Under the pieces are notes generated by a model. The model searched no databases. It was not told the DNA's origin and worked only from the letters and a program-made list of their open reading frames with translations. A stretch of DNA of 61,387 nt, from the NCBI GenBank assembly GCA_030747035.1, contig JASLLM010000002.1, positions 1 through 61,387 of the forward strand, in the 5' to 3' direction. This DNA is from Alphaproteobacteria bacterium (GTDB lineage Bacteria > Pseudomonadota > Alphaproteobacteria > GCA-2731375). The translations under genes and the position numbers were made by a program. The first letter of the stretch is position 1; each line of letters begins with the position of its first letter. Positions 1-61,387 of the stretch are shown piece after piece.

Positions 1-13
1 ACCTAGGACAACA

Positions 14-556
14 ATGGTCACCAGCCCTGTAATGCCGATCGGCGGATTTCAACAGGGGAAAAGATATTCGCTTGTGATATTTGCCACGGTCGTGATGCTC
101 CTTTGTTCATGTTCACAGTCATTCGCCGCTGAAAAACTGGCGTTCCTGCCCTGGCCCTTCGGTTTGCCGGTCAAACCGGAAATCGAAGGTCTGCTCCAGG
201 AACTTTATTCGCCTAGCGGAGCGCATAAGCTTGACAGAGCAAACCTAGCCGGCGTCCCGGTCGATATGGACTACGACGGCACGCTGGAGCTGGTGGTTGC
301 ATTTGTCGGCTCTGGCCATTGTGGCGCAAGGGGTTGCAGTGGCTATGTGTTGCAAGGCTCAAATGAAACCGGTTGGCGAGTACTGACAGACACGGAAACC
401 TTGCATGACGGGATGATTGTTACCAAGGATGTCGTCGTCAAATACCGTGCACTAATCGGACCGTATAATATTTTGGTCTGGAATGGTGTTCAGTTCTTTC
501 TCGTCTGCGGGTACGACGAATGCAGGGAGACATTCGACCAAGGTGTCAAGTATTGA
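14..556 (+). CDS. Exported hypothetical protein with DxDxDG and CGxxGC motifs (possible immunity-type protein)
   Basis: AGGA RBS at 5-8. Hydrophobic N-terminal signal (LVIFATVVMLLCSC..SFA), DMDYDG loop and HCGARGC motif. More A/T-ending codons than the host genes. Confidence 0.6.
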   Translation: MVTSPVMPIGGFQQGKRYSLVIFATVVMLLCSCSQSFAAEKLAFLPWPFGLPVKPEIEGLLQELYSPSGAHKLDRANLAGVPVDMDYDGTLELVVAFVGSGHCGARGCSGYVLQGSNETGWRVLTDTETLHDGMIVTKDVVVKYRALIGPYNILVWNGVQFFLVCGYDECRETFDQGVKY

Positions 557-683
557 GTTCGAGCACTCCCCAGCCAGTGTCGGCAAAGTGAGGTGGTCCC
601 ACATTGTTGGACAGCTTGGCGGCGTTGCTAAGGTGCATTCCGTTGTCTGATCATGCCGCCAAATTCTTCTTCATATTGATGGG

Positions 684-1751
684 ATGGTTTACGGCCTGAC
701 GCCGACCATCGCCGACGAATACAACGATGCCGATCCACCAAACCGCAAACGCATTTACGACAACGTCGCCAAGGCCCAGGACTGGTGGTTGGGGGCGGCC
801 GACGAGCAGATCGCCGATCAGGCCTATGCCACCAACTTCGCGAAAGCGGCACGCTGGGCCCGGGACGATGGCAACGACTATTCCAACTTCGCCAAGGTGA
901 TGACCACGGCCGGCAAGTTCGAGGTCCAGCCCGACGAATTCGACAGGTATCTAAACGGCGCGCCGGAGGAGCACGAGGCGCTGATCCAGGACATCAACAA
1001 GCGCATCATGCCATGGGCCCACACCGGCATGGACGAGGATTTCAGCGGGATGCCGGACCAGGCGCCCGTGCAGGACGCCGACGGCGGTGACGACACAGAC
1101 TGGGGCGTGCCGGAGACCATTTACAACAAAGGCAATTATGCCACCGGTGCGAACACTGACAATTCACCGAACTATGATAGTGGCGATGACACTTACTTCA
1201 CCGATCCGGATAACGAAGAGGCAACCCGGACCGAATACGGCGGTGAGGACGTGGAATTCTCCGGGCCACAAAACGATACCGCGAACTACACACCTGATCC
1301 AGACGGAACAGGCGCGGCGGCATCCAAGATTGAACAGACTCCAGCAAACCAGAGCCTCGACAACGCAGCCACGGAGGCTTCAGAGACACCAGAATCCCCG
1401 GGTGCGCATGCGGAATTCCGCGGCATGATGGGCGCCTATGCGCGGGGCGACACAGGCCGCGCGTTGAACAAGGCGGGCAACTTACTCCGCATCGGCATCG
1501 AGACCGCGCGCCCGCACGTGCAGGAATTTCTTGAACGGCTCGAGACCGAACCGGAGAAGGTGGAGCAAGAGCTATCAACGCCAAGATCACCGAGCGCGAC
1601 GACAAATCCTAAGCAACGTCCGGCTGACATCGGAATCGGCGGCTGTTCGCGGCCAGCGAGGGGCGCTTTTGGGGCTTCGGCACCTCGTTCCTACCCAAGG
1701 TCATGGAGTATTTCCAGGACCGCCAGGACAAGGCACACGAATTGGCGGTGA
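684..1751 (+). CDS. Acidic, mosaic hypothetical protein, probably a truncated fragment
   Basis: 355-aa D/E/N-rich ORF with no clear RBS. Residues 3-51 align without gaps to residues 89-137 of the 5142 ORF. The 3' end runs out of frame into the holin gene. Confidence 0.5.
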   Translation: MVYGLTPTIADEYNDADPPNRKRIYDNVAKAQDWWLGAADEQIADQAYATNFAKAARWARDDGNDYSNFAKVMTTAGKFEVQPDEFDRYLNGAPEEHEALIQDINKRIMPWAHTGMDEDFSGMPDQAPVQDADGGDDTDWGVPETIYNKGNYATGANTDNSPNYDSGDDTYFTDPDNEEATRTEYGGEDVEFSGPQNDTANYTPDPDGTGAAASKIEQTPANQSLDNAATEASETPESPGAHAEFRGMMGAYARGDTGRALNKAGNLLRIGIETARPHVQEFLERLETEPEKVEQELSTPRSPSATTNPKQRPADIGIGGCSRPARGAFGASAPRSYPRSWSISRTARTRHTNWR

Positions 1752-2098
1752 TGGACAAACAGATGGCCGTGCAGGAGCGCGGCCATGAAATGCGCCTTGA
1801 GGAAATCAACATCGAGGCCGATATCCGGGAAACCGAAAGCCTGCACCGCCATGACCGCAAGGCGGGTATCGCCTGGGTCGACGGCCTGCGCGGATCGGTG
1901 CGGCCGGTGGTGACTTACATCATGGTATTGGAGTTCGTCTTCATCAAAACAGCGGCCATGTTTCTGATCTTCGGCGCGGACGGCGTGACGCTGGATACCC
2001 TGGCCGTGGTCTGGGACGAAGAGACCAGAGCGCTTTTTGCCGCGATTCTATCGTTCTGGTTCGGGCACCGGGCCCTGAAAAGCTTCTATCCACGATGA
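1703..2098 (+). CDS. Holin-like protein (3TM gene-transfer-release holin type), 5' end damaged
   Basis: VRPVVTY...ILSFWFGHR signature with hydrophobic segments. Upstream in-frame GFGTSFLPKV resembles the usual N-terminus. ATGA overlap with the lysozyme gene. Confidence 0.6.
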   Translation: MEYFQDRQDKAHELAVMDKQMAVQERGHEMRLEEINIEADIRETESLHRHDRKAGIAWVDGLRGSVRPVVTYIMVLEFVFIKTAAMFLIFGADGVTLDTLAVVWDEETRALFAAILSFWFGHRALKSFYPR

Positions 2099-2538
2099 AG
2101 ACCAATGCCAAAGGGTTGGCGATCATCAAGCAATATGAAGGTTTTTCGCGCCTGCCGTATCGGGACCCAATCGGCATCCCGACCATCGGCTACGGCTCCA
2201 TCTGGGGTCTGGACCGAAAACGGGTAATGATGGATCACCCTGAGATTGACGGGGATGATGGGGAGGCCTTGCTGGCCCGAGAGGTCGATCACACTGAACG
2301 GGCGGTGCATCGCTTAATCCGCGTGCCCCTGTCGGACAACCAATTCGCCGCCCTGGTGTCGTTCACCTACAATGTTGGGCCGGGCAACCTGCAACGCTCC
2401 ACCCTGCGTCAAAAGGCGAACCGGGGCGATATGGCTGGCGCGGCGGATGAGTTCCCCAAATGGCGGCGGGCTGGCGGGCGTATCCTGCGCGGCCTGGTGC
2501 GGCGCAGAGCGGAGGAACGTGAATTGTGGCTCGGTTAG
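2095..2538 (+). CDS. Phage-type lysozyme (GH24 endolysin)
   Basis: E-x8-D-x5-T catalytic triad (YEGFSRLPYRDPIGIPTIGYG), QFAALVSFTYNVG and GLVRRRAEE motifs. Confidence 0.93.
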   Translation: MKTNAKGLAIIKQYEGFSRLPYRDPIGIPTIGYGSIWGLDRKRVMMDHPEIDGDDGEALLAREVDHTERAVHRLIRVPLSDNQFAALVSFTYNVGPGNLQRSTLRQKANRGDMAGAADEFPKWRRAGGRILRGLVRRRAEERELWLG

Positions 2539-2560
2539 CTCATCAACTGCCTGCCATTGC

Positions 2561-3040
2561 TCACCACAGCGACAGAAATTCAAACATGTCCGTCCGGGTA
2601 AGATGCAGGCGCCCGGCGGGTTCCTGTCTGCCCCTGCCCGCACCGATAATAGTAGCGCCGGTCCGCCTAGCGCCGTGCGACGGCCCGGTTGCAGCAAGTT
2701 TCCGGATACGGGCAATCAACTCACCGCGATCGAACGGCTTGGTCAGATAGTCGTCCGCACCGAAACCAAGGGCCCGGGTCTTGTCGTCAGGCTCCGCCAT
2801 GGCTGAAAGAATCAATATAGGTGTATCTATCGCCGCGGCGCGGAGCCTCTGCAGGACTTCATAGCCATGCATGTCGGGCAGGTTTAGATCCAAGACGATG
2901 ACATCAAAGGCGTAGAATTTTCCCAGGTCCAAACCTTCTTCGCCCAGGTCGGTTTCGCTGACGTCGAAACCTTCACCTTGCAACAGCAGATCCACGGTCT
3001 TGGCCATCGCTGCATCATCTTCGATCAGCAAAGCTCGCAT
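2561..3040 (-). CDS. CtrA-like response regulator: receiver domain intact, DNA-binding domain truncated
   Basis: TDLGEEGLDLGK.Y, D51 in LDLNLPD, and LGFGADDYLTKPF all match CtrA. The ORF ends at MFEFLSLW (CtrA MLELLSLR), before the recognition helix. Confidence 0.8.
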   Translation of the reverse strand: MRALLIEDDAAMAKTVDLLLQGEGFDVSETDLGEEGLDLGKFYAFDVIVLDLNLPDMHGYEVLQRLRAAAIDTPILILSAMAEPDDKTRALGFGADDYLTKPFDRGELIARIRKLAATGPSHGARRTGATIIGAGRGRQEPAGRLHLTRTDMFEFLSLW

Positions 3041-3154
3041 TAATCGCCCCGCAAGATATTATGGTAAATATATCAAATGGTGTTGGCGACCTGGATTTCA
3101 ATGGTGTACTAGGCCGCCAAATCTAGCTGGCGAGTTCTTCGAAACGACCTGCAT

Positions 3155-3898
3155 TCAAATCCGCCAAGCCGAATGCATGGCGGCAATACCGCCTGCCAGG
3201 TTGCGATAGCTGACATTACTCAGGCCCGCTTCTGAAATCATGCAGGCGTAGCTCTCTTGATCCGGAAAGGTGCGGATGCTTTCTGCGAGATACCGGTAAG
3301 ACGCCTCGTCATCGGCCACGACCCGGCCAAGGCGGGGTACCACTTGGAAAGAGTATTTGTCGTACAGGCCCTCCAACCCTGGCAGGGCGAGACGAGAGAA
3401 TTCCAGGCAAAGGAAACGGCCACCGGGGCGCAGCACGCGGCACATCTCTGCCAGCGCCCTGGGTTTGTCAGTCATGTTACGGATGCCGAAAGCGCAGGTC
3501 ACGGCATCTACCGAGGCATCGGGAACAGGCAAACATTCTCCATTGGCACACAGCCATTCGATGTCACCGGAAAGCTGTTTTCCCCTTGCACGGCTTGTCC
3601 CCACCAAAAGCATTTCCTGATTGATGTCAGTCACGGTCACCCTGCCGCCACCGCCGGCAAGAAAGCGAAAGGCGACATCGCCGGTTCCACCCGCCAAATC
3701 CAATAAATGCATATCCGCCCTGGGCCGCAGCCAAGTTATGAATGCGGCCTTCCACAATCGATGCAGGCCGCCCGACATCAGGTCGTTCATCACGTCATAG
3801 CGGCCCGCCACGGAATCAAAGACGCCGCGCACGCGGGCGGTCTTTTCTTCCCATGGTACGGATTCAAAACCGAAATCGGTACTTGCCGTTGGCGACAT
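3155..3898 (-). CDS. ubiE: Ubiquinone/menaquinone C-methyltransferase
   Basis: VFDSVAGRYDVMNDLMSGGLHRLWK, LDLAGGTGD, YRYLAESIRTFP. Confidence 0.95.
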   Translation of the reverse strand: MSPTASTDFGFESVPWEEKTARVRGVFDSVAGRYDVMNDLMSGGLHRLWKAAFITWLRPRADMHLLDLAGGTGDVAFRFLAGGGGRVTVTDINQEMLLVGTSRARGKQLSGDIEWLCANGECLPVPDASVDAVTCAFGIRNMTDKPRALAEMCRVLRPGGRFLCLEFSRLALPGLEGLYDKYSFQVVPRLGRVVADDEASYRYLAESIRTFPDQESYACMISEAGLSNVSYRNLAGGIAAMHSAWRI

Positions 3899-3993
3899 GC
3901 TGACGCTACTCCGTCGTTACTTTCAGGCGCGGAACAATAGCATGGTTTGGCACGCACTTGGCAGCATATGGAAATATCCGCTACTTTCCATTC

Positions 3994-4818
3994 ATGCCCG
4001 AACTCCCCGAAGTTGAAACCGTTTGCCGTGGCCTGGAAGGACATCTTGTTGGCCGCCGCCTAACCAAGGTTACCCAGCGCCGCGACAAGTTGCGTTGGCC
4101 CCTGCCCGAGAATTTCGCCGCGCGATTGGAAGGCCGAACTGTTCAGCGCCTGCACCGGCGCGCAAAATTTATTCTGGCGGACCTTGATGACGGCTGGGTC
4201 TGGATGACCCATCTGGGCATGTCGGGCCGCATGTTTATCCACGAAGGCTCGGCGCCTGATCCTGGCAAGCACGACCATGTGCTGTTGCAGACCAACAGCG
4301 GCGGGACAGTGGTGTTTCAGGACCATCGCCGTTTCGGCATGATGGATCTTGTGCAGGCGAAGCATCTCGGCAAGCACCGCCTGTTGCGGGACCTGGGGCC
4401 GGAGCCCCTTGGCAACGAATTCAATGGGATATACCTGTCCAACGCTCTTCGGGACCGGCGCACACCGATCAAGTCGGCACTCTTGGACCAAAAGACTGTT
4501 GCCGGCCTAGGCAACATCTATGTCTGTGAGGCCCTGTTCCGTACCGGCATTTCGCCACGCCGATTTGCCGCCTCGGTCGCGGGACGCAGGGCCGAAAGAT
4601 TGGTGCCCGCCATCCGTGATGTCCTGACGCAGGCCATCGCCAAGGGAGGTTCGACCCTAAGGGACTATGTCCAGGCATCTGGCGAGCTTGGATACTTTCA
4701 GCACGAATTCGCCGTTTATGGGCGCGAGGGTGAACCGTGTATCGAATGCGATCAACCGATCAAGCGTCTGATACAGGCCGGCCGTTCCACGTTCTACTGT
4801 TCCAGGTGCCAACGATAA
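3994..4818 (+). CDS. mutM: Formamidopyrimidine-DNA glycosylase
   Basis: N-terminal [20 protein letters not shown] and a C-terminal zinc finger (CIEC...CSRCQ). Confidence 0.97.
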
Positions 4819-4914
4819 CTTTTCAAATGATCGTTGTAATTCGGACCTCTATTGAAAAACATTTTTTGCACACTGAAATTAGCGGTCCAAAATCCGCGCA
4901 ATTCAGACGAACGG

Positions 4915-4968
4915 GCGCCTTATTGTTCGGCTAGACTCTGATTGAGCAACCGAACCGGCGCTTTTTTT
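4915..4968 (+). terminator. Intrinsic terminator or attenuator-like hairpin
   Basis: GCGCC(4915-19)/GGCGC(4957-61) and GTTCGG(4925-30)/CCGAAC(4950-55) stems followed by T7 (4962-68). Confidence 0.55.
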
Positions 4969-5141
4969 GTGTCCAGAATCCATCTCTGAAAATCAACGTA
5001 CGAGCCTGAAACAGGGTCCGCGCAGATAAATGCGTTGAGACTCTTTTTGTTTCTGGGCCACGCCCTGCGTTTCCGGGCCCGGGCGGATTCCGGCACCCCT
5101 ATCCCCACACAAACTTAACCGACCTAATTGGAGAAGCACCG

Positions 5142-5582
5142 ATGATCGACATATTTGGCGACCGTAAATCAGATGACACCATCGACTGGGGCGACGACTG
5201 GGAGGACAGTCCCTTCTCCCCCGACTACCTCAGCCAGGCCAACAACAATTTCGACACCATCCGCCCTGGCGACCGCCCCGAGGACTACGGGGACCCGGTC
5301 AGACGGCGGCGCAACAAAACCCGGGCGCCTGACATGTTCGACTTTCTTGACATGCAGGAGGCGCCATACACAAAACCCGGCAATGCCGTCCACACAGCCG
5401 GCCAATACGGCGTCAACCGGCGCCTGGTCAATGACTACAATGTGGCCGATCCCCTTGAACGCCGGCGCATGAAGGGCGAGGCGAAAAACGCCCTGACCTG
5501 GGACGCCACGGCATCTCACGAGCAGCGCAAGGCGCAGATGGATGCGGTAAATCCTTGTGTCGGTTCTTCGCATGCACCGTAG
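5142..5582 (+). pseudogene. Acidic hypothetical protein, probable N-terminal fragment paralogous to the 684 ORF
   Basis: GGAG RBS upstream. Host-like codon use up to about 5552, then an abrupt change. The C-terminal 49 aa are homologous to the start of the 684 ORF. Confidence 0.5.
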
Positions 5583-5918
5583 GGCAAAGGGACAAGAACA
5601 TGGAATTGCGGCGTAATTGCGTGCGGTGAATCTTATATAAATGGGTCAGCCCATGGCGGCAATCGACGGCAGGCCCTGGTAGCGCTGCTATTCATGAAAG
5701 TCATAAAAAAATGCGACAAGAGCCGGGATCCGTGGATCGGTCAGCGTGCCCGGCAATGGCTCTTGGAGGACCCCATGCGGATCACGGAAGCCTTCGCTAG
5801 TCACGGAAAGCGCGCCATCCGTCTCTCTGGCGAAATTACAATATCCGGCTCTGTCCGCGCACTGTCTCTGCTATTATTGTTTCAACGACAATGGAACAAT
5901 GAATGGTAGGAACGAGAC

Positions 5919-6674
5919 ATGAGCAAAGTCCTAGTGGATATTGACGGCCCCGTACGGACGGTAACGTTGAACAGACCAGACAAACGAAATGCCCTGGATA
6001 CGGAAACCTTGGACGGCCTCAGTGCCGCGTTTCCGGACGAACCCGGCCCGGAAGAGCGGGTGGCGGTGCTGCGCGCGAATGGACCATCTTTTTGCTCGGG
6101 CATGGATTTGAGCCAAAGAGCCGCCGGCCTGGGCAAACCCGGGGCGATTGAGGTCATGTTGCGCCGGGTTGAAATCTATCCATTGCCCGTGGTTGCCGTC
6201 GTACACGGGCCAGCCATTGCCGGCGGCAATGAATTGGCCATGCATTGCGACTTCGTTGTTGCCAGTTCCACGGCAATATTTGGCATGTCCCTGGCCCAGA
6301 TCGGACTAGCCCCAACTTGGTTCCTGGCCAAGAAATTGATGGAGGTCGCCGGCCCCGTGGCCATGCGAGAGATTCTATTGCTGGGCGACCCACTGCCCGC
6401 TACCCGGATGCACGAGCTCGGCATCATCGCGCGTGTGGCGGAACCGGACGACCTGGAGGATGAAGCCCAAAAAATCATCGGCCGGCTGGCCGCCAATGCA
6501 CCGCTGTCGCTGCGCAACATGAAAGCCATGATGGTGCGGCAAATGGCTTTCCGGGATACTACGGACTACGACGACCTGAACGCCGACGTGGCCAAGGTCG
6601 CGGCATCCGCAGATGCCAAGGAAGGGGTCAGAGCCAAGCTAGATCGTCGCCTTCCCGATTTCCGAGGCGAATAA
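5919..6674 (+). CDS. Enoyl-CoA hydratase/isomerase family protein
   Basis: LNRPDKRNAL, FCSGMDL, AIAGGNELAMHCD crotonase motifs. Confidence 0.9.
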   Translation: MSKVLVDIDGPVRTVTLNRPDKRNALDTETLDGLSAAFPDEPGPEERVAVLRANGPSFCSGMDLSQRAAGLGKPGAIEVMLRRVEIYPLPVVAVVHGPAIAGGNELAMHCDFVVASSTAIFGMSLAQIGLAPTWFLAKKLMEVAGPVAMREILLLGDPLPATRMHELGIIARVAEPDDLEDEAQKIIGRLAANAPLSLRNMKAMMVRQMAFRDTTDYDDLNADVAKVAASADAKEGVRAKLDRRLPDFRGE

Positions 6675-6836
6675 CCGGAATTTGGGCAATATTTCCCGTT
6701 TCGGCGCGGGTACCGTGGAAACCAATCTTGGCGTATTGGCAAGGGTTCAAATGAGACGCAGTCGCTGATACCTGCTGACGGTCCGATCTCGCCGCAAGGC
6801 GCCTGATACCGTATGCCGCCGAAATATCGATCCTGA

Positions 6837-7247
6837 TCAGGCAGCAAATCCTACCGCGCGGCTAATTTCCCGTCCCAGATCGGGCGCTGAAATAGGTTTT
6901 GTAAGCACATTGGCGGCGCCGATCTGCATTGCAACTTCATGCAATAGGCCATCACTGTCGCCAGTCAGTATTAGCACAGGGATTTGCGCGAGATCGCTAT
7001 TCTTGTGGCGCCGCAACTTGTTGCAGAACGCCATACCATCACCATCACTCATATGCAGATCACAAATTACGAAATCCGGTGGTGCTTCGCCGGGCGTCTC
7101 GAGCAATTCAATGGCCTCGGTTCCATCGGCTGCTTCCGCCACATCCGTGATGCCCACCTGCGCCAATAAAGTGCGGACAATCGAGCGCATGGTACGTTGA
7201 TCGTCAACTATGAGTGCACGAAGCGACACCAGCATATCCGTCGACAT
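6837..7247 (-). CDS. CheY-like single-domain response regulator
   Basis: LIVDD, CDLHM (phospho-Asp), LTG and TKP motifs. GAAGGAG RBS before the ATG at 7247. C-terminal Ala-Ala. Confidence 0.88.
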   Translation of the reverse strand: MSTDMLVSLRALIVDDQRTMRSIVRTLLAQVGITDVAEAADGTEAIELLETPGEAPPDFVICDLHMSDGDGMAFCNKLRRHKNSDLAQIPVLILTGDSDGLLHEVAMQIGAANVLTKPISAPDLGREISRAVGFAA

Positions 7248-7409
7248 AGACTCAACTCCTTCCGGCGGCCCCGCTATCTGATCCATACAGATCGGAGGCT
7301 TTGCGCCCCGCCGTCGCCAACGGTTTGCCTTTTCGAAACGCCCTCTCGATGGCACGCCATAATGCGTATCCAATTCCCCCATTTGGAATTGAGGCTATCA
7401 GAATTCTAC

Positions 7410-7425
7410 TTAAGGAATGGTAAAC
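7410..7425. promoter_or_regulatory. Candidate CtrA box
   Basis: TTAA-GGAATGG-TAAAC, one mismatch to TTAA-N7-TTAAC, upstream of the CheY-like gene. Confidence 0.55.
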
Positions 7426-7440
7426 CGCTTGCGGTACTAT

Positions 7441-8868
7441 CTATTGCGCGGCCCGCAGGCGATTAATGGCGGCTTCGAGGCCATCGCGCTGCTTACTCCC
7501 CGCAGGAAGTTGATCGTATAGCCGCTGCCAGCGATCAATCGCCTCTTCGGTTCGACCGGCCCCGGCATCCGCCATGCCAAGAAACCAAAGCGCCCGCGCG
7601 TTTTCCGGCTGCAGCATCTCTAATTTGCGCAAGACGTTGAGCGTCGTTTTGGGCAGTGTTTGTTCGGATGACGCACTTTGGATCAAAGCCATGGCTTGGG
7701 CATCCAGGGGAGCCGGGTCACTGGGGCGGATAGCGGCCGCCCGCCCATAGGCGTCCGCAGATTTATCCAGCTTTTGTAATACGCCATAGGCCTTGCCCAG
7801 CCGCATCCAGCCCTCAAAATCGCCAGGATCATCATTCAAGCGATCCGCCAGGCGCTGCACCATCGATAGAATGAATTTCTTGCGCTCATCAGGCGGCATA
7901 TCGGCGGCAGCCGCCATCGCGGCGCGGTCGGGCCCCGGTCTCACTTCTGTTTCAGATGTCGCGGTTGCCGTGGGCGTATCGGCCACTCCCGCCGCTACCA
8001 AGGCGCTTTCCGGATCCGCGCCAATTTCTTGCGCCACCTGGCGAATTTGCTCCGCCAAAGCCTGTCTGTTCTCGCTATTCTCCGGCAAATCCCGATAGAG
8101 GTTTAGCCAAGCTTCATAGGCTTCCCGAGAGCGACCAGCCTGCAAGTTCGCAAGAGCAAGGAAATAGCGAGCCGCGGAGTTACGAGGCGCCAAATCCAGT
8201 GCTTTCCTGAACGCCACCAAGGCATCCGGCGTAACCGTGCCCCTCTCGCCTCTCGTTAGAATATCGCCGAGCGCGACGTAAACCTCGGCATCCCCATCGG
8301 ACAGTGCAGCGGCCCGGCGCAACGCCTTAGCCGCACTATCAAAATCGCCGACCGCCGCAAGTGACCGGCCCAAAAGAATCCAGCCATCCAAATCGTCCGG
8401 TTGCGCCTGCAAGCGCGTCTCCAAACGCGCAATCATCTCGCTAACTTGGTTGCTCTGGTCCGTGGTCAATCCACGTGGCGCGACACTCGGCACCTCCCTC
8501 TCCGCCAATGGTTGATCAGGCTGACCCGGTTGACCTAGCTGGGAATAAAGCAGCAGTGTCAGAGCGGGCAGCAACAAGGCGATTGCGACGGCCATGAATG
8601 TCGACGGAGCGGCTGGACCGCTTTGAGTTTCGCTTTGCTCCGCGGCTCTAAGTATACGTCGTTCGATTTCCCGCCGAGCTTCCCCGGCTTCGCGCTCAGT
8701 CAGCGCACCGGCCGCCAATTCCGCATCAACCTCCCGCAACTGGTCGCGATAAACTTCCAAATCGTGGTCGAGTCGTTCGCTTCTAGCACCACTTGGGCGA
8801 AGCAAAGCCCAAAGGATTGGCAGAACCGCCAGTAGCGTCAGAGCGCCAATGGCCAGCCAAACACTCAT
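7441..8868 (-). CDS. ccmI: Cytochrome c biogenesis protein CcmI/CycH
   Basis: VYRDQLRE...ARREIERRIL, two TM segments and TPR repeats; last gene of the ccm operon. Confidence 0.9.
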   Translation of the reverse strand: MSVWLAIGALTLLAVLPILWALLRPSGARSERLDHDLEVYRDQLREVDAELAAGALTEREAGEARREIERRILRAAEQSETQSGPAAPSTFMAVAIALLLPALTLLLYSQLGQPGQPDQPLAEREVPSVAPRGLTTDQSNQVSEMIARLETRLQAQPDDLDGWILLGRSLAAVGDFDSAAKALRRAAALSDGDAEVYVALGDILTRGERGTVTPDALVAFRKALDLAPRNSAARYFLALANLQAGRSREAYEAWLNLYRDLPENSENRQALAEQIRQVAQEIGADPESALVAAGVADTPTATATSETEVRPGPDRAAMAAAADMPPDERKKFILSMVQRLADRLNDDPGDFEGWMRLGKAYGVLQKLDKSADAYGRAAAIRPSDPAPLDAQAMALIQSASSEQTLPKTTLNVLRKLEMLQPENARALWFLGMADAGAGRTEEAIDRWQRLYDQLPAGSKQRDGLEAAINRLRAAQ

Positions 8869-9350
8869 GCCTGATCCTTATCATCCAACAGTGCATTCAG
8901 GCGATCCTGCTCATCCGCATTCAAGGGTGAGGCCTCTGTTGCCATCGGCCCGCTGCGCCGGCGGCACCAAACGAAGATCAGAATTGCCGCGAAAAATAGA
9001 AAAACTACAGGTGCCGACCAGAGCATGATCGTTCCACCCTTGATCGGCGGCTGCAATAGCACCCAATCACCGTAACGTTCAACGATATAGCCAATTGCCG
9101 CTTCGTCGCTGTCGCCAGCCGAAATTCGGTCGCGTACCAAAATCCGTAGATCGCGCGCTAATCCGGCATTTGAATCTTCGATCGACTGGTTTTGACAAAC
9201 CAGACAGCGCAACTGCTTGTGGATGGCCCGGGCGCGGGCCTCCAGAACCGGATCCTCGAGCGGCGTGTCTACCGCCACGGCCCAGGCCTGCTCCATCGAT
9301 CCGGCGAGGCAAAAGCAAATAATCAAGCCCCGAATGACGGTCATCAGCAT
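8865..9350 (-). CDS. ccmH: Cytochrome c biogenesis protein CcmH/CycL
   Basis: LRCLVCQNQSIEDS, RYGDWVL. Confidence 0.93.
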   Translation of the reverse strand: MLMTVIRGLIICFCLAGSMEQAWAVAVDTPLEDPVLEARARAIHKQLRCLVCQNQSIEDSNAGLARDLRILVRDRISAGDSDEAAIGYIVERYGDWVLLQPPIKGGTIMLWSAPVVFLFFAAILIFVWCRRRSGPMATEASPLNADEQDRLNALLDDKDQA

Positions 9351-9922
9351 TTCGCGGTACCGCCATTGCGCAAAGCCGCGATAGCGGGCAGCAGTTTCTC
9401 TTTGAGATCTGATTCCATGACCGGCCCGATGTGCTTGCAGACAATTCGTCCTTCGGCATTGATCAAGAAGGTCTCGGGCACGCCGTAAACTCCCCAATCT
9501 ATGCCTACCCTGCCATTTAGGTCCGCCCCAACACGGTCATAGGGATCACCATACCGCCGCAGCCAATCCATTGCGGCCGGCCCTTCATCCTTGTAGTTGA
9601 GACCATGCACCGGAACGATGCCTTGTCCCTTCAACTTCATGAACAAAGGGTGCTCGGCCCGACAGGACACACACCACGATGCGAAAACATTCACCAATGA
9701 AACCTGCCCGTTCAGATCGGCTGTCTTCAATCCCTTGGGACGCCCGGGCAATGCTGGTAAATCGAATGCCGGCACGGCCTTGCCCAGCATGACCGAGGGG
9801 ATTTCCTTTGGCCGCAAACCCAAACCAACGAACAAGAAGCCGCCGATAACCAATGCCACCGCCAAAGGCAGCAATCGCAGCCAAGTACTGCGTGGTTGTT
9901 GGCCTAGTCCAGGTTCGCCCAA
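9344..9922 (-). CDS. ccmG: Thiol:disulfide oxidoreductase CcmG/DsbE
   Basis: FASWCVSCRAEHP, GVYGVPETF. Confidence 0.93.
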   Translation of the reverse strand: MGEPGLGQQPRSTWLRLLPLAVALVIGGFLFVGLGLRPKEIPSVMLGKAVPAFDLPALPGRPKGLKTADLNGQVSLVNVFASWCVSCRAEHPLFMKLKGQGIVPVHGLNYKDEGPAAMDWLRRYGDPYDRVGADLNGRVGIDWGVYGVPETFLINAEGRIVCKHIGPVMESDLKEKLLPAIAALRNGGTAKC

Positions 9923-9933
9923 AACGCCAAATC

Positions 9934-11934
9934 CTATTTGCTAGCCGTCGACACGGCAATTCCCGCTCGTCTCGCCGCATTACGGGCGCGGGCCGGCGCG
10001 CCGATTCGAAAACGGCGGTCTGTCAGAGACAATGCGCCACCAAATACCATGACGAAGGCGCCGATCCAGATCCAGTGGATCATAGGCTTAGTGTAAAACC
10101 GCGTCGACCAAGCCCCATCACCCGTTGGATCACCGACCACGGCATACAAATCGCCCCCCCAACCGGTCCGGATCGCGGCCTCCGTAGTCTCCATGGGCGG
10201 ATTCTCGTAACGGCGGGATTCCGGCTGCAACACCGCCACCGCCTTTCCATCGCGGCTCACGTGAAATGTTCCCCGCACGGCAGCGTAGTTGGGTCCATCC
10301 AGCGGCACCGCGCCTTCGAACCTGAACTGATAGGCGCCGACGGCTTGGCTCTCTCCTTGGCGCATGACCTGCAATTTTTCCACCTGCCAGGCGGAAGATG
10401 CGACAATGCCGATGATCACCATGCCGGCACCAGCATGGGCAAATGTGGTGCCCCAGGCCGACCGTGACGAACGCGAGAGACGCCGTAGACTCTCGGCAAT
10501 TGGCCCGCGGAACAAACGTATTCGGGAAGCGCCTTCTTCCAGCGAAGCGGCAATCATCCATACGCCCAGGGCAATCCCCGGAATAGCCAGCCAAGGTCCA
10601 TCAAATGCCAGCGCAAGCGTCAAGAACATGGCAACCAGGGTCGCAAGCACGGTAAATTTCAGCCGCTGCAACGCGCCAAGCAAATCACCGCGCTTCCACG
10701 GCAGCATAGGCCCCACGGCCATGGCAATGAAAACCGGAACCATCAAGGGTCCGAAGGTCATATTGAAATACGGTGGACCGACGGTAATCTTCTCACCTGT
10801 TACGGCGTCTAGAAATAGCGGATAAAGCGTGCCCAAAAGCACCGTTGCGCATGCCGTGGAGAGCAGCAAGTTATTGAAGACCAAGCCCCCTTCCCTGCTA
10901 ACGGGCGCGAAAAGGCCGCCGCCTTTCATAGCCGGTGCCCGTACAGCATACAGTGTCAGAGATCCCGCGATGACCGCGACCAGAAAAGCCAGAATAAAAA
11001 CACCACGGGCAGGATCTGTGGCGAAGGCGTGAACCGATGTCAGGACGCCAGAGCGCACCAGGAAGGTGCCCAGCAAACTCAAGGAAAATGTCAATATCGC
11101 CAGCAGAACGGTCCAGTTCTTCAAGCTATCCCGCTTTTCCACGACGATCGCCGAATGCAATAGTGCCGTGCCCGCCAACCAGGGCATGAACGAAGCATTC
11201 TCCACCGGATCCCAGAACCACCAGCCGCCCCAACCCAGTTCATAATAGGCCCACCAAGAGCCTAGGCCGATACCCAAAGTCAGAAAGCACCACGCCGCCA
11301 AAGTCCAGGGCCGAACCCATCGCGCCCAGGCGGCATCAACACGCCCTTCGATCAAGGCGGCGACGGCAAATGAGAACGCCATCGAAAACCCGACGTAGCC
11401 GAGATAAAGAAACGGCGGATGAAATGCGAGACCAGGGTCTTGCAATAATGGGTTTAGTCCGCGCCCGTCCATGGGCGCGGGCAACAATCTCTCAAAGGGG
11501 TTTGAAGTAAAAAGAACGAAGCTGGTAAAGCCAACGGCGATCATGGCCTGAACCGCCAGCACACGGGCTCGGAACGGTGCCGGCAAATTGCCACCGAATA
11601 CCGCCACCGCGCCGCTGAACAGCACCAAAATCAATAGCCACAAGAGCAACGACCCTTCGTGGTTCCCCCAAACGCCGGAAATCTTGTACAGCAGAGGTTT
11701 CGCCGAATGGGAGTTGGAAGCGACATTGAGTAGAGAAAAATCGGAGGTCACGTAGCCATAGGTCAGCGCACCGAATGCTACTATCACCAGCAAGCACTGC
11801 ACGATGGCCGCGGGCCGTGCCGAACCTATCCAGCCAGGTATTCCACGCCACGCGCCAATCATCGGCACTGTCGCCTGTACCAGGGCAACCGACAGCGCCA
11901 GCACCAGCGCATAATGTCCCAATTCGGCTATCAT
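9934..11934 (-). CDS. ccmF: Heme lyase CcmF
   Basis: WGNHEGS, HPPFLYLGY, WGGWWFWDPVENAS, SVHAFA. Confidence 0.97.
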   Translation of the reverse strand: MIAELGHYALVLALSVALVQATVPMIGAWRGIPGWIGSARPAAIVQCLLVIVAFGALTYGYVTSDFSLLNVASNSHSAKPLLYKISGVWGNHEGSLLLWLLILVLFSGAVAVFGGNLPAPFRARVLAVQAMIAVGFTSFVLFTSNPFERLLPAPMDGRGLNPLLQDPGLAFHPPFLYLGYVGFSMAFSFAVAALIEGRVDAAWARWVRPWTLAAWCFLTLGIGLGSWWAYYELGWGGWWFWDPVENASFMPWLAGTALLHSAIVVEKRDSLKNWTVLLAILTFSLSLLGTFLVRSGVLTSVHAFATDPARGVFILAFLVAVIAGSLTLYAVRAPAMKGGGLFAPVSREGGLVFNNLLLSTACATVLLGTLYPLFLDAVTGEKITVGPPYFNMTFGPLMVPVFIAMAVGPMLPWKRGDLLGALQRLKFTVLATLVAMFLTLALAFDGPWLAIPGIALGVWMIAASLEEGASRIRLFRGPIAESLRRLSRSSRSAWGTTFAHAGAGMVIIGIVASSAWQVEKLQVMRQGESQAVGAYQFRFEGAVPLDGPNYAAVRGTFHVSRDGKAVAVLQPESRRYENPPMETTEAAIRTGWGGDLYAVVGDPTGDGAWSTRFYTKPMIHWIWIGAFVMVFGGALSLTDRRFRIGAPARARNAARRAGIAVSTASK

Positions 11935-12012
11935 GAACTTATACCAAGCCTAGTCCCACAACCTTGCCATACCAAGGTCCAGATAGGATATCGATATAAC
12001 TTTGCCATTCAG

Positions 12013-12975
12013 TCATGCCACTTGGTTCGGCAAAGCTTCGCCCTTGAAATGCGCCAGCAAATTGTCGACGGTCAGATTTCCCATGGCAGTTCTTGTTTCG
12101 ATGGTGGCGCTGGCATGGTGAGGTTGGAGGACAACATTTTCAAGTGTGAATAGCGCTTCCGGTACTGTTGGTTCCGCCGCGAACACGTCCAAACCGGCAC
12201 CTGCGATCTTCCGCTCCAACAGGGCCTGAACCAAGGCTGGTTCATCAACCACGCTGCCACGGGCAATGTTGACCAAATATCCTTCCGGACCCAGGGCCGA
12301 CAACACCTCGGCATCTATCAAATTTTGCGTTGCCTCGCCACCCGGACAAGTCAGAGCCATTACATCGCACGCCTCCGCCAAGGCGGTGACGCTGGCATGG
12401 TATGTATAGGAAACATCATCCCGCCTGGAGCGGTTATGGTAGGCGATCTCCATGCCAAACGCCTCAGCCCGCTTCGCCAGCTCCAGGCCAATTCGACCTA
12501 ACCCGACAATGCCGAGGCAACGGCCGCGCGGCGAATTGGATAGGTCCAAAATCCCTTCACTCTCCCACCTGCCGTCCCGCACATAGCGGTCACCCTCGAC
12601 GATCTTTCTCAAAGTTGCCAGAATAAGTGCCATGCCAAGATCGGCAACGCAGTCCGTCAATACGTCCGGCGTGTTGGTAACTGCGATCCCGTGCTGCACG
12701 GCGTAATCCACGTCCGCACCGTCATAGCCCACTCCAAAGCAGGCTATGATCTCCAAATTCGGCATTAGTCCCATCAGGGCAGCGTCGACCTTGGCAAACC
12801 CGGGCATCGCGATGCCGCGAATACGGTCGGTGTTTTCGAGAAATTCGGCTGGCCTTTCACTTTCATGCGGCAGCACTATCAAATCGAATTCGTCACGTGC
12901 ACGGTCAACAATCCAACTCGGGATCGGTTCAATCAACAAGACGCATGGCTTATCCCCATTAACGCTTTCGATCAT
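12013..12975 (-). CDS. D-isomer-specific 2-hydroxyacid dehydrogenase (glyoxylate/hydroxypyruvate reductase-like)
   Basis: GVGYD, GIVGLGRIG, VNIARGSVVDE, LDVFAAEP, QPHHASAT. Confidence 0.92.
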   Translation of the reverse strand: MIESVNGDKPCVLLIEPIPSWIVDRARDEFDLIVLPHESERPAEFLENTDRIRGIAMPGFAKVDAALMGLMPNLEIIACFGVGYDGADVDYAVQHGIAVTNTPDVLTDCVADLGMALILATLRKIVEGDRYVRDGRWESEGILDLSNSPRGRCLGIVGLGRIGLELAKRAEAFGMEIAYHNRSRRDDVSYTYHASVTALAEACDVMALTCPGGEATQNLIDAEVLSALGPEGYLVNIARGSVVDEPALVQALLERKIAGAGLDVFAAEPTVPEALFTLENVVLQPHHASATIETRTAMGNLTVDNLLAHFKGEALPNQVA

Positions 12976-13427
12976 TCATGATCCCCCTGCCATTGGCCGG
13001 CCTCCTTCAAGGCATCCGCAACTTCCTTCGGCATGTAGGTCTCGTCATGTTTTGCCAGCACTTCCGTCGCCTCAAATGCACCGTCGGCCCTCATACTACC
13101 TTCGGCCACGACACCCTGCCCTTCCCTGAAGAGATCGGGCAATAGACCGCGAAACCGCACTTGCACGACTTCAACCGTATCCGTTACGCGAAACATGATC
13201 GTCAGGCCATCCTTGTCGCGCTGAACCGACCCTTCTTCCACCAAGCCGCCAATGCGCAGACGGCGCTCCGGAGATATTGGTTGCTGCTCCATTTTGCGCG
13301 CCAACTCGGTCGGTGAATAGAAGAATACGATGTTCTCTTCAAACGCCATCAGCACCAACGCGGCCGCAGTCGCGAAAATTAGCATGAAGCCGCCAACGAT
13401 ATAGAGCCTACGCTGTTTTCTGGTCAT
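12972..13427 (-). CDS. ccmE: Heme chaperone CcmE
   Basis: LPDLFREGQGVVAEG, LAKHDETY heme-binding motif. Confidence 0.96.
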   Translation of the reverse strand: MTRKQRRLYIVGGFMLIFATAAALVLMAFEENIVFFYSPTELARKMEQQPISPERRLRIGGLVEEGSVQRDKDGLTIMFRVTDTVEVVQVRFRGLLPDLFREGQGVVAEGSMRADGAFEATEVLAKHDETYMPKEVADALKEAGQWQGDHE

Positions 13428-13609
13428 TCCTCACTAGCCTCACGCCGGCGGCGATGATCGCGCAGGGACGTCAATGTACGTTCCGAATTGTTCCAGCCCC
13501 GCACACTGGTAATCCACAACAATGCCATGACGATCAAAACAATCCCGAACGCCGGCCAAACATAGCCGGCATAGCCCCCCATGGCGAAAAATTCCCCCAA
13601 GCCATCCAT
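13424..13609 (-). CDS. ccmD: Heme exporter protein D
   Basis: MGGYAGYVWPAFG, single TM segment and basic tail; lies between ccmC and ccmE. Confidence 0.88.
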   Translation of the reverse strand: MDGLGEFFAMGGYAGYVWPAFGIVLIVMALLWITSVRGWNNSERTLTSLRDHRRRREASEE

Positions 13610-13620
13610 AGCTACTTATC

Positions 13621-14346
13621 CTAACTTGTACGTTCTGCAAGGCGTAGCGCGCGGATCCGCCGCAAATTCAGTTCCATACGCATACGGGTCAGCAGGAGCG
13701 CCACGAAATAGGCCTTGAAGGCCAGCGCCATGATCAGTAGCGGCCACAACATGGAGGAATGGATCGCCGGTCCATCCATGCGCAGGACACTTGCTGGTTG
13801 GTGCAAGGTATTCCACCAATCTACGGAAAACTTGATGATCGGCACATTGACGGCACCCACAAGAGCCAGGACGGCCGCCGCCTTGCCAGCTTTCTGACTG
13901 TCCTCGATGGCCTGCCACAAAGCCATATAACCAAGATAAAGGAAAAAAAGTATCAGAACCGATGTCAAACGGGCGTCCCAAACCCACCATGTTCCCCACA
14001 TGGGCTTGCCCCAAATGGAGCCGGTGACCAGGGCAAGAAAAGTGAACCCCGCGCCGATCGGAGCCGAGGCCTTCGCAGCCAGATCCGCCAGCGGATGTTT
14101 CCAGATCAAGCCAACAGCGCTTGCCCCAGCCAAGAACATATAGCAGAACATCGCCATCCACGCCGATGGCACATGCACAAACATGATGCGGACCGTATCG
14201 CCCTGTTGATAGTCTGCCGGAACCTCCACCAAGGCTAAATAAAGCCCAACCAGCAACAGTAGCGCCGCCAGCCCACCGGCCCACGGCTGAATGCGCCCGG
14301 CAAGACGGGTAAAACGTGCTGGATTGGCAAAGTAGTGCATCGACAT
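13621..14346 (-). CDS. ccmC: Heme exporter protein C
   Basis: HVPSAW, WGKPMWGTWWVWDARLT, WWNTLHQ. Confidence 0.96.
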   Translation of the reverse strand: MSMHYFANPARFTRLAGRIQPWAGGLAALLLLVGLYLALVEVPADYQQGDTVRIMFVHVPSAWMAMFCYMFLAGASAVGLIWKHPLADLAAKASAPIGAGFTFLALVTGSIWGKPMWGTWWVWDARLTSVLILFFLYLGYMALWQAIEDSQKAGKAAAVLALVGAVNVPIIKFSVDWWNTLHQPASVLRMDGPAIHSSMLWPLLIMALAFKAYFVALLLTRMRMELNLRRIRALRLAERTS

Positions 14347-14430
14347 GGGTGGAGGTTTAGCCCCCTCCGCCGACCGGTGCAAGCATCCGCATGGTAACAA
14401 ATTGTCGCGGTTCGCCAGACATCTTTGAGG

Positions 14431-15096
14431 CTATTCCAACGACAATTTTACTGCTGCCGCGGCGGCCCATGGACAAAGCGGGATGGCCGCCATGGTCAAT
14501 GCAGCCAGGAGCAGGATGTGCGGCTTGGCATTCAACCCATGCACCGCCGCATCTATGGCTGAAACGCCAAAAATCAGCACTGGTATATATAAAGGCAAAA
14601 CCAATAGCGATAGCAGCACACCGCCACGTCGCACCGTCAAGGTCAAGGCGGCGCCGATGGCACCTATGAGGCTTAATGCGGGCGTGCCAATCAGCATGGT
14701 GAGAAGCAACGCGGCAAAACCTTCGTCGTTCATGTTCAGCAAGACCGCTAATACCGGCGCCGCCAGCAACAAGGGCAATCCCGTGGTAAGCCAGTGTGTG
14801 ATGATTTTGGCTAGAACGATAAAACCCACGGGCAACCCAGACAGCGTCAATTGTTCAAGGCTTCCATCCTCGAAATCCGCCTGAAACAACCGGTCAAGTG
14901 ACAACATCGCCGCCAACAGCGCCGCGACCCAGAGCACACCGGGTGCCACGCGAGCCAGCACGGCGGGTTCGGGGCCAATGCCCAGGGGAAACAAGGTTAC
15001 CGTAAGCAAGAAGAAAACCAACGCCAAGAAGGTGGCGCCGCCCTGGCGCACAGCCAATAGCAGGTCACGCGCAATGATTGCCCGGAAGGATTTCAT
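14431..15096 (-). CDS. ccmB: Heme exporter protein B
   Basis: LDRLFQADFEDGSLE, LPLYIPVLIFG. Confidence 0.95.
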   Translation of the reverse strand: MKSFRAIIARDLLLAVRQGGATFLALVFFLLTVTLFPLGIGPEPAVLARVAPGVLWVAALLAAMLSLDRLFQADFEDGSLEQLTLSGLPVGFIVLAKIITHWLTTGLPLLLAAPVLAVLLNMNDEGFAALLLTMLIGTPALSLIGAIGAALTLTVRRGGVLLSLLVLPLYIPVLIFGVSAIDAAVHGLNAKPHILLLAALTMAAIPLCPWAAAAAVKLSLE

Positions 15097-15701
15097 TGCG
15101 GCTTCAATTGTAGGAATTCCACATCGTCCAAACCCAATTCAATATGGGTCGCCGCCATGACCATGCCCCCATCCGCACGATGTGCCGCGATTGCCCGTTG
15201 CAAACATGCCGTTCCGTCCGCATCCAGGGAAACGGTGGGTTCATCAAGCAACCACAGCGCCGCGGGCGAGGCGACCAGCCGGGCCAACGCTGTCCGCCTG
15301 TGCTGGCCCGCCGAGAGGTACTGTGCGGGCGTATCCATCAAATGAAGGATCTCGAACGCCGCCATCGCCGCCTCGATCCGGTCCTCGGTCGAACCCCGCA
15401 CTTTCGCCCAAATTGCGATATTCTCGCGTACGCTCAACGCGCCCTTTACGGCATCCAAGTGTCCGACGAAATGCAAACGGGCCCTATGTTCTTCTGGGTC
15501 CTCGGAAATATCGGTTCCATCCCAGGTCAGCTTTCCCCTAGCCACCTTCAATAGGGTTGCCGCCGTTCGCAGCAATGTTGTCTTGCCACAACCATTTGGC
15601 CCCCGTAGAACCAGCGCCTGACCCTGCATTATCCGAAAATCAAGGTTCGAAAATATTCGCCGCTCACCCCGGTCGCAAGCGATGTCCCTGCCTTGAAACA
15701 T
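15093..15701 (-). CDS. ccmA: Heme exporter ATP-binding protein
   Basis: GPNGCGKTT, LSAGQ, WLLDEP. Confidence 0.93.
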   Translation of the reverse strand: MFQGRDIACDRGERRIFSNLDFRIMQGQALVLRGPNGCGKTTLLRTAATLLKVARGKLTWDGTDISEDPEEHRARLHFVGHLDAVKGALSVRENIAIWAKVRGSTEDRIEAAMAAFEILHLMDTPAQYLSAGQHRRTALARLVASPAALWLLDEPTVSLDADGTACLQRAIAAHRADGGMVMAATHIELGLDDVEFLQLKPQ

Positions 15702-16285
15702 CAGGTCTTGTCCTCATCGTCGAGAAGGCGATGCCGGTTCATGGCAGGCAACTGCGATATTGAGAACAAAATAGTCAGGGGCATGATGCCAAAGACCTTG
15801 AAACTGACCCAAGTGTCCGTCGAGGTGTTGCGCCAGACAATTTCGTTCAATACCGCCAGCAAGACAAAAAACATGGCCCAGCGGAAGGTCAACAACCGCC
15901 ACCCCTCGTCGGTCATCTGGAACATGCTTCCCATCAGGCTTTTCAGAAAGGATTTGCCCCAGAGCAGCCCGCCAAAAAGGATCACCGCGAACAGAGTGTT
16001 GACGATGGTCGGTTTCAACTTGATGAACAGTTCGTCTTGCAGGATGAGCGTCAGTCCACCAAAGACAAGAACGAAAATGCCCGTAACCAGCGGCAGCGTC
16101 GGCAGCCGCCTTTCACGCACCCAGGTAACCGACAACGAAACGACGATAGCCAGCATAAAGACGCCGGTCGCCCAAAAAATTCCGGCCCGCGCGTTGGTTA
16201 CAAAGAACAACACCAGGGGGCCGATTTCCAGGGCAAGCTTGAGTATCGGATTCGGCGCGGAGACATTATTTGCAGTATTTGACAT
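15701..16285 (-). CDS. yciB: Inner membrane protein YciB/IspZ
   Basis: [18 protein letters not shown]; alternative start at 16294. Confidence 0.92.
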
Positions 16286-16361
16286 GGGAAACATATAGCC
16301 TGGATCGAAGTGAACTGAAATGAATCAGACGACGAAGGTGAAAAAAGATGGGGTTGCCCGG

Positions 16362-17039
16362 ATGAACGACAAAGCGAAACAGTCGGCCGCCAACGCCGCC
16401 GTGGAAATGGTGGAAAACGGCATGCGCCTTGGCATCGGCACGGGCTCCACGGCGGAACATTTTATCCAACAACTAGGCCGGCGGGTTCAGGGCGGATTGT
16501 CCGTGGTCGGCGTCGCGACATCGGAACGAAGCGCGGAACTATGCCGCGACCTAGGCATTGCCCTAACCGATCTGGATGAGACTCCCGTGCTCGACTTGGC
16601 CGTGGACGGCGCGGACGAATTTGATGGCGCGCTGAATTTGATCAAAGGCGGCGGCGGCGCGCTGCTACGGGAAAAAATTGTTGCCGGAGCAGCCGAACGA
16701 TTTGTCGTTATTGCCGATGCCTCCAAGAAAGTCGATATTTTGGGGGCTTTCCCACTACCCGTGGAGATCATCCCCATGGCTCGGCAGCCCCTGACCGGAC
16801 GACTGGAAAAGCTCGACGCCGTCGTCACCCTTCGACAGGCGGCAGATGGGGCACCTTTCCGAACGGATGAAAACCACTGGATACTGGACTGCGCCTTTGG
16901 TCCGACAATTGATAACCCCATGGAACTGGCGCAGACGCTTTCCACCTGGCCCGGCGTGGTCGAACATGGCTTGTTTTGCGGCATGACGGAACAGGTCTTG
17001 TTGGGAAATGGTAATCAAGTGCAGGCAATCACCGGTTAG
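16362..17039 (+). CDS. rpiA: Ribose-5-phosphate isomerase A
   Basis: GIGTGST, DGADE, KGGGGALLREK, GVVEHGLF; alternative start at 16320. Confidence 0.96.
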   Translation: MNDKAKQSAANAAVEMVENGMRLGIGTGSTAEHFIQQLGRRVQGGLSVVGVATSERSAELCRDLGIALTDLDETPVLDLAVDGADEFDGALNLIKGGGGALLREKIVAGAAERFVVIADASKKVDILGAFPLPVEIIPMARQPLTGRLEKLDAVVTLRQAADGAPFRTDENHWILDCAFGPTIDNPMELAQTLSTWPGVVEHGLFCGMTEQVLLGNGNQVQAITG

Positions 17040-18673
17040 ATTTGCCGAAAGGCCCATTTGATGACACTGCCGGCGGCTTGCGTTGTCGTGGAAAGCACGA
17101 TCTGCTGACTTCGGCGTATACGATCAGGTTGACCCAGATAGACGGATTCCTCCATCGAGATCTCGGCGCCACCGGCGCGAAACCGCCAGCCCTTACCGTC
17201 CCCCAATCGAAGCAGAACAGCCGACCCACCCTGAACGGCGGAGGCTCTTACGTCCGGATGCAGGTGAAACCGCACTGCAACCGCGCGCCCAGCGGTCTCC
17301 TTTGATGATCCAGATTGGTTCTCCGCATCCAAGCGGTCTTCACCTCTGACGTCCGCCCCAGAAGCATCCAAATACAGACGCCGGCGATGAGTAAGGCCAA
17401 AACGTTGGCGATAGCCGTCATGATGCAGTTCCAGCCAGGTGTTGCCCAATTCGTCCTCGTGGCGGCGGCAATGCAGGCGTTCAGGCCCGGGGCCAAAGTC
17501 ACCAGTTGCCGTGATCGGCCAGGCGTTCGCATTCACCAACTGCAGTGTTGAATGGGCAGCAGTCGCCCGGGCTGCCGCGCGCCAGTCCGTGCTGCGCCCG
17601 CGACCGCTGCCACAGTTGACAACCAAACGCCGCTTGCCGACGGACAGTTCGAAACAGCCGCCGCCCGCATGGGCTCGCCGTCCCCATTCCCCCGCCGGCG
17701 GCGCGCCGGTATCGGCCAAAAGAACCGTACTGCCCGCCGTCAACCGTTGAAAGCCGGATTGATTGGCGCTCAACAACGCCTTGCCTCTCACTCCGGACCG
17801 GGTGAGGGTAATATCGACAGCATCACGGCTTTCTTCGAAGGCACCGTTAATCAGTACAAGGCCCCCATCGCCGTGGCGCAACCCACGCAACATGGGCGCC
17901 ATATGATCTATCTTGGCTTGCAGCCATTGCGGAACAGATCGGCCGGAATCGCTTAATGCTTCACGCAGCCCGATAAGTTGCCGTAACACCGCCATCAGAT
18001 CCGAAGGTGAGCGGCTGTAGTAACCGCCGTCCGACAAGGTCTGGCTCGAGATCAAACTTTCGATCTGCATCAAGGCCTTTCTTGCCACGTCATCTTCATC
18101 GGGCAGAGCCATGGCGCCATATACAAGACCCAGCAATCCCGCCAATTGCTCGGCGCCGCCTGACTCATCGCCATAAGTGCGCTGAAGGTGCTGCCATTGC
18201 ACGGCGAAAGAACCACGATAGGCGTCGGCAAAATCACTGTCCGCCCCGCGCAACATGAAGCGGCCATGGTTCAACCACGCCATTAACCGCTGCCCAAGCA
18301 CACCCGGGGACCAGGTAATGGGGTCAATGTCGTCACATAAATCTATCCATGAACGAACCAGCCGGCGGGCATGCGCCAGCGCCATTTCGCCGCCCGAGGC
18401 CTCGAAATGGCGGAGCCAGGAAAATCCATGCAGTTCGGCCAGCCACTCGCCATCGTCGGGCCGCAATCGCCAGGGCGGCTGATTTGGTGCGCTGGCCTCC
18501 CGGCCCGCAAAGCGATACCGGCCTCTAAACAACTCATCAGCTTGTTGCGGATCGCCAGGCCAAGGATCATTGGGCAGGAACGCCAACTGCTCGATCTGGC
18601 GCCGTTCCAGGGTAAGACGATACAGGCGAGTTCTATAACCAGCGTTCTTCAGCCTCACCCAGCCATCGTTCAT
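17036..18673 (-). CDS. Heparinase II/III-like protein
   Basis: LHGFSWLRH, LVVNCG, RATAAHSTL, HDGY, RFHLHP; usual neighbour of rpe/rsmB. Confidence 0.85.
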   Translation of the reverse strand: MNDGWVRLKNAGYRTRLYRLTLERRQIEQLAFLPNDPWPGDPQQADELFRGRYRFAGREASAPNQPPWRLRPDDGEWLAELHGFSWLRHFEASGGEMALAHARRLVRSWIDLCDDIDPITWSPGVLGQRLMAWLNHGRFMLRGADSDFADAYRGSFAVQWQHLQRTYGDESGGAEQLAGLLGLVYGAMALPDEDDVARKALMQIESLISSQTLSDGGYYSRSPSDLMAVLRQLIGLREALSDSGRSVPQWLQAKIDHMAPMLRGLRHGDGGLVLINGAFEESRDAVDITLTRSGVRGKALLSANQSGFQRLTAGSTVLLADTGAPPAGEWGRRAHAGGGCFELSVGKRRLVVNCGSGRGRSTDWRAAARATAAHSTLQLVNANAWPITATGDFGPGPERLHCRRHEDELGNTWLELHHDGYRQRFGLTHRRRLYLDASGADVRGEDRLDAENQSGSSKETAGRAVAVRFHLHPDVRASAVQGGSAVLLRLGDGKGWRFRAGGAEISMEESVYLGQPDRIRRSQQIVLSTTTQAAGSVIKWAFRQI

Positions 18674-18694
18674 GACGTCGTGCTAATCCCAACT

Positions 18695-19363
18695 CTATTC
18701 CATGGTCGCCCGAAGGCCCTTGATATTGGCCGCATAGCGCTCAGCACCGCCGGTAAAAGTTGCTGAGCCGGCAACCAACACATCAGCACCGGCGGCAACA
18801 ACGGTGGCTGCGTTCTCCGCGTTAACACCGCCATCGACCTGCAAATCAATCGTGCGCCCGGTCGTATCAATAAGGGACCGCAATCGGCGCACTTTATCCA
18901 GCTGCCCCGAAATGAACGATTGCCCGCCAAAGCCTGGATTTACGCTCATTACCAAGACAAGGTCCAAATCTTCCAGCAACGGCTCCACCGCAGCGACAGG
19001 TGTACCTGGGTTTAGCGCCAAACCGGCGCGCGCGCCTTGATCCTTGATCAACTGCACGGTCCGGTGCAAATGGGCACCGGCTTCGGCATGGACTGTGATG
19101 ATATCTGCACCAGCGGAGGCAAAATCAGCGATGTAAGGATCGACCGGGCTGATCATCAAATGCACATCGAACGGCAGTTCGCTATGGGGGCGAAGTGCGG
19201 CAATCACAGCCGGTCCAATTGTCAAATTAGGCACGAAATGGCCGTCCATGACGTCAATATGAATATAATCAGCGCCGGCCGCGCTCACGGCTCTAACTTC
19301 TTCACCCAATGCGGCAAAATCAGCGGACAAGATCGAAGGTGCAATTCGGGTTGCTTGTTGCAT
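18695..19363 (-). CDS. rpe: Ribulose-phosphate 3-epimerase
   Basis: [36 protein letters not shown]. Confidence 0.97.
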
Positions 19364-19420
19364 GGCCGCTAGGTAGCAGTTTGCCGTGTTGGCCGCAAGC
19401 CAATCAGGGCCCGCACCAAG

Positions 19421-20716
19421 TCAAACGTGCCGTACCAGACGGGAAGCAAAAAAGCCATCCATTCCACCCTGGTAATGAGGCAATGTCCGCATTTCGCCAT
19501 GGGGTGTAATCAGTTCATAGAGACCGTACAATTCCGCGGCATCTATGGGCTGCCGCGCGATGGGCGAACCGGAGGCCAGCAAAGCCTCGATCCGTTCCTC
19601 GCCCTCCTCCGGCTGCAGCGAACAGGTGCAGAAAACCAATATCCCGCCAGGCGCCAACATTTCGACTGCCGCCTTCAGCAGTTGATCCTGCAGCGCTGCC
19701 ATGCCCGCCGCATCCCTGGCGGTACGCAGGTGCCATATATCAGGATGCCTGCGAATGGTCCCCGTCGCGCTGCATGGCGCATCCAGCAATATGAAATCAA
19801 AGCGTTTTGACGGTTGCCATTTCAGTGCATCCGCAATGACCGTCTCCGCCCGCAAACCTAGGCGATCCAAGTTGGTTTGCAGCAGCGCCATTCTTTTCGG
19901 CGCATTGTCAATCGCCGTTACCCGCGCGCCCAACGCCGCCAATTGAGCGGTCTTGCCCCCCGGTGCAGCGCAAAGGTCCAACACTTCCCGGCCTTCCACT
20001 TGCCCAAACAGGGCTACCGGCAGCGTCGCGGCCGCATCCTGGACCCACCACTCCCCCTCCTGAAAACCAGGCAGAGCCTGGATTATCCCACCCGGCCCCC
20101 GGCGCAGACTGCCCGTGGCCAAAACCTCCCCCTGCAAATCCTCCGTCCATTTTTTGGCGTCTGATTTGAAACTCAGATCAAGCGGCGGTTCCTGCAACAT
20201 GCTTGCAACCATCCGCTCGGTCGTTTCTTCGCCATAAGCCTCCACCCAAGTCCGCCAAAGCCAATCCGGACAATTCAGCCGCAATTCATTCTGCTCAACC
20301 AAAATCGATGATGCTTCGCGGGTCAAACACCGCGAAACCGCGTTGACCAGGCCACTGAGATGGCGTTGTCGCGGCCCCATGAGGCGCACCGCACCATCGA
20401 CCACTGCATGATTAGGCGTGCCCAGAAACATGGTCTGGGCGGCGGCGAGACGAAGAGCATTGCGGGCAGCCTGTGCCGATCGGTTCAAGGGCTTGTCCAG
20501 GCAGCGTGCGATGGCATCGTCAATCTGGCCCAGACGGCGCAGCACGGTCACTACCAGCAAGCGGGCGAAGGCGCGATCCCGAGGTGCGAGCGCCGCCAAG
20601 CGCCCTCCAGGCTCCAAATCATCCGCCAGAGCCTGATCCAGCATTTGCCCCCGTTCCAGGATGCGCGCCAGCAGCCGCATGGCGGCGGCTCGTGATCGGC
20701 GCCCGCTATCGCTCAT
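19421..20716 (-). CDS. rsmB: RsmB/NOP (Sun) RNA m5C methyltransferase
   Basis: NusB-like N-terminus, DLCAAPGGKT, DAPCSATG, CTCS. Confidence 0.9.
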   Translation of the reverse strand: MSDSGRRSRAAAMRLLARILERGQMLDQALADDLEPGGRLAALAPRDRAFARLLVVTVLRRLGQIDDAIARCLDKPLNRSAQAARNALRLAAAQTMFLGTPNHAVVDGAVRLMGPRQRHLSGLVNAVSRCLTREASSILVEQNELRLNCPDWLWRTWVEAYGEETTERMVASMLQEPPLDLSFKSDAKKWTEDLQGEVLATGSLRRGPGGIIQALPGFQEGEWWVQDAAATLPVALFGQVEGREVLDLCAAPGGKTAQLAALGARVTAIDNAPKRMALLQTNLDRLGLRAETVIADALKWQPSKRFDFILLDAPCSATGTIRRHPDIWHLRTARDAAGMAALQDQLLKAAVEMLAPGGILVFCTCSLQPEEGEERIEALLASGSPIARQPIDAAELYGLYELITPHGEMRTLPHYQGGMDGFFASRLVRHV

Positions 20717-20818
20717 TCAAATCTTTCCCTTCAGCTAGCGCTTGTTGATCGTGGCTGGTAGGTTCAGGTCCAACGGATGTGTAACATAGTCGGAATTGCC
20801 GCGCGGGAGATACAATTG

Positions 20819-20983
20819 ATGGCATCAGAAGCGACTGATTCTAGAGAATCCGACGACAATAAGGCCGAGCCGGCCTCGGACAAAGAAAAGCGGAAGCCTG
20901 CAAAGGAAATCGGCGGTCCCAAGGGCCTCGAACCCACCCGCTATGGGGATTGGGAACGCAAGGGCATCGTTTCTGATTTCTAG
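20819..20983 (+). CDS. DUF1674 / SDHAF4-like small protein
   Basis: EIGGPKGLEPTRYGDWERKG..SDF. Confidence 0.9.
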   Translation: MASEATDSRESDDNKAEPASDKEKRKPAKEIGGPKGLEPTRYGDWERKGIVSDF

Positions 20984-21113
20984 CAAATAGGCCCTTCGCA
21001 CAATTACATCTTCGTTAGCAAATTCTTGGCATTTTTCAGGTGCGACGGTCGCAATGCCGGCGCGGAAGCCCTATACAGGCAAGCAAGTCATCTTCAAAAG
21101 GTGGAGATACCGC

Positions 21114-22469
21114 ATGGCGCAAAATTCGGCCGATACGGCCAACGACCTCAATCTGCTGTCCGACCTGGTCACGAAGGCGACGCGTGCCGGTGCAGATGCC
21201 GCCGACGCGGTTTTGTTCGAATCCGCCTCGCTCGAAGTCAGCTATCGCCTCGGCGCCCGCGAGGATTTGGAGCGCTCGGAGAGCAAAGACCTGGGCCTGC
21301 GCATCTTTATTGGCCAGAAGCAGGCGATCGTATCCTCTACCGATATGTCACCCGACAGTCTAAATGAACTGCTCCAAAGGGGTTTGGCAATGGCCGCGGC
21401 GATGCCCGATGATCGCTATTGCGGCCTCGCCGATGCGGATCGATTGTGCACCGACATCCCCGATCTGGATCTAAACGACGACGCCGAACCAACGCCCGAA
21501 TCGCTGTATGACATGGCGGCCGAGGCCGAAACGGCGGCCCTGGCCGTCGAAGGCGTCAGCAATTCCGAAAGCGCGGGGGCCAGTTGGGGCCGCAACCGCA
21601 TAGCCCTGGTCACCTCGACTGGCTTTGCAGGAGGCTATTCTGCCTCCTCCCATTCATTGTTCGCATCCGTAATAGCGGGCGAAGGCACGGGAATGGAGCG
21701 GGACTACGATTTTACTTCGGCCCGCCATGGCACCGATTTGCAGGCGCCGGCGGAAATAGGTACGGCCGCCGGTGAACGCGCGGTCAGGCGCCTGAACCCC
21801 CGCAAGGTTGAAAGCCAGCAGGTTCCGGTGGTCTTCGACCCACGGGTTTCTCATTCCTTGCTGGGGCATTTCGTTGGCGCCATCAGCGGCAGCGCGGTCG
21901 CGCGCGGTACCTCATTTCTGAAGGACAGCATGGGCGAGAAGGTATTTGCGCCGGGCATGACTATTGTCGATGATCCGCATCGGCCGCGAGGCTTAGCATC
22001 GAAGCCATTCGATGGGGAAGGCGTGGCAAACCGGCAGTGGCAACTGGTTGAAGACGGCGAACTGACGACCTGGATCATGGATTCCGCCTCCGCCCGGCAG
22101 TTGGGTTTGGCGACCACGGGCCATGCCAGCCGTGGCACTTCTGGCCCGCCATCGCCGAGCACCACAAATTTGTACATGCAACCCGGCACCAGTAGCCGTG
22201 ACGAACTGTTGGCGGGCATCACCTCCGGCCTCTATGTCACCGAACTGATCGGCTTTGGCGTTAACGGCGTTACTGGTGATTACAGCCGTGGCGCGGCCGG
22301 ATTTTGGATCGACAATGGAACCCTGGCCCATCCCGTGTCGGAACTGACCATTGCCGGCAATCTGAAGGACATGTTTTTGAATATCACCCCCGCCGACGAT
22401 TTGACCTTCCGCTATGGCAGCAACGCGCCAACCCTGCGCATTGACGGTTTGATGGTGGCGGGAACGTGA
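21114..22469 (+). CDS. pmbA: TldE/PmbA family protein
   Basis: MERDYD, PFDGEG, VTGDYSRGAAGFWI, TIAGNL; GGAG RBS. Confidence 0.92.
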   Translation: MAQNSADTANDLNLLSDLVTKATRAGADAADAVLFESASLEVSYRLGAREDLERSESKDLGLRIFIGQKQAIVSSTDMSPDSLNELLQRGLAMAAAMPDDRYCGLADADRLCTDIPDLDLNDDAEPTPESLYDMAAEAETAALAVEGVSNSESAGASWGRNRIALVTSTGFAGGYSASSHSLFASVIAGEGTGMERDYDFTSARHGTDLQAPAEIGTAAGERAVRRLNPRKVESQQVPVVFDPRVSHSLLGHFVGAISGSAVARGTSFLKDSMGEKVFAPGMTIVDDPHRPRGLASKPFDGEGVANRQWQLVEDGELTTWIMDSASARQLGLATTGHASRGTSGPPSPSTTNLYMQPGTSSRDELLAGITSGLYVTELIGFGVNGVTGDYSRGAAGFWIDNGTLAHPVSELTIAGNLKDMFLNITPADDLTFRYGSNAPTLRIDGLMVAGT

Positions 22470-23272
22470 GCCAACTGGAACAAGACCACGCACTGTTGCT
22501 GGAAACGGTTCGCGAGGGCGGCGCCTTGGCGCTCAGCTACTTTCACGATGGTGTTAAGCATTGGAAGAAAGGTCCCGACAATCCAGTGTCCGAGGCGGAT
22601 CATGCGGTGGATGACCTGTTGCGGGAAAAACTCTGTGCCGCACAGCCGACATATGGCTGGCTGTCCGAGGAAACCGAAGACGATCCCACAAGGCTGGATT
22701 GCGACAGCGTCTGGGTGGTCGACCCGATCGACGGCACCCGCGCCTTTATCGAGCAGCGGGAGGAATTCACGGTTTGCGCGGCCCTAGTGCGCAACGGGCG
22801 GCCCGTGGCCGGTGCCGTGTACAATCCGGCCACCGAGGAATTCTATGATGCGCTGCTGGGTGGTGGTGCCCGCCTGAACGGCAAGCCTATTCATGTGAGC
22901 GCCGCGACCGATTTCGAGGGCGCGCGCCTGCTGACCGGCAGATACATTTTTCAACAGGCCCGCGCCGGGGAAAAGCCGCGCAACGTAACACTTCACATGG
23001 TCAACTCAATCGCCTACCGCATGTGCTTTGTCGCCGAGGGGCGCTACGATGCTTGTATCTCGCTATCGGGTAAGTGCGATTGGGATATCGCTGCGGCGGA
23101 GTTAATTTTGGCAGAGGCAGGCGGCATCAATACCAACTCCCATGGCCAGGATTTCAAGTACAATCAGACGGATACAAGGCACAAATCGGTCATTAGCGCC
23201 GGACCAGCCCTGCATGCACATATTCTTTCATTTCTCGATACCATAGAGCGTCCATACGGATCGCAATGGTAA
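22466..23272 (+). CDS. Inositol monophosphatase / CysQ-like nucleotidase
   Basis: WLSEE, VDPIDGT, WDIAAA. Confidence 0.88.
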   Translation: MSQLEQDHALLLETVREGGALALSYFHDGVKHWKKGPDNPVSEADHAVDDLLREKLCAAQPTYGWLSEETEDDPTRLDCDSVWVVDPIDGTRAFIEQREEFTVCAALVRNGRPVAGAVYNPATEEFYDALLGGGARLNGKPIHVSAATDFEGARLLTGRYIFQQARAGEKPRNVTLHMVNSIAYRMCFVAEGRYDACISLSGKCDWDIAAAELILAEAGGINTNSHGQDFKYNQTDTRHKSVISAGPALHAHILSFLDTIERPYGSQW

Positions 23273-24483
23273 CCATGCCGGCGGCACGGCACCGGCGGCA
23301 CGTCCTGGGCGCCTCGTGCACGACCCATTTCATTCATGATGGGTTCTCCGACCTGATAATTCTGCTGCTGCCGGTTTGGCAGGCGGAATTCGCACTGAGC
23401 CTCAGTCAGGTCGGTGCCATATCCTCGACTTATTCAGGCGCCATGACAATAGGCCAGTTGCCCGCCGGCCTGGCCTCGGAACGCTGGGGCGAAAGGCGCA
23501 TACTGGTCGCCGGCACGGCCTTGGTTGGGCTTGGATTTTGCCTGCTGGGTATCGCCGGCGGGGCTTTTGGCTTGGCCTTGGCATTGGCGCTGGCCGGCAT
23601 TGGAGCCAGCACACAGCATCCTTTGAACTCGACCATCGTCGCCCGCGCATACGAAGATGGACCACGGCGGGCGGCGTTGGGGATCTACAATTTTTCCGGC
23701 GATCTGGGAAAAATGGCGGTTCCGGGCCTGGCGGCCCTGGTTTTGGCAACCATGGACTGGCGCTATGTCACAACCGGATATGGTGGTTTTGGCATTGTCG
23801 CCGCGGTCGGAATTTTGATTGTTTTCGGGTTTCTCAAAGTCGGCGGCAGGCCCAGGAACGTACCGTCAGGTAATAGCGATGGTCACGGCAGGACAAGTGA
23901 TTGGGGCATTCGTCAGCGCAAGGGATTTGTACTGTTGTCAGCCACCTCGATGATTGATGGCGCGGCCCGAGCCGCTTTCATGACCTTTCTGCCTTTCCTG
24001 TTGATCAGCAAGGGCGCGAGCATCGAAACCGTGGGTTTCGCATTGGTCCTGGTATTCGCGGGTGGCGCGGCGGGCAAGCTGGTATGCGGCTTGATCGCCG
24101 AACGCCTGGGCATCGTGCGAACCGCCGTGCTGACCGAGTTGGCCACGGGCGGCGGCATATTGTTGCTATTACCCCTGCCGCTAACGGCGGACCTGGTCCT
24201 TCTGCCGGCTGTCGGCCTTGCCTTAAACGGCACCTCGTCGGTCCTCTATGCCAGCGTGGCAGAGTTTGTCGCGCCCGAACGCCATGGCCGTGGTTTCGGT
24301 CTGTTCATGACCCTGACCATCGGCGCCTGGGCCATATCGCCCACCATATTCGGTATCCTTAGCGACCTGAACGGGGTGCCGAATACACTGGCCATCGTCG
24401 GGCTATTCGCGCTGACCACGGTGCCGTTGGCCCTGGCCCTGACGGGCCCATTGGCCGCCGCTAACGATAGTCAATCGGCGTAA
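23266..24483 (+). CDS. MFS transporter (Fsr-like)
   Basis: About 12 hydrophobic segments; GLASERWGERR motif A. Confidence 0.88.
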   Translation: MVTMPAARHRRHVLGASCTTHFIHDGFSDLIILLLPVWQAEFALSLSQVGAISSTYSGAMTIGQLPAGLASERWGERRILVAGTALVGLGFCLLGIAGGAFGLALALALAGIGASTQHPLNSTIVARAYEDGPRRAALGIYNFSGDLGKMAVPGLAALVLATMDWRYVTTGYGGFGIVAAVGILIVFGFLKVGGRPRNVPSGNSDGHGRTSDWGIRQRKGFVLLSATSMIDGAARAAFMTFLPFLLISKGASIETVGFALVLVFAGGAAGKLVCGLIAERLGIVRTAVLTELATGGGILLLLPLPLTADLVLLPAVGLALNGTSSVLYASVAEFVAPERHGRGFGLFMTLTIGAWAISPTIFGILSDLNGVPNTLAIVGLFALTTVPLALALTGPLAAANDSQSA

Positions 24484-25387
24484 CGTATTTCGGGTCGTCA
24501 TGGGCGTCCCAGTACATCTGGCGTAGGCGCAAGGCCAACGGGCCAGGCGCACCGTCACCGATGGGTGCTCCATCGAGGCGGCTGACCGGAATCACGCCAC
24601 CGGCCGTGCTGGAAATGAAGATCTCGTCCGCGGTGCGTAACTCGGCCTCCGTCAAGGTGCCCACATCGACCTTGACGTTGAGGGACTCTGCCAGTTCGAT
24701 CACCGTCATTCGAGTGATTCCCTTGAGCACGCCGCTGTCCGGCGTTACCAGCCGTCCGGATAAGCTGGCGAACAAATTGAACCCGGGACCCTCGGTAATA
24801 TTGCCCTTGCCGTCGGTTAGCACCGCTGTCTCGCCGCCACGGTCAAAGGCCTCGTACAGGCCCTGCACCATGTCACCCCAATGAAAATTCTTGACGGTCG
24901 GATCAACGGATTCAGGCGAAATGCGCGGCACGCTGCTGACGGTCAAATGCAAGCCCTGCACCTGCTTTTCCGGCGGTGCGATCCAGATATAGGGAACCGC
25001 GAAGGCATAAAACTGATTTTCGCAGGTTCTAGGATCACGTCCGCCCGGCGGCGGCGTACCGCGGGTCAGAATCATTTTCACATAGGCTTCGCGCAATCCG
25101 GCGCGGCTGACGCATTCGGCCAGGATCGCGGACATTTGGCTCCGGTCGAAAGGCGATTGCATATGCAGCTTGTCGATGCCGCGAAAAAACCTGTCCAGGT
25201 GGTCCGCCAGCCGGAAGAAGCCGCCGCCCCAGACGGCAACGACGTCATAGGTCACATCGGAATGCAGGAAGCCATAATCGGTTATGGGTATCCGCGCCTC
25301 CCCGATGGGCACGTAGTCGCCATCAATGAAAGCCGCACCATCGGCGAAAGGATTGTCGTCTTTCGGCAAGGCTTCGATCTGACTCAT
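24461..25387 (-). CDS. Fold-type IV PLP aminotransferase, (R)-amine transaminase-like
   Basis: GFLHSDVTYDV, DPTVKNFHWGD, TEGPGFNLF, LKGITR, SSTAGG. Confidence 0.88.
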   Translation of the reverse strand: MSQIEALPKDDNPFADGAAFIDGDYVPIGEARIPITDYGFLHSDVTYDVVAVWGGGFFRLADHLDRFFRGIDKLHMQSPFDRSQMSAILAECVSRAGLREAYVKMILTRGTPPPGGRDPRTCENQFYAFAVPYIWIAPPEKQVQGLHLTVSSVPRISPESVDPTVKNFHWGDMVQGLYEAFDRGGETAVLTDGKGNITEGPGFNLFASLSGRLVTPDSGVLKGITRMTVIELAESLNVKVDVGTLTEAELRTADEIFISSTAGGVIPVSRLDGAPIGDGAPGPLALRLRQMYWDAHDDPKYVTPIDYR

Positions 25388-27471
25388 GACATCCTCCTGA
25401 TCCATATCCGGTTATCGTGGAAGGCGGCGCCACCGACGGGCGCCACCGGGTCCGCCCCCGTCAATACATTGATGCCCTTGCCGCCGGCGAAGGCCGCGTT
25501 CGGCCAAATGCTCTCAACCACAACCACGCCCCGCTGCAGGCCAGCGAATACTTCCACAGCAATCGGCAATTCACCTCGGTCATTGCCCAGCTTCACGATA
25601 TCATCATCTCCGACACCCAGTTCGGAGGCATCATCGGGGTGGATCATGACCGTCGGCTTGCCTTCCCGGGCGATCGAGGTTGGTGTCTCGGTGAAGGAGG
25701 AGTTCAGATAATTGCGGGCGGGCGCTGTCACCAGCCGGAACGGCATCGCCTCGGTCGCTTCCTCGATCACCGGCCAATGGTCCGGAAGCGCAGGCATCTG
25801 GCCAATCAGTTCTTCCGATGCAAAGCCATGGGGCAGCACCTCTCGCCATTTCGGCGCAAAGCGGAATTTTCCGTCTGGATGGGCGAAACCATCAAGATAA
25901 TGGGCATCGGAAAATTCCGGCTGACAATCGATCCAACGTTGCTGCCGCAATTCTTCTGCGTCGCCCCAACCGGATGCCTTCAGCGTCGCATCGATCAATT
26001 CCCAGGGCGTCATCTCAAAACCAGGATGTTCGGCCCCCAGCCGCTTGGCCAGGCCATTGATCAACTCGTGGTTGGAGCGGCACTCACCGGGCGCCTCGAC
26101 TACCTTTGGCCCCAAGGTGATGTATTGGTGGCCACCGCCCTGGTAGACGTCATCATGCTCCAGGAACATAGTCGCGGGCAAAACAATGTCCGCCGCCTGG
26201 GCGGTCTCCGTCATGAACTGTTCGTGTACGCAGGTAAACAAATCCTCGCGCGCGAAACCCTGGCGCACCAGATTATGATCCGGCGCCACGCGCATGGGGT
26301 TGGTGTTCTGAATGAACAGCGCGGTCACGGGCGGGCCATCGCCCAAGGCCTCCCCGTCACCGGTCAGCACCGGGCCAATGCGGGATTGATCCAGCACCCG
26401 AACGGATGGGTCTAGAACATCAAGGCCTTCGATCAAGGTCTTGTCCCAGTGATAGATGGCGCCGTTGTTATGGAACGCGCCTCCGCCTTCCTCCAGCCAG
26501 GACCCGGTGACGGCGGCGATGCAGGATGCGGCGTGCATATTTACGACGCCGTTGCGCTGCCGGGAAAACCCATAGCCCAGGCGAAAAAAGGTCTTGGGCG
26601 TCTCGCCAACCAGCTTGGCAAAGGTCTCTATATCCGCCGCCGGCACGCCCGTGATGGCCTCCGCCCAGGCCGGCGTCCTATCACGCAGATGCGCCTCCAA
26701 CTCGCCCGGGCAATCCGTGTATTTCTCCAGATAGGCGCGATTGGCCAGGCCATCGCGGAACAGAATGTGCATCACCGCACATGCCAGGGCTCCGTCCGTT
26801 CCGGGACGCACGCACAGAAATAGATCGGCCTGCTCCGCCGTGCCGTTGCGATAGGTATCAATATGGACGATCTTCGCCCCGCCCCTGCGGGCGTTGGCGG
26901 CGTGGGTCATGACATTGACCTGGGTGTTAACCGGATTGGTGCCCCAAATCACCAGGCAATCCGCTTTCGCCATTTCCCGGGGATCGGCGCCCGCCAGGCG
27001 TCCGGTGCCGGCGATGAAACCATTCCAGGCCGAAATCACGCAGATAGTCGGATACATGCCGGAATATTTCTTGGCATGGCGGAGGCGTTGAATGCCGTCC
27101 CGCATCACCATGCCCATGGTGCCCGCGTAATAATAGGGCCAGACCGTCTCGGATCCATGTTTCTGCTCGGCCTTCAGCAAGGCTTCCGCCACCTCGTCAA
27201 GGGCATCATCCCAACCTATCGAGACGAACTCGCCCGCATCCCTGTCGCCGGTGCGCCGCAAGGGCTGCATCAGTCGATCCGGATGATGGATCCGTTCGGC
27301 ATAGCGCGCGACCTTGGAGCAGACCACGCCGGCCGTGTAGGCGTTCTCCTTGGCGCCCCGCACCCTGCCTATGGTCCGGGCATCCAATTTCTCGACTTCC
27401 AGCGCACAGGTCGATGGACAATCATGGGGGCAGGCACTGAAACAAATTTCCGGTTTGGCGTTCATGGACAA
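25384..27471 (-). CDS. Molybdopterin (bis-MGD) oxidoreductase, uncharacterised cytoplasmic type
   Basis: CPHDCPSTC..C Fe-S motif, YYYAGTMG, RPGTDGAL, ADIVLPAT; no Tat signal. Confidence 0.9.
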   Translation of the reverse strand: MSMNAKPEICFSACPHDCPSTCALEVEKLDARTIGRVRGAKENAYTAGVVCSKVARYAERIHHPDRLMQPLRRTGDRDAGEFVSIGWDDALDEVAEALLKAEQKHGSETVWPYYYAGTMGMVMRDGIQRLRHAKKYSGMYPTICVISAWNGFIAGTGRLAGADPREMAKADCLVIWGTNPVNTQVNVMTHAANARRGGAKIVHIDTYRNGTAEQADLFLCVRPGTDGALACAVMHILFRDGLANRAYLEKYTDCPGELEAHLRDRTPAWAEAITGVPAADIETFAKLVGETPKTFFRLGYGFSRQRNGVVNMHAASCIAAVTGSWLEEGGGAFHNNGAIYHWDKTLIEGLDVLDPSVRVLDQSRIGPVLTGDGEALGDGPPVTALFIQNTNPMRVAPDHNLVRQGFAREDLFTCVHEQFMTETAQAADIVLPATMFLEHDDVYQGGGHQYITLGPKVVEAPGECRSNHELINGLAKRLGAEHPGFEMTPWELIDATLKASGWGDAEELRQQRWIDCQPEFSDAHYLDGFAHPDGKFRFAPKWREVLPHGFASEELIGQMPALPDHWPVIEEATEAMPFRLVTAPARNYLNSSFTETPTSIAREGKPTVMIHPDDASELGVGDDDIVKLGNDRGELPIAVEVFAGLQRGVVVVESIWPNAAFAGGKGINVLTGADPVAPVGGAAFHDNRIWIRRMS

Positions 27472-27502
27472 TCACTCCTCAGCCTCATGATACCACATTG
27501 CG

Positions 27503-28396
27503 TCAGCCTTGCGGGCGCGCACGGGCCCGGCGTGCCAGGATAAACAGGCCCACGCCTACAAAGGCGGTGCCGGCAGCCAGGTCCCAGGTCAGGGCATCGC
27601 CTAGCAGCAGGGCACTTAACAGCACGCCGGACAATGGTGATACGAAGCCGAAGCTGACCATCACCGAAGGGCTGTAACGCTTGATCAGCCAGGTATTCAC
27701 CATGAAAGCAAGCCCGGCGATGACGATCCCCTGATAGGCCAGGGCCGCAACCGGCAGCCAGCCAACCTCTCCCCAGCTAATTTCCTCCCACATTGCCGCG
27801 CCCGCGGCAAACACCCCCAATGACAACAGCATTTGCCAAAGAACCACGCGCGTTGCATCCATATTGCTGACCAGCCGCGCGGTAAAAATCATCCGCCCAC
27901 CCAGCAACACGGTACTCGCCAAGATTATCAGGTCACCGAGATCCGCTTTGGACAACTCCTTTGGTATCCGGCCGCCGGTCAGCACCAACCCAACACCGAA
28001 AAAGGCAATCAAGAGACCAGCCACCTTGCCTGCGGTCAGACGGTCTCCGGCGATCATAAAATGCGCAAAAAGGCCCGCGAAGAGTGGATAACTCGCGGTC
28101 ATGACGGCGGCCGAAGCGCCGCTGGTCAGGTTGATGCCGAGATTCATCATGGCGATCTGGGTCGTAAATAGCAGTGCCAGGACAAACAACCCGGGCCACT
28201 CCCGCCCATCCGGCCAGATGCGAATACGATTGAAGCGGGCCCAGATCATTATGCACAGCGCGCCGATGGCGAAGCGCAGAAAGGCGCTCCATAACGGCGG
28301 GAAGGCAACCAATCCCATTTTCACCGCGACCGGATTGCCGCCCCAGAGAATGTGAATAAGCAGCGCCAAGGCCACCGCCAGCAGCGGAATTTGCAT
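27503..28396 (-). CDS. EamA/DMT family transporter
   Basis: ILWGGN, PPLWSAFLRF, about 10 TM segments. Confidence 0.88.
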   Translation of the reverse strand: MQIPLLAVALALLIHILWGGNPVAVKMGLVAFPPLWSAFLRFAIGALCIMIWARFNRIRIWPDGREWPGLFVLALLFTTQIAMMNLGINLTSGASAAVMTASYPLFAGLFAHFMIAGDRLTAGKVAGLLIAFFGVGLVLTGGRIPKELSKADLGDLIILASTVLLGGRMIFTARLVSNMDATRVVLWQMLLSLGVFAAGAAMWEEISWGEVGWLPVAALAYQGIVIAGLAFMVNTWLIKRYSPSVMVSFGFVSPLSGVLLSALLLGDALTWDLAAGTAFVGVGLFILARRARARPQG

Positions 28397-28550
28397 CGCA
28401 ATATTTTCCTGGCGAAAAGTAGGAATATTGGATCGCCACGGGGAGGTGACGCAAGGCACAGTAAAAGTGGAAATTCTATGCGATGTATACTGATATTTTT
28501 TGCTAATTTCGTCCCTACGGCATCGACTCACGGCTGGGGAGCAGCTTCGG

Positions 28551-30674
28551 ATGAGTACCATTGAAAGTGATCGGGGCAAGGCAATGGGCAAAGTCAACCA
28601 CCGTGTCGCCGTTGCCGGAGGTCTATTGTTGCTATGCGCCTTGTTGGGTCTGGTGGCCGTCCATCGTTTCGTTGCGGCGGAAGGCGAACGGGAGATGCAA
28701 CAATGGCAGGTTCGCCTTGGCATTGTCGCCGCCAGTCGGGCCCAGGCGGTGCGCGAATGGAAGGACGGGCAATTCGCGGCGCTTTCCGGTTTGGCCGATA
28801 ATCTGTCACTGCAACTCTACCTGACCGAACTGTCTCTTTCTGGCGGGCAATCCTCGGCGGTCACGGACCAATCGGCGCAAGCGGAATATCTTTCCAACTT
28901 GTTGATTGTGACGGCGGAGCAATCCGGCTTCAGCGAACCGGCGCAGGGCGCCGGTGTGCAGGCCAATGTGAAGCGGGTCGGCGTGGCGGGCCTGGCCCTG
29001 TTAAACCGGGACGGCGAAATTCTGGTGGCCACCCCCGGCATGCCGGTCCTTGATAGCCGCCTGCATGATTTCGTGCGCGGGTCCAAGCTGGGTTCGCGCG
29101 GCATCCTCGACCTCTATGCCGGGCCCTCGGGGCAGCCGACAATCGCATTCCTGCAGCCAATATTCGCCTTGCAGGGCGAAAATCTGCCCGCCGATCAGGT
29201 CGGCGCCATTCTTGCTGTCCGTATGGTTGCCGACGATCTGTTCCAGCGCCTGGAGCAGCCGGGCGAAATCCTGAAGAGCGGACAGACCTATCTGGTACGG
29301 AAAAGCAGCGCCACGGTGGAATATCTCTCTCCTTTGCAGGACGGCACCCCGCCACTGAAACGAACGCTGGCGCTCGATACCGGCCAGTTGGCAGCGGCCG
29401 GCTTGCTTGAGCGGACCGGCGGTTTCGGCGTTTTCTCCAACTATCAAGGTGCAGAAGTCCTGGCCACCAGCCGCGGCATCCAGGGTCTGCCCTGGGTCTT
29501 GATCCGAAGTGTCGACCGAACCGAGGCACTGGCCGCCTCCGACCGCCGGCAGTCGACACTGTTGATCGGCTTGTGGCTGGTAATCGCCGTGGTAACGGCG
29601 ACAATCATCGCGGTTTGGCGTCATGGTTCGTCCATGAGGGTGGCGGCGGCGGCGGAAAACCTGGAGAAATCGAACACGCAGCTGCAAACCGTCAGCAATT
29701 TCCTGCGCGTCGTCACGGACAGCCAGCCGACAGCATTTGCAGCCGTTGATGGACAGGGCCAGATCATGTTTGCCAACTCCAAAGCCGGTGAGGAAGCCGG
29801 CATGCTTGCAAGTGACCTTGTCGGCAAAACCTTGCTGGGAGCGATGGGCGCAGACAGGACGGAGCAATTGGAGCGGGCCAACAAACAAGTCGTGGAAAAA
29901 GGCCAGCCGATGACCGAATGGCGGGTGGAAAATCGCGCCGAAGGCCGGCGCGTGGTGAAATCCGACCATATTCCGCTGAAATCGAAGGGTCAGGATGTCT
30001 CCGGCGTATTGATGATTTTGGAGGACATTACCGATCTGGTTGACGAGCGCGAACGCCGCGCCCGAATTCTACGGGAACTGGTGCAAACCTGTGTCGCCGT
30101 GGTTGATCGCCGCGATCCTTTCTCGGCCCATCATTCCGCGCGCGTCGCGGAGGTCGCCTCCGCCATCGCCCACGCCATGCATATGGACGAGGCCGGTGTC
30201 GAAACCTGTGACATCGCCGGCGCATTGATGAACTTGGGTAAAGTCGCGGTGCCACAGGAGGTTCTAACCAAATCCAGCAAACTGACCGATGCGGAACTGG
30301 CCATGGTCCGAGAGTCGGTCCTCACCAGCGCCGATTTGATCCAAGGCGTGGAATTCGACGGCCCGGTCGCGGAAACCATTCGGCAGATCCAGGAACATTG
30401 GGACGGCAGCGGCCAACCCGCCGGCCTGGCGGCCGAGGAAATTCTCCTTACCGCCCGGGTCGTGGCTGTCGCCAATGCCTTCGTCGGTATGGTCAGCGCC
30501 CGCGCCTACCGGCCAGGCATGACTTTCGACGATGCGGCCAAGGCCCTGATGTCGGGCACCGGCACGGCGTTCGATACCCGCCCGGTATCCTCGCTCTTGA
30601 ACTATCTGGATATCGAAGGCGGCCGGGAACGCTGGGCGCATTTCGGCTATCCGCCGGAATCCGAACAACACTAG
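28551..30674 (+). CDS. Membrane sensor: TM-Cache-like-TM-PAS plus degenerate HD-GYP domain
   Basis: RDPFSAHHSARVA, LMNLGK, QIQEHWDGSGQP, ARVVAVANAF, RAYRPG. The HD-GYP scaffold is present with its metal ligands substituted. Confidence 0.82.
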   Translation: MSTIESDRGKAMGKVNHRVAVAGGLLLLCALLGLVAVHRFVAAEGEREMQQWQVRLGIVAASRAQAVREWKDGQFAALSGLADNLSLQLYLTELSLSGGQSSAVTDQSAQAEYLSNLLIVTAEQSGFSEPAQGAGVQANVKRVGVAGLALLNRDGEILVATPGMPVLDSRLHDFVRGSKLGSRGILDLYAGPSGQPTIAFLQPIFALQGENLPADQVGAILAVRMVADDLFQRLEQPGEILKSGQTYLVRKSSATVEYLSPLQDGTPPLKRTLALDTGQLAAAGLLERTGGFGVFSNYQGAEVLATSRGIQGLPWVLIRSVDRTEALAASDRRQSTLLIGLWLVIAVVTATIIAVWRHGSSMRVAAAAENLEKSNTQLQTVSNFLRVVTDSQPTAFAAVDGQGQIMFANSKAGEEAGMLASDLVGKTLLGAMGADRTEQLERANKQVVEKGQPMTEWRVENRAEGRRVVKSDHIPLKSKGQDVSGVLMILEDITDLVDERERRARILRELVQTCVAVVDRRDPFSAHHSARVAEVASAIAHAMHMDEAGVETCDIAGALMNLGKVAVPQEVLTKSSKLTDAELAMVRESVLTSADLIQGVEFDGPVAETIRQIQEHWDGSGQPAGLAAEEILLTARVVAVANAFVGMVSARAYRPGMTFDDAAKALMSGTGTAFDTRPVSSLLNYLDIEGGRERWAHFGYPPESEQH

Positions 30675-30697
30675 ATTGATCGGCACGCAATGGTCCA

Positions 30698-30725
30698 TTG
30701 ACACTTGGGCGATTGCATAGATAAT
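30698..30725 (+). promoter_or_regulatory. Candidate sigma70 promoter for argD
   Basis: TTGACA-N16-GATAAT. Confidence 0.5.
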
Positions 30726-30783
30726 CCGGCCCCTTTCCCAGGCGGCAAGAACCGCCACCAATATTATGCAGGAGGGCACTGCC

Positions 30784-31956
30784 ATGACCGCAGCAGTCAT
30801 GCCGACCTATGGCAGAATTGATATCGCGTTTGAACGGGGCGAAGGCGCCTATATGTACGACACCAAGGGGGGCAGGTATCTGGACTTTGCCACCGGTCTT
30901 GCGGTGCTGTGCCTGGGTCACAGCCACCCCCATCTGGTGGCCGAAATCCAGAAGCAGGCCGCCACCTTGATGCATACTTCGAACCTGTACAATATTCCGG
31001 GGCAAGAGCGCCTGGCGGAACGTCTGGTCGCCAACAGCTTTGCCGACACGGTCTTTTTCTGCAATTCCGGGGCCGAGGCCAACGAATGCGCCATCAAGCT
31101 GGCCCGCCGTTACCATCACACCAACGGCAATCCAGAGCGTTACCGCATCATTACTTTCGATGACTGTTTTCATGGCCGGACCCTTGCCACCATAGCGGCG
31201 ACCGGCACGGAGAAGATTCTCGATGGCTTTGGCCCCAAGGTCGATGGCTTCGATCATGTTGCGGTCGGCGATTTCGACGGGCTGCAGGCCGCGATTGGCC
31301 CTGAGACCGCCGCCATCATGATTGAACCCGTCCAGGCCGAAGGCGGAGTAATGGTGGTCGAGGACGCCGTGATGCAGAAATTGCGGCAGGTATGCGACGA
31401 CAATGGTTTGTTGTTGATTGTCGATGAAGTCCAGACCGGCATGGGCCGAACCGGCCGACTGCTGGCCCATGAATGGTCCGGCATCAACGCCGATGTCGTG
31501 ACCTTGGGCAAGGGCATCGGCGGCGGTTTCCCCATTGGCGCCTGCATGGCAACAGCCGAAGCCGCCAAGGGCATGGTGGCGGGCACTCATGGCTCCACCT
31601 ATGGCGGCAATCCGCTGGCTGCCGCCGCGGGCAACGCAGTCTTGGATGTGATCCTCGCCGACGGTTTCATGGAGAATGTCGAGCGCCTGGGCGATCTGCT
31701 GCGCACGCGGCTGGAGGAGGTTTGCCGGCGCAATGACGCGGTGATCGAGGACGTACGCGGCCGTGGCCTGTTGCTGGGCATCAAGGCGAAAGTCCCCAAC
31801 ATGGACCTGGTGACAGCCATGCGGGGCAAGGGTGTCCTGGTGCCGCCGGCTGGTGACAATGTGATGCGCATGCTGCCGCCGCTGAATATCGAGGAGAGTC
31901 ACATCGACGAGGCCATCGCGGCACTGGAAGATGTATGCCGGGATCTGGGACAGTGA
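30784..31956 (+). CDS. argD: Acetylornithine aminotransferase
   Basis: [35 protein letters not shown]; precedes argF. Confidence 0.93.
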
Positions 31957-32897
31957 ACCAGGCGAAAAACCAACCGCGTCATTTTCTGGACATTGACCAG
32001 ATTGACGCCGGCGAACTGCGCGGCATTCTCGATAGCGCCAAGGCGCGCAAAGAGGCCCGGGCCGGCCAGCCACGGGGTAATACCGACGGTGATCTGCCAT
32101 TGACGGGCAAGGTACTGGCGATGATTTTTATCCAGCCATCAACCCGCACCCGGGTGTCATTCGATATCGGCATGCGGCAATTGGGCGGTGAGACCATCGT
32201 GCTCAACTCCGACGATCTGCAGTTGGACCGCGGCGAAACCATGGCCGATACAGCGCGGGTTCTATCTCGCTATGTGGACGCAATCATGCTGCGGACCAAG
32301 GGCCACGACATGCTGGAGGAACTGGTGGCCCATGCGACTGTACCTGTGATCAACGGACTAACGGACGCATCCCATCCCTGTCAGCTGATGGCGGACGTGA
32401 TGACCCTGGAGGAACATCGGGGGGATGTGAACAACCAGGTTATCGCCTGGTCCGGCGGCGGCAACAATGTCGCGACATCCTGGATACATGGAGCCGCGCA
32501 ATTTGGTTATGAACTGCGCCTGGCATGCCCGGAACCGTTGAGCCCATCGGCAAGCGCGGTACGCTGGGCCAGGGACAACGGCGCCAACATCACAGTAACG
32601 GAATCCGCCCAAGACGCGGTATCCGGCGCAGACTGCATCGTCTCGGATGCCTGGGTTTCCATGCATGATGATGATGAAGCGGCGGGCAACCGTCATAATA
32701 TACTGGTGCCCTATCAAGTGAATGAGGAGTTGATGGCGCAGGCAAAAAGCGATGCGGTTTTCATGCATTGCCTGCCCGTGCACCGCGGCGAGGAAGTAAC
32801 AGCGGAAGTCATCGACGGCCCGCGTTCGCTGGCTTGGGACGAGGCGGAAAACCGGCTGCACGCGCAAAAAGGCATTCTGACCTGGTGCCTGGGATAG
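31953..32897 (+). CDS. argF: Ornithine carbamoyltransferase
   Basis: STRTR, HPCQ, HCLP, EAENRLH; GTGA overlap with argD. Confidence 0.93.
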
Positions 32898-32901
32898 ACC
32901 A

Positions 32902-33840
32902 TTGACCGCCCCACCGGACGACCTGATCCGCCCCTTTCAAATTGAAGGTATGGGTGTGCGTGGCCGGCTGGTTCGGCTGGGGCCTACCCTAGACGAGATT
33001 TTGGGGCGCCACGACTATCCCGACCTCGTCTCCCATCTCCTGGGTGAGGCGGTGGCCCTATCGTGTGCCCTTGCGGGTGCCCTGAAGTTCGATGGTGTTT
33101 TCACATTGCAGACCAAGGGCGACGGCCCCGTCACCACTCTGGTCGCCGACTTCAAATCGCCCGGTGACCTGCGCGGCTATGCCCAGTTCGATGCGGACGC
33201 GGTCGGCAGCATCGATAGCAGCTCGAACCCATCGATACCGCGTCTGCAAGGTGCCGGCCATATTGCCTTCACCGTGGATCAGGGCGCCGACACGGAGCGC
33301 TACCAGGGTATTGTAGCGTTGGAAGGTCAGACTCTGGCCGATTGCGCGCACAATTATTTCCGCGAATCCGAGCAAATCGAAACGGCGATCGTCCTGGCTT
33401 GCGACAAGGCTGGCGCGGAGGCTCCCTGGCGCGGCGGTGCAATCATGCTGCAACGTCTGCCCGAAGGTGATCCGAGCCTATTGGCCCGTGGGGTCGAGGT
33501 CGAGCGGGACGAAGTATCGGAGGACGATTGGCGCCGCGTGGTGACCATGCTGGCCAGTACCCGGGACAGCGAGTTGACGGATCCAGGCTTGGCCGGGGAC
33601 GAACTTCTATACCGGCTGTTTCATGAGGACGGCGTGCGCATATTCGAGCCAACGGCGTTGCAGCCCGGCTGCCGCTGTTCCACCGGGCGGGCTGAAAGAA
33701 TACTGCGGCAATTGCCCGATACTGAATTGCCAGAGCTGGCGGTCGATAATCAATTGATCGTGACCTGTGAATTTTGCAATGCTTCCTACACCTTCCCCCT
33801 GGAACAATTCATGGCATCCAGCCAAGGCTTCGAGAGATGA
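32902..33840 (+). CDS. hslO: Hsp33 redox chaperone
   Basis: YQGIV, YFRESEQI, CRCS...CEFC zinc site. Confidence 0.95.
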   Translation: MTAPPDDLIRPFQIEGMGVRGRLVRLGPTLDEILGRHDYPDLVSHLLGEAVALSCALAGALKFDGVFTLQTKGDGPVTTLVADFKSPGDLRGYAQFDADAVGSIDSSSNPSIPRLQGAGHIAFTVDQGADTERYQGIVALEGQTLADCAHNYFRESEQIETAIVLACDKAGAEAPWRGGAIMLQRLPEGDPSLLARGVEVERDEVSEDDWRRVVTMLASTRDSELTDPGLAGDELLYRLFHEDGVRIFEPTALQPGCRCSTGRAERILRQLPDTELPELAVDNQLIVTCEFCNASYTFPLEQFMASSQGFER

Positions 33841-34436
33841 AAATTCCAACTGCTCCATTCCTGCTGCCCGCCCTGTGTCTTTGCCTTCTGCTGACCGCCT
33901 GCGAAAGCCCCCTGCAGGAGGTCAAATACCCGGAGCTGCGCTTCAACCACCTGCCAGTGATAGAGTTGAACGTGGCGCGTATCGATATCGTCGAGCAATA
34001 TCGTTCGCCGCTGCGGCCGCCCAACGTGGAACACGAACTGCCTCTGGCTCCCGCCAAGGCCATGCGGAATTGGGCCAATGACCGTCTGCGCGCCGTGGGC
34101 AGCAGCGGCCGGGCGGTATTCGTCATTGCCGATGCCTCCGTCAAGGCGCAGCCGCTACAGAAGAAAAAGGGCCTGAAGGCCATGTTCACCCTGGATCAGG
34201 CCGCCCGTTATAATGCCCGGCTGGAAGCCCGGCTGGAGGTCGAAACAGCCGCAGGACTGGGCAAGGGTTTCGCGGCGGCGGCGGCGACCCGGCAGCGCAC
34301 CATGCCCGAAGCGGTCAGCATGAACGACCGCGACGATGCGCTCTATCGTTTCGTCGAAGAGGCCACCAAGGATTTCGACCGTGTCATGGTAGCCAATATT
34401 GACCGCCATCTGGCACCGTTCAAAGCCTCGCGGTGA
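33837..34436 (+). CDS. Hypothetical lipoprotein
   Basis: Lipobox LLTAC; ATGA overlap with hslO. Confidence 0.75.
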   Translation: MKIPTAPFLLPALCLCLLLTACESPLQEVKYPELRFNHLPVIELNVARIDIVEQYRSPLRPPNVEHELPLAPAKAMRNWANDRLRAVGSSGRAVFVIADASVKAQPLQKKKGLKAMFTLDQAARYNARLEARLEVETAAGLGKGFAAAAATRQRTMPEAVSMNDRDDALYRFVEEATKDFDRVMVANIDRHLAPFKASR

Positions 34437-34440
34437 GCAA

Positions 34441-35598
34441 CTAGGCTAGGCGCGCAATCAATTTGCGCATGAAGTCGGTACACGCCTCGACCTGAGATAT
34501 CTCGATATATTCGTCCGGTCGATGGGCCACGGAAATACTGCCCGGCCCGCAGATGACCGAAGCAATGCCACCCTTCTGGAAAATGCCGGCCTCGGTGCCA
34601 TAGGAAACGGCATAGGTCTGGTTACTGCCGGTCAACGCCAGCACCAGAGTTTCCGCCGGCGAACCATCCTCGGGCACCAGCGGGATAATTTCGCCGCGCA
34701 CATCGATCCGAATATCTGATTCAGGGTGCACCGCGCGCATTTTCGGCAAGACTGTTGTCTGGGCAAAGTCTTCGAAAGCACCGATGACCGCACCACCATC
34801 AACGCCCGGCAGTGCCCGGTATTCCCACCAAAATGTGGTTTCCTTGGGAATGATATTACCGGCGGTTCCCCCCGTTATGGTTCCCACCTGGACCGTTGTA
34901 TAGGGCGGATCGAAGCGTTCATTGACGTTGGACGTTTTGAACTCCTCGGCCAGATTGGCCAGATATTGGATCAACTCGGCGGCGGCGAATATGGAATTGA
35001 CGCCTTTGTGCGTCTCCGATGAATGGCCTTCCAGGCCGGTCACCGTGGTTCGAATGGCGCAGCATCCCTTGTGCGCGTTGACCACCTTCATTTCCGTTGG
35101 TTCACCGACGATCAGCGCCTGCGGCCGGCAGGGCAGCCCCTGAATATGGCGGGATAGGTCCGGCGCACCGAGGCAACCGACTTCCTCGTCATAGGAAAGC
35201 GCGAAATGAATGGGCAGGGCGAGGCCGCGTTCCAGCATCGCCGGCACCAAGGCCAGCGCTATGGCACAGAAACTCTTCATATCCGCGGTACCACGGCCAT
35301 AGAGACGGCCATCACGCTCATCCACTTGAAATGGATCGGACGACCAGTCCTGGCCATCGACCGGAACCACGTCCGTATGGCCAGAAAGCACCACGCCGCC
35401 ATCGATCATCGGCCCGACCGTCGCGAACAAATTGGCCTTGGCACCGCTCTTGTCATGAATCAGGGTCGATTCCACACCGTATTCCGCCAAATAATCACGC
35501 ACGAAATGCATCAGTTCCAAATTGGATTCCCGGCTTGTGGTATCAAAAGCGACCAGACGCTCGATCATCTGACGCGACGTAAAGACTTGTTTGGACAT
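34441..35598 (-). CDS. argE: Acetylornithine deacetylase (M20 family)
   Basis: SGHTDVV, GRGTADMK, YDEEVG, GEPT, AHRPDE. Confidence 0.9.
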   Translation of the reverse strand: MSKQVFTSRQMIERLVAFDTTSRESNLELMHFVRDYLAEYGVESTLIHDKSGAKANLFATVGPMIDGGVVLSGHTDVVPVDGQDWSSDPFQVDERDGRLYGRGTADMKSFCAIALALVPAMLERGLALPIHFALSYDEEVGCLGAPDLSRHIQGLPCRPQALIVGEPTEMKVVNAHKGCCAIRTTVTGLEGHSSETHKGVNSIFAAAELIQYLANLAEEFKTSNVNERFDPPYTTVQVGTITGGTAGNIIPKETTFWWEYRALPGVDGGAVIGAFEDFAQTTVLPKMRAVHPESDIRIDVRGEIIPLVPEDGSPAETLVLALTGSNQTYAVSYGTEAGIFQKGGIASVICGPGSISVAHRPDEYIEISQVEACTDFMRKLIARLA

Positions 35599-35704
35599 GG
35601 ACGGATCCCCAATACATCGTTGGGCTTAGGATAGCGGTCGACCGCGCGACGGTCCACTAATCGGAGCGCTTGATCATACCGGCGGGACTGCGTAGTTTCC
35701 CGCC

Positions 35705-36946
35705 ATGTCTTGGCAAGTACGAAAAGCGGTAGTACCCGGTATTGTGGTTCTGGCGGCGCTGGCGGGTGCGGTGTATCTGCTGCGCACCAAACCCGTTGTC
35801 GCACCGATGGACAAGGTCGAGCAACCTTGGCTGGTCACCGCGGCCAAGGTCGGCTTGGGTGATATTCAGCCCCGGCTTCAGCTTTACGGAGAGATTGTCG
35901 CCGGGCGCGAGGTTGAGCTGCGAGCCCTGGTGGCTGGCGAGGTCGTGGCCGTTGCCGATAAATTCGTCGATGGCGGCAGCCTGCGCCAGGGTGACATGAT
36001 CGTCGCCATCGATGATTTCGACTATCGCGCCAGATACGATGAACTTTTAGCCCAGGTGCGGGAAGCCACCGCCCGGCTGGAGGAAATCAAGGCTCGCAAG
36101 AAATCCTATGCGGCCGCTTTGCGGCGAGACCTGGAAATGGTGAAGCTGCACGAACGCGATGTGGAACGCATGCGGGCGCTTTCCGGCCGGGGTACGGTTT
36201 CCGACAAGAAGATGGACGACGCCCACATGGCATTGACCCAACAACAAAAAACCGCGGAAATGCGGCAAAGCGATCTGGCGGCGGAAGCAGCGCATATCAG
36301 ACAGCAGGAAGCCGTCATCAACCGCCTCAACGTAGGCCTGCGCCGCGCCAAGCGCGATTTGCAGCGGGTTCGCTTGACCGCCCCTTTCGATGGATTCCTG
36401 GCCGACGTACAGGCCCAGGTAGGCAAACGGCTAAGCGCGAATGACCGCGTGGCCCGGTTGATCGATGCCGGGCGGCTGGAAGCACGGGTAACCCTGTCCG
36501 ACCGTCAGTATGGCCGTTTGGTATCCGACGGCGCGCTGACCGGGCGGCCGGTAAAGATCACCTGGCAGGTAGGCGGACACGGCTTCACCTATGCCGGCCG
36601 TCTGGACCGTATCGGCGCCCGCATTGATAGTGCCAGCGGCGGTGTACAGGTTTTCATTCGTCTCGCGGGTGTTGATCTGTCGAAACCTTTGCGGCCCGGC
36701 GCCTTCGTCACCGTCACCATGCCCGACCGAACATTTCGCGGCGTCGCGCAACTACCCGAAAGCGCCCTCTATGACAGCAACACGGTTTACGTGGTTCAAG
36801 GTGAGCGCTTGGAAAAACGCGCGGTTGAACTGGTGGCGCGGGTTGGCAATGACGTCCTGCTGCGCGGCGAAATCCAGAATGGCGAGCAGGTCATAACGAC
36901 CCGGTTCGCGGAAATCGGGCCAGGGCAAAAGGTGGAAATCCGCTAG
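35705..36946 (+). CDS. RND periplasmic adaptor (membrane fusion protein)
   Basis: N-terminal anchor, long coiled hairpin, TAPFDG, LRPGAFV. Confidence 0.92.
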   Translation: MSWQVRKAVVPGIVVLAALAGAVYLLRTKPVVAPMDKVEQPWLVTAAKVGLGDIQPRLQLYGEIVAGREVELRALVAGEVVAVADKFVDGGSLRQGDMIVAIDDFDYRARYDELLAQVREATARLEEIKARKKSYAAALRRDLEMVKLHERDVERMRALSGRGTVSDKKMDDAHMALTQQQKTAEMRQSDLAAEAAHIRQQEAVINRLNVGLRRAKRDLQRVRLTAPFDGFLADVQAQVGKRLSANDRVARLIDAGRLEARVTLSDRQYGRLVSDGALTGRPVKITWQVGGHGFTYAGRLDRIGARIDSASGGVQVFIRLAGVDLSKPLRPGAFVTVTMPDRTFRGVAQLPESALYDSNTVYVVQGERLEKRAVELVARVGNDVLLRGEIQNGEQVITTRFAEIGPGQKVEIR

Positions 36947-39900
36947 ATGTCCCCCGCCGATTTGGTACGCCTGTTCGTCCGGCACCGCAATGCGGCCAAT
37001 CTATTGATGGTGGTCATGCTGGTTCTGGGCGCTGTATCCCTTTCCCGGCTAAACACTCAGTTTTTTCCCGACTTCGGTATCGACATGGTCTCGATCACCG
37101 TTGCTTGGCCAGGTGCCAGCGCCGAAGACGTCGAAGCCAACATCGTCACGGCCATCGAACCGGAAGTGCGCTATTTGAACGATGTGGACCACGTCGAGTC
37201 ATTCGCTGTCGAGGGCTCTGGTACCGTCTTGGTAAAATACAATGCCGGCAGCGATATGCAGGCCGGCCGCGCTGACGTGGTGTCCGCCGTCGCCCAGGTC
37301 ACGACCTTGCCAGCGGGCAGCGAAACCCCGATCATTCGCCGCGTTGCCCGTTTCGATACGATCTCCCGGATTGCCCTCTCCGGCCCGTTTAGCGAAAGCG
37401 CTTTGAAAGCCATTGCCAAGCGTATCCGCGAAGGATTGCTGGCCCGCGGCATCGATCAGGTCATCATGTTCGGTGCCAGAGACGAGGAAATCTGGGTCGA
37501 CATGACGCCCCAGTCCTTGCGCCGGCTGGACCTGAGCCTTGATGACATCGCCGAGCGTATCCGCGCCCGTAGCCAGGATCTGCCCTCGGGCAACATCGAA
37601 GGCCAGGTCGAGAAGCAGATCCGCAGCCTGGGTCTAGAAACCACCGCCACCGGCCTGGGAGATATCGAAATCCGCTCGCTGCCGAATGGCGAGAAGATCC
37701 GCCTCGGCGACGTTGCCAGGGTACAGGAAGCCTTTGACGACAGTGCGCCCGAGGGACGTCTATCGGCCAATCGGGCGATAGAGCTGCACGTGAAGCGCGC
37801 TGTCGGCGCCGATGCGCTGGATATCTCACAAACCGTCGAGGACTATCTGGCCGAACTTCGCCTGACCCTGCCGCCTACTCTGACGTTGGAGCACTATGAC
37901 GTTCAGGCCGGATTGATACGCGAGCGCATCAATATCCTGTTGAAGAACGGGCTTGGCGGCCTGGCGTTGGTGCTGATCATACTGTTCATCTTTCTCAATC
38001 TTAGGGTCGCCATATGGGTCGCCGCCGGTATACCGGTGGCCCTGTTGGCCACCATGGGGGTCATGCTGATGAGCGGTCAGTCCATCAACATGGTCAGCCT
38101 GTTCGCCTTGATCATGACCCTGGGCATTATCGTTGATGACGCGATCGTGGTTGGCGAACACAGCGCGGCCCGTCGCGACCGGGGTTTGGACCCACAACAA
38201 TCCGCCGAGGAAGGCGCCCTGCGCATGCTGGCGCCGGTCATCGCCTCGTCCCTGACGACAATCGCCGCCTTTCTGCCGCTGTTCATTATCGGCGGCATTA
38301 TCGGCACAATTCTACGCGCCATTCCGCTGGTCACCGTTTCGGTTCTGGTCGCCTCGTTGATTGAATGTTTCTTGATTCTACCAGGTCATTTGCGCGGTGC
38401 GTTGCTGCATGGCAGCGAAAAGGAATCCCGGCCGCGGGCATGGTTCAACCATCACTTTGGCCGTTTCCGAAGCGGCGGCTACCGCCGTGCACTGGAGGTC
38501 TGCGTGCAATGGCGGTATCTGACCCTGGCTAGCGCGCTCGCCGGTCTGATTCTGGCCCTCGGCATCATCGCCGGCGGACGGGTCGGGTTTCAATTCTTTC
38601 CCACACCCGAGGGCGATATTGTCTACGGCAATGTAGTGATGATGCCCGGCACGCCACGCGAGCGGACGGAGGCGATGGTGCGGGAGTTGGAACGGGCCGC
38701 GCATAGCGCGGCGGAACGCTATCCCGGGCAGACGCGGAGTGGCGAAGACCTGATCCAGTCAACATTCGGCAAGCTGGGCCGGACCCAGGCCAACGAGTTC
38801 CAATCCGTGCGCGGCGACAAGTACGGCGGCCTTTATGTGCAGCTGGTGCCCTCGGATCACCGCCAGGTACGCATGCCTGAATTCATCACGACCTGGCGCG
38901 AGCAGATCCAAATGCAGCCTGGTGTCGATCGAGTCAACCTCAACGAACGCCGCGGCGGCCCGCCGGGCAAGGAAATCGATATCCGCCTGAGCGGCGGCAG
39001 CACCCGGGATCTCAAAGACGCCACCCGCGAGATCAAGGCGCTACTCGGCCGCTTCCCGGGCGTCAGCGATGTCGAGGATGATCTGCCTTATGGCAAGCAA
39101 GAGGTTATTCTTGAACTGACGCCCCGTGGCAGGGCCCTTGGCTTTTCCACCGACAGCGTCGGCCGGCAGGTTCGTTCGGCCTTCGAGGGCGCCATCGCGA
39201 AACGGTTTCCACGCGGCGATGAAGAGGTCACCGTGAAGGTGCAGTACGCCCGTGGCGCCATAACCACCGAGGATCTGCTAAACCTCTACCTCAGCAGTCC
39301 CACCGGTGTGGAAGTACCGTTGAGCGAGGTTGTCTCCATGCGGGAGAGCGCCGGTTTCGCCCGCATTCGGCGCAAGGACGGTCAGCGCGAGATCGCCATC
39401 ACCGGGGAGCTGGATGAAAGCAAGATCCGCTCGGGCAAACTGATTGAGGCGCTGGAGGAGGGTGAACTGCCCCAGATTGCCCGGCGTTTCGGGCTGCAAT
39501 ACAGCTTTGCCGGACGGGCCGAGGAACAGGCCCGCACCATGGCCGATATGAAGCTAGGAGCCATGGTCGGCATGGCGGCGATCTACATTATCCTGGCCTG
39601 GGTCTTCGCCTCCTACACCAGACCGATCGTGGTGATGGCGGTGATCCCCTTTGGCATCGTCGGCGCCGTCATCGGGCATCTGTTGTTGGGCTATGATCTT
39701 AGCCTGCTTACGCTGGTCGGCCTGCTGGGCCTGTCGGGCATCCTGGTCAATGATTCCATCATTCTGGTCTCCACCATCGACGAGCGCATCGCTGCCGGCG
39801 AAGAAACCATGCAGGCCATTATTGCCGGCAGCCAGGACCGCCTGCGCGCCGTACTCTTGACCTCGCTAACCACCATCGGCGGGCTAACGCCATTGCTGTT

Positions 39901-40627
39901 CGAAACCAGCCTGCAGGCGCAGTTCCTGATCCCCATGGCGATCACCATGATCTTCGGACTGGCCGTCGCCACCGTTCTGGTACTGCTGGTAATCCCTTCC
40001 CTTATCGCGATCCAGTTGGATTTTCATAACCAGCGCCAGCGCTTCCGTACCTGGCGGGCGCTGCTGCCGCAGAAATGGCAAGCGTATCGCATGGGCACCA
40101 CCCGGGCAAAGTTACTGGTCATTTTGAATTTCCTTGAACGCAGCGTTGCGGGTATCGGGTTCTGGACAGCGGTAATTGTGCTGCCGTCCATGATTTGCGT
40201 GCGAATTTACGAGATCATCGCCCGCAAGGTTTTCAACGCGCCGTCAAACTTTCCGCAATATCTGGAATGGGAATTGTTTCTACTGCTGGTATTTTTGACC
40301 CTGGGCTATGGCTACGTCCGTGGTGCCCATGTCCGGGTCGATATCATACGTGACCAGCTTTCGACGGTATTGCGAAACAGGATCGAGTTGCTCGGCCTGC
40401 TTTTGCTGATGTTGCCCTTTGCCGCGGTCATTATCTACTACGGCATACCCTACGTTATCGAAAGCTTCACCAGCGGCGAGAAATCCGCCTTGGCCCTTGG
40501 CGCCCCGGCACGCTGGATAATGAAGAGTGCGATGCCATTCGGCATCGGTCTGTTCATTGTTGCGGCGATTGTCGCCGCCTTGCGCAATCTGACCCAGCGG
40601 CAGAAAAAATTCGACGATCGGGAATAG
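36947..40627 (+). CDS. RND permease fused to a C-terminal TRAP small subunit (DctQ)
   Basis: Residues 1-~1026 are RND (GIIVDDAIVVGE, GILVNDSIIL, RLRAVLLTSLTT). Residues ~1049-1226 form a 4-TM DctQ (LEWELF, GAHVRVDII, ARWIMKSAMP). No stop codon between them. Confidence 0.88.
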   Translation: MSPADLVRLFVRHRNAANLLMVVMLVLGAVSLSRLNTQFFPDFGIDMVSITVAWPGASAEDVEANIVTAIEPEVRYLNDVDHVESFAVEGSGTVLVKYNAGSDMQAGRADVVSAVAQVTTLPAGSETPIIRRVARFDTISRIALSGPFSESALKAIAKRIREGLLARGIDQVIMFGARDEEIWVDMTPQSLRRLDLSLDDIAERIRARSQDLPSGNIEGQVEKQIRSLGLETTATGLGDIEIRSLPNGEKIRLGDVARVQEAFDDSAPEGRLSANRAIELHVKRAVGADALDISQTVEDYLAELRLTLPPTLTLEHYDVQAGLIRERINILLKNGLGGLALVLIILFIFLNLRVAIWVAAGIPVALLATMGVMLMSGQSINMVSLFALIMTLGIIVDDAIVVGEHSAARRDRGLDPQQSAEEGALRMLAPVIASSLTTIAAFLPLFIIGGIIGTILRAIPLVTVSVLVASLIECFLILPGHLRGALLHGSEKESRPRAWFNHHFGRFRSGGYRRALEVCVQWRYLTLASALAGLILALGIIAGGRVGFQFFPTPEGDIVYGNVVMMPGTPRERTEAMVRELERAAHSAAERYPGQTRSGEDLIQSTFGKLGRTQANEFQSVRGDKYGGLYVQLVPSDHRQVRMPEFITTWREQIQMQPGVDRVNLNERRGGPPGKEIDIRLSGGSTRDLKDATREIKALLGRFPGVSDVEDDLPYGKQEVILELTPRGRALGFSTDSVGRQVRSAFEGAIAKRFPRGDEEVTVKVQYARGAITTEDLLNLYLSSPTGVEVPLSEVVSMRESAGFARIRRKDGQREIAITGELDESKIRSGKLIEALEEGELPQIARRFGLQYSFAGRAEEQARTMADMKLGAMVGMAAIYIILAWVFASYTRPIVVMAVIPFGIVGAVIGHLLLGYDLSLLTLVGLLGLSGILVNDSIILVSTIDERIAAGEETMQAIIAGSQDRLRAVLLTSLTTIGGLTPLLFETSLQAQFLIPMAITMIFGLAVATVLVLLVIPSLIAIQLDFHNQRQRFRTWRALLPQKWQAYRMGTTRAKLLVILNFLERSVAGIGFWTAVIVLPSMICVRIYEIIARKVFNAPSNFPQYLEWELFLLLVFLTLGYGYVRGAHVRVDIIRDQLSTVLRNRIELLGLLLLMLPFAAVIIYYGIPYVIESFTSGEKSALALGAPARWIMKSAMPFGIGLFIVAAIVAALRNLTQRQKKFDDRE

Positions 40628-40639
40628 GACCGGGTTTGC

Positions 40640-42019
40640 ATGTTTGAATTCGTCGATATCCTGCCCTACGCTATGCTGGCTGCCCTTGCGATCCTGATAT
40701 TTTCCGGGTTGCCGGTGGCCATATTGCTGGCCGGCCTGGGCATTGCCTTTTCCCTGATTGGCATCGCCCTGGACGAAATGCCTTGGATCGCCCTGTTGAA
40801 CGTGCCCTTGCGCCTGTACGGCAGCATTAACGGCAGCCTGATCTATCCCACGGTACCGATGCTGCTGTTCATGGGCATGGCGTTGGAGAAAAGCGGCATT
40901 GCCCGGGATTTGTTGCTATGCCTGCAGCATTTGTTGCGCCGTGTGCCGGCCGGCATGGCCATCGCGGTAACCTTGCTGGGCGTTTTGCTGGCGCCCACCG
41001 CAGGCGTTGTTGGCGCCTCCGTCGCCACGCTGGCCCTGATCGCCCTGCCAACCATGTTGGATCAGGGTTACCGCTCATCCCTGGCCAGCGGCGTGGTGGC
41101 GGCCGCGGGGACCCTGGGGCTGATCCTGCCACCCGCGATCATGCTGTTTTTTCTGGCGGGAAAGCTGCGGGTTCCCATTGGGCATATTTTCCTCGCCGCC
41201 ATGTGGCCGGCGGGCATTCTGATCAGTCTTTATCTGCTCTACTACATAACGGCGGCAATCATTTCGCCGCCCACCGCCACCAAGGGGCATACGGAGCAGG
41301 ACTGGAGCCAGGGCTGGTCCCCATGGCAATGGTTCGGCTTTTATGTGCGCGGCCTGATATTGCCCGCTGGATTGATCTTTCTGGTATTGGGTTCAATTAT
41401 TTTTGCCTGGGCCACGCCGTCCCAGTCAGGCGCCGTGGGCGCGGCGGGCGGATTGCTGTTGATGCTGCTAAACCGTCGGCTGACCTGGCCCCTGTTCCGC
41501 GAGGCCATAGAAGGCACGGCTTTGATGACCGCCATGGTTTTCTTTATCGTCCTGGCGACCAACATCTTCTCTTATCCGTTTCGCTTTTTCAGCGGCGATG
41601 AAGTTGTCAGCGGCATGTTGCATGGGCTGGCCTTTGGTGATTGGGGCATGCTGCTGACCATCATTGGCATCATCTTTATCCTTGGCTTTTTCATCGACTG
41701 GATCGAGATTACCGTCATCACCTTGCCGTTGTTTCTGCCCGTGCTGGCGGAATTGGATTTCGCCGCCCATGCCGGCGAAGGCACCGGCAAGGCGCTGTGG
41801 ATGGCAACCCTGATCGCCCTGACCCTACAGACCTCGTTCCTGACGCCGCCCTTCGGCTTCGCACTATTCTTTCTGAAAGGCGCCGCCCCGCCCGAGGTCA
41901 AGATCACGGATGTCTATCGCGGCATTGTTCCCGTCGTGGGCGCGCAGCTGTTCGTAATCGGCCTGGTCATGGCCTTCCCGCTGTTGGCCAACTGGCTGCC
42001 GAACCAGCTTTTCAACTAA
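40640..42019 (+). CDS. dctM: TRAP transporter large permease DctM (FcbT3-like)
   Basis: PMLLFMG.ALEKSGIA, AGTLGLILPP, GFFIDWIEI, QTSFLTPPFGFALFFLKG. Confidence 0.9.
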   Translation: MFEFVDILPYAMLAALAILIFSGLPVAILLAGLGIAFSLIGIALDEMPWIALLNVPLRLYGSINGSLIYPTVPMLLFMGMALEKSGIARDLLLCLQHLLRRVPAGMAIAVTLLGVLLAPTAGVVGASVATLALIALPTMLDQGYRSSLASGVVAAAGTLGLILPPAIMLFFLAGKLRVPIGHIFLAAMWPAGILISLYLLYYITAAIISPPTATKGHTEQDWSQGWSPWQWFGFYVRGLILPAGLIFLVLGSIIFAWATPSQSGAVGAAGGLLLMLLNRRLTWPLFREAIEGTALMTAMVFFIVLATNIFSYPFRFFSGDEVVSGMLHGLAFGDWGMLLTIIGIIFILGFFIDWIEITVITLPLFLPVLAELDFAAHAGEGTGKALWMATLIALTLQTSFLTPPFGFALFFLKGAAPPEVKITDVYRGIVPVVGAQLFVIGLVMAFPLLANWLPNQLFN

Positions 42020-43398
42020 AAACCCGCTGGCGGCGTCACGCCGCACGGTGCCAGGGCAGACGTCACGGCGTCCTTCAGGCGGCTCAGCCCAGCATCGTCG
42101 GTGGCCTCGCAGCGCACCACCAGAACGGGCTGGGTGTTGGAGGCGCGCAGCAGCCACCAGCCGTCCGGGGTAGAGACGCGGGCGCCGTCTACGTCGGAAA
42201 AATTGGCGCCCTGGGCCCGCAGGTTCGCGACAACCTCGTCAACGACCTGAAATTTGCGGGCGTCGTCGCAATCAAAGCGAACCTCCGGTGTGTTGACCAT
42301 TTGCGGCAGGCTGTCACGCAGTTCGGTCACGCTCTGACCGGACCGGGCAACGGCATCCAGGAACCGTACCGCCACATATAGCGCATCATCGAAACCGTAA
42401 TATTTGTCGGCAAAGAATATATGCCCGCTCATCTCGCCGGCCAGGGGGGAGCCGGTCTCCGCCATCTTGCTTTTGATTAGCGAGTGGCCGGTTTTGTACA
42501 TCATGGGTTCGCCGCCCAGGCGGGCGACCTCGTCGAACAAGACCTGGCTGGCCTTCACATCGGCGATGATGGTGCTGCCGGGATGTTTCGCCAAAACATC
42601 ACGCGACAACAGCGCCAATAGCTGATCGCCCCATAGTATCCTCTCCTGGCCGTCGATCACGCCGATCCGGTCGCCATCGCCATCAAAACCGATGCCCAGG
42701 TCCAGCTTCTCCGACGTCACCGCGCCCTGCAATTGCACCAGGTTTTCCGCCACCGTCGGATCCGGATGATGGGCCGGAAAGGTGCCGTCCACCACCTCGT
42801 TCAAGGACACATGGCGGCCGGGCAGGCGGGCGATCAAATCGGGCAATATGTCGCCGGCAACCCCATTGCCGCAATCCCAGGCCACGGACAAGGGCGTGTC
42901 CGTGGTGTAGGCCGCGGCCAATTCGTCCAGATAAGCCGGGCGGACATCGTGATCCTCGGCGCCACCGGCGCCTTCCACCCAGCCGCCGGCTCCCGCTATA
43001 CGGCCCAATTCCTGGATCTGATCACCAAAAAAGGCTTTTCCATCCAGCATCATTTTGAAACCGTTATAATCCGGTGGGTTGTGCGAACCAGTCACCATGA
43101 CGCCGGCATCAGCCCGCAAATGATAGACCGAGAAATACAGCATGGGGGTCGGTCCCCGGCCGATCCGCAAGGCGGTGATACCCGCATCGTTCAGGCCCCT
43201 TACCAGATGCTCAGCCATTTCCACCGAGGTCAGGCGGCCGTCATAGCCGACAGCGGTCCGTGTGCCGCCGTTTCGGGCCACGATGGTGCCGAAGGCACGG
43301 CCGACCGCGTAGGCATCCGCCGTGGACAGAGTATCGCCGACGATGCCGCGTACGTCGTATTCGCGTAGCACCGAGCCGTGAAAGCTGTGTTCTTGCAT
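42016..43398 (-). CDS. Phosphomannomutase/phosphoglucomutase
   Basis: TGSHNP, FDGDGDR, GEMSGH. Confidence 0.95.
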   Translation of the reverse strand: MQEHSFHGSVLREYDVRGIVGDTLSTADAYAVGRAFGTIVARNGGTRTAVGYDGRLTSVEMAEHLVRGLNDAGITALRIGRGPTPMLYFSVYHLRADAGVMVTGSHNPPDYNGFKMMLDGKAFFGDQIQELGRIAGAGGWVEGAGGAEDHDVRPAYLDELAAAYTTDTPLSVAWDCGNGVAGDILPDLIARLPGRHVSLNEVVDGTFPAHHPDPTVAENLVQLQGAVTSEKLDLGIGFDGDGDRIGVIDGQERILWGDQLLALLSRDVLAKHPGSTIIADVKASQVLFDEVARLGGEPMMYKTGHSLIKSKMAETGSPLAGEMSGHIFFADKYYGFDDALYVAVRFLDAVARSGQSVTELRDSLPQMVNTPEVRFDCDDARKFQVVDEVVANLRAQGANFSDVDGARVSTPDGWWLLRASNTQPVLVVRCEATDDAGLSRLKDAVTSALAPCGVTPPAGF

Positions 43399-43422
43399 TA
43401 TTTCAGACTTTCCCGGTCAGGG

Positions 43423-44733
43423 TTAAACCGCCGGACGGCCAATGGAAACATATGTGAAGCCCTGATCGCGCATGGTATCGGGATCGTAGATATTGCGCAT
43501 GTCGACCAGTACCGGCGTCTTCAAAAGATCCCTTACCCGGGGCATGTCCAAGGCGCGGTAGGCATTCCATTCGGTGATAATGGCCAGGGCATCCGCGTCG
43601 GCCAGGGTGTCGTATGCATCATCGCAATATTCAATCCCGGTCAGCAATTCCCGCGCCTCATCCATGCCCTCGGGATCATGGGCCCTTATCTCCGCGCCCG
43701 CCGCGATCAGGGCGGGGATGATATCCAGGCTTGGGGAATCGCGCATGTCATCGGTATTCGGCTTGAAGGTCAGGCCCAGGACGGCGATGGTCTTGCCTTG
43801 CAGGGAACCACCGCAGGCATCGATCACCTTCTTCGCCATGTCGCGCTTGCGCTGATCGTTGACCTCGACGGTCGCCTTGACGATGTTCATGGGCAGATCG
43901 AGGCTTTCCGCCGTGCGCAGCAAGGCCAGGGTGTCCTTGGGAAAGCAGGAGCCGCCATAGCCGGGACCCGCGTGCAGGAATTTGCTGCCGATACGGCCAT
44001 CCAGTCCGATGCCCCGGGCCACATCCTGGACATCCGCCTCCACCCGTTCACACAGATTAGCGATTTCATTGATGAAAGTGATCTTGGTGGCCAGAAATGC
44101 ATTGGCGGCATATTTGATCAGTTCCGCCGTCTGCCGGGCCGTGAACATCACCGGCGTCTCGTTCAGGAACAAGGAGCGGTAAAGTTCCCGCATAACCTCA
44201 CGGGCGCGCTCGCTTTCTGTACCGACCACAACGCGGTCTGGCCGCATAAAATCGCTGATGGCCGCGCCCTCGCGCAGGAACTCCGGGTTCGAGGCGACGT
44301 CATAGTCAGCATCCGGCCGGTTTTCGCCAATAATCCTGGCAACTTCCGCGCCGGTACCCACCGGTACCGTCGATTTGGTCACGATCACCGTATAGCCGTC
44401 CAGCGCCGCCGCCACCTCCGCCGCCGCGTCGTAAACGTAGCTTAGATCCGCATGGCCGTCGCCCCGGCGCGATGGCGTTCCCACCGCGATGAACACAGCA
44501 TCCGCATCCGGCACCTGTTGTTTCAAATCGGTGGTGAAGGACAGACGCCCAGCCGCGACGTTGCTTGCCACCAGTTGCTCCAGGCCCGGCTCGAATATAG
44601 GGATTCGGCCCGCCAGCAAGGCATCGATCTTATCAGCGTCCTTGTCGACACAGGTTACGGTATGGCCGAATTCGGAAAAGCAGGCGCCCGAGACCAAACC
44701 TACATAGCCGGTGCCGATCATGGTGACATGCAT
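43423..44733 (-). CDS. ugd: UDP-glucose 6-dehydrogenase
   Basis: GTGYVG, NPEFLREG, GYGGSCFPKD, FKPNTDDMR. Confidence 0.95.
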   Translation of the reverse strand: MHVTMIGTGYVGLVSGACFSEFGHTVTCVDKDADKIDALLAGRIPIFEPGLEQLVASNVAAGRLSFTTDLKQQVPDADAVFIAVGTPSRRGDGHADLSYVYDAAAEVAAALDGYTVIVTKSTVPVGTGAEVARIIGENRPDADYDVASNPEFLREGAAISDFMRPDRVVVGTESERAREVMRELYRSLFLNETPVMFTARQTAELIKYAANAFLATKITFINEIANLCERVEADVQDVARGIGLDGRIGSKFLHAGPGYGGSCFPKDTLALLRTAESLDLPMNIVKATVEVNDQRKRDMAKKVIDACGGSLQGKTIAVLGLTFKPNTDDMRDSPSLDIIPALIAAGAEIRAHDPEGMDEARELLTGIEYCDDAYDTLADADALAIITEWNAYRALDMPRVRDLLKTPVLVDMRNIYDPDTMRDQGFTYVSIGRPAV

Positions 44734-44768
44734 ACTGTTTCTGGTCCTACATAATACTCAGGTAATGG

Positions 44769-45650
44769 TTAGCGGGATTGACCTGCCGGGGTGATTTCCG
44801 ACAGGTATTCACTCAGTCCCTGCCGCAGATCGTCCCGGTCCAAACCAAAAGCGATGGTGGCCTGCAGGAAACCCAGTTTGTCGCCGCAGTCAAATCGGGT
44901 GCCTTCAAATCGCAAGCCATGAAAAGGCCGTTCCCCAATCATCTTAGCCATGGCGTCGGTCAATTGAATTTCGCCGCCCGCACCCTTTTCCTTCCGCCCG
45001 AGATAGTCAAATACCTCCGGCATCAGGATGTAGCGGCCAATCACCGACAAGGTGGACGGCGCCTCAGCCGGATCGGGTTTTTCCACCAGGCCCCGCACTT
45101 CGGCCAGGCGGCCATCATCCTGACCCACATCCAGGATACCATAGCGGTCGGTATGTTCTTTCGGCACATCCATGACCGCCACCATGTTGCCCCCCGTCTC
45201 GGCGGCGGCGTCCGCCATTTGTTTCAGACAGGGCGTCTTGCTCTGGATCAAATCGTCCGCCAGCAGGACCGCGAAAGGTTCATTGCCGACAAGGTTCCTG
45301 GCGCACCAGACCGCGTGGCCAAGCCCCAGTGGTTCCTGCTGCCGAGTATAGGCAACCTGCCCGGCGTCGGGAATAGCGGCCCGCAGCGCCGCCAATTCAT
45401 CGTTCTTGTCGCGGGATGACAGCAGGTCCTCCAACTCGTAGGAATGATCAAAATGGTCCTCGATCGCGGTCTTGCCGCGGCCGGTGACAAAGATGAACTC
45501 TTCCACTCCCGCCGCCGCCGCTTCCTCCACCGCATATTGGATCAACGGCTTGTCGACGATGGGCAGCATCTCCTTGGGCAGAGCCTTGGTCGCCGGCAGA
45601 AACCGTGTGCCCATTCCACCCACCGGAAAAACCGCCTTGCGTACGCGCAT
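44769..45650 (-). CDS. galU: UTP-glucose-1-phosphate uridylyltransferase
   Basis: GTRFLPATKALPKEMLP, VEKP, GEIQLTDA. Confidence 0.96.
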   Translation of the reverse strand: MRVRKAVFPVGGMGTRFLPATKALPKEMLPIVDKPLIQYAVEEAAAAGVEEFIFVTGRGKTAIEDHFDHSYELEDLLSSRDKNDELAALRAAIPDAGQVAYTRQQEPLGLGHAVWCARNLVGNEPFAVLLADDLIQSKTPCLKQMADAAAETGGNMVAVMDVPKEHTDRYGILDVGQDDGRLAEVRGLVEKPDPAEAPSTLSVIGRYILMPEVFDYLGRKEKGAGGEIQLTDAMAKMIGERPFHGLRFEGTRFDCGDKLGFLQATIAFGLDRDDLRQGLSEYLSEITPAGQSR

Positions 45651-45733
45651 GCCAATTCAGCCTATTTTCTTGCCTTGTGAGAATGTTAGGATGAGCTTCT
45701 GCCATGAGCGGGGCGATGGCGCAAGCCATCCCG

Positions 45734-46456
45734 TCACACGCGCAGCAACAAATCCTTGGCCTGATTGATTTTTGCCGCAAGGTAGGATGAGCCGCCCTTG
45801 TCAGGATGCAGTTTCAACATCAGGCGTTTGTGGGCCTCGCGTATCTCGCTGGGCGACGGGTTGATGTCCAGACCCAGGACCTCCCGCGCTTCTTCTTCCG
45901 TCATGCTGCCCTGCGCCCGTGCGGTCTGGCCGGCGTAATCGCCATCATGACCGCTTGCATCCTGCCGCCAGTCACTGTCCTGCGTACGGTCCAGATAAGC
46001 TTCCAACAGCTGCGCCGCTTCACCGTCACGGCGCCGGCATTCATCCAGCAGATCGAGCAACTGCTCACGGTTCAATTCACTCAAATCACGGCCGGCGAAG
46101 GTGCCTTGCAGTACCTCCCCGCGCATGGCGCCGCTGTCATGGTCCAGGGTCATACGCAAATAGGCGGTCTCGACGTTGGAACTGCGGCCCGTTGAGCTTG
46201 CCGGCCCACGGCTCATGCGCGGTCCAAGTTTGGGCAGGGCCCAGCGCCGCAGGAAGGCGAATGCGGCAAAGGCAAGTGGCAGGCCCAGGGCGAAGCGTCC
46301 GGTCAACAGGAAAAACAGCGCCAGGGCGGCACATACGGCAAAACCGAGATAGCGCAGCGCCTTGGCCAGAACTTTCGGATCCGCGTTGAGCAGTAGCTTG
46401 CCCATCAGGCCCAAGGCGCCCAGCAGACAGACGCCGAGGATGAAATAGCCGATCAT
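45734..46456 (-). CDS. Membrane-anchored protein with C-terminal J-domain
   Basis: N-terminal TM segments, LRMTLDHDSG, HPDKGGS; ATGA overlap with the VWA gene. Confidence 0.85.
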   Translation of the reverse strand: MIGYFILGVCLLGALGLMGKLLLNADPKVLAKALRYLGFAVCAALALFFLLTGRFALGLPLAFAAFAFLRRWALPKLGPRMSRGPASSTGRSSNVETAYLRMTLDHDSGAMRGEVLQGTFAGRDLSELNREQLLDLLDECRRRDGEAAQLLEAYLDRTQDSDWRQDASGHDGDYAGQTARAQGSMTEEEAREVLGLDINPSPSEIREAHKRLMLKLHPDKGGSSYLAAKINQAKDLLLRV

Positions 46457-47178
46457 GAGGGCTTCGAACCCATCTGATGGGCGATCTGCAGAACCGCCTG
46501 CGCCTTGCCCTGGGAAAAATCCGAAAGCGCCTTGCGGCCACCGGCGGCATAGACCGCCACGGCGGCAAGCAGATCCCGCAATTGAGCCGCCGAAGTGGCA
46601 TCGAAACGGCAATAGGCACCGCGTGTGAGGGTGGCGATTTGTTTGAAGGCGCGGCTGGCCGTCGGCTCCAGACCTTCATGAAACAGGAAGCAAGGCACCC
46701 CAAGCATGCCCAATTCGCCCGCCACGGTACAAACCTGGTCCACATCCTCCTCCAAGCAATCACCAACAAAAACCAGGGCATTGATCCGCTGCTTGGTGGT
46801 TTCCCGTACCGCATAGCGCAGCAGGCGCTCGACCTGGGTCTGTCCGCCCAGGCAACGCACCCTTGTCATGTAGGGGATCAGATCGGCCGAGGAGGAGATC
46901 CACGGCGTGGCGCGAAAATCCTTGTAACCCCGGTAATAGGCCAACTGCACATCCAGCCCACCCAGGGCGGCGGTCTGGGCGAACATATCGCCCTGAATCT
47001 GACAGGCGGTATCCCAGCTCGGCTCCCGGCTGGCTGTTGCGTCCATGGCAAACAACAGCCGTCCCCGGCCCTTGGCCGCATGCGCAGTGGGGGTCGCGGC
47101 CAGCTTGTTCAGGAAATCCTGCACCTCTGCATTGCCGCCCTTGGCCGCTATGTCACGCTTATCATTCGCCATCATCAT
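46453..47178 (-). CDS. VWA-domain protein
   Basis: LLFAMDATAS (MIDAS-like), GGQTQ, VFVGD. Confidence 0.82.
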   Translation of the reverse strand: MMMANDKRDIAAKGGNAEVQDFLNKLAATPTAHAAKGRGRLLFAMDATASREPSWDTACQIQGDMFAQTAALGGLDVQLAYYRGYKDFRATPWISSSADLIPYMTRVRCLGGQTQVERLLRYAVRETTKQRINALVFVGDCLEEDVDQVCTVAGELGMLGVPCFLFHEGLEPTASRAFKQIATLTRGAYCRFDATSAAQLRDLLAAVAVYAAGGRKALSDFSQGKAQAVLQIAHQMGSKPS

Positions 47179-47249
47179 ATTACATTGTATGCGGCGGCGA
47201 CTTGTCCAGTGCCAAGGATGCCTCGGCGTCGAAACTGGCGGCCTATACG

Positions 47250-48236
47250 CTACTCAACGATGATCTTTGCGTCCGGGTTGAAGGCATGAAAGGCAAAGGC
47301 AAAATCAACACGGTAGTGCACATCGACCAGATTACCGTTGGCATCGCGCCGCTGCACCAGGACATTTCCGGCCTCCCGGCCCTCCGCAATGATGGCGCTG
47401 TCGAGCGCGGAATTCTGGCCGTATTCAAATGTCAATATCAGGCCGTCCTCGGTCTCGATCCGCTCCTTGATCTGCAGGAAATCGACCGACCAGGCCCGAT
47501 TGCCCACGGCCACCACGCGGGCCAGGGGGGCGACCACCCCCGGCAGTTTGCCACGGTACAGGAACGGCGTATGGGCGGAATCGTAGCCGCGATATGGGTT
47601 TATGCCGTATTGGCGCATATGGGGATTGGTCGGCACCAGAACGTCGCCCTTCGGCGCACGGGCCTTGAACTTGGCGAAGGATTCCAAGCGCGCCGGCAGA
47701 AAGCGTAGTTTCTGCCCCGTTCTTTCACCGATAATTGCCTCGCCGGTAAATTGCTGCCACCAGCTTTCGCTCTGCCGGTCATACATCACCAGATCCGAAT
47801 AGCGCAGCTTGCCCGTGGTGCCGAACTCCAGGGTCAGTCCATCAACCCGCCTGTCGAACACCACCGCCGCGTTGCACAGGGGACAGAAGGTGACCGCCAC
47901 CGGCACACCGTCGATGACATCGTTGACGATTTCATGCCAAATCAGAATGGACAGGGGATAGGCACGGCTTTTGCCATTGATGGTCAATCCCACCACCGGC
48001 TCGGTTGCCGCATATTTCTCCGCTTCGGCCACCGCCACATAACGGGGATCATCGATCGATGGAATGCGGTCCTTGCTCACCCCGCCGGACATGATCTGAT
48101 CGAACGGGACGGAATGCTTGGAGAAATCGGTTTTGGGCCATTCCCGGCTCCATTGGCTCGGGTTCGCCTGAATGGGTCCCGGCACCACGAAAAAGACCAG
48201 GGCGGCCAAAGCCGCGATTGTCAAATAGGGTCTCAT
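47250..48236 (-). CDS. Exported DUF3179 protein
   Basis: Signal peptide, HEIVND, FCPLC, FGTTGKL, MYDRQSESWWQQ; GGAGG RBS. Confidence 0.85.
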   Translation of the reverse strand: MRPYLTIAALAALVFFVVPGPIQANPSQWSREWPKTDFSKHSVPFDQIMSGGVSKDRIPSIDDPRYVAVAEAEKYAATEPVVGLTINGKSRAYPLSILIWHEIVNDVIDGVPVAVTFCPLCNAAVVFDRRVDGLTLEFGTTGKLRYSDLVMYDRQSESWWQQFTGEAIIGERTGQKLRFLPARLESFAKFKARAPKGDVLVPTNPHMRQYGINPYRGYDSAHTPFLYRGKLPGVVAPLARVVAVGNRAWSVDFLQIKERIETEDGLILTFEYGQNSALDSAIIAEGREAGNVLVQRRDANGNLVDVHYRVDFAFAFHAFNPDAKIIVE

Positions 48237-48376
48237 GACCGCACCTCCGTTACGTTCCCTGCAATACCTTGTCCCCATGGTCGTCAACCATGTGATCGTG
48301 TGCAAGTCACAGCTTCTTGACCCAATTCCATAGCTGGTTCTTGACCCTGGGGGACAGGCGGGCCAAGTTGCGCGCC

Positions 48377-49513
48377 ATGATCGATCGAGTTGACAGCATC
48401 GTGGTGGGAGCCGGCGTGGTTGGCCTGGCCATTGCCCGGCAACTGGCGCTGGCCGGGGATGAGGTTATCGTCCTGGAAGCCGCAGACATCATTGGCAGCG
48501 GAACCTCGTCGCGCAACAGCGAGGTGATCCATGCCGGTATTTACTATGCCAAGGACAGTCTGAAAGCCCGGTTTTGCGTTTCCGGCAAAGCCAAGCTGTA
48601 TGAGTTTTGTGCCGCCCATGGCGTGGCGCACCGCAATTGCGGCAAATTGATCGTAGCCACGTCGGCGGACGAGTTGGAGGTTCTTGACGGCATCAAGGCA
48701 AAGGCAGCCGCCAACGGTGTCGACGACCTTTATGAAATCAGTGCGGCGGAGGCGATCGCACAGGAACCGGCCCTCGCCTGTACCGGCGCGCTGGTATCCC
48801 CCTCCACCGGCATCATCGACAGTCATGGCCTGATGCTGGCCTATCAGGGCGAGGCGGAGGATCATGGCGCCGTCATTGCCTTCAACAGCCGTGCCGTTGG
48901 CGGGCGGGTCCTGGGCGATGGCATTGCCTTGCGGGTCAGGAGTGAAGACGGTGGCGAGATGGAGCTGGCCTGCAGCCGCCTGATTAATTCCGCGGGTCTA
49001 TATGCCCAGCCAATGGCCCGCACCATCGAAGGCCTGGATCCAGAAAAAGTTCCGGCGCTGTATTATTGCAAGGGCAACTATTTCTCCCTCGCCGGCACTC
49101 AACCATTTTCCCGACTGATCTATCCGGTCCCCGCCTCGGCCTCCCTTGGGGTGCATTTGACCATAGACCTGGGCGGCCAGGCCCGTTTTGGCCCTGACCA
49201 GCAATGGTTGGAGGGGGAGGTCACGGACCTGTACGAACCCATTGACTACGTCGTGGAACCCAGCCGGGCGGATGTCTTCTACGAGGCGGTACGCCGCTAT
49301 TATCCGGCCTTACCCGACGATTCGCTGAAACCCGCCTATAGCGGCATGCGGCCAAAGCTGCAGCAGCCGGGTGGCGGGGTCGAGGATTTTCTGATCCAGG
49401 GGCCCTCGGACCACGGTGTGGCCGGACTGATCAATCTCTATGGCATAGAATCGCCGGGTTTGACCTCGTCCCTGGCAATTGCCGAACATGTCGCTGCGCT
49501 GTTGCATGATTGA
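48377..49513 (+). CDS. FAD-dependent oxidoreductase, L-2-hydroxyglutarate oxidase family
   Basis: [37 protein letters not shown]. Confidence 0.9.
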
Positions 49514-49576
49514 GCCTCGCTTGCGGCCTTGGCCGGGCATGGGATAGTTTGCGCAAAACCAGAAGAGAGAAAGATA

Positions 49577-50461
49577 ATGGGCGGTGTTTCAATGAACGGA
49601 CTATTCGGCATCCGGCGGCGCGGTTTGCGGCCTGGATTCTTGTTGCCACTGACCATTATCTTGAGCCTGTCCGTTGCCTTGCCCATCGGCGAAGCCGACG
49701 CCGAGGGCCGTTACAATGATTGGGAGTTGTGGACTTCATCCGCGAACGCGGTATTGCCCGCCAAACAGGGTTCGTTAGGGCCGTTTCGCCTTAATGTCGC
49801 AGCCGGTGCGGCGGCGGCGCCGGAATATCTCGGCTCCGACAGCATCGCAATGAAGCCCCTTCCCCTGGTGGACCTGAATTATGCCGGTGCCCTGTTTCTT
49901 TCCACCCAGCAGGGTGTTGGCTGGAACATGTGGCGCAAGACAACCTTGCGGGCCGGGCCCAGAATTACCTTCGACTATGGCCGCTTGGCTTCGGATTCGC
50001 CCAAATTGGCCGGGTTGCCTGATATCGAATTGGGTACCGAGTTGGGCCTGTTCCTGGAAGGATTTTCCGGTGCATGGCGGTTCAAAAGTGATATCCGCCA
50101 GGAAGTCGGCGGCGGCCATGGCGGCTTGCTGCTCAACGGCGAGGTGGCCTGGGGCAGCCGCTGGTCAAAGAATGCATCGATTATCCTTGGTGGGCGTATG
50201 ACCTACATGGACGACACCTATGCGGAAAGCTATTTTTCAATCGCCGCCGCCAATGCAACCGCCGGCCGTTCGACTTATGCGGCGGCGGGTGGCTTTCGGG
50301 ACGCCAATGCCTATGTGCAGCTGATTTATGACTTTACCCAGGCCTTTTACGTCTCCACAGAACTGCGTGGCACCATGTTGATGGAACAGGCGGCCGACAG
50401 CCCGATCAGCGAGTCGGACGCCTTCTTCACCGGCTCGGTCATGGTTGGCTACCGCTTCTGA
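49577..50461 (+). CDS. MipA/OmpV family outer membrane protein
   Basis: PEYLGSD, YAESYFSI, AADSPI, terminal YRF. Confidence 0.85.
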   Translation: MGGVSMNGLFGIRRRGLRPGFLLPLTIILSLSVALPIGEADAEGRYNDWELWTSSANAVLPAKQGSLGPFRLNVAAGAAAAPEYLGSDSIAMKPLPLVDLNYAGALFLSTQQGVGWNMWRKTTLRAGPRITFDYGRLASDSPKLAGLPDIELGTELGLFLEGFSGAWRFKSDIRQEVGGGHGGLLLNGEVAWGSRWSKNASIILGGRMTYMDDTYAESYFSIAAANATAGRSTYAAAGGFRDANAYVQLIYDFTQAFYVSTELRGTMLMEQAADSPISESDAFFTGSVMVGYRF

Positions 50462-51870
50462 TGGCGTCCGGGCCCGGCAAATCGGCCCAAGGCACCGGCG
50501 CCCGCGCCGTTCGCACCGCGGCCCAGGCGCGCCGCATTGTCAAGCAACGGGGCCTGGACCATGTGAAGGTCGGGGTGTTCGATGCCGATGGCGTGTTGCG
50601 GGGCAAGTTCATGGGCGTCGAGAAATTTTTCTCGGCTCTTGATAAGGGTTTCGGCTTTTGCGACGTGGTGCTGGGCTGGGACAGTGCCGACCAGCTTTAT
50701 GACAATACCTCGTATACCGGCTGGCATACCGGCTATCCGGACGCCCAGGTACGCATTCTACCCGATAGCTGCCGTGACCAGCCGTTTGATTTCGACGGCC
50801 GGGGTCTATTGTTCCTAGGCGAATTCATGGGCCCGGCCGAGGCGATTTGCCCGCGTGGCTTGCTGCGCCGGGTAGTGGCGCGGGCCCGCGACATGGGCCT
50901 GGCGGCACGCGCCGCGTTCGAGTACGAGTTTTTCCTGTTCGACGAGACGCCCGAAAGTGCCGCGGCCAAGGGCTATCGCGGCCTGCAGCCCATAACGCCG
51001 GGCAATTTCGGCTATTCCCTGTTGCGCGCCTCGGCCTGGTCGGATTTCCATGGCGCCTTGCTACAAGCCTGCCGGGACATGGATTTCCCCCTCGAAGGGC
51101 TGCATACCGAAACCGGGCCCGGTGTACTGGAAGCCAGCATCGACAAGGATCAAGCCATGGCCGCCGCCGACAAGGCGGCGCTGTTCAAGACTTTTGCCAA
51201 GGTCATCGCCCAACGCCATGGCCTGATGGCCACCTTCATGGCGAAATGGTCACCTGACTATCCCGGTCAATCGGGGCATATCCATCTCTCCCTGGACAAA
51301 GTCAAGAGCGGCAAATCGGCCTTTCATGATGCCAAGGCGGAGGCGGGTATCAGTCCTCTGATGCGGCATTTTATCGGCGGCCAGCAGGCCCTGATGCCGG
51401 AACTTCTGGCCCTGATCGCGCCGACGGTGAACGCCTATACCCGGCTGATCCCCGGCTTTTGGGCCCCGACAGAGGCAACCTGGGGGTTGGATAACCGTAC
51501 CTGCGCCTTGCGGGTGATCGGTGGCGGGGCAAAGTCACAACGGGTGGAATTCCGGGTCGCGGCGGCCGATGCCAATCCCTATCTGGCGCTGGCCGCCGCC
51601 CTTGGCGCCGGTCTGTGGGGTATCGAACACGGCATCGAGCCGTCGGCGTCCGTTACGGGCAATGCCTACGACCAACGTCAGCCAAAGCGGCTGGCCCTGC
51701 CGCAAAGTCTGGGTGAAGCAGCACAACGTTTGGGACACTCCAAACCGGCCCGGGCCCTGTTCGGCGATGCCTTCGTTGAACATTTTGCCGCCTCTCGCGA
51801 CTGGGAGGAACGGCAAGCGCGCCGGGCCGTGACGGATTGGCAATTGCAGCGCTATTTCGAGATAATTTGA
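50461..51870 (+). CDS. Glutamine synthetase-like (gamma-glutamyl ligase) protein
   Basis: GVLRGK, FEYEF, HTETGPG, ATFMAK, SGHIH, DNRT, ADANPY. Confidence 0.9.
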   Translation: MASGPGKSAQGTGARAVRTAAQARRIVKQRGLDHVKVGVFDADGVLRGKFMGVEKFFSALDKGFGFCDVVLGWDSADQLYDNTSYTGWHTGYPDAQVRILPDSCRDQPFDFDGRGLLFLGEFMGPAEAICPRGLLRRVVARARDMGLAARAAFEYEFFLFDETPESAAAKGYRGLQPITPGNFGYSLLRASAWSDFHGALLQACRDMDFPLEGLHTETGPGVLEASIDKDQAMAAADKAALFKTFAKVIAQRHGLMATFMAKWSPDYPGQSGHIHLSLDKVKSGKSAFHDAKAEAGISPLMRHFIGGQQALMPELLALIAPTVNAYTRLIPGFWAPTEATWGLDNRTCALRVIGGGAKSQRVEFRVAAADANPYLALAAALGAGLWGIEHGIEPSASVTGNAYDQRQPKRLALPQSLGEAAQRLGHSKPARALFGDAFVEHFAASRDWEERQARRAVTDWQLQRYFEII

Positions 51871-52040
51871 GGCGACGGATAATTTCACATAACCATGCCG
51901 TCGTGAAATATTGATCCGGCCCGGAATGGCGGCGCGACAGAATCTGGCGAATTACATAAACCAAGTATTAACTAATTGAATTTTAACAAATTTCTGCTGA
52001 AATATAGACTGACTGTAAAGCCTATCTAGGGATTTTCGTG

Positions 52041-53120
52041 ATGTCTGTCTTCAGCGCCAAAAGTTTCCGTAATCACGAACAAGTTCTGTTCCATCAAGAC
52101 CCCGCCAGCGGCCTTGTCGCCATTATCGCCATCCACGACACCACCCTTGGCCCGGCCCTGGGTGGCTGCCGGTTTTGGGCCTATGAGGACGAAGATGCGG
52201 CCCTGGATGATGTGCTACGGCTATCGCGGGGCATGACCTACAAGGCCGCTCTGGCGAATTTGTCCTTCGGCGGCGGCAAGGCGGTCATCATGGCGCCCAG
52301 GGACGGAACGAAAAGCCCGGCGCTGTTCCGTGCCTTCGGCCAGTTCGTCAACAGCCTGGGCGGACGCTATATCACGGCCGAGGACGTCGGCACCTCCCCC
52401 GCCGACATGGAAATCGTCCATGCCGTTACGCCGTATGTTGCGGGCGTCGCCGACGGCGGCGCCGGCGATGGTGATCCTTCACCGGCCACGGCGTGGGGCG
52501 TGTTCCATGGCCTGCGCGCGGCGGTGGCGGCGAAACTGGGGCGGAGCGATCTGCACGACGTACATGTGGCGGTGCAGGGCCTGGGCCACGTGGGCGGCCA
52601 TCTGGCGCAGCATCTGGCGGACCGGGGCGCCCTTCTGACGGTCGCCGACCTGGACGAGGGTCGCCTGGCCTGGGCCAAGCGCGACCTTGGCGCCCAGGTG
52701 GTGGATGTGAATGCTATTTATGACGTGGCGGCGGATGTTTTCGCACCCAATGCCATGGGTGCGGTCCTGAACGACGACACCATCCCGCGCCTGAACGTCA
52801 AGGCGGTGGCCGGATCCGCCAACAATCAACTGGCAGAAGACCGCCACGGTGCCGATTTGGCCGCGCGGGGCATCCTCTACGCACCCGACTATGTGATCAA
52901 CGCCGGCGGCATCATCAACATCTCGCACGAAGGCCGGCTCTATAACCGCGAGAAAGCCATGGCCCATTGCGCCCGCATCCACGATACACTGGTGGAGATC
53001 TTCCAGCGTGCGGAGCAGGAAGGCCGCCCCACCAACGAGATCGCCGACCAGTTGGCGGAGGAGCGCATAGCCAGCCACGCCGCCACTGCGCGCAACAGCC
53101 TGCGTGCCGCCGTCGGATAG
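52041..53120 (+). CDS. ldh: Leucine/valine dehydrogenase (Glu/Leu/Phe/Val family)
   Basis: LGPALGGCR, GMTYK, GGGKAV, AEDVGT, GSANNQL, NAGG. Confidence 0.9.
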   Translation: MSVFSAKSFRNHEQVLFHQDPASGLVAIIAIHDTTLGPALGGCRFWAYEDEDAALDDVLRLSRGMTYKAALANLSFGGGKAVIMAPRDGTKSPALFRAFGQFVNSLGGRYITAEDVGTSPADMEIVHAVTPYVAGVADGGAGDGDPSPATAWGVFHGLRAAVAAKLGRSDLHDVHVAVQGLGHVGGHLAQHLADRGALLTVADLDEGRLAWAKRDLGAQVVDVNAIYDVAADVFAPNAMGAVLNDDTIPRLNVKAVAGSANNQLAEDRHGADLAARGILYAPDYVINAGGIINISHEGRLYNREKAMAHCARIHDTLVEIFQRAEQEGRPTNEIADQLAEERIASHAATARNSLRAAVG

Positions 53121-53136
53121 GTCTGTTCAGCGCGGC

Positions 53137-53472
53137 CTAGCCGTGCTCGCCGCTTGCCATGATCGCGTCGAACTTGGCTTTTTTCTCGTCGCTGGTCTCG
53201 GTCTGGTATTTTTCGGTCCATTCGCTGTACGGCATGCCGTAGACGATTTCCCTGGCACCGCCTTTGTCCAGATCCAGGCCTTTTTCATTGGCCGCTTCCA
53301 TATACCAGCGCGATAGGCAGTTGCGGCAAAAGCCGGCCAAATTCATCATGTCGATGTTCTGCACATCCGTGCGCGCCCGCAGATGGTCGCGCATACGGCG
53401 GAACGCGGCGGCTTCCAGCTCAATCTGAGTTTGCGCATCGATATTTTGCTCGGACATTATCTTCTTCCCCAT
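53137..53472 (-). CDS. DUF1244 family protein
   Basis: ELEAAAFRR, VQNIDMMNLAGFCRNCLSRWY, YGMPY. Confidence 0.9.
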   Translation of the reverse strand: MGKKIMSEQNIDAQTQIELEAAAFRRMRDHLRARTDVQNIDMMNLAGFCRNCLSRWYMEAANEKGLDLDKGGAREIVYGMPYSEWTEKYQTETSDEKKAKFDAIMASGEHG

Positions 53473-53514
53473 TTTCCCTTCCTGCCCATCATATAGCGTC
53501 TTCCACGTCCTCGG

Positions 53515-54651
53515 CTATAGGTCCCGGACGGTTTCCCCGATCAGCCAATCCACCACCTGGCGCAGAGCCTCTTCCTTCGTGGCGCCGCTGGCGACAGCGT
53601 CGTCATGGATACGGACCTGTGTTTGCGCCGAGGTGCCGCGGCGCAGAATTTCGCCTGCGTGCTCAACCTCGGCCTCGCAGCCCAGAGCCTCGGCTTCCGG
53701 CGCAACCATCTCCATAACTTCGGCCAACAGGTCTTCATAGGGCACCTGCTCGCCCAGGCCAAAATCGATCATGGTATCAGTGATGCCATAACGTTGCGCC
53801 CGCCAGCGGTTCTCCTCGACACAGATCAGCGGGTAAATGCGCCAGCGTTGATTGGACGTGCGCAGGCGGTACAGCATGGCCAGGATGCATTGATACAGGG
53901 CGGCTACGGTCAGGGTGTCTTTCAGCGATGTGCAGATGTCGGTCATGCGCATTTCCAGGGTCGGGTAGCGGGCCGAAGGCCGCATGTCCCACCAGATCTT
54001 GGTGCCGTCCTCAATCACCCCGGCATTGACCAAGCGCCGCACAAGGCGTTCGTATTCACCATAGGAATCAAAGCGCTCCGGTACCCCGGTGCGGGGCAAG
54101 GCGTCGAACACGGTCAGGCGATAGGACATCAGGCCGGTATTCTCACCACCCCAGAACGGCGACGATGTGCTCAAAGCCAGAAGGTGCGGCAGGAAATATG
54201 TGGCCTGGTTCATTAGGTCAATGCGCATGTCCTCGTCTTCCACGGCGACATGCACATGCATGCCCGAGATCAATAGCCGCCGCGCGGTGGCCTGCAGGGC
54301 ATTGGCCAGATCGTCATAGCGCTCCTTGTCGGTATGGCTTTGCTGGCTCCAATGAGCGAAAGGGTGGGTCGAGGCGGCGATCGGGGCAAGACCGTATTGC
54401 CCCGCGACTTCGGCCACGGTGCCGCGCAGCTCCTGCAAATCCCCCCGTGCCTCGTCAATATTGGCGCAAACGTTGGTGCCGACTTCGATCTGCGAGCGCA
54501 TGAATTCCGCCGTCACCCTGGTACCCAGACGGGCCTCGCAATCGCGCAGCAACTCGCCCGGCGGATTGGTGGCCAGATCGCGGGTGTCGCGGTCTACAAG
54601 AAGGTATTCCTCCTCGATACCCATGGTGAAACTAGGTTTGGAAATGGACAT
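53515..54651 (-). CDS. Carboxylate-amine ligase (YbdK/GCS2 family)
   Basis: MGIEEEY, GMHVHV, WWDMRPS, TLEMR, ENRWRAQRYG. Confidence 0.92.
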   Translation of the reverse strand: MSISKPSFTMGIEEEYLLVDRDTRDLATNPPGELLRDCEARLGTRVTAEFMRSQIEVGTNVCANIDEARGDLQELRGTVAEVAGQYGLAPIAASTHPFAHWSQQSHTDKERYDDLANALQATARRLLISGMHVHVAVEDEDMRIDLMNQATYFLPHLLALSTSSPFWGGENTGLMSYRLTVFDALPRTGVPERFDSYGEYERLVRRLVNAGVIEDGTKIWWDMRPSARYPTLEMRMTDICTSLKDTLTVAALYQCILAMLYRLRTSNQRWRIYPLICVEENRWRAQRYGITDTMIDFGLGEQVPYEDLLAEVMEMVAPEAEALGCEAEVEHAGEILRRGTSAQTQVRIHDDAVASGATKEEALRQVVDWLIGETVRDL

Positions 54652-54688
54652 GCTCTCATCCTCACCGTTATCGCGTCAGGGTCTTCCA

Positions 54689-55516
54689 TTACTTCGCACC
54701 GTTTCCCGCGCCGTGGGCGGTCAGTACCGGGGCCAGGGCCTTGGCCAGAATATGGGCCCAGCGTTCAGCGCCCTGGGCAGTCTCGATCTGGTCCTGGCGA
54801 ATTTCAAAAACCGCGATGGGCAGGCCATTATCGGCGGCATGGACGTGCAAGGCATAGCCAGGCGGATTGGTGCCATCGTAAGGTTCGTTTTCACCCACCA
54901 GCAGATCCCGGTTCCGGCGCAATTCGCGGATCACGGGGGCGGCCAGGCGTTGGTCCTGATCCCATAAAACACCCACATGCCAAGGCCGTTTGAAACCCTC
55001 CATCTCGGGCGTAAACGAGTGCACGGAAATCAGCGCCAGGGCCCGATGTTGTTCCTGCAGGGCACGGATGCGGCGGTCAATTTCGTCATGATAGGGATGG
55101 AAAAAGCACTCCATCCGGCGCTGCCTCTCCGCCAGGTCAATGTTGGCATTGCCGGGGACAGTGACGCCATCGCTGGTTTTCGGGATCGAGCTGTCGACGC
55201 CGAAAGGACGGTTGCAGTCGACCACCAGGCGGGAGGTGCCGCACAGAACCGCCGATGCATCCAGTATCTCGGCAAGCCTGCCGGCAACTTCGCCGGCACC
55301 GATATCCCAGGCGATATGACGTGATAACTGGCTCTCTGACAGACCAAGGTCGGCATATTCCAGCGGTATATGCCGGCTGGCATGATCGCAGATAATCAGG
55401 GCCGGCGCCCTACCGCCATCATTGACCACGGTGAAGGGATCATGCGCAATCGCGGCGCCTTCGAAGCCGGGCGTCGAATTCATGGCCCGAAGTTGTTCAA
55501 AATCTTTCTTATCCAA
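54689..55516 (-). CDS. N-formylglutamate amidohydrolase family protein
   Basis: CDHAS, HIAWDIG, SRLVVDCNR, HSFTP, ENEPY, EIRQD; the start may be 55483. Confidence 0.9.
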   Translation of the reverse strand: MDKKDFEQLRAMNSTPGFEGAAIAHDPFTVVNDGGRAPALIICDHASRHIPLEYADLGLSESQLSRHIAWDIGAGEVAGRLAEILDASAVLCGTSRLVVDCNRPFGVDSSIPKTSDGVTVPGNANIDLAERQRRMECFFHPYHDEIDRRIRALQEQHRALALISVHSFTPEMEGFKRPWHVGVLWDQDQRLAAPVIRELRRNRDLLVGENEPYDGTNPPGYALHVHAADNGLPIAVFEIRQDQIETAQGAERWAHILAKALAPVLTAHGAGNGAK

Positions 55517-55766
55517 GGCGTTACCTAGTATCAGGAGACAAAATTATAGGCGCGGGGCTAGAAGTCCGAGCCAAGGTCTGTACTTAGCAAATTATGGCCC
55601 ACGCCAGCCAGCGGTGTTTCGGCGCAAGATTTGCGATCCGTGTAGTATGATGTTCTTGGCGCCGAATAAAACAGCGAGTTGGACGAAGGCGCCGGGGTCA
55701 TACTATCGTTTTCCGGACCGGGACCGTCGAATGGGACATGGCGGCAATCAGGGGAAAGGAAGTTTT

Positions 55767-57023
55767 GTGAAGGATAATCGGCGCGGCTTGTTGGTAGAAC
55801 TATTTGAAGCCGCCGTCGCGGCCGCGGATCCGACCGTCTGTTTGCCGCCTCATCTGCCGTCACCGCCCCTTGGCCGCACGGTGGTTCTGGGTGCGGGCAA
55901 AGCGGCTGGAAGCATGACCCGGGCGGTGGAGCAGAATTGGCAGGGGGAGCTTGAAGGCCTGGTGGTCACACAATATGGCCACGCGGTTCCAACCAGCCGG
56001 ATTGAGGTTGTTCAGGCGGCCCACCCGGTGCCGGATGCGGCGGGGGAAGCGGCGGCGGCACGTATCCTTGCCCTGGCCGCGGATTTAGGACCGGATGATC
56101 TGTTGCTGGTGTTAATCTCCGGCGGCGGCTCTTCGCTGTTGAGCCTGCCCAGTCCCGGCCTGAGCCTCGCCGACAAACAGGCGGTCAACCAGGCTCTGCT
56201 GCGCAGTGGCGCGCCCATCGACCAGATGAATGTGGTGCGCAAGCATCTTTCCGCCATCAAGGGCGGCCAGTTGGCCGCGGCGGCGGCACCGGCACGTGTT
56301 GTCAGCCTGCTGATTTCCGATGTCCCCGGCGACGATCCCGCGATTATTGCCTCCGGTCCGACGGTGGCGGACCCATCCACTTTCGCCCAGGCCAGGGAGA
56401 TATTGGCGAACTATCACATCGACCCTCCTGAAGCTGTAGCCCGCCATTTGGCGGCGGCCGAGATGGAAACACCCAAACCGGGGGATCCCCGCCTGGAAGC
56501 CTGTGAAACCGCGCTCATAGCGCGACCGGCGCAGTCCATCGCGGCAGCGGCGGAGATTGCGGCTGCGGCGGGCTATCAGGTGGAATTGTTGGGCGATGAT
56601 CTGGAAGGGGAGGCCCGCGAACTTGGCGCAGGCCATGGCGAGATGGCCCTGACGCGGTATCGGGCCGGGCAGCGGGTCGCCTTGCTGTCAGGCGGCGAGA
56701 CAACGGTCACGGTCCGCGGCAAGGGCCGCGGCGGGCGAAATCTTGAATACCTTGCCGGGCTGGCCCTGGCGCTTGGCGGGGATCCGGGGATTTGCGCCAT
56801 CGCCTGCGATACTGATGGCATCGACGGAACGGAAGACAATGCCGGCGCCGTTGTCTTGCCCGATACCCTGATCCGCGCCGCCGCGACCGGATTGGATCCG
56901 GGAACCCTGCTGGCCGACAATGATGCCTATGGACTGTTTCATAGCCTTGATGATCTGGTGATCAGCGGCCCAACTCTGACTAATGTCAACGACTTCCGCG
57001 CAATTTTGATAGATCCCGTGTAA
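55767..57023 (+). CDS. ttuD: Glycerate 2-kinase (TtuD/MOFRL family)
   Basis: GAGKAA, ISGGGSSL, SDVPGD, GGETTV, TDGIDG, TNVND; GTG start. Confidence 0.9.
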   Translation: MKDNRRGLLVELFEAAVAAADPTVCLPPHLPSPPLGRTVVLGAGKAAGSMTRAVEQNWQGELEGLVVTQYGHAVPTSRIEVVQAAHPVPDAAGEAAAARILALAADLGPDDLLLVLISGGGSSLLSLPSPGLSLADKQAVNQALLRSGAPIDQMNVVRKHLSAIKGGQLAAAAAPARVVSLLISDVPGDDPAIIASGPTVADPSTFAQAREILANYHIDPPEAVARHLAAAEMETPKPGDPRLEACETALIARPAQSIAAAAEIAAAAGYQVELLGDDLEGEARELGAGHGEMALTRYRAGQRVALLSGGETTVTVRGKGRGGRNLEYLAGLALALGGDPGICAIACDTDGIDGTEDNAGAVVLPDTLIRAAATGLDPGTLLADNDAYGLFHSLDDLVISGPTLTNVNDFRAILIDPV

Positions 57024-57032
57024 GCTGACCCC

Positions 57033-58460
57033 ATGGCAGACATTGCGCAACGAAATCGCTCAACCAAGATTATTGCCACCCTGGGACCCGCCAGCAGCGC
57101 GCCGGAGACAATCGCCAGCCTGCATACGGCCGGGGCGGATCTGTTCCGGCTGAACTTCAGCCATGGCGCCCACGAGGATCATTTGGCCAGTTTGCAGGCC
57201 ATCCGCGAGGTCGAGCAATCAGCCGGCGTGCCTATCGGTGTCATGGCGGATCTGCAAGGGCCGAAAATTCGCATTGGCACCATTGATGGCGGCGGGATCG
57301 ATCTCGCCGACGGAGCAACCTACCGGTTTGATTTGACCGATCGGCCTGGCGATGAAAAGCGGGCGCCACTGCCCCATCCGGAAGTCTTTGCCGCCCTGGA
57401 AGAGGGCATGGATCTTTTGATCGACGACGGCCGCCTGCGTCTAACCGTTGGCAAAATTGGCGATGATTTCGCGGACTGCGAGGTGGTGACCGGTGGCCAC
57501 CTAAGTGACCGCAAGGGCGTCAACCTACCGCAGGCATTGTTGCCCATGGGGGCGATGACAGCGAAGGATCAGGCGGATTTGCTGTTTGCCCTGGACGCCG
57601 GGGTGGACTGGGTGGCGCTGTCATTCGTGCAACGTCCCGATGATATCGCCGAGGCCCGGCGTCTGATCGCCGGCCGGGCGGCCGTAATGGCCAAGATCGA
57701 GAAGCCCGCGGCCCTGCATCAGATTGACGAGATAATCGAGCTGGCGGACGCGGTGATGGTGGCCCGGGGCGACCTTGGCGTGGAGCTGCCGGTGGAAGAG
57801 GTTCCCGCCCTGCAGAAGGATTTAGTGCGCCGGGCCCGGCGCACCGGTAAGCCGGTGGTGGTGGCGACCCAGATGTTGGAAAGCATGGTCAGCGCACCCG
57901 TGCCCACACGGGCCGAAGTGTCCGACGTCGCGACCGCGGTCTATGACGGTGCCGATGCGGTCATGCTGTCGGGCGAGACGGCATCGGGCGATTATCCGGT
58001 GGCCGCGGTCGAGGTCATGGACCGGGTCGCGGCCAAGGTGGAAAGCGACCCGGGCTATCGCAATATCATGGATGCCGAACATGCCGATCCAGAGGCGACA
58101 TCCGCCGACGCCATAACGGCGGCGGCCCGGCAAGTTGCTGAAACCATCTCTGCCTCCGCCATCGTGACCTATACCACCTCCGGCTCCACAGCCTTGCGGG
58201 CAGCGCGGGAACGCCCGCCCGTGCCAACACTGGTATTGACACCAAGCCTGATTACGGCCCGCCGCCTGGCGGTGGCCTGGGGCCTTAGCTGCGTACACAG
58301 TGCCGACGCTTCCGGCTTCACCGATATGGTGGACCGAGCCTGTCGCGCGGCGGCGGATCGGGGTATTGCGGTAACCGGCGACCGTCTGGTGATTACCGCC
58401 GGTGTCCCTTTCGGGACGCCCGGCGCGACCAACAGTCTACGCATTGCATGGGTGCCCTAG
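57033..58460 (+). CDS. pyk: Pyruvate kinase
   Basis: TKIIATLGPAS, RLNFSHG, DLQGPK, MVARGDLG, ATQMLES. Confidence 0.97.
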   Translation: MADIAQRNRSTKIIATLGPASSAPETIASLHTAGADLFRLNFSHGAHEDHLASLQAIREVEQSAGVPIGVMADLQGPKIRIGTIDGGGIDLADGATYRFDLTDRPGDEKRAPLPHPEVFAALEEGMDLLIDDGRLRLTVGKIGDDFADCEVVTGGHLSDRKGVNLPQALLPMGAMTAKDQADLLFALDAGVDWVALSFVQRPDDIAEARRLIAGRAAVMAKIEKPAALHQIDEIIELADAVMVARGDLGVELPVEEVPALQKDLVRRARRTGKPVVVATQMLESMVSAPVPTRAEVSDVATAVYDGADAVMLSGETASGDYPVAAVEVMDRVAAKVESDPGYRNIMDAEHADPEATSADAITAAARQVAETISASAIVTYTTSGSTALRAARERPPVPTLVLTPSLITARRLAVAWGLSCVHSADASGFTDMVDRACRAAADRGIAVTGDRLVITAGVPFGTPGATNSLRIAWVP

Positions 58461-58487
58461 AGGCGTTTACCCCGGGCTTGGACAAGG

Positions 58488-59045
58488 CTAGATATTTTCG
58501 CCCTTGACCTTTCGGCGCAGGCGTTTGACTTCTACCTTGGCCTGCCCCAGATGGGGATTCACGGTCAGGGCCCGTTCAAATGCGTCCAGGGCCGCGGCCT
58601 CGTCCTTCAGGCGGCTATAAATCAATCCCAAGCCGCTCAAGGCACCGAAATGGCGGGGTTCCAGGTCAAGGGTGCGCTCCACATCTTCTATGGAATCGTT
58701 ATACCGGCCCAGCATGAAATGCACGGTGGCCCGTTTGTTCCAGCCTTCGGCATAATTGGGCGCAATGGCAACCACGCTGTTCAATAATTCCAGGGCCTCG
58801 CCAAGCTTCTGCTTGCCCATGGCATTGACGACCCGCCCCATGAGTAATTGCAGGGTTGGACTCTTACTCTCCAACCAGACGCCCCATATTAGCTGCTCGA
58901 TCAGGCGGGCCTGGCGTGGGCCATCGACGTCGTGCAACTGCACGAACAGTTGATCCAGCCGCGGATCGGTTTGATCCGCCCGCGCACCGGCTCCGCCAAG
59001 TGCCAGCGCCAGGAAAAGGGATAGGCAAAGAACGATCCTGTTCAT
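58488..59045 (-). CDS. Exported TPR protein
   Basis: Signal peptide, EGWNKRAT, LEPRHFGALSGLG. Confidence 0.85.
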   Translation of the reverse strand: MNRIVLCLSLFLALALGGAGARADQTDPRLDQLFVQLHDVDGPRQARLIEQLIWGVWLESKSPTLQLLMGRVVNAMGKQKLGEALELLNSVVAIAPNYAEGWNKRATVHFMLGRYNDSIEDVERTLDLEPRHFGALSGLGLIYSRLKDEAAALDAFERALTVNPHLGQAKVEVKRLRRKVKGENI

Positions 59046-59165
59046 GGGCCGATGATAGATTCAGGGATCGTGACAAGCCAGGGGGCAGCGCCCAAACATG
59101 TTCATTTTGTTGTGAATGCGGACCCCTCTGGTCCGTCCCGCGCCGGATGCGCCTAGGCGGCCGGA

Positions 59166-60275
59166 TCAGGAAGCGGCGCCTTGAAAGGGTGTCAGTTTGG
59201 CGATCAGGGATTCAGGCTTGCCGGCAACCAGGTCCGGATAGTGCGACCGGCAGTTTTCTATCAGTTGGGCCTGAAATGTCTCGCGGCCCTCAACACTGTC
59301 CGGATCTTCGATTTTGGTACGAAGCCGATATGCGGTCGCGATGACTTCGGTAACGCTGCGCGGCAATTTGGCCGCCTTGCACAGGGCGGCCGCACCTTTT
59401 GGATCGCCGCCAGCGATTAACGCATGCACGTTGGCCTGATCGATTCCGGCCCGCCGAGCGGCTGAAGTTTCGAAAAACCCCAGATGTCCATTACAGAGCG
59501 AACGGAGAATCAAGGTTTGGCTCAGGCGGCCCTTAATGTCCAATTGGCGGATCAATTGCTCCAGTTGCGCCTGGCGTTCCGCCGGATCCGCAATTTCCAG
59601 GGTCATGTTTTCCTGGCCGCGTGCGATCAGATAGTCGGTGATTTCCGGGGACAGGTCGGTCATGGCCGTCAGGCGCTGACGGAGGGTTTCCGACACGACC
59701 GTGATTAGCCGCTCCGCAAGTCTGGGTGGGAAATTGGGCCGGCGGATCAGGCCGGTCGTCACTGCCTCGCTGCCCGAGAAACGATCGATCACCTTGCTTG
59801 AAGTGTCATCGGATATTTCCGCGCCGTGGTTATGGACAAGCGTGACAACGACATTCTCGCTACCCGCCTCGACCAACGCATCAGAAACGGGCGCCGAAAT
59901 TTTTTCCCGCCGCGCCACAGCCTGCTGCCAGGCCTCGGGCTGACTGCGGGCAATTTCGATCAACTCCTGGTCGGTGAAGACCAGTGAATAGTGCAGCATT
60001 GGGGTCGCCACTTCCGCGACATCGCGGGCCAATGCCATTGCCAGGTCGGAAGGTACGGCGGGATTATCCTTCAAACCTTCCGCCAAGGCGCGGCGTACGG
60101 CCACATCCGTGTCGCGCATCATGATACGAAAAATTGCCTCGGCCAGGCGCTGTTCAGCCGGTTGCACCCCCGGGCTATTGAATTCCGCCGTCAACAAGGT
60201 CACGGTTTCACGGCGCACCTCGGGCGAGCCTTCCTCGCGAAGACGGGTAATCAAATCGGCGGTTAACTGCGCCAT
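59166..60275 (-). CDS. DUF2336 family protein
   Basis: VRRALAE.LK, LARDVAEVA.P.L..S.V.TD..L helical repeat pattern. Confidence 0.78.
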   Translation of the reverse strand: MAQLTADLITRLREEGSPEVRRETVTLLTAEFNSPGVQPAEQRLAEAIFRIMMRDTDVAVRRALAEGLKDNPAVPSDLAMALARDVAEVATPMLHYSLVFTDQELIEIARSQPEAWQQAVARREKISAPVSDALVEAGSENVVVTLVHNHGAEISDDTSSKVIDRFSGSEAVTTGLIRRPNFPPRLAERLITVVSETLRQRLTAMTDLSPEITDYLIARGQENMTLEIADPAERQAQLEQLIRQLDIKGRLSQTLILRSLCNGHLGFFETSAARRAGIDQANVHALIAGGDPKGAAALCKAAKLPRSVTEVIATAYRLRTKIEDPDSVEGRETFQAQLIENCRSHYPDLVAGKPESLIAKLTPFQGAAS

Positions 60276-60361
60276 TTCAAAGCCTCAAGGTCAATCCGTC
60301 CGTCCGGGCGCCAAAAAATACTCCAGGCGTCCCATGAACAGACCATTAAGGCATCGAAGTT

Positions 60362-60377
60362 GTTAATATTTCATCAA
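60362..60377 (-). promoter_or_regulatory. Candidate CtrA box
   Basis: Minus strand TTGA-TGAAATA-TTAAC (one mismatch), upstream of the DUF2336 gene. Confidence 0.45.
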
Positions 60378-60420
60378 GACAATTACTATCTGTAATAGTT
60401 TTACCAAACTCTCCCGGACA

Positions 60421-61387
60421 TTACCGAGCCGCCGCCAGGCGGGCCGCCGGGCGTTCATCAATCGGCAAGTGTACCAGGGCGGCAAACAGACCCAGGGCCA
60501 CGCCAAGCCACCAGACGACATCGTAGGAACCGGTCTCGTCGTACAGTTTGCCACCCAGCCAAACACCCAGAAACGACCCGACCTGATGCGACAGAAAGAC
60601 AAAACCAAACAACGTCGCCATATAGCGCGGGCCGAACACCTGGGCCACGATACCGGAGGTCAGGGGCACCGTTGACAGCCAGGTCAGGCCGATGGCGGCG
60701 GAAAAAAGCAGGACCGTCAACGGGCCGATCGGCAGCATTATGAACAGGGCAATGGCCACGGCACGGCCGAGATAAAGCAGACTCAGCAGATTCTTCTTTT
60801 GAAAACGGTTGCCCAGCACGCCAGCGCCGATCGCGCCGAATATGTTGAACAGACCAACCAGCGCCAAGGATTGGGCCCCCAGCTCCGCTGAAAGCCCCTG
60901 ATCGGTGATATAGGCCGGTAAATGGGTGCCGATAAAGGCGATGTGGAAACCACAGACAAAGAAGCCCGCGGTCAAATACAAATAGCCCGAATGTTGCCGT
61001 GCCTCGGTCAGGGCCTGGCCCATGGACTGCTTTTGACCATCAGGCGCTTCCTCGGTGCGGCCGCGCATGACCGTACTCAAGGGTATAACCAGCGCGATTA
61101 TCAGAGCCAGCAACGTCAGTGCCGTCGGCCAGCCGTAGGCCGAAAGAAATGCCTGTCCCATGGGCACCAGCAGGAACTGCCCCATGGAACCGGCCGCGGT
61201 GCAAATACCAAAGGCCAGATTGCGCCGTGCCTCGGGCACCATGCGGCCAAGGGCGGCGAGAACCAGGGGAAAGGCGGATCCCGACATGCCCAGGCCAACC
61301 AGCAGGCCGCCCGTGACATGGAACATGGAAGGGCTGCCGGCGTGCGCCATGCCATAAATACCCAAGCCATAGAGCAATCCGCCCGCC
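60421..61387 (-). CDS. MFS transporter (5' part outside the window)
   Basis: GFFVCGFH, WLSTVPLT, SHQVGSFLG; the reading frame appears to continue past the window edge. Confidence 0.88.
   Translation of the reverse strand, partial: AGGLLYGLGIYGMAHAGSPSMFHVTGGLLVGLGMSGSAFPLVLAALGRMVPEARRNLAFGICTAAGSMGQFLLVPMGQAFLSAYGWPTALTLLALIIALVIPLSTVMRGRTEEAPDGQKQSMGQALTEARQHSGYLYLTAGFFVCGFHIAFIGTHLPAYITDQGLSAELGAQSLALVGLFNIFGAIGAGVLGNRFQKKNLLSLLYLGRAVAIALFIMLPIGPLTVLLFSAAIGLTWLSTVPLTSGIVAQVFGPRYMATLFGFVFLSHQVGSFLGVWLGGKLYDETGSYDVVWWLGVALGLFAALVHLPIDERPAARLAAAR

Follow-up and report, generated by a model that had tools for sequence, protein, structure and literature searches.

Textbooks present RND pumps and TRAP transporters as opposites, the former being proton-driven exporters and the latter binding-protein-dependent importers. 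The substrate of RND pumps is captured in the periplasm, and AcrAB-TolC is known to be fed by inner-membrane exporters that consist of a single component; in E. coli, the tolC gene is unlinked to the pump genes. The classical proton-relay residues comprise an Asp-Asp pair in TM4, a Lys in TM10 and an Arg and a Thr in TM11 (AcrB numbering). The accessory small membrane proteins of RND pumps, AcrZ and YajC, as well as the exporters that feed AcrAB-TolC, each form a polypeptide of their own and come from unrelated families. Both AcrB-type pumps and DctQ have their termini in the cytoplasm. On the TRAP side, a passage of a 2018 review reports DctQ and DctM as a 1:1 complex and describes the characterised systems as strictly dependent on their binding protein (PMC5812351).

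The locus described here joins these two families in one reading frame. It lies in a window of 61,387 nucleotides (the whole stretch of DNA that was analysed) from an alphaproteobacterial metagenome-assembled genome (MAG), with the following features:

34441..35598, minus strand: acetylornithine deacetylase (ArgE, M20), divergent, left boundary; NF005710 514.5 bits (cut-off 412)
35705..36946, plus strand: RND periplasmic adaptor (membrane fusion protein, MFP) of 413 aa, with which the operon begins; TIGR01730 RND_mfp 168.7 bits (cut-off 94.9), Pfam HlyD_3
36947..40627, plus strand: RND permease, linker and DctQ in a single open reading frame of 1226 aa; stop codon at 40625-40627
36947..40015, plus strand: RND (HAE1-like) permease domain, residues 1-1023, 12 TM; Pfam ACR_tran
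40016..40150, plus strand: basic linker, predicted to be cytoplasmic, 45 aa, residues 1024-1068, net charge +7
40151..40624, plus strand: DctQ domain, the small membrane subunit of TRAP systems (residues 1069-1226), with four hydrophobic helices and an AHVRVD motif
40628..40639, plus strand: 12-nt spacer preceding dctM, read from the sequence
40640..42019, plus strand: DctM (TRAP large permease), 459 aa; Pfam DctM
42016..43398, minus strand: phosphoglucomutase/phosphomannomutase gene, convergent, right boundary; Pfam PGM_PMM I-IV

The coordinates agree with an earlier note on this DNA, which had placed the adaptor gene directly against the pump gene and dctM 12 nt behind it: the MFP stop codon is followed by the RND ATG without an intervening nucleotide, and AGGA at 40626-40629, overlapping the stop codon of the fused frame, could be the ribosome-binding site of dctM. 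In each of the 18 related loci in which the RND 5' end is retained, an MFP orthologue stands immediately 5' of the RND gene, and ArgE is a conserved neighbour of the MFP gene in genomes of the sister genera g1 and g2 and of the outgroup genera g3 and g5. The phosphoglucomutase/phosphomannomutase gene overlaps the dctM stop by 4 nt; in the flank comparison this right flank is shared with G007 only, and trkH takes its place in other relatives. A scan of positions 35400-42300 returned two promoter-like and eight terminator-like sites, against 2.8 and 7.4 in shuffled sequences, and gave no indication of a promoter or terminator inside the operon.

In its first half the fused protein resembles the HAE1 tripartite pumps (AcrAB-TolC, MexAB-OprM, MexJK), with an adaptor gene directly upstream and a full-length ACR_tran domain (residues 7-1019, profile positions 2-1016 of 1021, E 8e-162), and its closest solved structures are MexK, MexB and AcrB. 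The Asp-Asp of TM4 (VDD, 396-398) and the Arg...Thr of TM11 (RLRAVLLTS, 965-973) are present, as the earlier note had stated. Unlike in the HAE1 pumps, the Lys of TM10 is replaced by Asn, followed by Asp (GILVNDSI, 931-938, aligned to ...KNAILIV of solved pumps); this replacement is a point that the earlier note did not contain. All three motifs are invariant in the 17 orthologues examined. The RND score lies far under the NCBIfam cut-offs for named pumps (448 vs 1250), and the RND half is therefore assigned to an uncharacterised subfamily. As with tolC in E. coli, the outer-membrane factor is unlinked: the four OEP matches of the assembly represent two genes on contigs C26 and C31, and the profile search of the assembly contigs found no OEP/TolC match on the contig of the window. 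The locus combines marks of the HAE1 type, an adaptor gene in the operon (TIGR01730) and OEP genes elsewhere in the genome, with an addition that the HAE1 pumps lack, namely a C-terminal four-TM DctQ.

That the frame continues through a basic linker into DctQ, as previously proposed, is borne out by a second Pfam match on the same 1226-aa polypeptide (PF04290, residues 1082-1216, profile positions 1-131 of 132, E 4e-20, 72.5 bits vs a cut-off of 28.3), by four hydrophobic stretches read from the sequence and by the HVRVD codons at 40328-40342. DctM matches its family nearly end to end (PF06808, residues 14-447, profile positions 2-411 of 413, E 3e-52, 178 bits vs 23.8), and its closest solved structures are the isethionate TRAP DctMQ 9pym and SiaQM 7qe5. 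The locus therefore shares with TRAP systems such as DctPQM and SiaPQM a complete DctQ and DctM, with dctM directly after dctQ, but it differs from them in having no DctP and a DctM below the NCBIfam TIGR00786 cut-off (198.7 vs 268.45 bits). It also differs from the usual DctQ-DctM fusion, since dctM is a separate reading frame (TIGR02123, 15.8 vs a cut-off of 320.65) and DctQ is joined N-terminally to the RND protein and not C-terminally to DctM. AcrZ, YajC and the feeder exporters likewise place an extra membrane component beside or upstream of the RND trimer, but no case among them involves a subunit of a different transporter that is bound covalently to the pump.

The fusion is genuine and not an assembly artefact, as confirmed by independent material. 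Contigs from four seawater metagenome runs, belonging to four studies, span the junction (39488-41000 or 39400-40347) without an indel or stop codon in the linker, including the interval 40000-40120 that the earlier note had singled out for checking. The fusion is intact in 12 of the 22 genomes of g1 and g2 and is thus not confined to this assembly; the 11 genomes beyond the one studied carry the same open frame of 1214-1226 aa (up to 1246 aa from stop to stop). Among 5.8 billion proteins, nine clusters of fused proteins of 1202-1226 aa were found. Public annotation names the fused protein 'efflux RND transporter permease subunit'. Full-text literature searches, judged from titles and abstracts, found no description of an RND-DctQ fusion, in line with the earlier note, whose author knew of no described system of this kind.

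Both synteny and the trees indicate a single origin of this fusion in the common ancestor of the two sister genera, within a marine alphaproteobacterial family, followed by vertical inheritance. In the outgroups g3 (G022) and g5 (G024), the order is ArgE|MFP-RND|TrkH (preceded by Hsp33 in g3 only), and the RND protein ends at its own stop codon after 1040 and 1037 aa, respectively; in G022, dctQM lies 200 kb from MFP-RND. When the RND tree is rooted with g3/g5, the fused g2 species forms the first branch, and all g1 species with RND only are nested among fused ones. A dctQ-dctM cassette, already without dctP, was probably inserted between the older argE|MFP-RND operon and trkH, with loss of the stop codon of the RND gene and of the start codon of dctQ. 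RND, DctQ and DctM are under purifying selection, with pairwise dN/dS values, over nine pairs, of 0.04-0.10, 0.08-0.23 and 0.05-0.14, respectively, and, for DctQ and DctM, dS up to or above 1.

The halves have nevertheless come apart repeatedly. MFP-RND is kept without a working DctQ/DctM in five genomes, representing at least four independent events on the tree; two genomes (G005, G020) have deleted MFP-RND and kept full-length DctQ and DctM, the last RND helix still standing in front of DctQ in G020; and the whole block is lost in two genomes. Since relatives have lost either half and kept the other intact, neither half needs the other. In G009, G015 and G016 the linker is interrupted by a stop codon, each time together with deletions in DctQ/DctM, and none of these three relatives has the two working genes that had been considered as a counter-case. 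These half-losses, and the restriction of linker stops to loci with a degraded DctQ/DctM, argue for separable modules rather than an obligate hybrid.

Altogether, the explanation that we favour, and to which we give about an even chance of being right, is a genuine inherited fusion of separable modules, which would oblige them to be co-expressed and co-localised but not to share a mechanism. DctQ would be translated solely as the tail of the pump, with neither a start codon nor a ribosome-binding site of its own, and most likely still pairs 1:1 with DctM as a scaffold complex. The earlier proposal that DctQ tethers one DctM to each RND protomer would then be a natural structural consequence, because DctQ would be made only as the pump tail and because the 1:1 DctQ-DctM stoichiometry is reported in part of the review cited above (PMC5812351); up to three TRAP-type elevator units would be attached to each RND trimer. 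The pump would export together with its adaptor and the unlinked outer-membrane factor, and DctQ-DctM, lacking a cognate DctP, would work as an ion-coupled secondary transporter. Such action of a DctQM pair by itself is unproven, because the characterised TRAP systems covered in that source need a binding protein (PMC5812351).

A tentative alternative, which survives best among the rivals, is that the two halves work as a relay: freed from a binding protein that imposes inward transport, DctQ-DctM would move a small anionic metabolite out of the cytoplasm and into the periplasm beside the pump, and the MFP-RND-outer-membrane-factor assembly would take it across the outer membrane, or, in a variant, the two transporters would share or balance ion gradients. 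Such a handover would fit the periplasmic substrate uptake of RND pumps and the feeding of AcrAB-TolC mentioned above, as well as the lack of DctP at the locus. It is also favoured by the linker, which measures 45 aa in 11 of the 12 aligned fused orthologues and 44 aa in the remaining one (net charge +4 to +11); its sequence drifts (pairwise dN/dS 0.10-0.64) and its length is nearly constant, which may reflect a spatial constraint between pump and DctQ.

A further argument for the relay comes from a second clade (clade B) of RND-DctQ fusions, comprising eight protein clusters (P0151, P0230-P0236) with names from Gammaproteobacteria/Pseudomonadota MAGs; P0106 and P0202 are also listed as members. 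These proteins of 1187-1307 aa show the same order of ACR_tran, a linker of about 45-55 aa and DctQ, and their DctQ falls in the same 44-row subclade as that of the window. Their RND half, in contrast, belongs to another subfamily (TM4 VDG, TM10 VNN; 26% identity overall), and their linkers are unrelated in sequence to that of the window clade. Unfused DctQs lie between these two fused groups in the tree of DctQ (SH-aLRT 98 and 99). An AU test of all fused DctQs as a single clade, a group defined post hoc once the tree had been seen, gave p 0.17 and did not reject it, which counts against the relay; an earlier constraint (p 1e-51) was set aside as ill-posed, as it pushed out of the group fragments and secondary QM-only rows that lie within clade A. 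Since the DctQ alignment alone does not reject a single origin, it is from the RND halves and from synteny that the second fusion is apparently independent of the first.

Of the foreign domains joined to the 150 nearest DctQ representatives, ACR_tran alone exceeds the Pfam cut-off; the only other N-terminal partner seen in these representatives is a sub-threshold RDD match in P0229, and 11 other extended DctQ proteins contain no Pfam domain in their extensions. The recurrence of the fusion with a very different RND half hints at a functional link between the halves and suggests that the RND-DctQ association is not accidental, favouring some functional coupling over mere co-expression.

Against the relay stand the survival of each half without the other, the position of the unfused DctQ/DctM orthologues of genera g3, g4 and g23, which are not beside an RND gene, and the fact that we know of no TRAP membrane unit that acts as an exporter. 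Also against it, a scan with alignment A1 returned 80 loci (L056-L135), all of them unfused relatives of the clade-B RND half (39-44% identity), with no DctQ/DctM nearby in any of the 80. Further searches for the gene context of the second clade yielded nothing: scanning metagenomes with the C-terminal part of P0151 recovered no relative, and the ESM Atlas gave no usable match. Across 401 genomes sampled evenly from the phylum, the C-terminal part matched at two places, the window and an ordinary DctQ of G072, and the RND half matched in 64 genomes (34-44% identity), none of them fused. A lead in G072, a match that extended as far as residue 1094 and contained one TAG, was discarded as a chance low-complexity extension, there being no DctQ at that place. 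The best 15 of 76 plasmid records were all below 36% identity, and the annotated features beneath them are ordinary TRAP small permease subunits. The fullest version of the idea, a hard-wired two-step export line that evolved twice, in alpha- and gammaproteobacterial lineages, with unrelated RND partners, and in which three DctP-free TRAP units per trimer deliver a cytoplasmic anionic metabolite to the RND mouth for expulsion across the outer membrane, we consider unlikely.

It is rather more doubtful that DctQ-DctM is an ordinary TRAP importer that works with a binding protein from a gene at another place or from an unrecognised family, in which case its join to the pump would be incidental. 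Such an importer would accord with the need for a binding protein in all characterised systems, as stated in part of the 2018 review (PMC5812351), with the nearest tripartite relatives, in which DctP adjoins DctQ (G025, 36% DctQ identity, and G072), and with the incompleteness of the assembly (84.7% complete, 351 contigs). A DctP gene is, as the earlier note had said of the window, absent from its contig (C222), and membrane subunits and binding protein (PF03480) are hence not encoded together as in a tripartite DctPQM. The orphan dctP that might have served from elsewhere did not turn up: in the genome-wide searches, which covered PF03480 alone, all six DctP genes of the assembly lie on other contigs that each carry another DctQ, and all nine in G004 (100% complete) and all four in G011 adjoin a DctM of their own. 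Nor was any binding-protein family found among the 15 open reading frames that were scanned within about 10 kb of the locus, or a DctP near the unfused DctQ/DctM orthologues of G005, G020, G022, G023, G041 and G046.

We regard it as improbable that DctQ is produced separately, through internal initiation in the linker or through proteolysis, and that the fusion exists at the DNA level only. The linker does contain an ATG at 40091, and in G012 the RND frame terminates at ...DFSN because one nucleotide is missing at the junction, with DctQ and DctM intact in another frame, which, if real, would mean that DctQ is expressed separately there; this frameshift may equally be a MAG assembly error. The Met at 40091 is not conserved, being common to three of the 12 fused species (G000, G007, G021), and it has no Shine-Dalgarno motif 4-16 nt upstream, as had been noted before. 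No in-frame ATG, GTG or TTG with such a motif occurs between TM12 and the first DctQ helix in any of the 12 species; since a start codon and ribosome-binding site of its own are missing throughout, DctQ must be synthesised as the C-terminal end of the pump protein. The degraded DctQ/DctM of all three relatives with a linker stop is what would be expected if DctQ needs read-through from the pump.

Slightly less credible still is a functionless DctQ-DctM passenger nearing loss beside a pump that alone matters: the repeated losses described above would fit, but the decay that had been raised as an objection is contradicted by the purifying selection on both proteins, by intact frames in 12 species and by the intact DctQ/DctM of G005 and G020, where the pump is deleted. 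A missed stop codon or chimeric contig has practically no chance of being the answer, even for a window from a fragmented MAG, as separately assembled contigs are identical across the junction and the open frame and synteny recur in 11 other species.

The covalent join of an RND pump to a TRAP subunit, under purifying selection in about a dozen species, constitutes an undescribed architecture. It lends itself as a natural test of the ability of TRAP membrane units to function without a binding protein, a question still open in the part of the 2018 review that addresses it (PMC5812351), and of the physical wiring of inner-membrane transporters to a trans-envelope pump, with the relatives that miss one half as ready-made controls. 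If the halves work independently, the locus would represent a clean case of an inserted cassette that became a fusion and was locked in by the loss of a start codon.

The operon at 35705-42019 consists of three genes that run in one direction with nearly no gaps between them, the middle one carrying both an RND permease and a DctQ subunit:
35705-36946, + strand: RND periplasmic adaptor (MFP), 413 aa; NCBIfam TIGR01730, 168.7 bits against a cut-off of 94.9
36947-40627, + strand: RND::DctQ fused ORF, 1226 aa
residues 7-1019 of the fused ORF, + strand: full-length ACR_tran permease; Pfam, E 8e-162
residues 1082-1216 of the fused ORF, + strand: full-length DctQ; Pfam, profile 1-131 of 132, E 4e-20
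40640-42019, + strand: DctM, 459 aa; Pfam, E 3e-52

The coordinates and motifs given in the earlier note (VDD at residues 396-398, RLRAVLLTS at 965-973, the ATG at 40091, the HVRVD codons spanning 40328-40342 and the 12 nt ahead of dctM) were all found in the sequence. The linker that joins the final RND helix to the first helix of DctQ comprises 45 residues with a net charge of +7. AcrB-type pumps end, and DctQ begins, on the cytoplasmic side, and a cytoplasmic position of the linker would fit the topology of both halves. Among the 12 fused species its length is 45 residues in 11 and 44 in one; its sequence drifts nonetheless.

The assembly from which the window comes is a MAG in 351 contigs, with a completeness of 84.7%. 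The join itself is firmly established: separately assembled contigs from four seawater metagenome runs (four studies) span the junction, with neither indel nor substitution in the linker. In two runs these contigs are 2370 nt long and cover 39488-41000; in the other two they measure 965 and 1010 nt and cover 39400-40347. Two of the four runs look like identical data and one may be the source sample, so that at least two samples are independent. When residues 990-1226 were run against 5.8 billion proteins in a word-indexed search, nine clusters came back that carry ACR_tran and DctQ on a single chain (1202-1226 aa, 57-100% identical over the queried region), and all nine longer proteins matching the DctQ part alone were RND::DctQ fusions. 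Where the source gives the fused proteins a name, it is only "efflux RND transporter permease subunit".

The order comprises one family with 33 genomes in 8 genera; nine window proteins were mapped onto loci taken from 26 genomes. In the outgroup G022 (genus g3) the genes follow the order Hsp33, hypothetical, ArgE (minus strand), MFP, RND, TrkH (minus strand), and the outgroup G024 (genus g5) shares this order from ArgE on; their RND genes end in a short tail and their own stop, at 1040 aa and 1037 aa, respectively. The orthologous dctQ-dctM pair of G022 lies about 200 kb from the RND locus, alongside unrelated genes and without DctP. In the two sister genera g1 and g2, dctQ-dctM occupies the space that separates the RND gene from trkH, and dctQ continues the reading frame of the pump. 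The fusion is intact, with a full-length dctM, in 12 of these 22 genomes (G000, the window's own, and G001, G002, G004, G006, G007, G008, G011, G014, G018, G019 and G021). Five others keep MFP-RND but have no working DctQ-DctM: G009, G015 and G016 show a stop within the linker and deletions in DctQ/DctM, and in G017 and G010 the RND gene has a new short tail followed by trkH. In two (G005, G020) DctQ-DctM is intact directly beside argE and MFP-RND is deleted, and in a further two everything between argE and trkH is gone (G003, and G013, where MFP fragments remain). The last genome, G012, has a 1-nt deletion at the junction; the RND frame stops at ...DFSN, and DctQ and DctM are intact in another frame.

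In the trees, rooted for RND with g3 and g5, the fused g2 species forms the first branch and the RND-only species take four separate positions among fused species (SH-aLRT 94-100); in the DctM tree, G005 and G020 cluster with the fused G002. The simplest history would be one insertion and fusion in the g1 and g2 ancestor, followed by repeated loss of either half.

In G020 (locus L030, about 1901-2935) the last RND transmembrane helix remains in frame before the linker and DctQ, and the stretch aligns at 54% identity to residues 1001-1226 of the window protein; if translated from this remnant, the G020 DctQ would have an additional N-terminal helix. The G012 deletion (locus L029, about 8720-8735, minus strand), seen relative to the sister species G015, brings a TGA directly after ...DFSN and leaves the shifted DctQ frame without an obvious start; it could be either an assembly error or a very recent split. 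To the left of the operon, 30766-35598 is an arginine-biosynthesis neighbourhood (class III aminotransferase, ornithine carbamoyltransferase, then Hsp33, a 220-aa ORF without family and acetylornithine deacetylase), whose genes give no clue to the pump substrate. To the right, 42016-45650 holds pgm, ugd and a nucleotidyl transferase gene, as in G007, whereas trkH occupies this place in the outgroups and in all other relatives examined that hold the flank (loci L026, L031, L036 and others), usually with a family III CoA-transferase gene and one of 288 aa after it. A later rearrangement, by which the window and G007 swapped this right flank for pgm/ugd, therefore ends exactly at the dctM stop.

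Selection and translation signals bear on whether the DctQ tail is functional. By the Nei-Gojobori method in nine species pairs, dN/dS is 0.04-0.10 for RND, 0.08-0.23 for DctQ and 0.05-0.14 for DctM, and the low values of the latter two argue that the DctQ tail and DctM are working genes in fused species. For the linker the ratio is 0.10-0.64, two of the pairs having saturated synonymous sites. Only 3 of the 12 fused species share the Met found at 40091, and none of the 12 has an in-frame ATG, GTG or TTG with a Shine-Dalgarno motif 4-16 nt upstream between TM12 and DctQ TM1. Hence DctQ would depend on translation of the pump, which would also account for the decay of DctQ/DctM that accompanies all three linker stops in relatives.

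The binding protein was sought genome-wide by PF03480 only. The window's own assembly has six DctP genes, each on a contig carrying another DctQ, the fused DctQ being the seventh; in G004 (100% complete) and G011, all nine and all four DctP genes, respectively, lie beside their own DctM. No member of a binding-protein family occurs among 15 ORFs that flank the operon at distances of up to about 10 kb, and the unfused orthologues in G005, G020, G022, G023, G041 and G046 have no DctP close by or on their contig. More distant relatives do have an adjoining DctP (G025, at 36% DctQ identity, and G072), so that the cassette seems to have lost DctP before the fusion. Two outer-membrane-factor genes are found elsewhere in the assembly.

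A second group of fusions emerged when 1.84 billion representatives were searched exhaustively with HMMER, the linker and DctQ serving as query. Among the best 150 of the 2521 matches, three carry ACR_tran and DctQ by Pfam: P0151 (1232 aa), P0106 (902 aa, N-terminally cut) and P0202 (620 aa, partial). P0151 shares 26% identity overall with the window protein, and the core motifs of its RND half differ (TM4 VDG, TM10 VNN); it has seven fused relatives (760-1307 aa), and for two of these the sources name a Gammaproteobacteria MAG and a Pseudomonadota MAG, respectively. In a tree of 154 DctQ domains, the 12 fused rows of the window clade group with the unfused DctQs of the family and with 12 representatives that are likewise unfused (SH-aLRT 98), and the second clade is separate (99), both within one 44-row subclade (97). 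Taken with the syntenic record and the lack of relationship between the RND halves, the tree suggests that one DctQ subfamily was joined to RND pumps twice, independently; the join is apparently recurrent. When the short DctQ alignment is put to a corrected AU test, a single clade comprising the fused DctQs is not rejected (p 0.17). In the second clade, the RND subfamily (AVLYAFVM, QFNSFY, VDG/VNN) is a widespread one: 504 of 598 pattern-matching metagenome stretches encode a relative, and matches at E <= 1e-180 occur in 64 of the 401 genomes sampled from the phylum. As a rule its members are unfused, and neither DctQ nor DctM lies close to them in the metagenome loci L056-L135. Among other DctQ representatives, P0229 (426 aa, DctQ at residues 247-365) has a weak RDD-family match ahead of DctQ (21.1 bits, below the cut-off of 24.1), and several have N-terminal extensions of 110-190 aa that match no Pfam domain and may reflect miscalled starts.

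The domains are ordinary members of their families, with three departures: the pump scores far below the NCBIfam cut-offs for named pumps, DctM scores below the TIGR00786 cut-off, and TM10 (39737-39760, residues 931-938) reads GILVNDSI, as opposed to ...KNAILIV in solved HAE1 pumps. Asn, followed by Asp, thus replaces the classical proton-relay Lys and mirrors the VDD of TM4; this motif is invariant in all 17 orthologues compared, fused or unfused. Unlike TRAP transporters, the system lacks their defining tripartite feature, since there is no DctP, and the arrangement is not the usual DctQ-DctM fusion. A full-text literature search, judged by titles and abstracts, found no paper on an RND-DctQ fusion.

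Altogether, the comparisons show a single polypeptide with both domains, conserved and constrained; its DctQ has neither start codon nor ribosome-binding site of its own, no DctP goes with it, and relatives can dispense with either half. In other TRAP systems DctQ pairs 1:1 with DctM (PMC5812351). By analogy, the DctQ tail would pair likewise, which could place up to three TRAP-type elevator units on each RND trimer. The pump would export with its adaptor and an unlinked outer-membrane factor, and DctQM may perform ion-coupled transport with no binding protein dedicated to it. The main rival reading is a true relay, with DctQM passing cytoplasmic substrate to the pump in the periplasm. That the fusion recurs and that the linker keeps its length speak for such a relay; we consider it unlikely, and an obligate form of it is hard to square with either half having been lost repeatedly and independently. 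Our best reading, held with about even confidence, is that the fusion may lock two mechanistically autonomous modules into co-expression and co-localisation.
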